60,288 bases of DNA from assembly GCF_001194135.2 (NCBI RefSeq), contig NC_068988.1:44584571-44644858 (forward strand). The letters run 5' to 3'. Positions 1-60,288 of this stretch are shown piece after piece. A model generated the notes under the pieces. That model saw only the letters and a list, made by a program, of their open reading frames with translations, did no database searches and was not told where the DNA came from. A program made the translations under genes and the position numbers. Source of the stretch: Octopus bimaculoides (lineage: Eukaryota). How positions within the stretch are numbered: the stretch's first letter is position 1; every line of letters begins with the position of its first letter.

Positions 1-39
<39 letters not shown>

Positions 40-270
40 TAATTTTTAAATAAGGATTACTGAATATGGTGGTCAAGCAGAGCCAAATCATTATTCTTCA
101 ACTCATGTAACAGTCAGTATTCTCAATTTTGCATTGGTGCTTTTTTTGCTTGACACATGTGGCAAAGGGAAAATCAAAATAGTGACTTCAGAAGACAGAG
201 CTTTGGATAGAATTATAAAATTACAAAATTATCTCTTCTATCTATCTATCTATCTATCTATATGTTTGCA

Positions 271-374
<104 letters not shown>

Positions 375-544
375 CAAACATACATACATATATATATATA
401 TTCATCTATATGTCTCTCATCAGAGTTAATCTAAGGGATTTATAAAAGGGTTATTTAAGTCTTAAAGTGTTAAGCAACATGAGAAATTTAAGAATTTTTA
501 AAAATCGAATGCTGTGTTGGAAGAAACTGTTCTTTCTTTGGTTT

Positions 545-706
545 TTCTTTTCTTTTTTCTTTTACTTGTTTCAGTCATCTGACTGCGGCCATGCTGGAGC
601 ACCACTATTTAGTCGAGCAAATCAACCCCAGGACTTATTCGTTGTAAGCCTAGTACTTATTCTATCAGTCTCTTTTGTCGAACCACTTCTTATTCTACAT
701 GGGATG
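545..706 (-). mobile_element. SINE family A 3' fragment
   Basis: ttacttgtttcagtcatctgactgcggccatgctggagcacc...gaaccact. Other fragments at 15661-15827, 38620-38800, 44790-45010 and 52145-52315. Confidence 0.8.
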
Positions 707-1639
707 CTTCTTATTTCCAGTTTTTCTCTTAAGGCCCTTACACACTGTTGTACATAAGTATATAAATATTACATGAATATAGGGAACTCATTCTAGCTTA
801 TATTATGTTTTAAAGTGATACAATTTAACATGACTATCATCATCATCATCATCATCATTCAACATCTGTTGTCCATTGCTGGCATGGGTTGGACAGTGTG
901 ACCAGAGCTAGTAAGCCAGGGGCTGCACCAAACTCCGGTCTGAATTGGTATGGTTTCTACAGCTGGTTGCCCTTCCTAATGCCCTTCCAATTTACAGAGT
1001 GTGCTGGATGCTTTTATGTGGCACTCCACAGGCACTTGTATATGACACCACACATGCACTTTTACATGTTGCCACACAGGTGCTTTTACGTGTCGCTGCA
1101 TGTGTGTTTTTATGTGGCACCACACAGGCAATTTTACATGTCACTGCTATGAGTGCTTTACACAGCCAGAAGTAGAAGACCTATCTGCCTAAAACTCCAG
1201 GAAACACTAGTGTGTAGTGTATAATAATAATTAGTGAAAATCCAGAAGTGTGAGGCAACTAAGATTTAATTCCATATTGTTCCAGCTGTTTCAAAATCTA
1301 CTTTCAGTTGCATCGCTGACACAGATTTAAAGTTACATACACATTGCATTCATTTCACATGCACCTTATACACATATAAGGTGAAATCCAATTGAAAGGC
1401 TTCTGGATGGTTTCTGTCTAACGAAATTTATTCACAAAGCTACAGTGAAGATTCTGGCCAAAATGTTATACAATGGAATCGAAGCCATGACACCAGAGTT
1501 GCCAAGCAAACATGTTAACCAGTCATTCATGCATGTATCGATATATGTATATATATACATATATATATACATATACACACACACACACATATATATATAC
1601 ACACACATACACATATATATATACATATAAACATATATC

Positions 1640-1686
<47 letters not shown>

Positions 1687-1930
1687 GTACACACATGTAT
1701 ATTCTCTCTTTCTCATACATATGTATACACTGATACATTTGTGAATTTCTTGGTGTACTCGTTAAGTTAGCTTCCTTCTTCAGCTAAATGCTATGACTTA
1801 CATTGCTTTTTATTTCTCCCCAATAAGAGGAGTGTATGAAAACATTGTCGATTGTTATATGTATGCATATGAGAATGGAAGACAGTAGTTTGTGACAATG
1901 CAAGAGAAAAAGTGTATGTTTGATAGAGAC

Positions 1931-1978
<48 letters not shown>

Positions 1979-1980
1979 AT

Positions 1981-2015
<35 letters not shown>

Positions 2016-2483
2016 CGGGGGTTGGAAAAAGACAGACGAAGCTTGTTAGAGAGTTGGTTCAAAGGAGGTAGATAGTATATGTGAAACAGTAGCAGCTAAT
2101 GAGAAGGAAAAACAGAAGTCACTATCAAGAAGTAGTTAATTTATCAAGAAAAGGTAGTGTGAGAGATGAAATAATGCATTAATGACAAAATGAAAGAAAA
2201 AGACAGATTTGCTTCAAAGAGAGAGAGAGGGAGAGAGAGAGAGAGTGGGTAAGAAAGAAAGAGAAAGAGAGAAGCAGAGGTTTATTAATGTTTCTATATA
2301 ATTTTTAGGGTTATTTTTTGAAAGGCATTTTATGTTATGGTTAGACCAATTAACCATCAATTTGATACTGAATCAGCAATGGTTACATGAATCTCAGTAT
2401 TATCTTTCTCTTTTGTTTGTTTCTTCTCTTTTTCTGGTATATTCTAGTTGTAATTTCCGTTTAATTTTTTAAAATCTATACAG

Positions 2484-2554
2484 AATATCTCCACTCTCCT
2501 CCACCACAAATAGCTACTGTTGAAATCAATGAATAATGATTCTACATTTCGAGT
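2484..2554 (+). CDS. Candidate exon, possibly with a start codon at 2529 (MNNDSTFR-V, phase 2)
   Basis: tttttaaaatctatacag acceptor and GAGT|gtaagt donor. An alternative reading is a terminal peptide YLHSPPPQIATVEINE*. No homology recognised. Confidence 0.35.
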
Positions 2555-2869
2555 GTAAGTAAATTTATTGACTTCAATATTGGCCTAATTATATAATTTC
2601 CTGTATGTATAGAAAATCTTACATTCTCTAGAACTGGAGTCTTTTGTTCTTACAAGATGAAATGAGCTTCTTCAAAGAATGAAGAGATATAGTGCTTGCT
2701 CATTTACAAAATGCAACTGTTTTTTTCTCATCTATTTTGAAGTCATTATCAGCTTGATGATAAATATCCATCCACACAAAGAACTTTATTTATTTATTAT
2801 CTGTACTTTCTGTCTACATCTGAGATGAGCTATTTCTAGTGAATGACTAGAGTTATACATATTGTCATA

Positions 2870-3180
2870 CTCAGACAAGTCAGTCTGTCCTTCATATGTC
2901 TACGCATTGAGTATAAGTTTTTCTCCAGTGTCCTCAATCAGTTGTGTGATCTTCCACGTTTCCCCAATATCTCTTGTTAGTTTTCAGGATTTCCAGAACG
3001 GTTTGGAACCATGTAGCCTATAGTGTGGTCTTCTCTGTCTTCTCCTTACTCCAGCTGGTGTCCATTTTAGTGCTATTTTTCCATACCAATGACTTTACTG
3101 CTGCAAGATATGACCAGCCAGTACCAGCAGTGATGCACTGGGTCTAAAAATATTGGTTGCCGGGAGACAAAGGGGACCCA
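2870..3180 (-). mobile_element. RTE-clade LINE 3' fragment
   Basis: AGHIL...KIALKWTPAGVRRRQRRP...ATWFQTVLE...D*GHWRKL matches the RTE C-terminal pattern GHxxR..WxP.G.R.RGRP..W..DR..WR. Confidence 0.75.
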
Positions 3181-3695
3181 ATCGCAACTACAATGCTATC
3201 ACTTAATTTTCATTGGCCATTTACATACTAGCATGGGCCCCCCATATATAGACTCTAATGCCATTGGGCAAGCTGACAACCTAGCCAGTCCACTACTGAG
3301 TAACAATCTTCATTCTATCTCTGTCAGACATTTTAAATATAATATAATATGATATATGATATAATATATGATATAATATAGTGTAACATATCATCATTAT
3401 CCTCACCACCACCACCACCACCACCACCACCACAACCATATTGTAGGTAAGCAAAAGAAAAATAATGTATTCACACGGTTGGTCAACTCTGTACCCGATA
3501 GAATTTCAAGCTTAAAGTAAAATTAAAATATTTGGCAATTCATTATTTTTCTTTTGCTTACCTAAAATATCGTGTGTTATTTCTTGGAGATTTTAAGGTG
3601 GTAATAGAAGCTTTAGCGTCTATTTCTAGCAGTGCATAGTGAAGCGTAAACCCAACCCCTTGTTATAATTATGTATATAATTATAAAATATTTTG

Positions 3696-3746
<51 letters not shown>

Positions 3747-4118
3747 NNNNNNNNNNNNNNNNNNNNNNNNNNNNNNNNNNNNNNNNNNNNNNNNNNNNNN
3801 NNNNNNNNNNNNNNNNNNNNNNNNNNNNNNNNNNNNNNNNNNNNNNNNNNNNNNNNNNNNNNNNNNNNNNNNNNNNNNNNNNNNNNNNNNNNNNNNNNNN
3901 NNNNNNNNNNNNNNNNNNNNNNNNNNNNNNNNNNNNNNNNNNNNNNNNNNNNNNNNNNNNNNNNNNNNNNNNNNNNNNNNNNNNNNNNNNNNNNNNNNNN
4001 NNNNNNNNNNNNNNNNNNNNNNNNNNNNNNNNNNNNNNNNNNNNNNNNNNNNNNNNNNNNNNNNNNNNNNNNNNNNNNNNNNNNNNNNNNNNNNNNNNNN
4101 NNNNNNNNNNNNNNNNNN

Positions 4119-4149
<31 letters not shown>

Positions 4150-4150
4150 G

Positions 4151-4189
<39 letters not shown>

Positions 4190-4303
4190 TAGGGTAAGAT
4201 TAATTAATTAATCAGTTAATTGATTAATAATTAATAATTTTACCAAGTAGTCAGTACGTAAAAATAACCTTTATAGGTGAATTGTATAAAATATTCCATA
4301 ATT

Positions 4304-4459
4304 ATAAATATAATTATAATCAAGGGTCAGCTAATTGCTTCGCCATGCACCGTTATTGCCTCAGAGATACTTATGGTAGTTGAAATGGCATTAGCTTCTA
4401 TTTCTAATTTCGGTATGTGGCGAAGCAATTAGCTGACCCCTGATTATAATTATATTTAT
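4304..4459. repeat. 42-bp inverted repeat with one mismatch and a 72-bp spacer
   Basis: ataaatataattataatcaagggtcagctaattgcttcgcca (4304-4345) versus tggcgaagcaattagctgacccctgattataattatatttat (4418-4459). Confidence 0.9.
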
Positions 4460-4480
4460 GTATATAATTACAGAATATTT

Positions 4481-4543
<63 letters not shown>

Positions 4544-4562
4544 ATATGTATGTATATGTGTT

Positions 4563-4596
<34 letters not shown>

Positions 4597-4719
4597 TATA
4601 GTAGACTTACTTGCAAAAAAGGACGTGTGCATTCAATAATGTAATAATACAAAGAATATATATACATGTATACACACATATATGTACATACTTACATCTA
4701 CATGTGTATATACATGCAT

Positions 4720-4899
4720 ATCAGGGTACAGGACGTTAGAACAATAAACTACAGACAACGGAACGAACACATAGGAAAACGGAAAGCCACTTGGAATATC
4801 CCTTCATCAGCTGTCTCTATTCTATCTAGACGTTTCGAAGACAAGACAGAACGTACTCTAGAATAGTCTCTTCCTGAGTAGTGGATCAACCCACTAATG
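4720..4899 (-). mobile_element. Penelope-type terminal repeat with twin degenerate hammerhead-like motifs (copied at 5355-5533)
   Basis: Minus strand reads CTCAGGA-agagac...gtcttc-GAAACGTC, then gacag-CTGATGA-aggg...ttc-TAACGTC-ctgt. A homologous copy lies at 28990-29160 (+). Confidence 0.45.
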
Positions 4900-5132
4900 N
4901 NNNNNNNNNNNNNNNNNNNNNNNNNNNNNNNNNNNNNNNNNNNNNNNNNNNNNNNNNNNNNNNNNNNNNNNNNNNNNNNNNNNNNNNNNNNNNNNNNNNN
5001 NNNNNNNNNNNNNNNNNNNNNNNNNNNNNNNNNNNNNNNNNNNNNNNNNNNNNNNNNNNNNNNNNNNNNNNNNNNNNNNNNNNNNNNNNNNNNNNNNNNN
5101 NNNNNNNNNNNNNNNNNNNNNNNNNNNNNNNN

Positions 5133-5177
<45 letters not shown>

Positions 5178-5196
5178 ATATGTATGTATATGTGTT

Positions 5197-5230
<34 letters not shown>

Positions 5231-5658
5231 TATAGTAGACTTACTTGCAAAAAAGGACGTGTGCATTCAATAATGTAATAATACAAAGAATATATATACA
5301 TGTATACACACATATATGTACATACTTACATCTACATGTGTATATACATGCATATCAGGGTACAGGACGTTAGAACAATAAACTACAGACAACGGAACGA
5401 ACACATAGGAAAACGGAAAGCCACTTGGAATATCCCTTCATCAGCTGTCTCTATTCTATCTAGACGTTTCGAAGACAAGACAGAACGTACTCTAGAATAG
5501 TCTCTTCCTGAGTAGTGGATCAACCCACTAATGTAGTAGAGTACAGCATAAAACTCATCCACCTTCAGATTCCACCCTGTGCTAGACTCTAGTAGTATTA
5601 TATGTACTTCCAGGGTTGTGTTTGGGCATGTCATGTGAATAAATAATTTTAAAAATTT

Positions 5659-6075
5659 GAAGTCAACAAGTAGGGGTATGGTTGAACATTTATTTTTTAA
5701 TCACTACAGTTTTTTTGATGCAACATTGTTCTCCCGGTGTGCAGGTACTTGATTAGATAACTGTTTCCCTGCATTATGAGAATTAGTTGTGTTTCCTCAG
5801 GTGATATGTGAATATTGTCTCTGTAAGTTCACATTCTTGGCTTCAAGAACATCCTTTCTGTCTGTCATGGCCTGAATTTAGTAGTAGTCACTGAGTTTAT
5901 CATGGTGAATTGTTGCTGAAGGACAATTATCACCTGAGAAAACACAACTAGATCTCATAATGCCGGGAAACAGTTGCATAATCAAGTACCTGCATGCCTG
6001 GTGAACTATGTTGCATGGAAACAATTGTAGTGATTAAAAAATGAATGTCCAACTGTACTCCTTCTTGTTGACTCC
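5659..6075. mobile_element. MITE-like element with ~148-bp inverted arms
   Basis: 5659-5806 is the reverse complement of 5928-6075, about 80% identity by eye (gaagtcaacaag.../...cttgttgactcc, gcaggtacttgatt/aatcaagtacctgc). Confidence 0.75.
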
Positions 6076-6189
6076 AAATTATTTCAATTATACATATACT
6101 ATTAGATAATAAATCGTATAGTATAAACCTGGTAGCTTACTGGTAAAGCATGTTCACTTTCACAGTGTTTGTTGGGTATTTGATTAATG

Positions 6190-6470
6190 AGAGAGAATGA
6201 AAGATGGAAGATACAAGAATGTTTATGGATCACTCATCCACCACCAACCTCTCATGAGATTTGCTGCTTTTGCATACACATACTGAGAATAAAAACTGTG
6301 GAACAGACATTATTTTAATGAAACACATCTCGTCATCCCCTGAAGAGACACATCTACACTGACAGATACTCCTAAGCCAGTTGTGGAGTATCCCACTCAT
6401 GAAGGATCGATGCTAGATGGGTTGAAACAATCGTAGAGATCAATAAACATTCTCATATCTTGCATCTTCT
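6190..6470 (+). mobile_element. Penelope-like element 3' end / terminal repeat remnant with a degenerate hammerhead motif
   Basis: RWKIQECLWI resembles a PLE GIY-YIG C-terminus. It is followed by GAAAC..GTC..CTGAAGA (6320-6347), a perfect 8-bp hairpin gatactcc/ggagtatc (6365-6392), and CTCATGA...GAAAC-aatc-GTA-gagat (6396-6440). Confidence 0.45.
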
Positions 6471-6788
6471 GTCTCCCTCATTAAACGAATAAATATCATC
6501 ATCATCATCCTCATCATCTTGGCATGAGCTGGATGGTTTGACAGGACCTGACTACATTAGACTCCAGTGATTGTTTTGGCATAGTTTCTATGGATGGGTT
6601 TCCATTCTATTGGCAACAACTTCAAGATGCTAATATTTATTCCCACTTAAATGTGGATGTTCTGTTAGATCAAACTTTGCTGTGGTAGATACAATGAAAG
6701 AAACTCTCACATAGGCTTTTGGGGCCAAACACATGCTTGTTTATATTGCTAGCAGGGACATAAATCCCTACCAACTCCAGCACCTAGA

Positions 6789-6835
6789 CCACCAGATCAT
6801 GTGATTTTGACTTCCCTTGGTCTCATCAGTGATGG
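6789..6835 (-). ncRNA. Type I hammerhead ribozyme with a core lesion (G12 to A)
   Basis: Minus strand reads ccatca CTGATGA gac-caagggaa-gtc AAAA tc-acat-ga TC tggtgg. All three stems pair, and stem I extends through a bulge (agcagccaag-tgt / t-ctaggtgct), but GAAA reads AAAA. Confidence 0.7.
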
Positions 6836-7145
6836 ACACTTGGCTGCTAGAGATAGCAATGACTCACCTCCCTGCCAGGGATATATAGAAGATCAGTGCC
6901 AGAACTGGTGCTGGAGTTATGATTAACCAGTAAGCTTGTTAGAAAACATATATTAGTGAGAGAAGCGGTATTAAAACAACTAAGAAGTAACATTTATTCC
7001 CACTGAAACATGGATGCTCTGTTAGAATGAACTTTACTGTAGTATATATCATGTGAGAAACTCTCATATAAGTTTTTAGTGCAAAATACATGGGTATTTA
7101 TATCACTAGTGGGGAGATTAATCCTCACCATCTTCAGTACCATAA

Positions 7146-7192
7146 CCATCAGATCGTATGATTTCAATCTATCTTGTTCTCATCAGTGATGA
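7146..7192 (-). ncRNA. Type I hammerhead ribozyme, core intact, stem II weakened
   Basis: Minus strand reads tcatca CTGATGA gaac-aagata-gatt GAAA tc-atac-ga TC tgatgg. Stem I is 6 bp (one G-U), stem III is AUC/GAU with a 4-nt loop, and the AUC cleavage triplet puts the cut between 7152 and 7151. Stem II has an A-A mismatch and a G-U pair. Confidence 0.75.
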
Positions 7193-7390
7193 ACGTTCAA
7201 CTGCTAGAGATAGCAGTGATTCACCTCACCACCAGCGATATACAGACAGTCAGTTCTGAACAGGCACTGGTGTCATGATTAGCCAGTAGAGGGTACTGGG
7301 TGGTTTTTTTAGTGTAACCAACACCAATGGGATTGCTCAGTAGCTCACAAGATAATACCCCTTGATTGAGGGGATATATGTATATACACA

Positions 7391-7435
<45 letters not shown>

Positions 7436-7523
7436 CACAACACTCACCTATAGACAGTTAGATACATAGAGAGTGAGATGTAGAAAGTGGGAGATGGGAC
7501 AGGGAGAGGGAGGCGGTAGGGAA

Positions 7524-7571
<48 letters not shown>

Positions 7572-10500
7572 ATACACACACATATTTATAAACACTGTTA
7601 ATTCTGATTGTATTGGAGTTCATTCTATGAACCATCTGATATGCATATATTTGTTATTTCATTTTGTTTGCAATAATGGTAAATTATTCATAGCTAAATC
7701 ATTTGGTAAGAAGATATTAAATATTAGATTATTTTTTTACACTCTGGCATCTTTGATTTTAAAAATGGTGATTTTCTGCAAACCCCAGTTTATCTTTTGT
7801 AATGCATTACATCTTCTGTCAGTGATTTTCTCCTGGATTCAACTTATATTATATTTTTCTACATATTGATAATTTAGTGTTCATTTATCCAACATGCCAC
7901 ATGTTGTGCAAATGTTAATTCAGATACACATAGATATATATATTGAATATATACATGTTATATTAAATAACATAAAATATATAATATCCAGATGACACTC
8001 CCTGACAGAAATTTTATTAACTTCCTCATTACTTACATGTGAAAAAACAACAACAAAAAAACACATGCGTTATATTTTCTTGTAGTTGCATAGGCAAATA
8101 TGTTTACGTCAAACCCAGCCTGTCAATGAGTTAAATATAATTTGCCTAATAATTTTCTGTCAGATTTTTACTGAAATCCCATTATAAATCTTGAAAGATT
8201 TGAAAACTTTAAATATTGCCATCTTTAACAGACATTGAAAGAAAAAGAAAAAAAAAATGTAGTGAAAGAAAAAAGTCATTGAATATGTTTTTGTGTAGAA
8301 ATAGTCTTTTGAAAATAACTCATTTAGTTTAGTCATATTGAAATGTATTCAGTTTAAATTATTTAGAATAATGCCTAAATATGTTCCTTTGACAGTATTG
8401 CATGTGTTTTTTATGTTTAACTTCATTTTTATTGCTGTTTCTTTTTCTATCTTAAACCAATTTGTATTTAAATGGCAAAATCTGTAAAAGAAATGGAAAG
8501 AAAACATAGAAAACTGTTTAAAAACAATATTGCATACTTGAGGTGGGGTGAAATTAATGCTTGTAGAAGCTTGACTCTCTTTTCTTTCAAAATAAAGCAA
8601 AATATCGACTGAGCATTTTTGAAGTGTTGAGGAATTAAACATTATTCCATAGAAGTAACTTTTTGTTTTTTAGAAAAATTAATAAAGAAGGAAATTTAAA
8701 TGTAGCAGTGAAAGTGATGAGTCAGTGTCTCCTCTTGTTTAAATGAGGAATTATTTCTTTTGTTTTTAGAATTCATTTTTAAAATAATGGAGACATTTGA
8801 CCTAAATTTCAATGTCTAAAGCAAACAAATTTAACGTGATTACATTTAGCAGAAATCAACATGGAAGAGAGAGACAAACTTTCAAAAGGAAATCATGTCC
8901 AGGAGGAATGAAATGTTCTGATAATGAGAAAAATCAGGACTTTCAGCAAATGTTATTCTAAAGATTTCAGAGCACAAATTGACTAATTCTTCAAATTGAT
9001 TTTTAATCCTGAACTCCTTCCCTAGAGATATAATGGAAACACTCTTCCACTCCACCAAAAAAAACAAAAAAAAGAAAAAAAAAACAAAAGCAAAAAATAC
9101 CAGCAACAACAACAAAAACAACATGTGCACAACATTGAAGAAAGTTAAAATTGTCATATTTTGCCTTGTGTTTCCAATAGTTTGGAAGGTTCTTTTAATA
9201 TGGAAACCCATTTACCATATTTACTTAGATCGGTCTGTTTTATCAGGGAACTAACATACATTCTCTTGACAATACTTCACTGAATCACTCTGAGTTTTTA
9301 GTTCATTGACTTTGGATCTCATGAGAAAGATGAGGTCAGACGATGCATGATCCAGCAAACCCATTTCACTGCCAGTCATCACTTTCTTTTGAGGATCATT
9401 CACTGAACCATGCCCTTCATATGAATTTTTTTCATCTCACTGGTAATGAATTTTGGCATAAAATTGTTGCCAGAATAATCACCATTTTACATCAAAGCAA
9501 ATCTATCGTTTGATTTTTACTACTTATAACTTATAGCAGTTGCAGCATGGTTTGATGCATTTTGGCAGGTTCATCTGTCAACCGAATATTAGGAGCTTAG
9601 TCATAGAACTGCTGTAAATGGCCATTAACCAGAGAAAGCTATGTGTGCTTTAATTTGTCATTCCAAAAAGAAAAAGAAAAATGAACCCTGGGCCAAGTGA
9701 GATGTAAAATCTGTTAAGGAATGTGATTTCCCATGAAATCTATTAAGAGTAGAGACAAATAAAATGTCCTTTCCATTGAAAGAGGGTTCTTATCTTAGAC
9801 ATAGGAGAATTTTGCTTGTTCAGAAAATTCTTGTTTTGTTTTTGTTCTATTTTATTGCAACCCCGTTTCACGAAATGACTAATTCTTGCTCGAAAATAGA
9901 AATAACAGGAAGGAAAAAAGAATGTAAAGCATAACAGCCATGTTACAACACAAGAATTTCCCATGGAATTATTTTGAAAGAAATTGGTAAGGGGGAAATA
10001 TTTAACCCTCCCAAAAGAAATTTATTTTTTATTTGTATATTTATTTTCATAATTAAATTTTGAAATTAAATTTCTTTATGAAAAATTCTTAATAATCTTG
10101 AAATATTTTGAAATGGAAATTAAATAATTTGAATGTATTTTTATATAGTTTTAATCAATTAAATTCAATGCATTTGGATTCTAAGATCAATGCTTGTAAA
10201 TCATTTTTTTATGTATAAAACAAATTCTTATATTTTTAAAAACCAAAGTATTTGAAAAATGAAAAAGTTTAAACATTCTCAGATTCATTTTATTTCTATC
10301 CTTCCTGGAATAGTTTCAATGAGTCAAAAGTTAAGAATTCCAATATTAAAATGCTAATGCAAAGAAATTAATTTTTCTTTTGATTTACAATTCCAATTTT
10401 GATGACCACTCAGATAAAACATTAGCCCGGTCCTTATTTGATATCTTGTAAGTCTGGGTGGTCTTGCCATTGTGGTTTAAGCCCAAGTATTGTACAAATC

Positions 10501-10820
10501 TATGATCAATAGCATTCCAGATCTGACTAGCCAATCATTTTTTGTAGGCATAATAAATCTAGAACTATATTATCCATTATAATCTTCCTTTCTTAGGATA
10601 ACAAAGTGTGATATGAGGGAGATGTAGCTGCTATTTCTGTCAGAGTGAGCAATCCACCAGGGGCTTCCACATTGACTTGGAGTAGTCTTCAGTTTAGTGA
10701 TGAAATGATTGAGTAGATAATATTTTAAACTGAACATCCTTAGATAAGGTTTTCAAGCCAGCTCTTTGTGTTTTGTTGTTTCTGAGAAGTAATTTAACTT
10801 TTTTTCTTTCTTTCATGTAG

Positions 10821-10930
10821 GAAGCATACAAACAGGCTTTCCAGATTTATCTGTGTTTAACCCACATCCTGTTTATGAGAAGATTAATCTCTTACATGTC
10901 TCCTGACCCAATGGATAATTATGATTAGTA
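10821..10930 (+). other. Strong 3' splice site; possible terminal exon
   Basis: ttttttctttctttcatgtag|G. All frames close within ~110 nt (for example SIQTGFPDLSVFNPHPVYEKINLLHVS*). No donor seen. Confidence 0.25.
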
Positions 10931-12480
10931 TGAAGTTTATTTAAAAACATGATTACAGTTTGCATTGGATTATTGCTCAACATTTTTGTCGCTACACACT
11001 CAAACATCCTCAACACATCTAAAAGAAGGCCACTGAGCTACCTGGAAAATAATCATTCACCAACACCCAACACTGGCACTCCATCGGTCATGAGGATGAG
11101 AGTTTAAGTTGATCTAATCAATGGAACAGGCTGCTCATGAAATTAACGTGCAAGTGGTTGAGTACTCCACAGGCACCTCATACCCTTTACGTAGTTCTCA
11201 GGGAGATTCAGCGAGACACAAAATATGACAAGGCCAGCCCTTTGAATTACAAATGCAACTTTTAACTGACTGGCAAAGATACTTTCGATGCTTTGACTCC
11301 AAAGAGATCAAAGCTGAATTGAACTCTTGTTGAATTCAAATTTACAAGTTCAGTGTAGAGAGATAACACTAAGTCCTTTGAAACATTCAGCTTTGCAATC
11401 TATAATTCCAGTCAATCTATCAATCTTATTAAGATCATTAGTGTACTGATTAATTATTGGGATTATTTTACAAAATAACTTCAGGTTATTTGATTACTTT
11501 TTCCCTCTCCTTTTCCATCAATCCTTTTTTTTTTGCTAGCTCTGGTAAATCCTCATCATCTTCATCATCCTCATCCTCATCGTCATGTCATCATCATCAT
11601 CAACATCATCATCATCACCAACCACTTTGAAGAGTGATTTTGATTGAGAAACCAGTGCCAGAGAGCACCAATGTCCTCTCTACTCCTTGTTACCACTCTT
11701 TTAATGCAAACAAGACTAGGATTGTGAATAGAAGAGAAACTGTAGGTATGAGCGTGATAGGAAAAAGAAGGTAATAGGATGGTAGGTGATGGTGCAATAA
11801 AGTAACAGTGGCAGCTGCATACTGGTTGTTGGTTAGGAGTTTGAATAGAAAACATATATGCTGCATGATGAGATAGAAATACAGATGAAGATGGCAAAAG
11901 AGAGTGGGTGATGGATAGAAGCAGAGATAAATGAATGTAAGTAAAAATACTAATGGTAAAGTTGGTTCTATCTGTTGTTAACACAGACATTGAGCCTGCT
12001 TATGCTATGTTACACAGTGTCATGTATTGAACTCCTAATGAATATATTACAAATGCTGTATATTTGTTTCAATAATTAAAACCTGGTATGTGTGAGTTTT
12101 AAGTGGACTCATCCAGTTGTTTTCTTATATATATTGTGATTAAAATAAACGGGGACACACAATGGATTCCATTGCTACAGGATTGTGTCTGATGTTGTTA
12201 CCCCTTCTCATATGTTCTGTTGTTGGTTGTGCTTCCACCATGGCGAGATAGAAATTTGCAGTTTATGGCTATTTGACCCTTGTTCCTGTACTGCTGCTTA
12301 TGAAATGAGGAAATTACAAAACTTGACATACAGAAAACAAAAATAACTTTACATGAAGATAACTTCTCATTTCTGTATTTCCAAGCATATTCAACTCCTG
12401 TAACTGAACAATCTTGTGTGCTTCGTTTTTTAAAAGAAAACTGATTATCTGTCATCTCTCTCATCTAACATTTCTTAATC

Positions 12481-12858
12481 TTTTACTCTTTACATGTTTC
12501 AGTCATTGGACAGCAACCTTGCTGGGACACCACCTTGAAGGATTTTAGTGGAATGAATCAAACTCTAGTATTTATTCTATCAGTCTCTTTCGCCAAACTG
12601 CTAAGTTACAGGGATGTAAACAAATCGACACCAGTTGTTAAGCTGTGGTGGGTGACAAATACAAAGACTCATGTAGATATATAATACATATATTACATAT
12701 GCAATGGACTCCTTTCACTTTCTGTCTACCAAATGCACTCACAAAGATTTGGTTAGTTTGAAGCTATAATAGAAGACACTTGCCATAGGTGCCATGCAAT
12801 GGGATTGAACCGGGAACCATGTGTCAGGAAGCAAACTTTCTAAACACAGTTACACCTG
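12481..12858 (-). mobile_element. SINE family A (diverged)
   Basis: gtttcagtcattggac...gaagacacttgcc...gaaccgggaaccatgtg. Confidence 0.8.
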
Positions 12859-13693
12859 GTCATCATTTCTCAAAGTATCATTTGCTAAGTATCTCTCTGT
12901 TTAAAGATCAAACTTGCTTCCTATTGCATATTCTTCCACCACAGATTTTGGAAAAGTCTTTGCTTTCTTTGACAGACATTATTTTTAATTCAAATGATTT
13001 TTTTCTCTTTATTTACAGCAGTAATCTTCATTGATTAATCACATTTTTTTTCAGCTCAATACATTAAATAAGTTAGTACCTACTTATCTGCCTATATATG
13101 TATGTTTGTAGTAAGTATGTATCTATCTATCCATCTCTATCTCTGTAAGTATGTATGTATATTTGTATGTATGTATGTATGTATGTATGTGTGTGTGTAT
13201 GTATGTATGTATATATTTATCTATCTATCTATCTAACTACCTATCTATCTTTATCTCTCCATCTCTATCCATTTTTCTCTCTCAGTCTCACTGTTTATCT
13301 CTCTAGCTTCCTTTTGTGCCAAGAGATAGAGGAAAAAAATTCCACTTGACACTACCATTGTCTTGTTCCATGACAGATACATGTCACTACAATACAATAC
13401 AATGAAATATTTCTTTAAACATCCAGTACAAGATGAAATTTATTTCATACCATGCAGTTGTTATTGAAAGCTTACATCCTTATTTAAATGAAAATAAAAT
13501 AAAATAAAACAAAATAAAGTAAAAAAAAAAAAGACAAGTAAAAAAAGAAAGAAACAAGGAAATGGTAGTCAAAATAAAGAAAAGAACGATAGGTCTCTTC
13601 TTTCCCAATGCTTATTACACAGTATACTAAAAACAGGTGACCAAACTTCCACCAGCTTTATACTTAAAAGAAATAAAATCATGAAAAAGAAAT

Positions 13694-13730
<37 letters not shown>

Positions 13731-14364
13731 TATACATAAACATGCATACATATGGATACATGCATACATGCAGAAACATGCACACACACACACATCTATC
13801 TATTTATCATTTAATGTAAAAATAGTATAAAACATTTAAAAAAATGTTATATTTTTTCCCCATTTAAAGTGATTTGCTGTTCATAAAGATATTTTCAGTA
13901 AAAATAGAAGTTTGCAGGTATTTAGAATGTGACGCCGCTTTATTGGTACATTGAATGGCTGGCTCTCTTCTTTCTTTCTTTTTCTTCTTGAGATGTAAGT
14001 GGGATGAAGAATGTTACAGACTTGAATATAAGGCATTGAATGTGTTGGCTTGCTTAGCAAATAAGTCTTTTAGAATTCCCTTATTGTTCTTGACAGGATC
14101 TATAAAACATTGCTTCAGCAAGCTGTTAGTTTGAGAAACTCAAAATGGTTTAAAAGAACTTATGAAAGACTGAAGAGATATTAGGGTAGCAAAAATAAAA
14201 AAAATAAAAAAATTAAAAAAAAGAAAAAAAAGAAAGAAAAGGACTGCAAAGAGGAAAATTGTACATACTTTGTTTCCATGTATGCTGGATATAATTTTAT
14301 TTTTATATTTCACATGCTTAAATGACTTATTTCTTTCCATTCCATATATAGAGTCAATTTGAGT

Positions 14365-14670
<306 letters not shown>

Positions 14671-14774
14671 ATGCATTAAAGTAGACAGATATATAAAAAC
14701 AGCTAGATTGATGCATATGCAGACATATATACATGCATGCACCATCTTCACACACAAATGCACACAAGAAGATG

Positions 14775-14900
14775 AAAGAGGAGAAGGAAAAAAGAGGAAT
14801 AAGATGGATGGATAACATCAAGGAATGGACAAGCAAATCATTAGCAGAGAACTGAGCTCTGGCATGCAGCCATAACAGATGGAGAAGACCTGGAATGGTA
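14775..14900 (+). mobile_element. RTE-clade LINE 3' fragment
   Basis: WMDNIKEWTSKSLAE...NRWRR. Confidence 0.65.
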
Positions 14901-14998
14901 GCATCCTTGCAAGTCCACTGCAATTTGAGTGCTCAAACTAACAAGCTATATATTGACACACACATGCATGTATTCATATATATCCACACATTCATATC

Positions 14999-15060
<62 letters not shown>

Positions 15061-15629
15061 NNNNNNNNNNNNNNNNNNNNNNNNNNNNNNNNNNNNNNNN
15101 NNNNNNNNNNNNNNNNNNNNNNNNNNNNNNNNNNNNNNNNNNNNNNNNNNNNNNNNNNNNNNNNNNNNNNNNNNNNNNNNNNNNNNNNNNNNNNNNNNNN
15201 NNNNNNNNNNNNNNNNNNNNNNNNNNNNNNNNNNNNNNNNNNNNNNNNNNNNNNNNNNNNNNNNNNNNNNNNNNNNNNNNNNNNNNNNNNNNNNNNNNNN
15301 NNNNNNNNNNNNNNNNNNNNNNNNNNNNNNNNNNNNNNNNNNNNNNNNNNNNNNNNNNNNNNNNNNNNNNNNNNNNNNNNNNNNNNNNNNNNNNNNNNNN
15401 NNNNNNNNNNNNNNNNNNNNNNNNNNNNNNNNNNNNNNNNNNNNNNNNNNNNNNNNNNNNNNNNNNNNNNNNNNNNNNNNNNNNNNNNNNNNNNNNNNNN
15501 NNNNNNNNNNNNNNNNNNNNNNNNNNNNNNNNNNNNNNNNNNNNNNNNNNNNNNNNNNNNNNNNNNNNNNNNNNNNNNNNNNNNNNNNNNNNNNNNNNNN
15601 NNNNNNNNNNNNNNNNNNNNNNNNNNNNN

Positions 15630-15662
<33 letters not shown>

Positions 15663-15824
15663 CGACGGGCTTCTTTCAGTTTCCGTCTACCAAATCCATT
15701 CACAAGGCTTTGGTCAGCCTGAAGCTATAGTAGAAGACACTTGCCCAAAGTGCCACGCAGTGGGACTGAACCTGGAGCCATGTGGTTAGTAAGCAAGCTA
15801 CTTACCACACAGCCACTCATGCAC

Positions 15825-15865
<41 letters not shown>

Positions 15866-16764
15866 CATATATATGCATATATAATATAAATGTATATATG
15901 TATATGCATACACACATGCCCACACAGACACACACCTCTACACACACACACCTACACAAATTAGTTATAACAATTCACCAGAACCTAGGCATATCAACAG
16001 GCAAGCAACAATGAAGGTATGAAGTGTTGGTAGGATACTGTAGCTATGTAGTTACCAAATTCAATTTGAACTGCAGGTCTGTCTCTATGGCTGATTCCAA
16101 GTATGGTGTAGGTACAATTGGCATTTAAAATTTATGACAGCAGGTTTGTTGGTAGAATTTTATTGATACATTGATAGATTACATTATAACTTATAATCCA
16201 CCATCTTCAGGCAAAAATTTAAACAGTTAAGATGTCAAACAGGTGACATTTCAAACACTGAACTTGAGGAACCCAACATCGTTGGTTCTTTTAAAAATAA
16301 TATTCAAATTTATAAGAAAATTAGAATGTGTAACTTGAATGGGTATGTGAAAAGAAAAGAGATCAAAGGACAATTTCCTTGCAAAAGTATAATATATAAA
16401 AAAAAAGTTTATAGCTAATACTGCCGTTGAGAATGAACAAAAATAATAGATATACTGTAGCCTTGAGTTGACATTAAGGTCATCAAAACTAAGTGGACAT
16501 TTTGTCAGTTAAGTGGGATAAAAGTAGACAAACCCCAGGGCAGCAGAAATCATAAAATGGTCATCAACTTTTTGTTTTATTTCATCCAACTTAAGTACAA
16601 CAGGTACACACGTATTCACACTCACATTCCAAGGCAGACACATATACACACATGCAATCGATAATGTTTACAAAACTAGAGTGCTGCTTTTAAATTCGTT
16701 ATTGTGTTTAATCATACATGTGCATCATAGGCTGGTGATTCAATTCTTTGTCAGTTTGATTCAG

Positions 16765-16833
16765 GTATGTAATGTTGATAAACCACAAAAATGGTGAAAC
16801 ATCACTATCTATCAATCCTGAATTTGGTCTGAG
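16765..16833 (+). CDS. Candidate 69-nt symmetric phase-2 exon (YVMLINHKNGETSLSINPEFGL)
   Basis: ttctttgtcagtttgattcag acceptor, CTGAG|gtgagt donor, open frame, length divisible by 3. Confidence 0.45.
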
Positions 16834-16929
16834 GTGAGTTGCCTTACTTGTCTATGACTTTCAGGTGTTTTAACACCCAGAATTATGAAGGAATCATCTC
16901 CAAGCGCTATACTGCAGTAGGTAGGAGAA

Positions 16930-17292
16930 GTCCATCGGTTACGATGACGAGGGTCCCAGCTGATACGATCAATGGAACAGCTTGCTCGTGAAATAAAGTG
17001 CAAGTGGCTTAGCACTCCACAGACACGTGTACCCTTAACGTAGTTCTCAGGGAGATTCAGTGTGACACAGTCTGACAAGGCTGACCCTTTGAAATNNNNN
17101 NNNNNCAGTGTGACACAGTCTGACAAGGCTGACCCTTTGAAATACAGGTACTACTCATTTTTGCCAGCTGAGTGGACTGGAGCAACATTAAATAAAGTGT
17201 CTTGCTCAAGGACACAACGCAATGCCGGGAATTGAACTCATAACATTATGATTGTGAGTGGAATGCCCTAACCACTAAGCCATGCGCCTTCA
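16930..17292 (-). mobile_element. tRNA-derived SINE family E
   Basis: Head gtgaaggcgcatggcttagtggttagg (A box)...gagttcaattccc (B box), then tgtgtccttgagcaagacact. Other copies at 22257-22576 (-) and 11071-11255 (-). Confidence 0.8.
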
Positions 17293-17399
17293 CTGCACTA
17301 AATCTAGTGAACAAACAAAACACATTCATTGAGTACATGCAGCTAATAATATTTACAATACTGGCACTACTATTAATTCGTTATTGAATATATATACAT

Positions 17400-17518
<119 letters not shown>

Positions 17519-17810
17519 TATATATATATATATACTTATATATGTATATACTTACACATAATGCCTGCATAAGTATATATACAAGTATATACATATACAT
17601 ATATGTACACACACATAGATATATTCAAAATACATATGTACACACAAGCACACACACACTACATACACACACCTACTTATATATATATGTATATAAACAT
17701 ACATATATACACACATACATATGCAAACACACACACACATACATATATACTTATACCTGCACATGCATATACATACTTACATAAAATATATAATGATAAG
17801 ACATTATAAA

Positions 17811-17866
<56 letters not shown>

Positions 17867-18149
17867 NNNNNNNNNNNNNNNNNNNNNNNNNNNNNNNNNN
17901 NNNNNNNNNNNNNNNNNNNNNNNNNNNNNNNNNNNNNNNNNNNNNNNNNNNNNNNNNNNNNNNNNNNNNNNNNNNNNNNNNNNNNNNNNNNNNNNNNNNN
18001 TATATATTTATAAAAGGACAGTGGATTAGTAAATAATACACTGAACAATCAAATATATGGATGCAAAGAAATATAACCAGGAGGCCAAAGACAATGATAT
18101 ATCACTTTAGATAATATTTAAATGAGACAAGTATACTTAACTGCATTAC

Positions 18150-19050
18150 AAAGTATTGGTAAATAGGAACAAAGAAGTTAAAAATAAGTGGCATTTGAAA
18201 CATAACCAGTTTAAAGTATGAAAATATTTTCCTTATGTAGTCCGAGCATTTCACTCAATATAAACTAAAGATATTACCTGAACATTTAAGTATTTCCCAT
18301 AATCCAGGACAGCAAAGCCTACACCTATGCCTATCATTTGAATAGGTAATGCATATTTTGTTATGCTCTAGATAACTTGGAATATATTTTCTTGTCTTTT
18401 AATTACCAAATTTTTTTTCCTGAGTGATGTAACCTTGGTTTTATTATATTTATTAAAATTATAACAATGATTAATATAATCATTGTTACATAAATTTTCA
18501 AGAAGTTGAACCGATGTTGGTAAACGTGGTAAGGTTAATTATTACATCACATCTAGAGATAATATTTTTTAGTGAGGCATATATTATTGAGAGGACATAG
18601 AAGTTTGGTTTTACACTTACACAATTTAGGAGATTTATGCACATTCAGTATTATTCGAGGATCGCAGAGAGTGATGATTATTGTTAGACCCAATAGAATT
18701 ATTTGTATTATCCAGGTTACATAAGAGTTGTTATTATTAGTAATAAAACTAACGTTCCAATGGTGATAGCTAATATAGTTGCCTGGATTATTAATAGCTA
18801 CATAAGCAACCCTGATAACATCAACAACGATTCTAATATAAATGATGATTTTAGTATGTTTGCGTTATGGCATTAATGTTAATTTATCATTTAGTGGGAT
18901 GAATTTTTATTCAGTGAGGATTTTTGATAATGTATTTGGCTGTTATATTGTTAAAATGCATTTGATTCATGTAAAGCACTTTATGTGTGGATTGTGGACT
19001 TTTATAGTGTGATGCCTGAGTTAACTTATTGTGTTGTATTTGTATTTGTA
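18150..19050 (-). mobile_element. Decayed Penelope-like retroelement, GIY-YIG endonuclease region
   Basis: Interrupted minus-strand translation: CKCKTKLLCPLNNICLTK (18568-18622), NIISRCDV, FTNIGSTS, YINH, then YSNDRHRCRLC (18312-18344). This matches the CxC..CPL..CL / YIGxT / NH / YSN..RCxLC layout of PLE endonucleases. Stops and frameshifts are present. Confidence 0.7.
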
Positions 19051-20229
19051 TTGTTCTACAGCTTGGTCTATTAGTTTGTTAGAATATCTATTGTTGATTA
19101 GTACATTTTTTTTTATTCTGTAGATTTTTTATTTAGCACTTCATTTGTGGAAGAGAATCTAAATGCTTGACTAAATGGGAATGTTACCACAGGCATTTTC
19201 TATTTAAATGGACATTCACAACACATTTATTTATGCCTTAGGTGTAACTTGATGTGATGTGTCTCTTAATTTCTATTTGAATATTTATATCTAGAAATGG
19301 ATTCATTCTATTGCAAGAAATTATATTTGTGCTGTTCTCATCATTGTCGTCGTTGTCATCATACTTCCCAACCACCACCTACAACTGCCACCATAACCAC
19401 CACCTACAACTGCCACCATAACCAACACCATCACCACNNNNNNNNNNNNNNNNNNNNNNNNNNNNNNNNNNNNNNNNNNNNNNNNNNNNNNNNNNNNNNN
19501 NNNNNNNNNNNNNNNNNNNNNNNNNNNNNNNNNNNNNNNNNNNNNNNNNNNNNNNNNNNNNNNNNNNNNNNNNNNNNNNNNNNNNNNNNNNNNNNNNNNN
19601 NNNNNNNNNNNNNNNNNNNNNNNNNNNNNNNNNNNNNNNNNNNNNNNNNNNNNNNNNNNNNNNNNNNNNNNNNNNNNNNNNNNNNNNNNNNNNNNNNNNN
19701 NNNNNNNNNNNNNNNNNNNNNNNNNNNNNNNNNNNNNNNNNNNNNNNNNNNNNNNNNNNNNNNNNNNNNNNNNNNNNNNNNNNNNNNNNNNNNNNNNNNN
19801 NNNNNNNNNNNNNNNNNNNNNNNNNNNNNNNNNNNNNNNNNNNNNNNNNNNNNNNNNNNNNNNNNNNNNNNNNNNNNNNNNNNNNNNNNNNNNNNNNNNN
19901 NNNNNNNNNNNNNNNNNNNNNNNNNNNNNNNNNNNNNNNNNNNNNNNNNNNNNNNNNNNNNNNNNNNNNNNNNNNNNNNNNNNNNNNNNNNNNNNNNNNN
20001 NNNNNNNNNNNNNNNNNNAACACCACCAATACCATCGTTGTTGTCATCACCACCATCATTATCGTCATCATCATCATTGTCCTGCTTATCAATGTTCTTG
20101 TGAAAACACACAGAGCAAAATCTTTGTTCTCAAAAAGTAATGCCTGTGAGTTTGTTTTAATTCTTATTTAGAGCTGTTCCCCTTACACTGTTAATACTCT
20201 TTATAAAGCCAGGAGCATGAGACAATCTC

Positions 20230-20260
<31 letters not shown>

Positions 20261-21310
20261 TTCATCGTTGTCATTGTCATCGTCATCATCATCATCTTCA
20301 TGTCCATTTATATCAGTTCTTGCATGGGTTAGACAAAATTCTTGAAGCAATATTATATGCTTATATGCCTTCCTGGTTCTAACTGTTAATTGTTTTAAAG
20401 AAAGGTACTTGGTTCCAAATCTCATGCCAAACTTCTAAGCTATTGGAATATTTATTGTTTATGTGAGACAGTGGAATATAATCATTATCACCATTGTCCT
20501 AGGAGTATTTAACACTTGTACAGAATAAGGCAACATGTCAGAATCATTAGCACCCTTTTCAAAATACTTAGTTCAAATTCTGACAAAATCAACTTTGCCT
20601 TTCATCCTTATGGGGTCAATAGAATGGTACCAGTTGAGCACTGGAGTCGATGTAATTGACTTATCCCACACCCACAAAATTGCTGGCCTTGTGTCAAATT
20701 TTGAAACCAGTATTAGTCCAGAGTAAGGTGGAAACTGGCAGACTCATTTTTCCTTACATGAACAGCAAATGGATACCTCTGTTATACAAAACTGATAATT
20801 TCTGATGTATATTATCTGATATATATCTGTAGTTTTATTGTTTGTTGTTTGTATACATTATAGTGGCACATGAAAAGACATTCGAGCGAGATCGTTGCCA
20901 GTGCTGCTGGACTGGCTCCTGTGCAGGTAGCATGTAAAATACACCATTTCAAGTGTGGCCGTTGCCAGTACTGCCTGACTGGCCTTCATGCCGGTGGCAT
21001 GTAAAAGCACCCACTACACTCTTGGAGTGGTTGGCATTAGGAAAGGCATCCAGCTGTAGAAACTCTGCCAAATCAGATTGGAGTCTGGTGTAGCCACCCG
21101 TCGTAGTCAAATCGTCCAACCCATGCTGGCATGGAAAGCGGACGTTACATGAAGATGATGATGATGATAGTATTCAATATTGTTCATACAAGCTGTGTAG
21201 TTTACTTGCAGTCAATTGTGACAGCTGTTCCAGACTTCATGGTGTGTTTTGATTTGTTGCCTGATCTTTTGTTAACAAAGACACATTCAAAAACTATTTC
21301 TTGCTTCCAG

Positions 21311-21381
21311 TTCTCCACTAACGATGTCTGGGTCGTTTGTTGTTTGATAGACAGATGGGTTATTACCTTGCTTAGAAACAG
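21311..21381 (+). CDS. Candidate exon; phase-2 reading SPLTMSGSFVV* with tandem TGA TAG
   Basis: atttcttgcttccag acceptor and AACAG|gtaaga donor. The phase-0 reading FSTNDVWVVCCLIDRWVITLLRN is also open. Confidence 0.35.
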
Positions 21382-21800
21382 GTAAGAGCATTTACCATAG
21401 ATGACTTTAGCCCACCATGTTCTTGTTTAACCCTTGCAAGCATGGAAAGTAGAGTTGTAGCTATGTAACTGCTTTACAGCAAGACACTTGTTTCTATCCC
21501 TCTTCCATACTCTGATCACCCATCACCTGGAACAAAGCCACCTCTCTTAATACTACTCCCCATTGAGATGAGGCGTCTTGCCTTACATGTTAATCAGTGA
21601 CCACATTACTGATGGAGCGACATAAAAAATGCACCCAGTACTCTCTGTAAAATGGTTGACATTAGGAAGGGCATTAAGCTAAAGAAAGCATGCTTAAGCA
21701 GACTGTAAAGCTTGGCATGGTCTTCTGGCTTCTCTGCCCCTGTCAAACCATTCAACCCATGCCAGTATGGAAGGCAGATGTTAAATGATTATGTTAATAA

Positions 21801-21907
<107 letters not shown>

Positions 21908-23058
21908 ATCACACACACACACATACACACACATATACACACACACACACACAAGCAAACAAACAGTCACATATATTTACATATTTCTACATTTTTCTTT
22001 AATATAAATATAGTTTCTGAAGATTCAAACATTCACAGCATTCATATTGGATATTTATAATTTAAATGAAATTTTAAATATTGATCAGAGAATATGTTTG
22101 ACACATGTATATACATACAGACACACACACATAGACTTATTCACATACTAAATGACACACACAAATACAACGGATACACATATACATATACAAACACATA
22201 CAGATGTACATATGTTTACACCTGGACAGACATCCATATTAATAATATAAAACTAGCATTCCATCAGTTACAATGATGAGGTCCCAGTTGATCTGGTCAA
22301 TGGAACAGCCTGCTCATGAAATTAACATGCATGTGGCTGAGCTCTCCATGGACATGCATACTCTTAATGTAGTTCTCTGAGAGATTCAGCATGACATGGA
22401 ATGTAACAAGGCTTGCCTTTTGAAATAATGGTACAACTCATTTTTGACAGCTGAATGGACTGGAGCAATGTGAAATAAAGTTTCTTGCTCAAAGACATAA
22501 TGCACCACTGGGAATCGAACTCCTGATTTTATGATCATGCACCAAAGGTCCTAACCACTAAGCCACACACCTTCACAAATAATATAACTGAATAAAAAGA
22601 TGTTCTTTTGGGTAATATAGTCGTTCCTTAGAATTCAAGAGAAGATGGAAGAACTGTCAAATAATAGCTAATTAATACCAATACATACTTCAAGACTGTT
22701 CCAAAACTTTACCATTTATATTTGTCTAGTTCCTCTCTTTCTCCAGGGATTACAACTGGCCAGGATATGAAACTGAAACATGTCATACATGGCCCACAGG
22801 AGGAAGAACAATCTGGAATTAAACACGATCAATAGAAATTATATTAATATTTAGAGAGATAAAAAAAGAATGAACCAATCTGAAGAATAATGAAAGCAAT
22901 AAAGATATAGAAGTGACAACATAATAATCTTGAGAACTAATAAAGTTAGTTCCAAGGATCTTTAATAATTTTAACTGAAGATATTAACACTTGATGTACC
23001 AACTTGGAAAAGCTGTACATTTAATAAGGAAGTGATGATTCCTTTGCAAAAAAGAATG

Positions 23059-23223
23059 CACTGTATTTTAATGTGTATAAGGAACCCCCTAATTTTGGGG
23101 GCTTGAAATTTGTAAAAAAGGTTTTGTAAAGGATTATAACACTATCCATGTTTAAGAAACTCCTATATTTTTTAAACTAATTTTTAACAAAAAAGGCTTC
23201 CTTATACATGTTAAAATATGGTA
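23059..23223. mobile_element. pogo/Tigger-like MITE
   Basis: Imperfect ~29-bp TIRs cactgtattttaatgtgtataaggaaccc / ggcttccttatacatgttaaaatatggta. Confidence 0.55.
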
Positions 23224-23279
23224 TATGATATAATGACAAAGCACTAAAATATATCACATAAAATGTATATTTATATTAG

Positions 23280-23919
23280 GCATGTCTGTGTGGTGAGAAG
23301 CTTGCTTCCCAGCCACATGGTTCTGGGGTCAAGTCACACTGTATGGCATCCTAGGTAAGTGTGTTTTACTAGAGCCTTGGGCTGACTGAAGCCTTGTCAG
23401 TGGACAATAGATGTAAACTAAAAGCCTGTTATGGTCATGGCTGTGGTAGGTGCGGGCATGGCTGTGTGGTTAGGAAGCTTGCTTCCCAGCTACATGGTTT
23501 CAGGTTCAGTCCCTCTGCGTGGCACCTTGGGCAAGTGTCTTCTGCTATAGCCCCGAGCTGACCGAAGCTTTGTGATTGAATTTGGTAGGTGGAAGTTACT
23601 GCCATGTGTGTATATATCTGTGTATGTGCTTGTGCCTCTCTCCCACAGAGTGAGAGAGGGAAAAAAAAAATATATATATATGAAAATGTATATGTCTGTG
23701 TGTCTTTGTGTCTGTGTTTGTCCTGTCAATGCTTGACAACTGGTGTTAGTGTGTTTACATCCCCATAACTTAGCAGTTTCGCAAAAGAGTCTGATAGTGT
23801 AAGTACTAGGCTTTAAAAAGAAAATCTTGAGGTTGGTTTGTTTGACTAAAAAAAACCTTCAAGGCAGTGGTCCAGCATGGCCACAGTCAAATGAGTGAGA
23901 CAAGTTAAAGAATAAAAGA

Positions 23920-23922
<3 letters not shown>
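23280..23922 (+). mobile_element. SINE family A head fragment followed by a full copy (23448-23922)
   Basis: Two successive heads (gtgtggtgagaagcttgc; gtgtggttaggaagcttgc) and a taaaagaa tail. Confidence 0.8.
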
Positions 23923-23957
<35 letters not shown>

Positions 23958-25609
23958 TAAAAGATGAAAGAAGAAAATGCTTTGAGAAGTTTATCATGGA
24001 CAAAAGAAAGAATATATTTACATCTTTATCAAAAGATGCTACTGATTTCATTTGTCTTTAAGCCGATTTAGCCATGCTGTAAGAGCAGGGAAAATAAATT
24101 GAAATAAATTAAATTAAATTAAGATGAACTTGCATAGCAAATGACTTGATCTGAGATCGTGGGCTGAAGCAAAAACAACTGCAGCATGGAAGATGCTTGT
24201 AAGCCATTCAAGAACACACAAATACCATTAGTTTCATTTCAACATTTAAATCTCATTTGTGTCAAAATATTTTTGTCGTTTTGAAACCGCATACTGTTCA
24301 CTGACAAAACTTCATGTTGCATCTGAGAAAGTAACAGTTAGTTCATGATATGTATGTGTTTATGTAAGTCACTATCTGGTTTATTTCATGCCAATAGAGA
24401 AAGAATCAGTTTCTAACCAAGATCCAAGGCTCCTTCATTGGGATTTCAACATCAACAACAGGGTATTTTTTATGTATGTATGTATGTATGTATGTATGTA
24501 TGTATGTATGTATGTATGTATGTGCAGATTTGTATGTTTTTTGTATGTATTCTCATGCATATAGTAGCATATCTAGACATGCTCATATATATTTAAATGG
24601 TGAACTTCTGGAAAGTTTTACAGATTTTTTTCAATATATGTATGTATGTATGTGTGTATGTATGCATTTATGTATGTATATGTGTACATGCACTTGCATA
24701 CATATACGCATGTATGCATACATATATGCATGTACACATGTATGTATGTATGTATGTATGTATGTATATAATCATGCACTTATGTANNNNNNNNNNNNNN
24801 NNNNNNNNNNNNNNNNNNNNNNNNNNNNNNNNNNNNNNNNNNNNNNNNNNNNNNNNNNNNNNNNNNNNNNNNNNNNNNNNNNNNNNNNNNNNNNNNNNNN
24901 NNNNNNNNNNNNNNNNNNNNNNNNNNNNNNNNNNNNNNNNNNNNNNNNNNNNNNNNNNNNNNNNNNNNNNNNNNNNNNNNNNNNNNNNNNNNNNNNNNNN
25001 NNNNNNNNNNNNNNNNNNNNNNNNNNNNNNNNNNNNNNNNNNNNNNNTATATACATATGTTCCTTTCACCACTGTCTAACAGTGAATAGCTACATCTTAG
25101 ATACATACATGCAAATATAAACCTATCTATACGTATGTACAAGCACATACAATCTGCATGTGAGAGTGCGAATGTATGTCTGTATATATACTGGCTCCTG
25201 TGCCGGTGGCAGGTAAACAGCACTATCTGAATATGATCGATGCTTTGGGCCCCCTGGCTGGTTCCTATGTCAGTGGCACATAAAAAGCACCCACTACACT
25301 GCCAGAGTGGTTGGTGTTAGGAAGGGCATCCAGCTGTAGAAACATTGCCAGATCAGATTGGCACCTGGTGCAGCTGCTGGCTTTCTGGCCCTCTGTCAAA
25401 TTGTCCAACCCATGCCAGCATGGAAAATGGACGTTAAACGATAATGATGATGATGACATATGTATGCAACCTCATCCTCATATAGACATAGGCGCTTACA
25501 TGCATATGTGTAACATAATACATATATATTTAGACATTTATACGTATAAATATACATATATATATATACAGACATACATTCGCTCTCCCACATACACACA
25601 TATATATGC

Positions 25610-25642
<33 letters not shown>

Positions 25643-27825
25643 CGTGTGTNNNNNNNNNNNNNNNNNNNNNNNNNNNNNNNNNNNNNNNNNNNNNNNNNNN
25701 NNNNNNNNNNNNNNNNNNNNNNNNNNNNNNNNNNNNNNNNNNNNNNNNNTGGAGGAATTTATACAATTAGTTTGTGAGAATTCTAACAATAATATCCAAT
25801 CTTCTATAAACCTGTGATGAGTTACTTCGTTATTTTTGTGTTTATAGAGTAGTTGGAATGTTGCTGGTAGTGGGGAGGAGTTATTTTTGCTGTTCAGTCC
25901 CCTCATTTAATTGGTCATCTGTTGTTTTAAAATGTTTTTGGATGTTGTGATTCATGCATTACCCTGATGAAAACAGATATTTTTAATGATGTAATGTCTC
26001 CATAAATCAATTAAAAATTCATTGGAAACAATTGTAGTGGATTGACACATAATCAATTTGTTGTTATTTGTTTATTTATTATTCATCTCACTTGTACCCT
26101 GCTCCTTGTGTAGATCAGCTGGCAAAAATGAGTAATGCTATGACAGACCGGCATCCCATCCAGGTGAGAAATTTATATGCCATGAAACTGGGAAACCAGT
26201 TCTTATGAGCCTGTATGGTTCGAGAAGGTAACTTAACTAACTTTACTCAAGTTACAAGAAGGTAAATATAACAGAAGTGATATAGAGGAGTAGACAGGGT
26301 GAGTGAGTAGGTGTGTGGGTTCATGAGAGAGTGGCAGATGAATAAAGGGAATGTAGAGAGTGGCACACATTGGTGGAGGCATTGTCCAATTGTGAATATC
26401 ATGTGAAGATGGAGGAAGTAGGAGTGAGTCAAAGAGATGGTAGGTGGCTGGCCAGATGATATAAAATGCAAGAGGGTTGAGTGTAAGAGAGATGCACAGT
26501 GTTAGGGCAGGTGTGGTCAGTTATGGTGGTGGTGTTGGTGGTGGCGGTGGGGGGGGGATCTACTATTGCAACATGTTGTTGCATTCGCCATTTGTTGGTA
26601 TTTCCTTAGTCAACCCTCTGAGCAATGTCCCATCTCTGCAAGATAAATCCTTCATCCAGCATGATCATGTGGCATGTGGCTGACCAACACAGGCGGTCAC
26701 CCCAGCCGAATCCTTAGAAAAAAAAGAGCATGGTACACAAGTTCTCGCTCAGAAAATTAAGCAATATGACCTGACAGTGTGAGCTGATGCCTCTGAATTA
26801 TACAAGTAACAGCACTAAAGATGTACCAAATTACTATCAGATAAGTTGGCTCTGAAAGGTCAAAATTTTTTACTGTGTATACAGTGAAATAGTAGTAGTG
26901 TGATATAAACTACTAATGGTGTGACTAGTAGGTTGGTAGTGGGCCAAATGAGAAATTTGGGACAACTCCAAGGACTTCATACGAAGGTAACATAGCTAGG
27001 GTGAAGTTCTCATCTCTATAAGCTACACTTAGAGAAGGATTTGTACTCAGTAATGATAGCTAATGATATACTCATTAATTTTACTGTTCTTCTATTTACC
27101 TCCAATCACTGGGTCCTTCTTTGTACTGAACTTGTTCACTCAATCAAGAACAAGCTGTTTTAGCCAGGAATACTAAGTAATGACAGCAACAAAATATGAG
27201 CTGGCAAGCTTGCAGCTGATTCTCATGTACTCTATCAACTTGGCTATTAACTCACAGTCATACACACTCTCTATTTGTCATATGTCCACATACACAAACA
27301 AAACCACACTTATGTACACACATATACACATCCATAAACACATGCATATGCAATGCATTTTGTTCTCAGTACCATCCATCAATCAATCAATCAATCACAC
27401 ATTCACATAATTGAACACATGCATGCCATCACACCAACACATGCCAACTACAAATTTCCAAACAGTAACTATTGAAGTGAAATGAGTGGAATGAAGAAGA
27501 TCGAAGTTGTAGCAAACAAACACAACACAGACGCCATGACAAAATGGCCGACTAATAAAAACCAAAGAAGATGTTAGAAGATGCTGGCATTTAAGAGAAA
27601 TTAACCTCCAATTTTATTTCTTTGCTTTTTATATTACTTTAATCTATCTCACTTTTCAGTTCTCCTACTCCTTCAAATAATCTTGCTATAAACTTTTGCT
27701 TTGTGCTTCACAACTATCATCAGTAATTTATGCCATTTTCTTCTACTGATGTTTTCTTGTTTATTCGTCTGTTCCATTTATTCTATTTTATTTTATTCTA
27801 TTCTATTAAATTTATCTATTTTCCC

Positions 27826-27873
<48 letters not shown>

Positions 27874-28989
27874 GTATTTATTTGCTTGTTTGTTTGTTAG
27901 TGTTTTTCATTTATTATTCTATTGCTAATTTTCAATCATCTTTTTCAAATTTTTGGAATTTTTCCCAGAATATTTTTCCTTGCTTTTCATTTCAGTTTAT
28001 TTAAATTCCACTCACTTCACTCCTTCCTAGTTATCATCGCTGTCCTCATTATTATCATCATCGTCATCACCATTATCATCTCCCCTTGCCCTATCATCAT
28101 CATCATCATGACTACCATGAACCCCATGACGATGACGACGACGATGATGACGACGATTACAATGACGACGACGACCACCACCGCCATTGTCCTGTTTATC
28201 ACTGTTCTTGTGAAAATCACACACCAAATTTGTTCACAAGAAGTAATGCCAGTGAGTTGGTTTTCATTCCTATTTAGAGCTGTTCCTCTTACACTGCTAA
28301 TACATTTCATAAAGCCAGGAGCATGAGACAATCCCAGCACCATTGCTCTATGAATGTGTACCTTTGCACCAGCTAAATTAGAAATACATTCTTGGTCAGT
28401 TTTTTCTGATGGTTTAACAATTTTGCTAGTTTGCTGCTTTAGACAAGCTAATAATAATCCTTTCTGCTGGAAGTACAAGGCCTATAGTGGCCCTCTTTTC
28501 TAAACTGGTAGGAGATTTGACAGCAGTTTATAGCGGATTGAGTGACTCCATAGAGTCATATATCTGAGCCATTCTATGGAAGCTCTACTAATGCCAGTTT
28601 AGAGCAAAAGAGACCCAATTTGATAAAGGATAAATGTTTTCTACTTTGGTGATATGCTGTGCTTGAGAAGACTCATCAAGTCAAATGAAACTGTAGTTAT
28701 GGTGATGCCAGTGTCATATAACAAGCACCCATACCATCAAATGTGGGGCTTTCATCAGTTGTTGTGGGCGTTTTTTTTCTCTCTCTTCCATCTTTTCTCT
28801 TTTCAAAGAAAATATTTCTCCCAGCATTCACTATTTTCTTCTCATTCTGGTCTAACAACCTTCCATATTTGTTTTCACTCAGTTTTCTTGTATGTCTCCA
28901 CTGTCCTGCTTTTGTTCCCAACTTTGACCCTCCATAAACTCTAAATTTTATTTTAGAATTTATGGGAGCAACTGTCTTTGAAGACTCAT

Positions 28990-29160
28990 ATCGTTGTTGA
29001 ATGCTTGAAATGAGGAGTAGATAAACAACTGACAACTGATGAAGGGTCCCTTCTCTTTGTTTACTTGTCTTATTTTCCATTTTTCTCTCGTTTATGTAAT
29101 TAACTCCTTTGTCTACGTATTTCATGTTGGTGATGTCCCGTACCCATATATGCATATATA
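28990..29160 (+). mobile_element. Second member of the 4720-4899 repeat family
   Basis: Shares cttgaaa...agtagat...gacaaCTGATGAaggg and the distal gtcccgtaccc-atatatgcat end with the minus strand of 4720-4899. Confidence 0.45.
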
Positions 29161-29236
29161 TATANNNNNNNNNNNNNNNNNNNNNNNNNNNNNNNNNNNN
29201 NNNNNNNNNNNNNNNNNNNNNNNNNNNNNNNNNNNN

Positions 29237-29291
<55 letters not shown>

Positions 29292-30774
29292 CATACACAT
29301 ATATATATTAATTATTATTATTTAATTGAATGCCACACTCTATTTCCAAGTGTACACACACACACACATTAATACCAGTTATGCACTGGGGTTGATGTAA
29401 TTGACTTAATCCCTTCCTACAAATCTGAGGCCTTGTACTTCCAGCAGAAAGGATTATTATTAGCTTGTCTAAAGCAGCAAACTAGCAAAATTGTTAAACC
29501 ATCAGAAAAAATTATTTGTGGCATTTGGTCCGACTCTTTACTCTCTGAGTTCAAACCCCACCGAGGTTAACTTTGCCTTTCATTCCTCTGTGCTTGATGA
29601 TATAAGATAACAATTGAGTACTGGAATCAAAAGTATTGACTATTCTTACCCCTTAAAACTGCTTCTGATTTGGATGAATAATTATTATTAGCTCATCTCT
29701 TTAATCAAGTTGCATTCCTTGATCAAAGTTCTGAAGGACATTCATGTTAGGAATTATGAAAATTTCCAAAATCCTTGGCCTGACAGGTTACCAGAGGGAT
29801 AAAATCTACAAGCATATCCATGTTGCATGTCGGTAGAAGTTCCTGTTTAGCAATATTCAGGAAACTAGTTCTGAATGAGCATGATAACATCCTTGGGGTA
29901 AATGGTAGGCGCCAACAAGGATGAACTGACTCGGCTCTTGTGGAAAACTTTCAGGTCAAGGACTAATATGGATGCACAACTAGTTAGAGATAAATTCTAC
30001 TGAATGGAAAGTGCCATCAGATGCAACTCAGGAAGACAGGGACGCTACTCCCTGATACCCCTTTTGGAGCCCCACTACCTATCATTATTATTATTGTTGT
30101 TGTTGCTATTATTGTAAGTGAGCTGGTAGAACTGCTTGCATGCCAGACACAATGCTTAGTGGCATGTTGTCTGATTCTACGTTCCAAGTTCATATTCTAC
30201 AGAGGTCGACTTTGCCTTTCATCTTTTTAGGGTTGATCCTTTCATCCTTTTGATGTCAATGGAATAAATACCAGCTAAGTACTGGGGTTGATGTAATCAA
30301 CTATCCTCCCTCCTGCCAAATTTCAGGCCTTGTGCTTGTAATAGAAAGAATGATGATCATGATGATGATGTTTTTACCCAATCGGATGTACTTTTGTTCT
30401 CTCCATGAATTTTGGCTTTTTACCAAATGCAGTGAAAGGAAAACATTTTGAATAAATTTCTTCATAAATTACTTAAGGGTATCCTGGAATACTTTAGATA
30501 TCTTAAACCGAAGAAAACACAAAGTCTGTCTGATTTGAGCATTTTCTAAAATATAATTTTGTTTTGTTTTCATTCAACTTAAGGTGATTCCTCACCTGAA
30601 AAAAAACAAAAAAAAAACATCCACCAGTTGTGCAAAGGAGTGCAACAGCACAAGAAAAATAAAGAAGATTAAATATACATGAGAATGTATGCATGCAACA
30701 CTGCAAAAGGAAGACATTTTGACAAGTAATTAATAAAGTGGAAGAGTTCCAACGATATTGTTAACAACAAAATG

Positions 30775-30852
<78 letters not shown>

Positions 30853-31132
30853 ACACACTAGTTTTGACAAATGAAGACAAACTGATGAAAAAAATTAAAT
30901 TTTCTTAAATTAATGCAGCTAATCATAACACATGCTGGACCTGCATTGGCTGCCTGCAAAAAAAAAAAAACACTCCTTGGTAAAATTATGTGATTAGGAA
31001 AGACATGTCTTTTGTCAGAGCTCTTCATTTGAGAGCTAGAGGGAAGAAGGGTTCTGTACTTCTGCATTGACAAGAGCAAAACAGTTTTCCCTCTGCAGTG
31101 AATAGAATAACTGGAAGTAGTCCTGGCCAATG

Positions 31133-31572
31133 TTCTTTTATTCTTTTATTCTTTTACTTGTTTCAGTCATTTGACTATGGCCATGCTGGAGCACTGCCTT
31201 TAGTCGAACAAATCAGCCCCAAGACTTGTTCTTTGTAAGCCTAGTACTGACTCTATCAGTCTCTTTTTCCAAACCACTAAGTTATGGAGACGTAAACACA
31301 CCAACATCGGTTGTCAAACGATGGTGGGGTGACAAATACAGACACACAAATACATACATACATACAAACACACACACATACATACATACATACATACATA
31401 CATACATACATACAGCGAGCTTCTTTCAGTTTCTGTCTATCAAATCCACTCACAAGTCTTTGGTCAGCCCGAGGCTATAGTATAAGACACTTGCCCAAGG
31501 TGCCATGCAGTGAGACTGAACCTGGAACCATGTAGTTGGGAAGCAAGCTTCTTATCACACAGCCACGCCTGT
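31133..31572 (-). mobile_element. SINE family A
   Basis: Colinear with 54375-54812, with an internal (CATA)n. Confidence 0.85.
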
Positions 31573-33683
31573 GTGGATGAATATTTCTTTTATTTATTGG
31601 GGGAGGGTTTATGGAATCATATAACTATGTTTCAGAACTGAAGATAAATGATGAAAAAAAACCAAGCCAAGTTTGTATGTCATATATCTGTTTATACACT
31701 GGTATCCCAATTCACAATGCATGTGATGACACAATATTCATATCATGGAGTAAATAATGGTAATAGCCTTGCACATTGCACCATCATCAATTTTGTAGTA
31801 AAGTATGAGAAAGTGGTGAGAACTGTCGTAACCAGAAATGACACGTGGATAGTCGTGGCCTCAAAGGATATACATACCATAATAACCTTGGCAAATCACA
31901 GTGGTATTCTAGAGCTGTGTTCCACTAAGGATACAGAAGGAAGAGCAATGAAAGTGATGGTGCAAGAAAGAAGGCTGGCTGATACACATGTGGTTGTAGT
32001 GACCATTTGATGATTTTCTGCTGGAAGAATGTGAGAAACCAAACAAACAGAGAACATTAGAAACAACCAACAACAACAACAACAACAGCAACAACAACGG
32101 GCTACTAATCATCTACTATGATAATACTCTTGTGTTTTTCTCAATCACAACATATGAATGAGAAAGGAAGGGATGATGGATGAATAAGGAAGGAAGGGGT
32201 GATGGCAAACTAGTAGTGGGAACATTTGAACTCTGTGTGAGTATATGTGTGTGTATGTAAAAGGGAGGTATGTGAATGTTTGTGTGTGTGTGTGTGTGTG
32301 TGCAATGGAAGTGGGATGGTGAACATTCAACACTGAAAAGAAAAATCAAACAATGTTTCAACCCTGTGTGAGTATATGTGTGTATGTGTTTGCATGTACA
32401 AAGGAAGAATGCAAATGTTTGCATGTGTAAACCAGCATTCTTTCAGTAACAAACAATGATCGATGTCACATCTCAAAAGACAATCTCTAGACAACATTGA
32501 AAGGTGCATTAATTTGATTTACTATCCATGGCTCAACAGCCCTCGCCGTTTGTTTATACTGTCTTGTTCTCACTGTCCTGTTCTTGTTAGCACTTTCACC
32601 CTCTGCAAAAAATCCTAAATTTATTTAATTTGCTTTGCGGGAAGGACTGTTTCAACGAAGTCACGGAGTAGATGAAACAGGGACAAATGACGAAGTGGTA
32701 TACTCTTTATGTTGCATGTCTCATTTCTCTGTTTGTTTTTTTCATTGTTTGAAAAATGTTCGTTTTCTATGTTTTCGTTTTTACGTTTTAATTTCTCATT
32801 GTATTTAACATTTTTTGATGTCCTCTATGCATATATGCATGTATGTATACATATAGATGTAGGTATGTACATATATGTATGGATATATGCATATATTTAT
32901 ATGTTATTTATATTATATATNNNNNNNNNNNNNNNNNNNNNNNNNNNNNNNNNNNNNNNNNNNNNNNNNNNNNNNNNNNNNNNNNNNNNNNNNNNNNNNN
33001 NNNNNNNNNNNNNNNNNNNNNNNNNNNNNNNNNNNNNNNNNNNNNNNNNNTATATATATATATATATATATCAGACTATGGATGACTAAATTACAGCAGA
33101 TATATAGCTCATTGTTTGTATTATAGTGCATCGTTGTACCATTCAAAACTTTTTATTCTTTATATATATATATATATATGACATTTACCACATGAACTAC
33201 GGTGTAAAAATCATGGGAAAGATATGGTATATAATTTTTTTGGTGCAGGGGTTCCTTGAGACATGTAATTTATTTGAAGGGTTATGAAAGGGAAAAATGG
33301 TTGCGCAACATTGCTCTATAAGTTTGACAGCCGATCATGTGGCAAATGAAGTACTAGTAAAGATTTAAATTACATACATGGGCAAAACCACAGAATAGAT
33401 TCAATGTCTCCTCATACTGAAGAAGTTTTAAGTTATGGACGTATGGTTTTGAATACTTTTGAACATAATTTTATTTAGCTTACAATCAAATCAAGATGAT
33501 TTCTCACCATCAAAGCAACACTTATAAAAAAATGAACATCAATGCAACAACATGTTAAAAGGAAAGAATTTTATTTATATAGCAGAATGTATGCATTGAA
33601 CACGGGAAAATAATGGCTTTTTTAACAGTTAATAATTTCTTACATAGACATATTGGATCAAATTTAGCAGTTAATTGATTATA

Positions 33684-34190
33684 CAGGCTGTCCCAAAAGT
33701 CACTGATGGGTTTCAATTTTTAATAACTTCCTTAACTTTACAAACAAATGCATGAAATTTTGATACAATATAAATGACATAAGGGAAATTAATGTATATA
33801 AGTCAAATTTTGCAACACCTCTACATCACATAGGAAAAATGACATCACTTAAATGGCAGCCATTTTCGGTTTCACATGTCTGTGCTCTTTCGAAAACTTG
33901 CACCATAGCACCCTCAAGAGTTTCAGACCCCACTTCTCTAATTTCTCTATTGATGTTCTCCTTCAGTTGCACCAGGGTCTCCAGTTTATTGATGTAAACC
34001 CTCTCTTCAGGTATCCTCACAAGAAAAAATCCAGGCTAGCCAAGTCTGGGGAATGTGAAAGTCAGTTGACATTGCCATAGCAGGAGATTATTCTCTTTAC
34101 AAAGCACTGCCATAGCAAATGCATTGTTTCTCTTGTGGTATGAGCGGTTGCTCCATCATGCTTGAACCATGTACGAGGTCTACTTTGAAA
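33684..34190 (-). mobile_element. Tc1/mariner DD41D (rosa/Visitor-type) 3' fragment with TIR
   Basis: WFKHDGATAH...N*LSHSPDLASLDFFL*GYL has 41 residues between the 2nd and 3rd Asp. C-terminus is ERVYINKLETLVQLKENI...NGCHLSDVIF. TA plus TIR caggctgtcccaaaagt at 33682-33700. Truncated by a SINE. Confidence 0.85.
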
Positions 34191-34252
34191 GGCTTTTGTG
34201 AGTAGATTTGGTAGACGGAAACTGAAGAAGCCCTTCATACACACACATACAC

Positions 34253-34298
<46 letters not shown>

Positions 34299-34520
34299 TT
34301 ATATGTTTGTGTGTTTGTGTTTGTCCCCCGACCATCACTTGACAACTGATGTGCTGTGTCTACGTCCCTGTAACTTAGCAGTTCAGCAAAAGAGACCCAT
34401 GGAATAAGTACTAGGCTTACAAAAAATAAGTCCTGGGGGTAGATTTGTTCGACTAAAGGCAGTGCTGCAACATGGCCGCAGCCAAATGATTGAAACAAAT
34501 AAAAGAATAAAAGAATACAA
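34190..34520 (+). mobile_element. SINE family A, 3' two-thirds
   Basis: gtagatttggtagacggaaactgaag...(CA)n...taaaagaataaaagaata. Confidence 0.8.
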
Positions 34521-35324
34521 GAATAAGCCTGTGCTCTCTTTATTTACTGCTCTCTACTTGAATCACATCTGTGTTTACATATTCATTTAATTATTTTGTA
34601 TTATTAAAACAATTAAATGACTCATTATATCATGTAATAACTCTTTATGTTCTGAGTTCACGTTCCTCTGATGTTAAATGTGACATTCATTCATTTGGAA
34701 TTGATAACATAAGTATCAGTTAATTAAATGAAGCAGATTGCAGACTCTTTAATTACATATTGCCTATTTTGGTAATGTTTACTTCAAAATTAAAATTCTA
34801 CTTGCATTATCTCTTTTTAATTAGATCCATCCACAGTTAGAAAAAAAACAAAAACTGATTTATACTAAGATTTTCTATGAACTGTAACTCCTTACTAAAT
34901 GCACTGTGGTATCCATGATATGAAGCACAAAGTTGACTTGAATCAGATTTGAACCTGAAGCACAAAGTTGCATGTATATATATATATATATATATTGTTA
35001 TTGTTGCATTTTTAATGGCTTAGTCAGTATCCATGGCTGTTTTCTAATGATTTCATGGAAAAGCTCCCCACCTCTTTCTTTCCATCATGGCTAGTGGAAA
35101 GAAGAAAGGAACTTATCCTCAGACCAGGAACATTAACCAAACACTTACGAAAGAATAAACTTCCCAAAAAGCACCTAATAGTCAAGTAGTAGTGGTAACC
35201 AGATGGCGAAACGAACCTGGGTCAGCCCTGATTTAGCTGACCTGTGATCAGAAACATTCCAGTCATGATCATCCTAATTTTTGTTTCCTAGACATTGTAT
35301 ATGAGACAATATTATCTACTGGGT

Positions 35325-35757
35325 AAGGTGGTGATCTGACAGAAACGTTAGCACACTGAGCAAAATGCTTAGTGGTATTTCGTCTGCCGCTATGTTCTGA
35401 GTTCAAATTCCGCTGAGGTTGGCTTTGCCTTTCATCTTTTCAGGGTCGATTAAATAAGTACCAGTTATGCACTGGGGTCGATGTAATCGACTTAATCCCT
35501 TTGTCTGTCCTTGTTTGTCCCTTCTATGTTTAGCCCCTTGTGGGCAATAAAGAAATAAGCGTTAGCATGCTGGGCAAAATGCTTAGCGGTATTTCGTCTG
35601 TCTTTACGTTCTGAGTTTAAATTCCGCCAAGATTGACTTTGCCTTTCATCCTTTCAAGGTTGATAAATTAAGTACCAGTTGTGTACTGGGGGCGATCTAA
35701 TTGACTGACCCCCTCCCCCAAAATTTCGGGCCTTGTGCTTAGAGTAGAGAAGAATAT
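35325..35757 (+). mobile_element. Two head-to-tail family B SINEs with different 3' ends
   Basis: cgttagca...aaatgcttag occurs at ~35346 and ~35560. The tails differ (aaagaaataag versus agaagaatatt). Confidence 0.8.
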
Positions 35758-38700
35758 TACCTACCTGGTCCATCCTGTTTTCTATAGTTGTAAGATGTGA
35801 TTTGAACAAGATCTGACTGCTCTGTCAATGTAACTGGCATTTCTTTTTTATCATTATTCCTGAAGCACAGGATAGCAAGCTGGTAGAATTATTAACATGC
35901 AAGCAAAATATTTAGTTGTATTTCTTCCAGGTTTTCCCATTCAAATCTTGCTGAGGTCAACTTTGACTTTTGTCTTTTTAGGGGTCAATAAAATAAAATA
36001 CCAGTCAAGAACCAGGGTCAATGTTATCGATTATCCACCTCCCTTTGAAATTGCTGGCTCCTTTTCCCAAATTTGAAACCATTATTCATGAGACATCTTA
36101 TATTCTGGATCTTTCTATTTCTATTTTATATTTGAATAGTTTCTTCATTCCTTCTATATATCATTATTTTTTGGAGTCAGTACATCAATTAGATGTTTCT
36201 TTTCCCTGGTAGACTTTACATGGATGATTTTTCTGTATTTTCTTTCTGTTTTCTCTTTGGCAAAATATTTGGGGTATTAGCATTAATCTTCCTGTCTGTG
36301 CATTTTGTTCTATAAATATTCCATAATGCTAGCATAATTTCAAGTGTATGAAACCTTCACCTCTATAACATCTTTATATACTCAGTGCAGGCATGACTGT
36401 GTGGTTAAGAAGTTTTCTTCTCAACCACATGGTTTGGGGTTCAGACCCAGTATGTGTGTGCTACCTTGGCCAAGAGTCTTCTACTATAGTCCTAAGCTGA
36501 AGAAAGCCTTGTGAGTGGATTTAGTAGATGGAAGCTGACAGAAACTTGTCATATATGTACATATGTATATATGTTTGTATACATGTGTATGTGCTTTCTT
36601 GTTTTGACACAATGTGATAGTTGTAAACAAGCATCATTCACTTCCAATTTTCCATGGAAACATATCTGGCCAAGAGACTCGACAATGGAAATGGCATCAA
36701 GCCATAGAAACTCTGCCTCAATGAATTCTATCTGATCCATGCCAGCATGGAAACGTGAACAATGAAAACAATGATGATTTTCATAAGATTCTACAGTTAG
36801 ATGTACTCCGCTGAATAATATGTTTTTGGCATTTTCTACTGGGAAGGCTTTAGTCTTCTAATATTAAGGAAGACCATTTGGTCCTAGCTTCATGTTTTGG
36901 ACTCCTCAGCCAATGTTGAGATTACCCATTTCTTTCTTTATCCACTTCTACATAATCCTGTATTACCATGTAAAAGCAGTGCTGGGGTTTTCCTTGCTGT
37001 TGTCATAACATGACATTCTATAATCGCATTTTTAACTTCATTTTTAGTGTTGTTTAATAGCGTCCATTATTGTTTCTTTGTCCTCCTCTCAACTGTCTGT
37101 TATCCCAAGCACCTGTTTTCATATATGTTCACTTTTCTGAAGATAGAAAATCCCCTTTTGTATTTTTCAAGATTTGTTGTTATTTGTATTAGTTCCTTAT
37201 GGTTTTTAATAATCATATGGTAGATATTTTATAATGTTTTTCTTGTTGTACAAGATCTCTAAATCTTTGTGTTTGTGACAAATGCAATCTTCCCATGTCA
37301 GCTTTAGGGTAATCAATTCTAAATCATGTTATTTTTCTTGTTTTCTTTTCTTTAGGGAAAGAATGGTAGAACATAGGACAAGATGCTTTGTAAAGTTCAG
37401 TGACTTCCTTCTATGCTCTGAGTTCAAATGCTGCTAATGTTGCCTTTCATCCATCTGGGATCAAAAAACAAATTCTGTGAATTGATGTTCATATAATTGA
37501 CTGTACCCCTCCCCCCCCCCCAAAAAAAAATGTGGCCTTGTGTCTCCTTGTGTAAGAAATTATTATATGAGGGATCAGTGGGGCATAACTGGGACATATG
37601 CTAGACATCATTGATGGAGCTGAGTGTCTCACTATAGACAGTTGAAGTTTTTCTGTGGTCAGCTTTTGCATTTCATTCATCCAGGGTAAATAAACAAAGA
37701 TATGTTGTCGTCATCATCATCATTGTCATTGTCATCAAAATCACTGTCATACTGGCACGAGTTGGCTGGTTTGACCAGAGCTGACAAGCTGTAGAGCTGT
37801 ACCAGGTTCCACCCCGATTCAGCTTGGTTTCGATGGCTGGATGCCCTTCTTAATGCCAACCATTTTACAGAGTGTGCTGGGTACTTTTTACATGGTACCA
37901 GCACCTCTGCTGGGTATTTGTAAGTGAACTGGTATGGGTGCTTGTTATGTGAACTGGCATATGTATCAGTAGATATTATGAGTTCTTGCCAGAGTTCTTT
38001 TGTTTCATATCATGTGACCACTTTGATATATCAGCAGACTAACAATAAAACTAAACAATTTGAAAAAGACAATGCCATAAGACTTTAATAAAATGAAAAT
38101 AGTTCTTGTGTTAAACAACAAACCAAGTTTGACCTTTCATTGGAACTGATTTCCTTGATTATTATTATGTATGGGAAATTCATGAGTATCAGAACATCAT
38201 CTTCTATAAATCAGAAAATTTTAATGAAAGAAATTTTTATTATTTTGGCCTCATGCCTATGTAACAAAAACATTTTCTATTTCTAAACAGTAATTTTCGA
38301 AATTTATTAAAAAAAAATTTTTTACTCATTAACTTAATTGAATTTAATTCTAATCTTCAATTATATTTTGTTGTGTTTATTTACAGAAAGTTACACTAAA
38401 TTTTCTTATTAACTTTTTATTAACTGAGGTGAAATCCTGCTGTTATCTGTGTAGCCTTTCATAGAACAGGTGTCTATAAATTGAATACGTCTAGTCCTGC
38501 TGAGAAGATATAAAATGGCTGAGGTGTTCAGAGACCACCAGTTCAAATCCACTGCAGGTGGTGCATCATATTTTTGGTAAGAATATTAAATTCTAAATTG
38601 TATCTGTTCAGTAAATTTATGCTTTTATTTAATTCAGTCATTGGACTACGACCATGCTAGTGCAGTGAATCAAAATGTTTAGTTGATGAAATCAACCTCA

Positions 38701-38820
38701 GTATTTATTTAAAGTTTGATATTTATTCTGTTGATCTCTGTTTGCTGAATTGCTAAGTTAAGAATGTAAAGACTAGTTGTTAAGCAGTAAGAGACAAACC
38801 CAAAATGAATGACATACATA

Positions 38821-39730
38821 TTGGGTTATCCCATAAATAATGCGTTTTTTTTCAGTTGCATGAACTAAAAGTCAGAGCGGGATGGGATAAACTACCTGCA
38901 TCAACTTGCTATAAAAACAGGTTGTAATTTTACCTTGTCCTTATTCTTAGTGCAAGTTTTGAAAAGTGCAGTTCGATTTTAACAGTTATTTTTTCAAAGC
39001 TATAATAAAAGTGACAAAGGAGCATATTTGGCATATTTTGCTTTATGAATTCAATAAAGGCAACAACACAATGAAAAGTGTGAGGAATATTGAAGCAGTA
39101 TATGGGGAACAGATAATAAGCATAAGACAGTTTCAATGGTGGTTCCAGAAATTCTGAACCAGAAATTACAGGCTAGAAGTCAAGTCTCATCCTGGAAGGT
39201 CTGTAGAGCTCAATGAGGATGTTCTGCAAACCCTGGTAGACCAAAATCCCATCGTAACTGTTGAGGAACTAACGAGAAGCTTGGATTTGGTCATTTAACC
39301 ATTTATTGACACCTGTGTGCCATCAGAAAAGTCAACAAATTGGGTCTATGGGTTCCTCACAAACTTTCCGAGTTTAATTCTGTGCAGAAAGTGAATGTGT
39401 GCTCTTCTTTGCTGTCACATCTCACGAATGAACATTTTTTGGAGCGAATAGTGATTGGTGATGAGAAATGGGTTCTCTATAAAAGTGTCAAGCACCGAAG
39501 ACAGTGGGTAGGGAAAGGAAAAGCATCGGCACCCCAGGCTAAAGAAGGTTTTCACCCACATAAGGTGTTGTTATGAAAGGTTTGGGATATGAAATGTTTA
39601 GTCCACTTTGAACTTTTGAAGCCAAACAAACGATAACAAAGGAGATCTACTGCGAGCAGCTTAAGTCATTGCTAGGAGAAAAATGACCATCTTTGGTTTC
39701 AAGACAAAAGGTGTTCTTCCATCAGGATAA
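38821..39730 (+). mobile_element. Mariner (DD34D-type) transposon, 3' truncated and frameshifted
   Basis: TA followed by TIR ttgggttatcccataaataatgcg. Translation includes KEHIWHILLYEFNKG...YGEQ...QWWFQKF, LWVPHKL, RIVIGDEKWVLY, HPHKVLL and FHQD. Confidence 0.92.
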
Positions 39731-41344
39731 GTTTGCTTTGTTAATATATAATTATCTGTATGTTTATACTTGGATATTTATTATCTGAAAATTTTCAGTC
39801 TTTGCTTTCTCTTTATTTCCATGCGTATGTGTATATATATTTTGTATATCTAACCCAATCAGTTTTATGTGTTTATTTGCATTATTATCTACATATATAA
39901 AAATACTTACACATACTCACATATACCCTCAACAAGCTTCTATACAGTTTCTGTCTACTAAATTCAGTCCCAAGGCATAGATCAACTCAAGATTCCACAC
40001 AATGAAATTGAATCCAAAGCTGCATGGTTGTAAAGTGAACTCTTGACCACACAGCAATATCTGTGGAGGTTGTAGGAAATAGCTACAAAGTTCAAAGTTA
40101 TGTGAAGAAAACTTTACATGTAGCAAATTCATATCTAGACTAGTGCAGTTTAAATACACTTTTACCCTTTCATTCCAACCACTCTATAGAAAGGGGCCTC
40201 TACAATACAAAAGCCCAAAGAAACAGCAACCAAATATCCTTCAGTTCATGCTACACCTACTATTTCTTTTTGAAGTGAGGCCCAATACCCTAATAGTCTA
40301 TAATGTAAAAAGAGTAGTGGTGATTTGACACACATTGAAAAAGTTAATTAGACTCTTTGCTATGCCAAATATGATGTAATTTAGTATATGTGTCTATCCA
40401 TATTTAGTCTTAACTATTTAACTCAAAACAACTGAAAAGGTAAAACTTAAGTATTGCTACACACTTATAGATTACAGTGGTATTTTTAAAATTTGAACAA
40501 CTGCTCATGAAATTTTCATCACAAGATTGGATGAAATGAATTACATAAATTGGAACATTTCAGACAAGCTGCTAAAACAAGCAATTTTAAGGTGGATGTC
40601 CTTTTACATCTAATCACTTAACTTTTTTTTTTTTTATTGCTTTACTTTCCTCTCAATTTCATCACTTTCTGGAAATTTCCAAGAGTTAATGTGTTCTTTT
40701 TGTTACTTTTGTTCTTCCCCTTCCAAAATATACACACCCATATACTTACACATACACACAAACACTCCCTTCTTTCTGTTTTTTCCAATCATACTTTATG
40801 TGTATGTATCTCATCTCTGCTAGTCTCTTTACTGAATTCTTTCAAACATTCTTTTTTAATAATTAAAAATTTCCAGGTGCTGAGTCTTATCACCAGAGAA
40901 TACATTCACAATATACCTACACTACCTTTCAGTAAATTCAGTATCTAATCATCAATGGGTGTTTTATTCCTGTATACATGGTTCTAAACTGGATTAAAAC
41001 TAGAAACCTTTATTACTGTAAAATGAAGAATAGCAATTTGTAATATCACTGCAGAGCTAGGAATTTAGGGCAGACAACCAGTCAATTAAACTGACCACAA
41101 TATTTGACTGGTACTTTCTTTACAGACCTGGAATGATGAAAAGCAGAATGACCTTGGCAGGATTTGAACTTAGTATATAAAGAGTCAGGACAAAAACCAC
41201 AAGGTATTTTTTCATATGCTCTAATAATATTGCCAATATATATGTTACCATTCTCATGATCAGGGGAGATATTCCAGGGAGAGCTGCTACTTCTCTGAAT
41301 CGAGAGATCACAGCTCTAATACTAAGGATATGTGGTAAGAATGT

Positions 41345-41550
41345 CTTAGGAAAGAATCACTGGACAGGTTTTACAGACAAAACCAACCAGCAGGAAACCC
41401 AGGGGTAGACCATGAGCAAGATAGTCAGGTAACACCCATGGACTTGGTTGGTCTCATTTGGGGATTCAGCCAAATCAATTGGAGATGGTTGCTTCTGACA
41501 GGACCCTGTGGAAGGCACGCTTGAGGACTCTGTGGACGAAGAAAATGAGA
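41345..41550 (+). mobile_element. RTE-clade LINE 3' fragment
   Basis: RKPRGRP*AR*...LGWSHLGIQPNQLEMVASDRTLWKARL followed by a gatga tail. Confidence 0.7.
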
Positions 41551-42046
41551 TGAGATGAATCTACAAATAATTCCTGGTTTCAATCCAACCTTGGACCATC
41601 AATACTTTCAGGATTTAGACACATTATGATTGGAGATCAAACATTGATTTTTAGATATTTATACTTTTTACTTGTTTTTGATGTCTTTGTGTATGTAATT
41701 TTCTTTGTATATTATTTCTTGCTTTTTAACCCTCCACCTTTTCACAGACACCTTATAATTTATCGTGTGTTTCTCTCTGTGCTTTATTCTTACCATTTCC
41801 CTATTTTCCAAATATTCATACATTTTGTTGCTGTTAATGTTTTCAGCCCTAGGCAAGCTCTGATCAAGTAAAATAGATGTCCAAAGAGGCTTACAAACAT
41901 GACCAATCCCAAATATTCCTTCAGACATAATCTATTTCAGACTACATTATGCAGTCCAATGTAGCATTCCATTTTTAAAATGACAGGGTATAAGTATAAA
42001 AGAAGATTTGGGTGATATTTCTAGCAGTTTGTGTGATTATTTAGAG

Positions 42047-42311
42047 CAATGGTTCTCATTCACAATTTGCCTGTGAAACCCTTTAATCCTTTTTCTACTC
42101 CAATGGACACTCATAACCATTCAATGTTCCCCGAAAAAAAAAGAGCCCCTTATATTTTTATAATTAAATATTATTAGGAATAGTATACAAAAAAATTCAA
42201 AACATTTTGTGTATTGTAGATGTATAATCAATTTATTGCACATAAACTTGAATGACAAAATTTATCATATGGCATGCCAAGGGCCATGTGGGCCCCAACT
42301 GAGAACCACTG
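42047..42311. mobile_element. hAT-type MITE with intact 8-bp TSD
   Basis: TIRs caatggttctca / tgagaaccactg. Identical ATTTAGAG at 42039-42046 and 42312-42319. Confidence 0.85.
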
Positions 42312-42869
42312 ATTTAGAGAGTGCCCAGCTGGGTCAGTATTGTTGATGGTGAAGTTGACGATGATAACGATAATGATGATGATGATGATGATGATGATAA
42401 TGATGATGATGGTGATTGTGTTGTTTACTTCTGAGTTAGCTTTCAGCAAATAAACCTGTGACCAAAAGTCTTAACCGAGCTATAACTAGGACAACTGTTC
42501 TGTTATTTAGATACAGTTTATTTAGGGTTACATTATGCAATGTGTCCTTCCTATTATTTAAGACATCAAGGTTGTTTTTTTTTCTGATGGAAAATTGGTT
42601 GCTATTTCTTGCAGAGTTAGTGACCACGTACAGGCTTTCTCATTGCTTCATAGCACTGACGTTAATAATCATCATAAAATTGACGATGATGATGATGACA
42701 GCAACAACGACGATGATGACAATGCTATTGGTGTTGATGATGATGATGATGATGGTGACGATGATGATTGCAGTAGTGATGAAGCTGCTTATTTTACCAT
42801 TGGATGGTGGTTGTGGTAGTAATGACTGCATTAATCGTAATGATTTCCATGGTGGACAATGCTATACTA

Positions 42870-43325
42870 TCGATTTCAAATTTTGGCACAAGGCCAGCAA
42901 TTTCAGGGGAAGTGATAAGTTGACTACTAATCAACCCTAGTGTTCAACTGGTACATATTTTATCGACCCCTGAAAGGAGGAAAGTCAAAGTCAACTTCAG
43001 CCGAATTTGAACTCAGAACCTTGAAGATGGACAAAATGCTGTTAAGCAAGAATTTTTTCCTGGCATGCTAATGACTGTGCTAGCTAGCTTCCTTCTATGA
43101 ATGTAACAGAGATTTCAAATTTTGGCACAAGGCCAGCAATTTCGGGGGAGGTGGGGTAAGTTGATTACATTAACTCCAGTATTCAATTGGTACTTATTTT
43201 ATCGACCCTGAAAGGATGAAAGGCAAAGTCGACCTTGGCAGAATTTGAACTCAGAACATGAAGATGGGTGAAATGCCACAAAGCAAGCATTTTGTCTGGC
43301 GTGCTAACGATTCTGCCAGATCGTC
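42870..43325 (-). mobile_element. Two tandem family B SINEs
   Basis: tttcaaattttggcacaaggccagcaattt occurs at ~42872 and ~43112, and gaatttgaactcagaac at ~43003 and ~43241. Confidence 0.8.
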
Positions 43326-43859
43326 ACCTTGATTAACGCTATAGTATTAGTTGTGCGTAGGTGGTAACAGTGTAGCTAATGGTGGTGGTAGTGGTGGTGG
43401 TTTGTGGTGGTGATGGAGGAGGAGGTAGTGGTGGTTGTGTGATCGTTGTTGTTGGTAGTGTTGGTGTTGTTGTTGTTGTTGTTGTTGTGGCTGTTGTTTT
43501 TGGTGGTGTCTTTGCTGGTGATGGTAACACTGGTTGTGATGGTGATGGTGATGGTGGTTAAATCACATGGTTGTTATTGCAGTAGTTGTCATTGCCACTC
43601 CTATAATTGCTGTCATTCTCGTTGGCATCCTCATCATCGTTGTTGTTCTTCTTGTTGTCGTTGTTGTTATCAATGCTACTGTTATTGTTTGCAATTTCAT
43701 TCAATAAAGGGATGAAAATTAAAGCAATAAATCCCGATTTTAATCAAAACCCCCCAGTTAATTTAACAGCCACCACTCACATGCTACCAACTCCAACAGG
43801 AGGGTGACAGCTGGAGCTAAACCATTAATAAATGTGAAGATTTGCAGCAACAACAAGAT

Positions 43860-44345
43860 TAGCTATGGCAAAATCAATAGTAACTACATATCAGTACCAA
43901 CACTGCCGAAACCACCACCACCATCACCACCACTACAACCACCACCACCACTACAACCACAACCATCACCACCACTACTACAACTACCACCATAACCATC
44001 ACCGTTGCTACTGCCACCATGCCACCCACCACCACCNNNNNNNNNNCTCCCACCAATCTTTTTGTTGTTTCCAGCACCATAACCACCACCACCACCACCA
44101 CCACTGCCGCCGCCGCCGCCGCCACCACCACCACCACCACAACCACAACCACCATCACCAACACCACTGCCAGCAGCAGCAGCACCATCAGCACTACCAC
44201 CACCACTGCTACTGTTACCCCCTACCTCCCACCAATCTTTTTGTTGTTTCCAGCACCATAACCACCACCACCACCACCACCGCTGCCACCATCGCTGCCA
44301 CCATCGCCACCACCACTAGCTACAGCAGCAACAGTAACAATAACA
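43860..44345. repeat. (CAC/CCA)n trinucleotide low-complexity tract
   Basis: Direct inspection. Similar triplet tracts at 19370-20075, 28040-28185, 43375-43560, 57030-57550 and 58720-58940. Confidence 0.9.
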
Positions 44346-45011
44346 TAGAATGAGGCATGCAAAAACTCACTGTCAAAGTCCTTCCTATTGGTTGTGCTCG
44401 TATCTAATCATTTAGACTCAAAGTTTCCTGTCCCTTGTCATATTTGGCTGTAGTGACAACATCCTTTCAGTTTCTCATCCAATCAACTCCGACATCCCCT
44501 AAATATCTCAAAATCTCAATGATAGCGTTTCTTCTCTCCTTAAAAACATGTCAATCACTGCACACCAGATGCAAACCAGTTCTGATCCTTATAGATTAAC
44601 TGCAGTTGTTTTGAACTGCTCAGAGCCGGAAGCTGAAAGAAACAGTAACAGTTGTAGATATTTATGTGTTTATATATGCGTTTGTATGTGTGTGTGTTTA
44701 TGTATGTATTTATGTATGTGTTTGCTTGTGTGTGTGTGTATGTGTGCATTTGTGTGTGTGTGTGTGTGTGTGTGTGTTGTGCATATTGAGATTGGATCTT
44801 TTATCTTTTATTTGTTTCAGTTATCAGACTGTGGCCATACTGGGGCAGCATCTTCAAGGAAATTCAGTTGAATGAATTGAACTCAATACTTAATTTTTAA
44901 GCCTGGTATTTATTCTGTCAGTTTCTCTTTTGCCAAATCATTAAGTCACAGGAGTATAAACACACTAGCACTGATTGTCAAATGAAGGTGGGGGTACAAA
45001 CATGGACACAA

Positions 45012-45085
<74 letters not shown>

Positions 45086-45092
45086 TTATATA

Positions 45093-45915
45093 CAGGGTAC
45101 ATAAGGTATTTGAGGACACACCTTTTTGGGACCATTGCTGTATATTTTGCTAACTCTGTATAATCCTTGTTTCAGAAAATAATAATAGCAGACCCTCAGC
45201 TTACTCAGAAAATGAAGAGGCATGCTGTTATTTTGGTTATAAAGGCTGAGCATAGTGATTTAGAAATATCTCGATTCTTAAAAGTTGCCAGATCTTTTGT
45301 CTACAAAGTTTGTAAGGAGCTAGAGACTGAAGATGGAATCGTATCACCAGTATCATTGCATAAAAAGCATTCTAAACACTCTGAAATCATCAGAACACCT
45401 GAATTTATCCAGCAAGTTCAACAGACCATTGATTACAATCTCAGAAAGTCCATGAGCTCAATTACAAAAGATCTCCATGTGTCAGAAGGAACAGTCAGAA
45501 ATGTTGTCTACGGAAACATGAGATATAAATCTTATATGATGAGGAAAGGTCAATTTGTCCGCAAAAGCAAAAGCAAATCATTACATCAGATCTAAAAGGC
45601 TCTTAAACAAACTGGAAAATCTAGCAGAAAAATATTTGATTTGGTTTTTCTCAAACGAGAAACACTTCAACCAAGATCAAAAAATTAACAGAAGAAATGA
45701 CAGATGGTTATATGCAGACCCTACTAACGTTCCAAGTGTTATGCATAAAAAAATTTCCTGCAACTGTCATGGTTTTAGGGGTTGTCAGCAATGAAGAACA
45801 TGTGAAGCCTCATTACTTCTTTCCACAAGGCCCTAGAGCTAACTCTACTGCCTACATTGAGGTCTTGGAAATAATTGTTAAGCCCTGGATAGACAGTGTA
45901 TGCAATGGAAGGCCA
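45093..45915 (+). mobile_element. Tc1/mariner DD37D (maT/Bmmar1-like) 5' part, frameshifted
   Basis: TA followed by cagggtac. HTH-like N-terminus MKRHAVILVIKAEHSDLEISRFLKVARSFVYKV, then WFFSNEKHFNQDQKINRRNDRW and KFPATVMVLGVVS...YIEVLEIIVKPW. Ends before the second Asp, so the family call rests on motif style only. Confidence 0.8.
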
Positions 45916-46099
45916 ATCCTAAGCATTATACTAATACATCTGTTTGTTGTCTACATCACCTGTCTTCGTCTTTTGTTGTTTTTTTTGTGAATTCTCCCTA
46001 TATATATATATATATGTAAATCCGAAAGAAGAAGCAGACTCCAAGATGTAGAGCAGTATATATTTAAAATGGTGAAGATCGGTTTATGGGATTACCTTA

Positions 46100-46511
46100 G
46101 GTTTCTTGTTCATAAAGGGTTTAGCTTTATGGCATATCATCAGATCCCCAAAACATGTTGGCCTGGAATGTTCATCAATATCGACATTTTTTGGGCCATC
46201 TTGGAAACGTCTGAACCACTTGTACACTTGTGTGTAGCTCATGCACTCTTCTCCATACACTTGCTGCAACTTTGCGCAGGCCCCTGAGCAGATATCGCCA
46301 TGATAACTTTCTCTGTCATGGTCAATGTGACAATCACACACTACACATCTTCCTTCCAAGCACTGTTGTAAACAGCAGAAGTGAGTTAAAATATTAAAAC
46401 TTGGTGCACATGCACACAGAGTTCAAGGTCAATCTTTGCTAGCAGCTTTACTCTGCGTACTTTAGCCTTGTTACTATGGCAACAGTCTGGATACTTATTG
46501 ATCAGACCTCG
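46100..46511 (-). mobile_element. Mariner 5' fragment
   Basis: TA plus TIR cgaggtctgatcaataagtatcc at 46513-46490. Translation KLQQVYGEECMSYTQVYKWFRRFQDG..VDIDEHSRP is a mariner HTH. Confidence 0.85.
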
Positions 46512-47330
46512 TAGTTTATTACTTCGTTGTGTACCAAATAGCAAATGACAGCTTTGTATTTTATCTTTACTGCATGTCAAAAGGTTACTTGTCTCCTATC
46601 ATCTTCCTGGTCCTAGTTTGTTAATGTGATGAGGAGTTCCTTGTTTTGGTTCCATGTCTTGATCCATCCTTCTCTCAATGAGTCTGGATAGTTTAAGAAT
46701 TTACAAAGGTGACATGATTGCACACCATTTCTTTCCCAGTAGCGTCACTAGATAAAAATGGTAGATTGTAGGTTAGAAAATAATGAGAGCAAGAGAAGAG
46801 TGTTTAATAAATAGACTTATATCAACACAATCAGGATAGTAAACAACCAAAACACTACATCAATGAGATTGACCTGCCTATTTAATCAGCAGGATGGCAT
46901 CATTTGTAACTGTGACCAGTAATATGTACCCACATCCAGTAGTCTGGTTGATACAGTGATGCGGTGATATTAATGAGATAAAAATAGATAGAAATTAAGT
47001 TGATCAATTGTTGCATTGTTGAAAGGAGAATGGTTTCTGCTATATAAGTGAACCTAATTCCTACTCAATTCATAACAAAATGCTGGCTAAGTTAAATCTT
47101 AAGTTATTAATAGGAATGTTTAAAATAGGATATGCTATAATAATATGCAAACTAGTTATATAACAGAATGAAATTGATAAAGTTGCTTGGTTAACTAATG
47201 TAATGCCTTGGTGACCGTTCATAAATATTCAGGTGATTGAAACCTTTAGCATTTAAAACCAGCCATACGTGGCCCAAATATTCTACCTATTTTTCTGATC
47301 AAACTGGCTAGATCTGGCCTCTTACATCTA

Positions 47331-47558
47331 GGCGTGGCTGTGTAGTAAGAAGCTTGCTTCCCAACCATATGGTTCCAGGTTCCGTCCCACTCCATGGCAC
47401 CTTAGGCATGTGTCTTCTACTATAGCCTCAAGCCAACCAAAGCCTTGTGAGTGGATTTNNNNNNNNNNNNNNNNNNNNNNNNNNNNNNNNNNNNNNNNNN
47501 NNNNNNNNNNNNNNNNNNNNNNNNNNNNNNNNNNNNNNNNNNNNNNNNNNNNNNNNNN

Positions 47559-47592
<34 letters not shown>

Positions 47593-47835
47593 ATATTTAT
47601 GTGTGTGTTTGTTTATATGTCTGTACTTGTCCCACCGCCATCACTTGATAACTGATGCTGGTATGTTTATGTCTCCTGTGACTTATATGTTTTGGCAGAA
47701 GAGAATGATAGAATAAGTTCCAGGCTTACAAAGAATAAGTCCTGGGGTTGATTTCTTTTATTGAAAAACTATTTAAGATGGTGCTCCAGCATAGCCACTG
47801 TCTAAAGACTGAAACAAGTAAAAGAATAAAAGAAT
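47331..47835 (+). mobile_element. SINE family A, with a gap in its internal microsatellite
   Basis: ggcgtggctgtgtagtaagaagcttgc head and taaaagaataaaagaa tail. Confidence 0.8.
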
Positions 47836-47950
47836 AATCACATCATCAAAACCTCAAAGCTATCAGAAAATGCATGACTAATTCAAAACAATCTGAATAA
47901 TTAAGAATTATTGCTATACTTAGAGATGGTCATATTTTGCCAATTAAACA

Positions 47951-47982
<32 letters not shown>

Positions 47983-48500
47983 CCATCATCATTTAATGTC
48001 TGTTGTCCATGCTAGCATGGATTGAATGGTTTGACCAGGGCTGGCATGCTGGAAGTCTGCACCAGACTCCAGTCTGATTTGGCATGGTTTCTACAGCTGG
48101 ATACCCTTCCTAATGCCAGCCACTCTGAGAGTGTAATGGGTGCTTTTACGTGCCACTGACACAAGTGCCATTTGCATGGCACCAGTGTCTGCCATGACTA
48201 CGATTTTACTTGCCTTGATGGGTCTTCTTCTCAAGCATGGCATAATGCCAAAGGTCTCAGTCATTCATCATTGCCTCCGTGAGACCCAACACTTGAAAGG
48301 TACTTTTCACATGCTACCCACATTGGCCACCTTGCCTCTGTGAGGTGCCATCTTGCCACCTTGCTCGAAAGGTGCTTTTTATGTGCCACCAGCATGGATG
48401 CCAGTCATGTGACACACGCATTATATATTTGATCTTCACTTCATGTTTATTATTATTGTTTTCGTTTCTTTGTCAAAGCTCTTTCATCACATTCTGTGCC

Positions 48501-48650
48501 CACTAGCATAGTTGGGTGGGTGGCTGTTAGGGGCGGCACTTTTCATCCTGTTGTAGGCTATCACTCTAGGCAATATGTACTTTTCGTGGGGGCCAGGGGT
48601 GGCAAATGGAAGAGTTGCCCCAGTCGGCACACACTCTAGCTACGCTAATG
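48501..48650. mobile_element. Small TIR element (hAT-like)
   Basis: cactagcatagttgg versus ctagctacgctaatg. Flanks tctgtgcc / cctgtgac match 6 of 8, a possible decayed TSD. Confidence 0.4.
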
Positions 48651-50577
48651 CCTGTGACCGCATCAGTGACTCTACCCTACGTGTCCCATCTTTAAGCATT
48701 ACATTTCCAGAATAACCTGAATGCTAAAGAGTTAAAGGTTGAAATGTTGGATTGATTTAAATCTATGAAACTGATGAAAAGAAAACCTTATCAAAAATGA
48801 GCAACAGATGGATACAGCTCTTTAGAAGCTGAAGACTTCTAAACACTTTTGAAATATTAACATATTACCTAAATTTTCTTAACACAAATATTTTCTTCAG
48901 TGCAACATTCTCATACACTTATGCTTCAACAGGTTTTCTTCAAATTTAAACAGAATCACTATAATACAATCACACATAAATTTCGATTCTTATCTATTTT
49001 ATATTTATTCAGTATTTTATTTGTTAGTATTAATATTTAATGTTTTCCATTTTACTTTGAAACCTTCTGTTAATTGAAAATTTTCATGCAATGTAGTTTA
49101 ACGGTTTCTCTATGGAATTTAAAGCAGTTTTAATGTCTTGTATTAAGTTGAGGCTGTTGCATCGGTTGTGAGCAAATAGATAATATGTCCTGGTTTATTT
49201 CATTACCTTGTGAAAAAGAAAGATGGAAAGAGAGAGAGAGAGGGAGAGAGAGAGGGAGAAAGAGAGAGAGAGAGAGAGAGTGAAGGAGAGAGAGNNNNNN
49301 NNNNNNNNNNNNNNNNNNNNNNNNNNNNNNNNNNNNNNNNNNNNNNNNNNNNNNNNNNNNNNNNNNNNNNNNNNNNNNNNNNNNNNNNNNNNNNNNNNNN
49401 NNNNNNNNNNNNNNNNNNNNNNNNNNNNNNNNNNNNNNNNNNNNNNNNNNNNNNNNNNNNNNNNNNNNNNNNNNNNNNNNNNNNNNNNNNNNNNNNNNNN
49501 NNNNNNNNNNNNNNNNNNNNNNNNNNNNNNNNNNNNNNNNNNNNNNNNNNNNNNNNNNNNNNNNNNNNNNNNNNNNNNNNNNNNNNNNNNNNNNNNNNNN
49601 NNNNNNNNNNNNNNNNNNNNNNNNNNNNNNNNNNNNNNNNCTATATACATGTAATACACGCACATATAGTGCATATATCTCTGACATGTATTCGTGTATA
49701 TGTGTATATGTGCATAAGCAAGTGTATATCCATATGTATAATTATGTATGTGTATATAAGTGTAGGATATGAAGAACGGAGTGTATATATAGATTGGATA
49801 GATCTTGCAAGGTTTTTATACATTGATTCATAATGTTACATTGTCTGAAGCATGTAAAGTTATATGCCTGGTTAGGAAATGTGTCTTTCAGTTACATATA
49901 AGAACAAATGTATAATGACGTGTGGATGCCCATATAACCAGAGAGAGAGAGACACACACACACACACATACACACACACATACACACACACACACATACA
50001 CACACAACACACACAGCATGGGTGTATTCTGTAGCAAATTTTGCTACAAATTCCTTACATATTGCATACTTTTTGGTGAATGTTGATGACACTACAAGAA
50101 AAGTCTTCCTGAAAAAGCATGAGTTCTACCTTTACATGAGATGTGAGTTCTTCCATCGGGTGAAGTGAGAATTTTCCTATTGTATGAAGCCATAGCTTTA
50201 CTTCATTTTAACTTTCTCAGAGTATTTTCTTGGGAATGACATTGGTATGGTTTGCCATTGCCTTTCCTAACTAGGCGGATGTTGGCCCACAAGGAGCTCA
50301 TCCGTACTTCAATAGGTCTTGTTTTTAGTCCTTCTGGATAGTCAGACACTCTCTTCACAAGAGTGGCAAGCTACTCATTTAGTCACTAACCACTCGACCA
50401 TGAAACAGGTAGTACTAGTTTATATGGTACCAGTGGCAGGTCTTATCGGTCTGTGATGCAGTCCCTAATCTCACAGACTCTTATAAATTACAGGTGGAAA
50501 AGAAAAAAAATTACTTGTAAAAAGAATTAGGGTTAGTGATCAAGAAGGGAACCTAGACATTATTAAATGATGAATCA

Positions 50578-50796
50578 AGGCAGCGAGCTGGCAGAATTGT
50601 TAGCACACTGGTTGAAATGCTTAGCAGTATTTGCCTCTCACTATGTTCTGAGTTCAAATTCTGCCGAAGTCGACTTTGCCTTTCATCCTTTCGGGGTCAT
50701 TAAATTAAGCACCAGTGAAATACTAAGGTCGATGTAATTGACTATTCCCCACCCTGAAAATTTCAGACCTTGTGTCTATAGTACAAAAGGATTATT
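50578..50796 (+). mobile_element. SINE family B (~220 bp, B-box-like gagttcaaatt)
   Basis: ggcagcgagctggcagaattgttagc...gttctgagttcaaattctgccgaagtcgactttgcctttcatcc. Other copies at about 20520, 29375-29680, 30110, 35870, 37360, 41050 (-), 54120, 56310 and 56560. Confidence 0.8.
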
Positions 50797-51097
50797 AAAT
50801 GATGCCTCAATATGTAAGCTAACCATAACTCTGTAGGGCACTGCCCAAGGACTGTAGACAAACTGTAGACAGGAACTTCACTGCGGGTGAGCTGGTGAAC
50901 TGGTTGGCAGAAAAAGGGACTTTTATCTAGGTGGGAAAGGAGACTGAGTCATTGGAGGGTCAATCATATTTTCCCTCACAGTGTGTAGCTGAATCAAGCA
51001 AAAATAAATAATACACCGACACCCTCTTGTTACTGGTTGTTTTTCGGTATAGCTTAACAAAGCTATACTACTATCTTCAAGCAAACATAAAACCATG

Positions 51098-51204
<107 letters not shown>

Positions 51205-51337
51205 AATTTAAATAGAATTTAATATAACTACCTTAAGGGATAGAAAATATCCAATAAATTACTGGTTTGTTGCCCATTATTTTGTCGTGAATAGTAATAT
51301 TCCTGAAATAATAGGTTTAAGTATAAATCTTGGTTTA

Positions 51338-51650
51338 AAAATATTAAAATTAAAATCCAGAAAATGGAGAAGTGGCTTTAATGTAATTTATTAACTGCAA
51401 AACTTCAACATGTTCGCTTACAGCTGTTTCAATTTTGCCCAAAAGAATACAATTCCAGTAATTAAAACATTTTATTGGGCAAAATTTCGTCAGAGGAGTA
51501 AAAAAGACATATCATTAGATTATTACATGTTATTCTTCCAAAGCGATTCCACAGACTGAATCTCATTTAATTAACAGCTGTAAGTGAACATATTGAATTT
51601 TTGCAGTTAATAAATTATATTAACACAACTGGATTTTAATTTGAATATTT
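51338..51650. mobile_element. MITE-like inverted repeat with a nested inner hairpin
   Basis: Arms ~51338-51428 and ~51573-51650 are complementary apart from one indel. An inner IR aattttgcccaa / ttgggcaaaatt lies near 51433-51484. Confidence 0.7.
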
Positions 51651-51784
51651 ATATATATGGATATGTTTGTAAATATGCAGGAGTGTTAATATATATGTAT
51701 ATTTATATATATAAATGTCTAAATATATAGGTATTATGTTACATGTATGTATGTAAGCACCTATGTGTATATGAGTATGAGGTT

Positions 51785-51839
<55 letters not shown>

Positions 51840-52308
51840 CGTGTGCATGTGTGTGGATGTGTGTATGTTTGAGTGCATACACACATATACGTTTGTGTGT
51901 GTGTGTATGTGCATGTACATATACATGTTTGTGTGAGTGTGTACATATGTAGATGTTGTGAATGCATGAGGTTTATGCCTATGCCTTGTGAGAATATGGC
52001 TGCGTGCATTTTTTATCTTTTATCTTTTTTCTTTTTCTACCTATTAGAATAACTTCCCTTTTATTCAACTGTTGTTACATTTAATTATCATTAAAATTAT
52101 CTATCTATCTATATATATATGTACTTGTGTATAAGTGTATATACATAGGTGCAGGTAGAGCTAATGTGGTTAAGAAGTTTGCTTCCCAAATATGTGGCTT
52201 TGGGTTCAGTTCCACAGTATGTCACCTTGAGCATATGTTATTTTCTGTTGCTCTAGACTGACTAAATAGCTTTGCAAGTGGACTTGGTAAATGGAAATTG
52301 AAAGAAGT

Positions 52309-52354
<46 letters not shown>

Positions 52355-52357
<3 letters not shown>

Positions 52358-52604
52358 TCGTGGCTAAAAGCTTGGAACATTTTTTAAAGATAAAATATTG
52401 TTATGCCGAAGTATAATTCAATTCAAATATATATAATGTAGAGATATACTAACCTAATAACTGACCCAATGCTTCAATTAGAAGATACTGAAGCATTGGA
52501 TCAGTTATTATTATCTCTACATTGTATATATTTGAATTGAATTGTACTTGGGCATAACAATTTTAATTTAAAAATAAAGTGTTCCAAACTTATGGCCACG
52601 TCTG
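52355..52604. mobile_element. Tc1-like fold-back MITE, almost fully palindromic
   Basis: Arms 52355-52476 and 52489-52604 are reverse complements with few mismatches and one indel, around a 12-nt spacer. The terminus cagtcgtggc..aaag.ttgg is Tc1-like and follows a (TA)n run. Confidence 0.85.
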
Positions 52605-52929
52605 TGTGTGTGTGTATATACATATATGTATATATATATATATATATTCTCCCTCTCTCATATTTCCTGGCCTTCTCTTCATGCTCTTTCACGTCACTCT
52701 GGAGAGGGAAGAGGAAGAAGAAGGAAGAGGAAGAAGAGAGGGAAGAGGAAGAACAAGCGAAGGGAGAAGAGAGGAAGAAGTGGAAGAGGTGGAGGAGGAA
52801 GGAGAAGAAGAACAAGAGAAGGGAGAAAATGAAGAAGAAAAAGAGGAGGAAGAAGTAGAAGAGATGGAAGAGGAAGGAAAGAGGAAGCGAAGGAAGAAAG
52901 AAGAAGAGGATATGTGAAGAAACCAAATA

Positions 52930-53160
52930 AGTGTATTAAATTGATGGATTGCCAACTTAATGAGTTTAATGCCACTGCAGGAATTTCACAGTTTATTCAA
53001 GAAATCCCGCTTTACATCTTGGAATTGTATGAAGTCCATTTCAGCATCATGTCTGGGATATATACTGGTTATTCTGAGAGAGTCTCCTCTATCTGATGGC
53101 ATCCTAATTAAGGAACATTTAGTCCTTACCCACTTAATGTCATGAAACTGGAGTTAAACA
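52930..53160 (-). mobile_element. Highly decayed RTE LINE 3' fragment
   Basis: KWV....IRMPSDR...FQDVKRDFLNKL...LSWQSI resembles RWxGHVIRMPDDR...FKDxLK...WR. Confidence 0.45.
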
Positions 53161-53879
53161 CCATCGCATGTGAAGTCTTTTGTAGTTTCGGTGACATTGA
53201 GAGATATAGAATATGAAGGCTCTTTAACTGGAAGAACTAAAGCTAACAACAACAACAACAACAGTAATAGTAATAACAGTAACATCAACAACAACTGTAA
53301 CAACATCAATAAGCTTAACTGGAGAATATTAAAACATGTTAATGTGGCACCTGAGTGTAATTAGAGTACTCACCTGTCAAAAGGTGCAAGCATAAAACTA
53401 CACTAATTTGCAAAAACCAATTAATTATGTTTCAATTTCTGGTAATACAAAGAAATAATTATAAAATTTTCACTTCAGCAACAAAATGAAATAAAATAAA
53501 GATGAAATAAAATAAAATAATAGTTACAACAAATAATCACAACAACAACAACAACGACAACAAACAACCAAAGATGTAATGAATAATAAAGTATAGCACA
53601 ACAATGATAGTAAATATGAGTCACAAAATGAAATGTGTTTAATTGTTTTCATGTAAGATGTCTGGTTTTATTGTGGAAATAAGAGCTGCTGCTGCTGCTG
53701 CTGCTGCTGTTGTTGTTGTTGTTGTTGTTGTTGTTGTAGTTGTTTATATTTCTGTTACTGCTGGTGCGATTGTAGCTACAGTCGTGTTTGTCTCATTTGA
53801 TTGTAAGTTTGTTGCTATAGACTATATTGCTGTTGTTGACGATGACGATGATGATGATGATAATTAACAATTGATGTGT

Positions 53880-54110
53880 AACTTCAGTTAGACCCGATCT
53901 AGAAGATATCTAATCAAAGGCAGTCCAGCCGTGACCACCATCCTATCTTCTTTTTCTTTAGAATGTCTACTGCATGCTCCCCCCCCCATAACCCTATTCT
54001 TTTATTTAACAAACCCCCCCCCCAAAAAAAAATAGCTGGTTGCAACTTGAGTGAGACGTAGCTGCTATTTCTAACAGCTCAACCAGCCATGCAGATGTTC
54101 TTTGTTGCTG
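53880..54110 (+). repeat. Dispersed repeat family D (SINE-like)
   Basis: Recurring blocks (cag)ccgtgaccatccc...(g)agatttggctgctatttctagcag, also near 10490-10670, 35215-35330, 41820-42030, 42470-42640, 54955-55080, 55655-56050 and 59520-59600 (-). Confidence 0.6.
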
Positions 54111-54374
54111 TTGTAACTTTAGAAGCATTACAATTATTTTTGCATGGATCAGGTCTGGAAAATTTGTTCAATCATCAAAGAATCTTGTGGTATTCATTCT
54201 GATTCTTTACATTCAGTGTTCAAATCCCATTAAAGTTAATCTGACCTTTCATTTTTTGAGGGTCAATGAAACAAATTACTAGTTAATTACTGGGGTTGAT
54301 TTCACTAATTAACACATACCACTTAATTTGTTGCCTTGCTCCTATGACATGTACAATTCTTTGTATATGGATAT

Positions 54375-54812
54375 ACTCTTTTACTCTTTTTACTCTTTTA
54401 CTCTTTTTACTCTTTTACTTGTTTCAGTCGTTTGACTGTGGCCGTGCTGGAGCACCGCCTTTTAGTCGAGCTAATCGACCTCAGGACTTATTCTTTGGAA
54501 GCCTAGTACTTATTCTATCAGTCTCTTTAGCCGAACCGCTAAGTTACGGGGATGTAAACACACCAGTATCAGTTGTCAAGTGATTTTGGGGGGACAAACA
54601 CAGGCACACAAACATATACACACACTTACATATATATATATACATATATACGATGGGCTTCTTTCAGTTTCCCTCTACCAAATCCACTCACAAGGCTTTG
54701 GTCGACCCGAAGCTATAGTAGAAGACACTTGCCCAAGGTGCCATACAGTGGGACTGAATCCGGAACCATGTGGTTGGTAAGCAAGCTACTTACTACACAG
54801 CCACTCCTACGC
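54375..54812 (-). mobile_element. tRNA-derived SINE family A, well-preserved copy
   Basis: Head gcgtaggagtggctgtgtagt (A box) ...ggattcagtccc (B box), internal microsatellite, (taaaagag)n tail. Many related copies in the window. Confidence 0.85.
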
Positions 54813-55091
54813 TGTATGGCAATAATGGTTGACAAAATAGCTTTGCAGTATTTAGTTAGGTCTAAGTTCTGAGTTCAAATCTCATTTGGTTGGATTGTCT
54901 TCGCCTTTCATCTTTCTGGAGCCAATAAAGTAAATACCAGTTGTTGATTTTGTTGTTTAACCCCAGGTTATCTCTAAACAAATAGACCCACTATCAAAGG
55001 CAACTCTACAGTGACCATCCCATTGATTTTCTATGTAGAGGGAACCTGGTATAAATATATCCAATATTTCCTTTTTTTAAGACAATTTTTA

Positions 55092-55307
55092 TCTTTTACT
55101 TTTTGTTTGTTTTGGCCATTAGACTGCGGTCATGCTGGGGCACTACCATAAAGAATTTTAGTTGAATTAATCAACCCCAGTACTTAGTCTCTTTTTAAGC
55201 CTGGTATGTATTCTATCAGTCTCCTTTGCTAAGCTGCTAAGTTACAGGAATGTAGGCACACCAACACTAGTTGTCAAGCAGTGGTGGGTAACAAATGCAG
55301 ACACAAA

Positions 55308-55348
<41 letters not shown>

Positions 55349-55502
55349 GTTTCTTTCAGTTTCCGTCTACCAAATCCATTCATAAGGCATTGGTCGGTTT
55401 GAGGCTATAATAGAATACACTTGCCCAAAGTGCTATGCAGTGGGACTGAACCCAGAACCATTTGGTTGTGAAGCAAGCTTCTTACCACACAGCCACACCT
55501 GC
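55092..55502 (-). mobile_element. SINE family A
   Basis: Colinear with 54375-54812, with an internal (CA)n. Confidence 0.85.
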
Positions 55503-56235
55503 ATCTATTGAGTGAGACTTAGCTGTTATTTCTAGTAGACTGTACAACTATGCAGGCGCCTCCTTATTAGTTCATGTAGATATTAGTTATTTGATGAGGC
55601 GTATCTAATCAACTGTACACCACCTCCCAAGTTTTATATCTTGTTATTGTTTAACCCTAGCCAGCCCTGAGCAAGCAAACCTATGATTAAAGGAATTCTA
55701 ACCATGACCATCCCATATGTTTTCACGAGTAGTATGTCAAGGACTATATTATTCAATGTGTTTCTTTTTTCAAGTTGAAGAGGTGTGATCTAATGGAGAT
55801 TTAGCATCTATATTGGGAAGGTCAAGCTTCATCATTGGGGCCCAGTTGCTGGCTTGTTGCTATTGTTTAGCCCCAGGCCAGGTCTGATGAACAGATCTAT
55901 GCTTAAAGATATCCCAGCCATGACATCCTGTCTTTCTATAGATAAGGGACTACATTTCCAATGTATCAATCTTTAGATGGTTGAGTTTAATTTGAGGGAG
56001 ATTTGGCTACTATTCTTTGTGAATACAGGGATTGTGTTGGGTCTCCCTCATTGGCTTAATATAAATGTTGTCATTGTTATTGTTGTGATTTGTTGTGGTT
56101 GCTGTTGTTGTTGTTGTTAGTGTTGTTGATGTTATGTAAGTAGTTACTGTTCTATTAATATACATGTAATTTGTTGCTGCTACTGGTGCAGCAGCTACAT
56201 CAATGCTGTTCTTGGTGTTACTGTTGTTGACGGTA

Positions 56236-56267
<32 letters not shown>

Positions 56268-56733
56268 GTCAAGATGAAGAGCGCGATTCGATTGTAAGAT
56301 ATTATTATTATTATAAGTGGTGTGCTGGTAGAATCATTAGCATGCTGGGCAAAATGCTCCATGGCATTTTGTCCATCATTATGTTCTGAGTTCAAATTCT
56401 GCTGAGGTTGATTTTGTATTTCTTTCTTTGGAGGCAATAAAATAAAATAAGCACCAGTAGAGCACTGGAGGGTCGATGTAATTGCCTTACCCCCTGCTCC
56501 AAAATTGCTGGCCTTGTGCTTTTAGTAAAAAAGGATTACCATCATCATCATCATCATCATTAGCTGGGAAAAATGCTGTCTTTACATTCTGAGTTCAAAT
56601 TCCACCGAGGTCAACATTGCCTTTCATCCTTTGGTCAATAAAATAAGTGCCAGTTAAAAACTGAGGGTCGATGTAATTGACTCATCCTCTCTGCCCAAAA
56701 ATTGCTGCCCCTGTCACAAAATTTGAAACCATT

Positions 56734-57036
56734 TGGCACGTGAAAAACATTCGAGCGAGTTCGTTGCCAGTACTGCTGGACTGGCTCCTGTGCAGGTGGC
56801 ACGTAAAATACACCATTTCGAGTGTGGCCCTTGCCAGTACCTCCTGACTAGCCTTCGTGCTGGTGGCACGTAAAAACAGCTACTACACTCTCGGAGTGGT
56901 TGGCGTTAGGAAGGGCATCCAGCTGTAGAAACTCTGCCAAATCAGATTGGAGCCTGGTGTAGTCATCTGGTTCGCCAGTCTTCTGTCAAATCGTCCAACC
57001 CATGCTAGCATGGAAAGCGAACGTTAAACGATGATG
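56734..57036 (+). mobile_element. SINE family C, RTE-like 3' tail ending in (GAT)n
   Basis: Internal repeats of tggcacgtaaa..., then ggaagggcatccagctgtagaaactctgcc...ccaacccatgctagcatggaaag..cgttaaacgatgatg. Other copies at 836-1165 (-), 6500-6625 (-), 20863-21169, 21620-21790, 25190-25455, 37705-37960 (-) and 47951-48412 (-). Confidence 0.8.
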
Positions 57037-57103
57037 GTGATTATTATTATTGATATTATTATTATCCTTATTAGTGGTGGTAGTAGTTGTAGTTGTAGTA
57101 GTA

Positions 57104-57146
<43 letters not shown>

Positions 57147-57918
57147 AAGTAGCAGCAACAGCATGAGTAGTAGTAGCAATAGGACTAGTTTCTGCATCAG
57201 TGCTGATTGTATTGCTACTGATGATAAAGGGAGTAACGTTAATTACAATGGTTGTTGTTGTTGTTGTTTTTGTCGTTGTTGCCTGTCAATGGTGGGACAC
57301 ATGCGTTTATTGTTGACGACGTTGTTGTTGTCATTACATATGTTGTTCGTATTGCAGTTGTTGCTATAGTCGTTGTTTTACTAATGTCTCTGCTGTTATT
57401 GTTGTTGTTGTTGTTGTCGTCGTCGTTTTCTTTTCATTAAAGGTTATTGTTCTTGAAGTTACTGTTATTTACTACCTTTATCAACCTTGCAGTCATTGCT
57501 GCTACTGCTGCTGCTGTCGTTGTTGTTGTTGTTGCTTGCTTTATCAACTGTAATCGTTATCTAATAGTTTCCGATAGTGAATGAAATTAATTAGCAACAG
57601 TAACAACGTCAACAAAACAACAACAACAACAACAAACAAAGCAAAAACAAAACAGAACAAAACTAACAAACAAAACAAACTTAACTAAATAAATAAATAA
57701 ATAAAGCGATAAACATCCCACAATAAAAAGCTACAAAGCTACGAATAAAAATGCTCTTTCTGCCTCAAAATAATGTTGCTAGTGGTTTAGCCCGCCCTCC
57801 CATCCTTTCCACTACTATTCATGGTTTTTCCTCCTCTCACCCTACCCCCCACACAACCGACGACACCTCAGTAACTTAGCTTGTTAATTAAACACTAATG
57901 TCAGATACAGTAACTTGC

Positions 57919-57949
57919 CTTCATCAATTTCTAAGTGGCGCCTTAAAAG
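57919..57949 (-). CDS. Candidate 31-nt microexon with GC donor (LLRRHLEIDE)
   Basis: Minus strand aacttaatctttacag|CTTTTAAGGCGCCACTTAGAAATTGATGAAG|gcaagt. Only phase 0 is open. Confidence 0.3.
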
Positions 57950-58169
57950 CTGTAAAGATTAAGTTGGTTTAGATCCCCCCACCACCTTGTTCACACACAC
58001 ACACACTCACACACACGCACACACACGGACATACATTCGTGTGTGTTGATGCATATTTTTCCATGTGCGTGTGTGCATGCATGCTTGTGTTACTATGCTC
58101 ATACAAACACGTCCATATATTCAAATACCTATTCTGCACATATGCTTACACATTCATACATATACACAG

Positions 58170-58207
<38 letters not shown>

Positions 58208-58341
58208 GTTATATTATATTATATTATATACACATACACACATACACACACACACACACACACACATACACACAAGTCATATATGGCTTACAAATAGATA
58301 AAGATACTATCACACATTTACACTCATATATGTTCTAGAAT

Positions 58342-58385
<44 letters not shown>

Positions 58386-58818
58386 TGTTTGTGTGTGTCT
58401 GTGTGTGTCTGTGTGTAAGTGTGTATGTATGAAAAGAATTACAAGAGAAAACTGATAAAGGTTCTGTCTATATATAGAAAGTTATTCAAAGTGTGTTAGT
58501 TGCATGTGTGCGTGTGCGTATGTATGTGTGTGTGTGTGTGTATGTGCATATGTGAGTGTGTGTGTGGTGTGATTAATTTATTTTGATCAGAGCGAAATTA
58601 TGAAACTAAATGAAGAGATTGATTTGATAACAGTTAATTAGAGTTGGATTGGTTAAAAGAAAAAAGAAGGTGTGATTGATATGACGACGAGGGAAAGAAA
58701 AACAAGAATGAAATGGAAACAAACAAGAACAACAACAACAACATGACTGCAGTCAACAACAACACAATATCCAGCAACAAAAACAACAGCTGCAGTAACA
58801 ATAATAATAATAATAATG

Positions 58819-58870
<52 letters not shown>

Positions 58871-59064
58871 TGATGATGACAACAACAGCAATGAAACTGA
58901 AACCAACAGTATCGACAATAGCAATAATATCAACAACGTCAACAAGACGAGCCTTCTAGAAATCCATTATAAAGGTTGCTTGAATTCCTAGAAAGAGCAA
59001 TCAAATGCCTCTCGGATAATGTAGCTTATTAAAAGAAAAGAAAAGAAGTGACAGGGTAAAGAGC

Positions 59065-59485
59065 ATGTGTGGTAAAGAGCATGATTCTCGGTCACATGGT
59101 TCTGGGTTCAGTCCCATTGTGTGGCATCTTGTGTTGGCCAAAGCCTTGCAAGTAGATTTGTTAACGGAAACTTAAAGAATCTTGTTGTATATGTGTGTGT
59201 GTGTGTGTGTGTGTGCGTGTGTGTGTGTGTGCATGTGTGTGTGTGTGTGCATACGGGCATGTGTGCATGTGTGTTTGTGTCTGTGTTTGTCCCCGGCCAA
59301 TGCCTGACAACTGGTACTGGTGTGTTTATGTCCTTCTAACTTAGCAGTTCAGCAAAACGGACTGATAGAATAAGTACCAGGCTTTAAAAATTATTAAGTA
59401 CTGGGGTCAATTCAGTTGACTAAAAATTCTACAAGGTGGTGCTCCAGCATGGCCACAGTGTAACGATTGAAACAAGTAAAATATA
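59065..59485 (+). mobile_element. SINE family A
   Basis: ggttctgggttcagtccc B box, internal (TG)n, tgaaacaagtaaaa tail. Confidence 0.8.
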
Positions 59486-59839
59486 AATAAATAAATAAGA
59501 ATGCTAAAACATCAATAAAGATGATATAGGGAAGACTAGACCACCTTTGATCATAGGTCTGCTTGATCAGAGTTGACCTGGGGCTAAACGACAACACCAC
59601 TATGATATGGATGATCACATTATAAACCTATAATAATATAGCCTGTTGTAGCCATTCAAACTAATGCGTTGTTATGAGTCACCAAATCTTGAATGATGTA
59701 TTCCTTCCAGAAATTAAGACAGAATTGTGTCATTTACATTCGAAATCATAAAACAGCATGTAATCTATTAATGGTCATATGGCCTTGTCAAATCCCATAA
59801 TTAATTAATAAATTATGAACCAAAACTGATGAGGTATTT

Positions 59840-59942
59840 ATATCTATCTGTCTGCCTGTCTGTCTGCCTGTCTGTATGCCTGTCTGTCTGCTGCTTGTCT
59901 GTCTGTCTCTGTCTGTCTGTCTCTCTCTCTCTCTCTCGATCA

Positions 59943-59993
<51 letters not shown>

Positions 59994-59995
59994 AT

Positions 59996-60034
<39 letters not shown>

Positions 60035-60234
60035 GTCTGTCTATCTGTCTATGTGTCTATCTATCAATCAATCAATCTATCATTCTATCTACCTGTTTAT
60101 CTATTAATCTGTTTGTATATCGGTCTGTCTCTATCTATCAATCAATCTATGTATCTATCTATTTGACTTTATCTTTCTGTCTATCTATCTATCTATATGT
60201 TGTTTGTTTGTATATATGTATGTATGTTTGTATG

Positions 60235-60288
<54 letters not shown>
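59840..60288. repeat. (TCTG)n/(TCTA)n/(CA)n compound microsatellite
   Basis: Direct inspection. Confidence 0.95.

What the first reader, a model, noticed from the sequence alone, without database searches (positions are those of the whole stretch)
6630..7292. Tandem 357-nt repeat with one type I hammerhead ribozyme per unit: candidate cephalopod retrozyme / circRNA system
Seen: two diverged head-to-tail units, each with stem I - CUGAUGA - stem II - (G/A)AAA - 3-bp stem III - AUC - stem I on the minus strand (7146-7192 and 6789-6835). Predicted cleavage sites are exactly 357 nt apart. Stem I differs between copies but stays paired (ccatca/tggtgg versus tcatca/tgatgg), loop III differs (acat/atac), and stem I of one copy extends through a UGU bulge. 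Established: metazoan non-LTR retrozymes are non-coding tandem repeats of a few hundred nt with type I hammerheads that are processed to monomer circRNAs and are thought to be mobilised by autonomous retroelements. Inference: this is an ageing copy of such a family. One unit has G12A and the other a weak stem II, so this locus may be inactive while intact copies exist elsewhere. I cannot tell whether the family is already described in this species.
Basis: partly seen in the sequence, partly recalled or inferred. Interest (0 to 1): 0.85.

Follow-up and report, generated by a model that had tools for sequence, protein, structure and literature searches.

The report
Decayed hammerhead-ribozyme tandem repeat in octopus
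Two worn head-to-tail copies of a 357-base non-coding repeat in an octopus genome each carry a damaged hammerhead self-cleaving RNA motif at the tip of a long RNA hairpin. This looks like a dead relic of the already known 'retrozyme' class of circular-RNA mobile elements, not a new kind of system.

Summary
Window 6615-7290 (minus strand) is a two-unit tandem repeat with period 357 and about 75% identity. Rfam Hammerhead_1 aligns end to end in that register but scores only 15.6 and 13.7 bits against a threshold of 34. One copy has G12A and the other a crippled helix II, so neither is likely to cleave.

New here: each motif caps a 144-nt imperfect hairpin that is much more stable than shuffles on the ribozyme strand only (z -2.8 and -3.9). 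This points to a structured RNA rather than a chance motif.

The ribozyme is no better conserved than the rest of the unit, and the stem changes do not exceed chance. The window is from an octopus, since it shares repeats with Octopus sinensis. It contains no reverse transcriptase or GIY-YIG ORF.

No other family copy could be obtained, so family size, intact copies and circRNA remain untested.

Best reading (about 0.7): a fossil dimer of a non-LTR retrozyme, a new member of a known kind. Interest is modest.

The parts
6615..7290 (-). Tandem array of about 1.9 units of a 357-nt non-coding repeat. Unit 1 homology block is 7290-6975, unit 2 is 6932-6615.
   Evidence: 75-76% identity, spacing 357, only 4 gap columns; no other copy in the window
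6933..6974 (-). Inter-unit segment present once. It has no counterpart upstream of unit 1 or downstream of unit 2, so the array reads U-s-U.
   Evidence: alignment; blastn limits
7146..7192 (-). Hammerhead-like motif, copy A. The core is intact (CUGAUGA, GAAA, AUC). Helix I is 6 bp and helix III 3 bp with loop AUAC. Helix II is weakened (G.U, A-U, A.A, C-G). Predicted cleavage is between 7152 and 7151.
   Evidence: RF00163 model 1-45/45, 15.6 bits vs gathering 34; energy of the hammerhead fold only -1.4 kcal/mol
6789..6835 (-). Hammerhead-like motif, copy B. It has CUGAUGA, helix II with 3 of 4 pairs (GACC/AGUC), AAAA in place of GAAA (G12A), and helix III of 3 bp with loop ACAU. Predicted cleavage is between 6795 and 6794.
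   Evidence: RF00163 model 1-45/45, 13.7 bits
7099..7242 (-). 144-nt imperfect hairpin (an extension of helix I) with hammerhead A at its tip
   Evidence: the enclosing 181-nt segment 7085-7265 folds at -53.1 kcal/mol, z -2.81, 0/200 shuffles as stable; antisense z -0.25; consensus structure
6742..6885 (-). 144-nt imperfect hairpin with hammerhead B at its tip
   Evidence: the enclosing 181-nt segment 6728-6908 folds at -68.9 kcal/mol, z -3.92, 0/200 shuffles; antisense z -1.64; consensus 41 pairs, none broken, energy z -3.5 vs column shuffles
6795..7151 (-). Predicted 357-nt monomer between the two cleavage sites. It would be released only if both ribozymes cut.
   Evidence: coordinates; whole-monomer fold -82.6 kcal/mol, z -0.75; the half outside the hairpin has z 0.00
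7201..7216 (-). Small hairpin CUGCUA-UCUC-UAGCAG, 8 nt upstream of helix I. The copy in unit 2 is at 6844-6859 and differs by one wobble-compatible change. This is the best conserved stretch of the unit.
   Evidence: 87% identity in the 30-nt window 7230-7201
6495..6627 (-). Flank: a 5'-truncated SINE-like element with a (GAT)n tail. It lies on the same strand and directly abuts the 3' end of the array.
   Evidence: 72% to 21020-21126, also 48064-48124 and 56889-56965; the same repeat family occurs in O. sinensis locus L001
7363..7580 (.). Flank: (TG)n and (TCTA)n microsatellites about 70 nt upstream of the array

Best explanation
This is a fossil insertion of a non-autonomous, hammerhead-bearing retroelement of the metazoan non-LTR retrozyme class, related to Penelope-like elements, in an octopus genome.

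How the living element is thought to have worked:
1. A head-to-tail multimer was transcribed from the minus strand.
2. In each unit the type I hammerhead cut after C17 of the AUC triplet. The hammerhead sat at the tip of a long helix-I hairpin that brings the monomer ends together.
3. This released a 357-nt linear RNA with 5'-OH and 2',3'-cyclic phosphate ends.
4. A host tRNA ligase (RtcB type) circularised it.
5. A reverse transcriptase supplied in trans (probably from a Penelope-like element) copied the circle into multimeric cDNA, which integrated.

At this locus the two units have since drifted about 25% apart at a uniform, neutral-looking rate. The downstream ribozyme has lost the general base G12 (G12A). 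The upstream one has lost half of helix II. The pair can therefore no longer release a monomer.

Shown here: the repeat, the two motifs and their defects, the strand-specific hairpins, the absence of coding capacity and the octopod origin.

Inferred: ribozyme ancestry, circRNA formation, trans-mobilisation, and the existence of other family members.
For: - Period and anatomy: 357-nt head-to-tail units, each with one motif in the same phase.
- RF00163 aligns globally (model 1-45/45) at exactly these coordinates in both units.
- Helix lengths 6/4/3 and loop sizes equal the canonical metazoan type I hammerhead found in retrozymes. They do not match the minimal hammerheads of autonomous Penelope-like elements (PMC4209133; PMC7229834 supplement).
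- Every helix II pair is intact in at least one copy, and G12 is intact in copy A. A fully canonical ancestor therefore follows from single substitutions.
- Tight-descriptor matches: 0 in 300 shuffled windows.
- Each motif caps a 144-nt hairpin with z -2.8 and -3.9 on the ribozyme strand, against -0.25 and -1.64 on the opposite strand. About 20% of the pairs are G.U, and no DNA-level inverted repeat was detected. This indicates structure at the RNA level. The experimentally validated coral retrozyme gives a similar z of -3.6.
- Unit size and GC (357 nt, 37.8%) are close to the mussel retrozyme (353 nt, 36.8%).
- There is no ORF with homologues, and no RT or GIY-YIG domain in the window.
- Cephalopods are known to carry Hammerhead_1 hits (235 in the giant squid) and Penelope-like elements.
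Against: - Both motifs score less than half of Rfam's gathering threshold and were invisible in the normal window scan.
- The hammerhead fold is not the minimum-free-energy fold, and the short motif segments have z near 0.
- The ribozyme is no better conserved than its surroundings (36/47 vs 236/316).
- Compensatory changes (3) do not exceed the column-shuffle null (mean 4.0).
- The whole 357-nt monomer is not unusually structured (z -0.75).
- No second copy was found anywhere I could look.
- No target-site duplication was found.
- The two units are not independent witnesses, since one duplication would copy a chance motif.
- Adjacent direct repeats are not rare in this window: 8 pairs with spacing 170-690.
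Confidence: 0.7

Rival explanations
1. This is a chance hammerhead-like string. A local 357-bp tandem duplication of ordinary sequence, which happens to contain a long hairpin, copied a fortuitous CUGAUGA...RAAA...UC arrangement. There was never a ribozyme.
For: - Sub-threshold Rfam scores.
- No excess conservation of the motif.
- No significant covariation.
- A clearly chance-like relaxed match exists in the same window at 22969-23029.
- At the shuffle rate, hundreds of relaxed matches are expected in a genome of a few Gb.
- No other family copy was found.
Against: - The tight form of the motif never occurred in 36 Mb of shuffled sequence.
- The Rfam model aligns globally with canonical helix and loop lengths.
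- The defects are single substitutions away from a perfect hammerhead, and each is intact in the sister copy.
- The motif sits exactly at the tip of a strand-specific, highly stable hairpin formed by extension of helix I.
- Unit size, GC and non-coding nature match known retrozymes.
Confidence: 0.1
2. This is the remnant of an autonomous Penelope-like element, or of a plain non-autonomous derivative of one. Two pseudo-LTRs were formed by the partial-tandem insertion typical of these elements, with the internal region reduced to about 40 nt. It would have spread by ordinary target-primed reverse transcription and not through a circular RNA.
For: - The array reads U-s-U, with both ends at nearly the same phase of the unit. 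This resembles pLTR-body-pLTR.
- Penelope-like elements and their non-autonomous derivatives make head-to-tail insertions and favour microsatellites (PMC8557442). (TG)n and (TCTA)n lie about 70 nt upstream.
- A 2026 preprint argues that animal retrozymes are derivatives of Penelope-like pLTRs.
Against: - No RT or GIY-YIG ORF lies in or near the array, or anywhere in the window.
- The hammerhead is of the canonical type (helix I 6 bp, helix II 4 bp, helix III present). The minimal type reported for Penelope-like pLTRs has helix II of 7-8 bp, a short helix I and no helix III (supplement legend S1).
- Microsatellites are so dense in this window (150 TRF rows) that adjacency carries no weight.
Confidence: 0.12
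3. This is part of a composite SINE-like or satellite element that carries a hammerhead, in the manner of Schistosoma Sm-alpha or newt satellite 2. Alternatively it is a chimeric retrocopy, made when a LINE reverse transcriptase copied the 3' part of a SINE RNA and then switched template to a multimeric hammerhead RNA.
For: The 3' end of the array directly abuts, on the same strand, a 5'-truncated SINE-like element with a (GAT)n tail (6627-6495). The order 5'-captured RNA / 3'-SINE-plus-tail is what template switching produces.
Against: - Other copies of that SINE-like element in the window and in O. sinensis have no similarity to the 357-nt unit.
- No target-site duplication brackets the composite. 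The only candidate is a 14-nt repeat at chance level.
- Nested, unrelated insertions are the simpler reading in a repeat-dense region.
Confidence: 0.05

Closest known systems
Metazoan non-LTR retrozymes (Cervera & de la Pena 2020, PMC7229834), e.g. the Mytilus galloprovincialis 350-390-bp repeats
   Same: - Non-coding head-to-tail repeats of a few hundred nt (357 vs 353 in the cloned mussel unit).
- AT-rich (37.8% vs 36.8% GC).
- One canonical-type type I hammerhead per unit, in which helix I continues into a long self-paired region.
- No LTR, PBS or PPT.
   Different: - Only two units, about 25% diverged.
- Both ribozymes are damaged (G12A; weak helix II) and sub-threshold in Rfam.
- No sequence similarity to the coral, mussel or axolotl units beyond the ribozyme core.
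- Family size, transcription and circles are unknown.
- No retrozyme paper in the searchable library mentions cephalopods.
Hammerhead ribozyme type I, Rfam RF00163 (Schistosoma, newt and other metazoan satellite-type hammerheads)
   Same: - Same topology and register.
- CUGAUGA, (G)AAA and a UC cleavage site.
- Helix I 6 bp, helix II 4 bp with a 6-nt loop, and a short helix III with a tetraloop.
- Copy A's loop 2 (AAGAUA) resembles the model's CAAAUA.
   Different: - 15.6 and 13.7 bits against a gathering score of 34.
- A at position 12 in one copy.
- G10.1-U11.1 plus an A.A mismatch in the other copy.
- A-U-rich helix III (AUC/GAU) instead of the G-C-rich consensus.
Pseudo-LTRs of Penelope-like elements with minimal hammerheads (Cervera & de la Pena 2014, PMC4209133; Craig et al. 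2021, PMC8557442)
   Same: - Direct repeats carrying a type I hammerhead.
- Head-to-tail or partial-tandem insertions.
- Proposed source of the reverse transcriptase for retrozymes.
- Present in cephalopod genomes.
   Different: - No RT/GIY-YIG ORF between or beside the repeats.
- The hammerhead is canonical and not the minimal type.
Plant LTR retrozymes (Cervera et al. 2016, PMC4918200)
   Same: Non-autonomous elements in which two hammerheads delimit an RNA that is cut out and circularised.
   Different: Plant elements have type III hammerheads inside roughly 350-bp LTRs flanking a 600-1000-nt body with PBS and PPT, plus 4-bp TSDs. None of these features is present here.

Membership tests
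Metazoan non-LTR retrozyme | Head-to-tail tandem repeats with a unit of about 150-450 bp | tested here: met
   Two units, period 357, 75-76% identity
Metazoan non-LTR retrozyme | At least two consecutive units, each with a complete type I hammerhead (operational criterion of the 2026 preprint and of PMC7229834: intact CUGANGA / GAAA / UH and perfect helices) | tested here: not met
   Copy B has AAAA for GAAA (G12A). Copy A has helix II as G.U, A-U, A.A, C-G. RF00163 scores 15.6 and 13.7 bits vs 34. For this reason I file the locus as a decayed relic of the class and not as an active member.
Metazoan non-LTR retrozyme | Canonical-type (not minimal) type I hammerhead architecture | tested here: met
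   Helix I 6 bp, helix II 4 bp with a 6-nt loop, helix III 3 bp with a tetraloop, in both copies and in the register of the Rfam model (definitions)
Metazoan non-LTR retrozyme | Non-coding; no LTR, PBS or PPT; GC below 50% | tested here: met
   The longest ORF starting at a start codon is 57 aa and has no homologues. No Pfam domain. No flanking long repeats. GC 37.8%.
Metazoan non-LTR retrozyme | Highly self-paired monomer RNA | tested here: inconclusive
   The 144-nt hammerhead-capped hairpin is strongly and strand-specifically stable (z -2.8 and -3.9). The other half of the unit has z 0.00 and the whole monomer z -0.75. Validated references range from z +1.2 to -3.6.
Metazoan non-LTR retrozyme | Multi-copy dispersed family in the genome | not testable with these tools
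   No eukaryotic genome can be searched by DNA here. There is no second copy in the 60-kb window or in 21 kb of O. sinensis. The protein proxy search and the metagenome scans were empty.
Metazoan non-LTR retrozyme | Expression as monomeric linear and circular RNA | not testable with these tools
   No transcriptome access
Hammerhead ribozyme type I (RF00163) | Score at or above the family's gathering threshold | tested here: not met
   0 hits at gathering. Not listed at E<=10 in a 1.4-kb search. 15.6 and 13.7 bits in 69-nt searches.
Hammerhead ribozyme type I (RF00163) | Conserved core: C3-A9 (CUGANGA), G12-A14, A15.1-U16.1, H17 | tested here: inconclusive
   Copy A has every core position. Copy B has all except G12, which is A.
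Hammerhead ribozyme type I (RF00163) | Self-cleavage 3' of H17 | not testable with these tools
   This needs an in vitro transcription assay. From established hammerhead biochemistry, G12A is expected to abolish activity (my own knowledge, not tested here).
Penelope-like element pseudo-LTR | Direct repeats flanking an ORF with RT and GIY-YIG endonuclease | tested here: not met
   The units are directly adjacent, about 40 nt apart. A Pfam scan of 102 window ORFs (>=60 aa, non-repetitive composition) found only Mos1 HTH_48.
Penelope-like element pseudo-LTR | Minimal hammerhead (helix II of 7-8 bp, helix I of 4-5 bp, no or vestigial helix III) | tested here: not met
   The architecture is canonical 6/4/3 (definition)

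The most novel reading that the evidence does not exclude
The dimer is a fossil of an undescribed octopod retrozyme family that still has intact members. Those members would produce abundant ~357-nt circular RNAs from a hammerhead that caps a 144-nt hairpin. This would extend ribozyme-made circRNAs to cephalopods. A more speculative addition: the same-strand junction with a 5'-truncated SINE (6627/6628) would then record capture of retrozyme RNA by LINE/SINE machinery, and not by a Penelope-like element.
Probability: 0.3. Interest if true: 0.5.

Novelty: new member of a known kind. Interest (0 to 1): 0.3.

Why it matters
If the family is real and alive elsewhere in the genome, octopuses would join corals, mussels and salamanders as animals that make abundant small circular RNAs with self-cleaving ribozymes. 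The unit found here would give the probe sequence needed to look for them. Cephalopod RNA biology is studied intensively, so an unannotated abundant circRNA class would be useful to know about.

This locus by itself is a neutral fossil and changes nothing in the field. It does show that a gathering-threshold Rfam scan and a standard TRF-based retrozyme pipeline both miss decayed copies of this kind.

Tried and rejected
1. Rfam at gathering threshold over the whole window, and at E<=10 over 1.4 kb, listed no hammerhead. The alignments appeared only when 69 nt were searched.
2. TRF did not report the 357-nt period.
3. Exact look-up of two window ORFs in the contig index found nothing on record.
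4. A six-frame pseudo-protein of the array was used as a proxy to fish ORFs called on other copies of the family. It gave 8000 word candidates, none with E<=0.01.
5. Two exact-pattern scans of JGI metagenome contigs (ribozyme pattern; hairpin plus ribozyme pattern) gave 0 matches.
6. 21 kb of the O. sinensis chromosome, fetched through a mariner homologue, shares many repeats with the window but has no copy of the unit. Its only RT fragment is LINE-like, not Penelope-like.
7. The supplements of the two Penelope-like element papers are not held. I therefore had no Penelope-like protein query and did not spend the last protein search on a sequence recalled from memory.
8. A literal search of paper texts for the ribozyme strings found only cloning linkers.
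9. Comparison with the cloned coral, mussel and axolotl retrozymes showed no similarity beyond the core.
10. Covariation: RNAalifold gives 3 compensatory pairs, but column-shuffled alignments give 4 on average. I rejected this as evidence.
11. Rejected as signals:
- the 18-nt inverted match 6134-6151 / 6919-6936 (BLAST E=1.7);
- the 14-nt direct repeat 6460-6473 / 7807-7820 as a TSD (about 0.3 expected by chance);
- adjacency to microsatellites as a Penelope-like signature, because microsatellites are everywhere in this window.
Full report
**1. What is in the sequence**

On the minus strand, window 7290-6615 holds two head-to-tail copies of a repeat.
- The repeat finder reports 6631-6897 vs 6988-7254, 76% identical, start-to-start spacing 357.
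- blastn of the region against the window aligns 7288-6975 with 6932-6615 at 75.5% over 318 nt, and finds no further copy in the 60 kb.
- A global alignment gives 236/316 identities, 56 transitions, 24 transversions, 4 gap columns and K2P distance 0.32. Identity is a flat 67-87% along the unit.
- About 40 nt between the units (6974-6933) occur only once, so the array reads U-s-U and amounts to about 1.9 units.
- TRF did not report the repeat.

**2. The two hammerhead-like motifs**

Read directly:
- Copy A, 7192-7146: UCAUCA / CUGAUGA / GAAC-AAGAUA-GAUU / GAAA / UC-AUAC-GA / UC | UGAUGG.
- Copy B, 6835-6789: CCAUCA / CUGAUGA / GACC-AAGGGA-AGUC / AAAA / UC-ACAU-GA / UC | UGGUGG.

Helix I is 6/6 paired in both copies, with one G.U in each. 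Helix III is A-U, U-A, C-G with a tetraloop. Helix II is 4 bp with one mismatch in each copy, and copy A also has G.U at 10.1-11.1. Copy B has A at position 12.

Every helix II pair and G12 is intact in one of the two copies. Single substitutions from a fully canonical ancestor therefore explain both (inference).

**3. Is it more than chance?**

- Rfam found nothing at gathering thresholds and did not list a hammerhead at E<=10 over 1.4 kb.
- When only 69 nt were given, RF00163 aligned over its whole length (1-45/45) at exactly 7146-7192 and 6789-6835, with 15.6 and 13.7 bits against a gathering score of 34. The register is confirmed, but membership by score is not.
- My own descriptor scan found the two copies plus one weak AT-rich match at 22969-23029.
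- In 300 dinucleotide shuffles of the window, the relaxed descriptor matched 0.007-0.01 times per window. The tight version (helix I 6/6, compact helix II) never matched.
- At that rate a genome of a few Gb would still hold some hundreds of relaxed chance matches. The motif alone does not settle the matter.
- The second copy is not independent evidence, because one duplication would copy a chance motif.
- Adjacent direct repeats are not rare in this window, with eight pairs at spacings of 170-690. Most of these appear to be neighbouring copies of interspersed repeats, and one looks like an assembly duplicate.

**4. Independent support: a strand-specific hairpin**

- Folding 181 nt around each motif gives a long imperfect hairpin. 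Helix I continues for some 30 further pairs and the hammerhead sits at the tip (7242-7099 and 6885-6742).
- On the ribozyme strand the energies are -53.1 kcal/mol (z -2.81) and -68.9 kcal/mol (z -3.92). None of 200 dinucleotide shuffles does as well.
- On the opposite strand z is -0.25 and -1.64.
- About one pair in five is G.U, and no DNA-level inverted repeat was detected there. The pairing therefore makes sense for RNA of this strand only.
- The RNAalifold consensus of the two copies has 41 pairs and none broken. Its energy of -34.0 compares with -21.0 +/- 3.7 for column-shuffled alignments (z -3.5).
- The 3 compensatory pairs are not above that null (mean 4.0), so I do not count them as covariation.
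- The rest of the unit is unstructured (z 0.00), and the whole monomer has z -0.75.
- For comparison, the same test on cloned, experimentally cleaving retrozymes gives z -3.6 (coral), -0.9 and -1.0 (axolotl) and +1.2 (mussel). The octopus hairpins are as structured as the best validated case, although such structure is not universal.

**5. No sign of selection since the duplication**

- The 47-nt motif is 36/47 identical between copies (77%), the same as the unit as a whole.
- The two helix I differences are one-sided transitions to or from G.U. I estimate that about one time in four both would keep pairing by chance.
- The hammerhead fold is worth only -1.4 (A) and -5.5 kcal/mol (B) and is not the minimum-free-energy fold.
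- G12 is the general base of the reaction (established hammerhead biochemistry, my own knowledge). Copy B should therefore be dead.
- Release of a monomer needs both cuts, so the locus is almost certainly inert.

**6. Surroundings and host**

- The window has 33.7% GC, many N gaps and very many microsatellites.
- A frameshifted Tc1/mariner transposase at about 45.1-45.9 kb has a 79%-identical protein in Octopus sinensis.
- The 21-kb O. sinensis locus fetched through that protein shares the mariner (86% over 834 nt) and many SINE-like repeats (80-90%) with the window. The window therefore comes from an octopus.
- A Pfam scan of 102 window ORFs (>=60 aa, non-repetitive composition) found only the Mos1 HTH domain, with no reverse transcriptase and no GIY-YIG nuclease.
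- On the ribozyme strand the array is preceded, about 70 nt upstream, by (TG)n and (TCTA)n. It is followed directly by a 5'-truncated SINE-like element with a (GAT)n tail (6627-6495).
- I found no target-site duplication.

**7. What it most likely is**

The anatomy matches the non-LTR retrozymes of animals:
- non-coding, AT-rich tandem repeats of 170-400 nt (mussel 350-390 bp);
- one canonical type I hammerhead per unit;
- transcripts that self-cleave to monomers, are circularised (probably by tRNA ligase) and are thought to be copied by a reverse transcriptase supplied in trans (PMC7229834).

A 2026 preprint derives them from the pseudo-LTRs of Penelope-like elements. Published work associates the canonical 6/4/3 architecture with retrozymes, and associates minimal hammerheads with autonomous Penelope-like elements and Terminons. 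That favours 'retrozyme' over 'pLTR of an autonomous element'.

I therefore read the locus as a fossil dimer of such an element (confidence about 0.7). The units differ by K2P 0.32, roughly 0.16 substitutions per site per copy if they were identical at insertion. That implies an old insertion (inference).

**8. Rivals**

- A chance motif copied by a local duplication (about 0.1). The tight-descriptor statistics, the single-step path to a canonical ancestor and the hammerhead-capped strand-specific hairpin argue against it.
- A pLTR pair of a Penelope-like element or a plain derivative (about 0.12). The U-s-U layout favours it. The absence of an ORF and the canonical ribozyme type argue against it.
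- A composite with the abutting SINE, or a template-switch chimera (about 0.05). Its only support is the same-strand junction.

**9. Membership and novelty**

The locus fails the operational definition of an active retrozyme, which requires two consecutive complete hammerheads, and it fails Rfam's threshold. I file it as a decayed relic that once worked like a retrozyme, not as a functional member.

Three things could not be tested: whether a family exists, whether intact copies exist, and whether circles are made. No eukaryotic genome or transcriptome can be searched by DNA with these tools, and the proxy searches were empty.

Type I hammerheads are already counted in a cephalopod genome (235 Rfam hits in the giant squid, PMC6962438). 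Cephalopods also carry Penelope-like elements (PMC8557442). No paper in the library links retrozymes with cephalopods.

The finding is at most a new member of a known kind. Interest is about 0.3.

Noticed in passing
window 6495-6627 (minus strand): A 5'-truncated SINE-like element with a (GAT)n tail lies on the same strand as the hammerhead array and directly abuts its 3' end. Other copies are at about 20879-21159, 48064-48124 and 56889-56965, and in O. sinensis. It could be a nested insertion or a template-switch chimera.
   Followed up: partly
window 5643-5806 and 5928-6091: A 164-nt inverted repeat, 84% complementary, with a 121-nt spacer. It is MITE-like or a long hairpin and lies about 500 nt from the array.
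   Followed up: no
window 4499-4899 and 5133-5533: A 401-nt duplicate, 100% identical, on either side of the N gap 4900-5132. This is probably an assembly artefact and not biology.
   Followed up: no
window 45082-45915; also 38963-39573 (+) and 46087-46422 (-): Frameshifted Tc1/mariner transposase relics. The first is 86% identical at DNA level to a copy on O. sinensis chromosome CM016864.1. Pfam HTH_48 (Mos1) matched two stretches of one pseudo-protein, best in the ORF 38963-39154; I attribute the second to 46087-46422 (-) without checking.
   Followed up: partly
window 7363-7433 (minus strand): An Rfam mir-297 match of 42.8 bits (gathering 90) lies on the (TG)n microsatellite. This is a low-complexity artefact.
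   Followed up: yes
window 22969-23029 (+): A weak, AT-rich match to the relaxed hammerhead descriptor (CUGAAGA core, 2-bp helix II, helix I 5/6). I judged it chance. It shows that relaxed descriptors give false positives in this genome more often than shuffles predict.
   Followed up: partly
window 7201-7216 and 6844-6859 (minus strand): A small hairpin CUGCUA-UCUC-UAGCAG, 8 nt upstream of helix I, is the best conserved stretch of the unit, with one wobble-compatible change between copies. In the long-hairpin fold its bases pair with the 3' arm instead, so the two folds compete.
   Followed up: partly
window 6460-6473 and 7807-7820: A 14-nt direct repeat (13/14 identical) brackets the microsatellites, the array and the SINE piece. 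About 0.3 such matches are expected by chance in 2 kb, so I did not take it as a target-site duplication.
   Followed up: yes
L001 16645-18103 (O. sinensis CM016864.1): ORFs that look by eye like a LINE-type (non-LTR) reverse-transcriptase fragment (no domain scan run). They are not Penelope-like, so they could not serve as a query for octopus Penelope-like elements.
   Followed up: no
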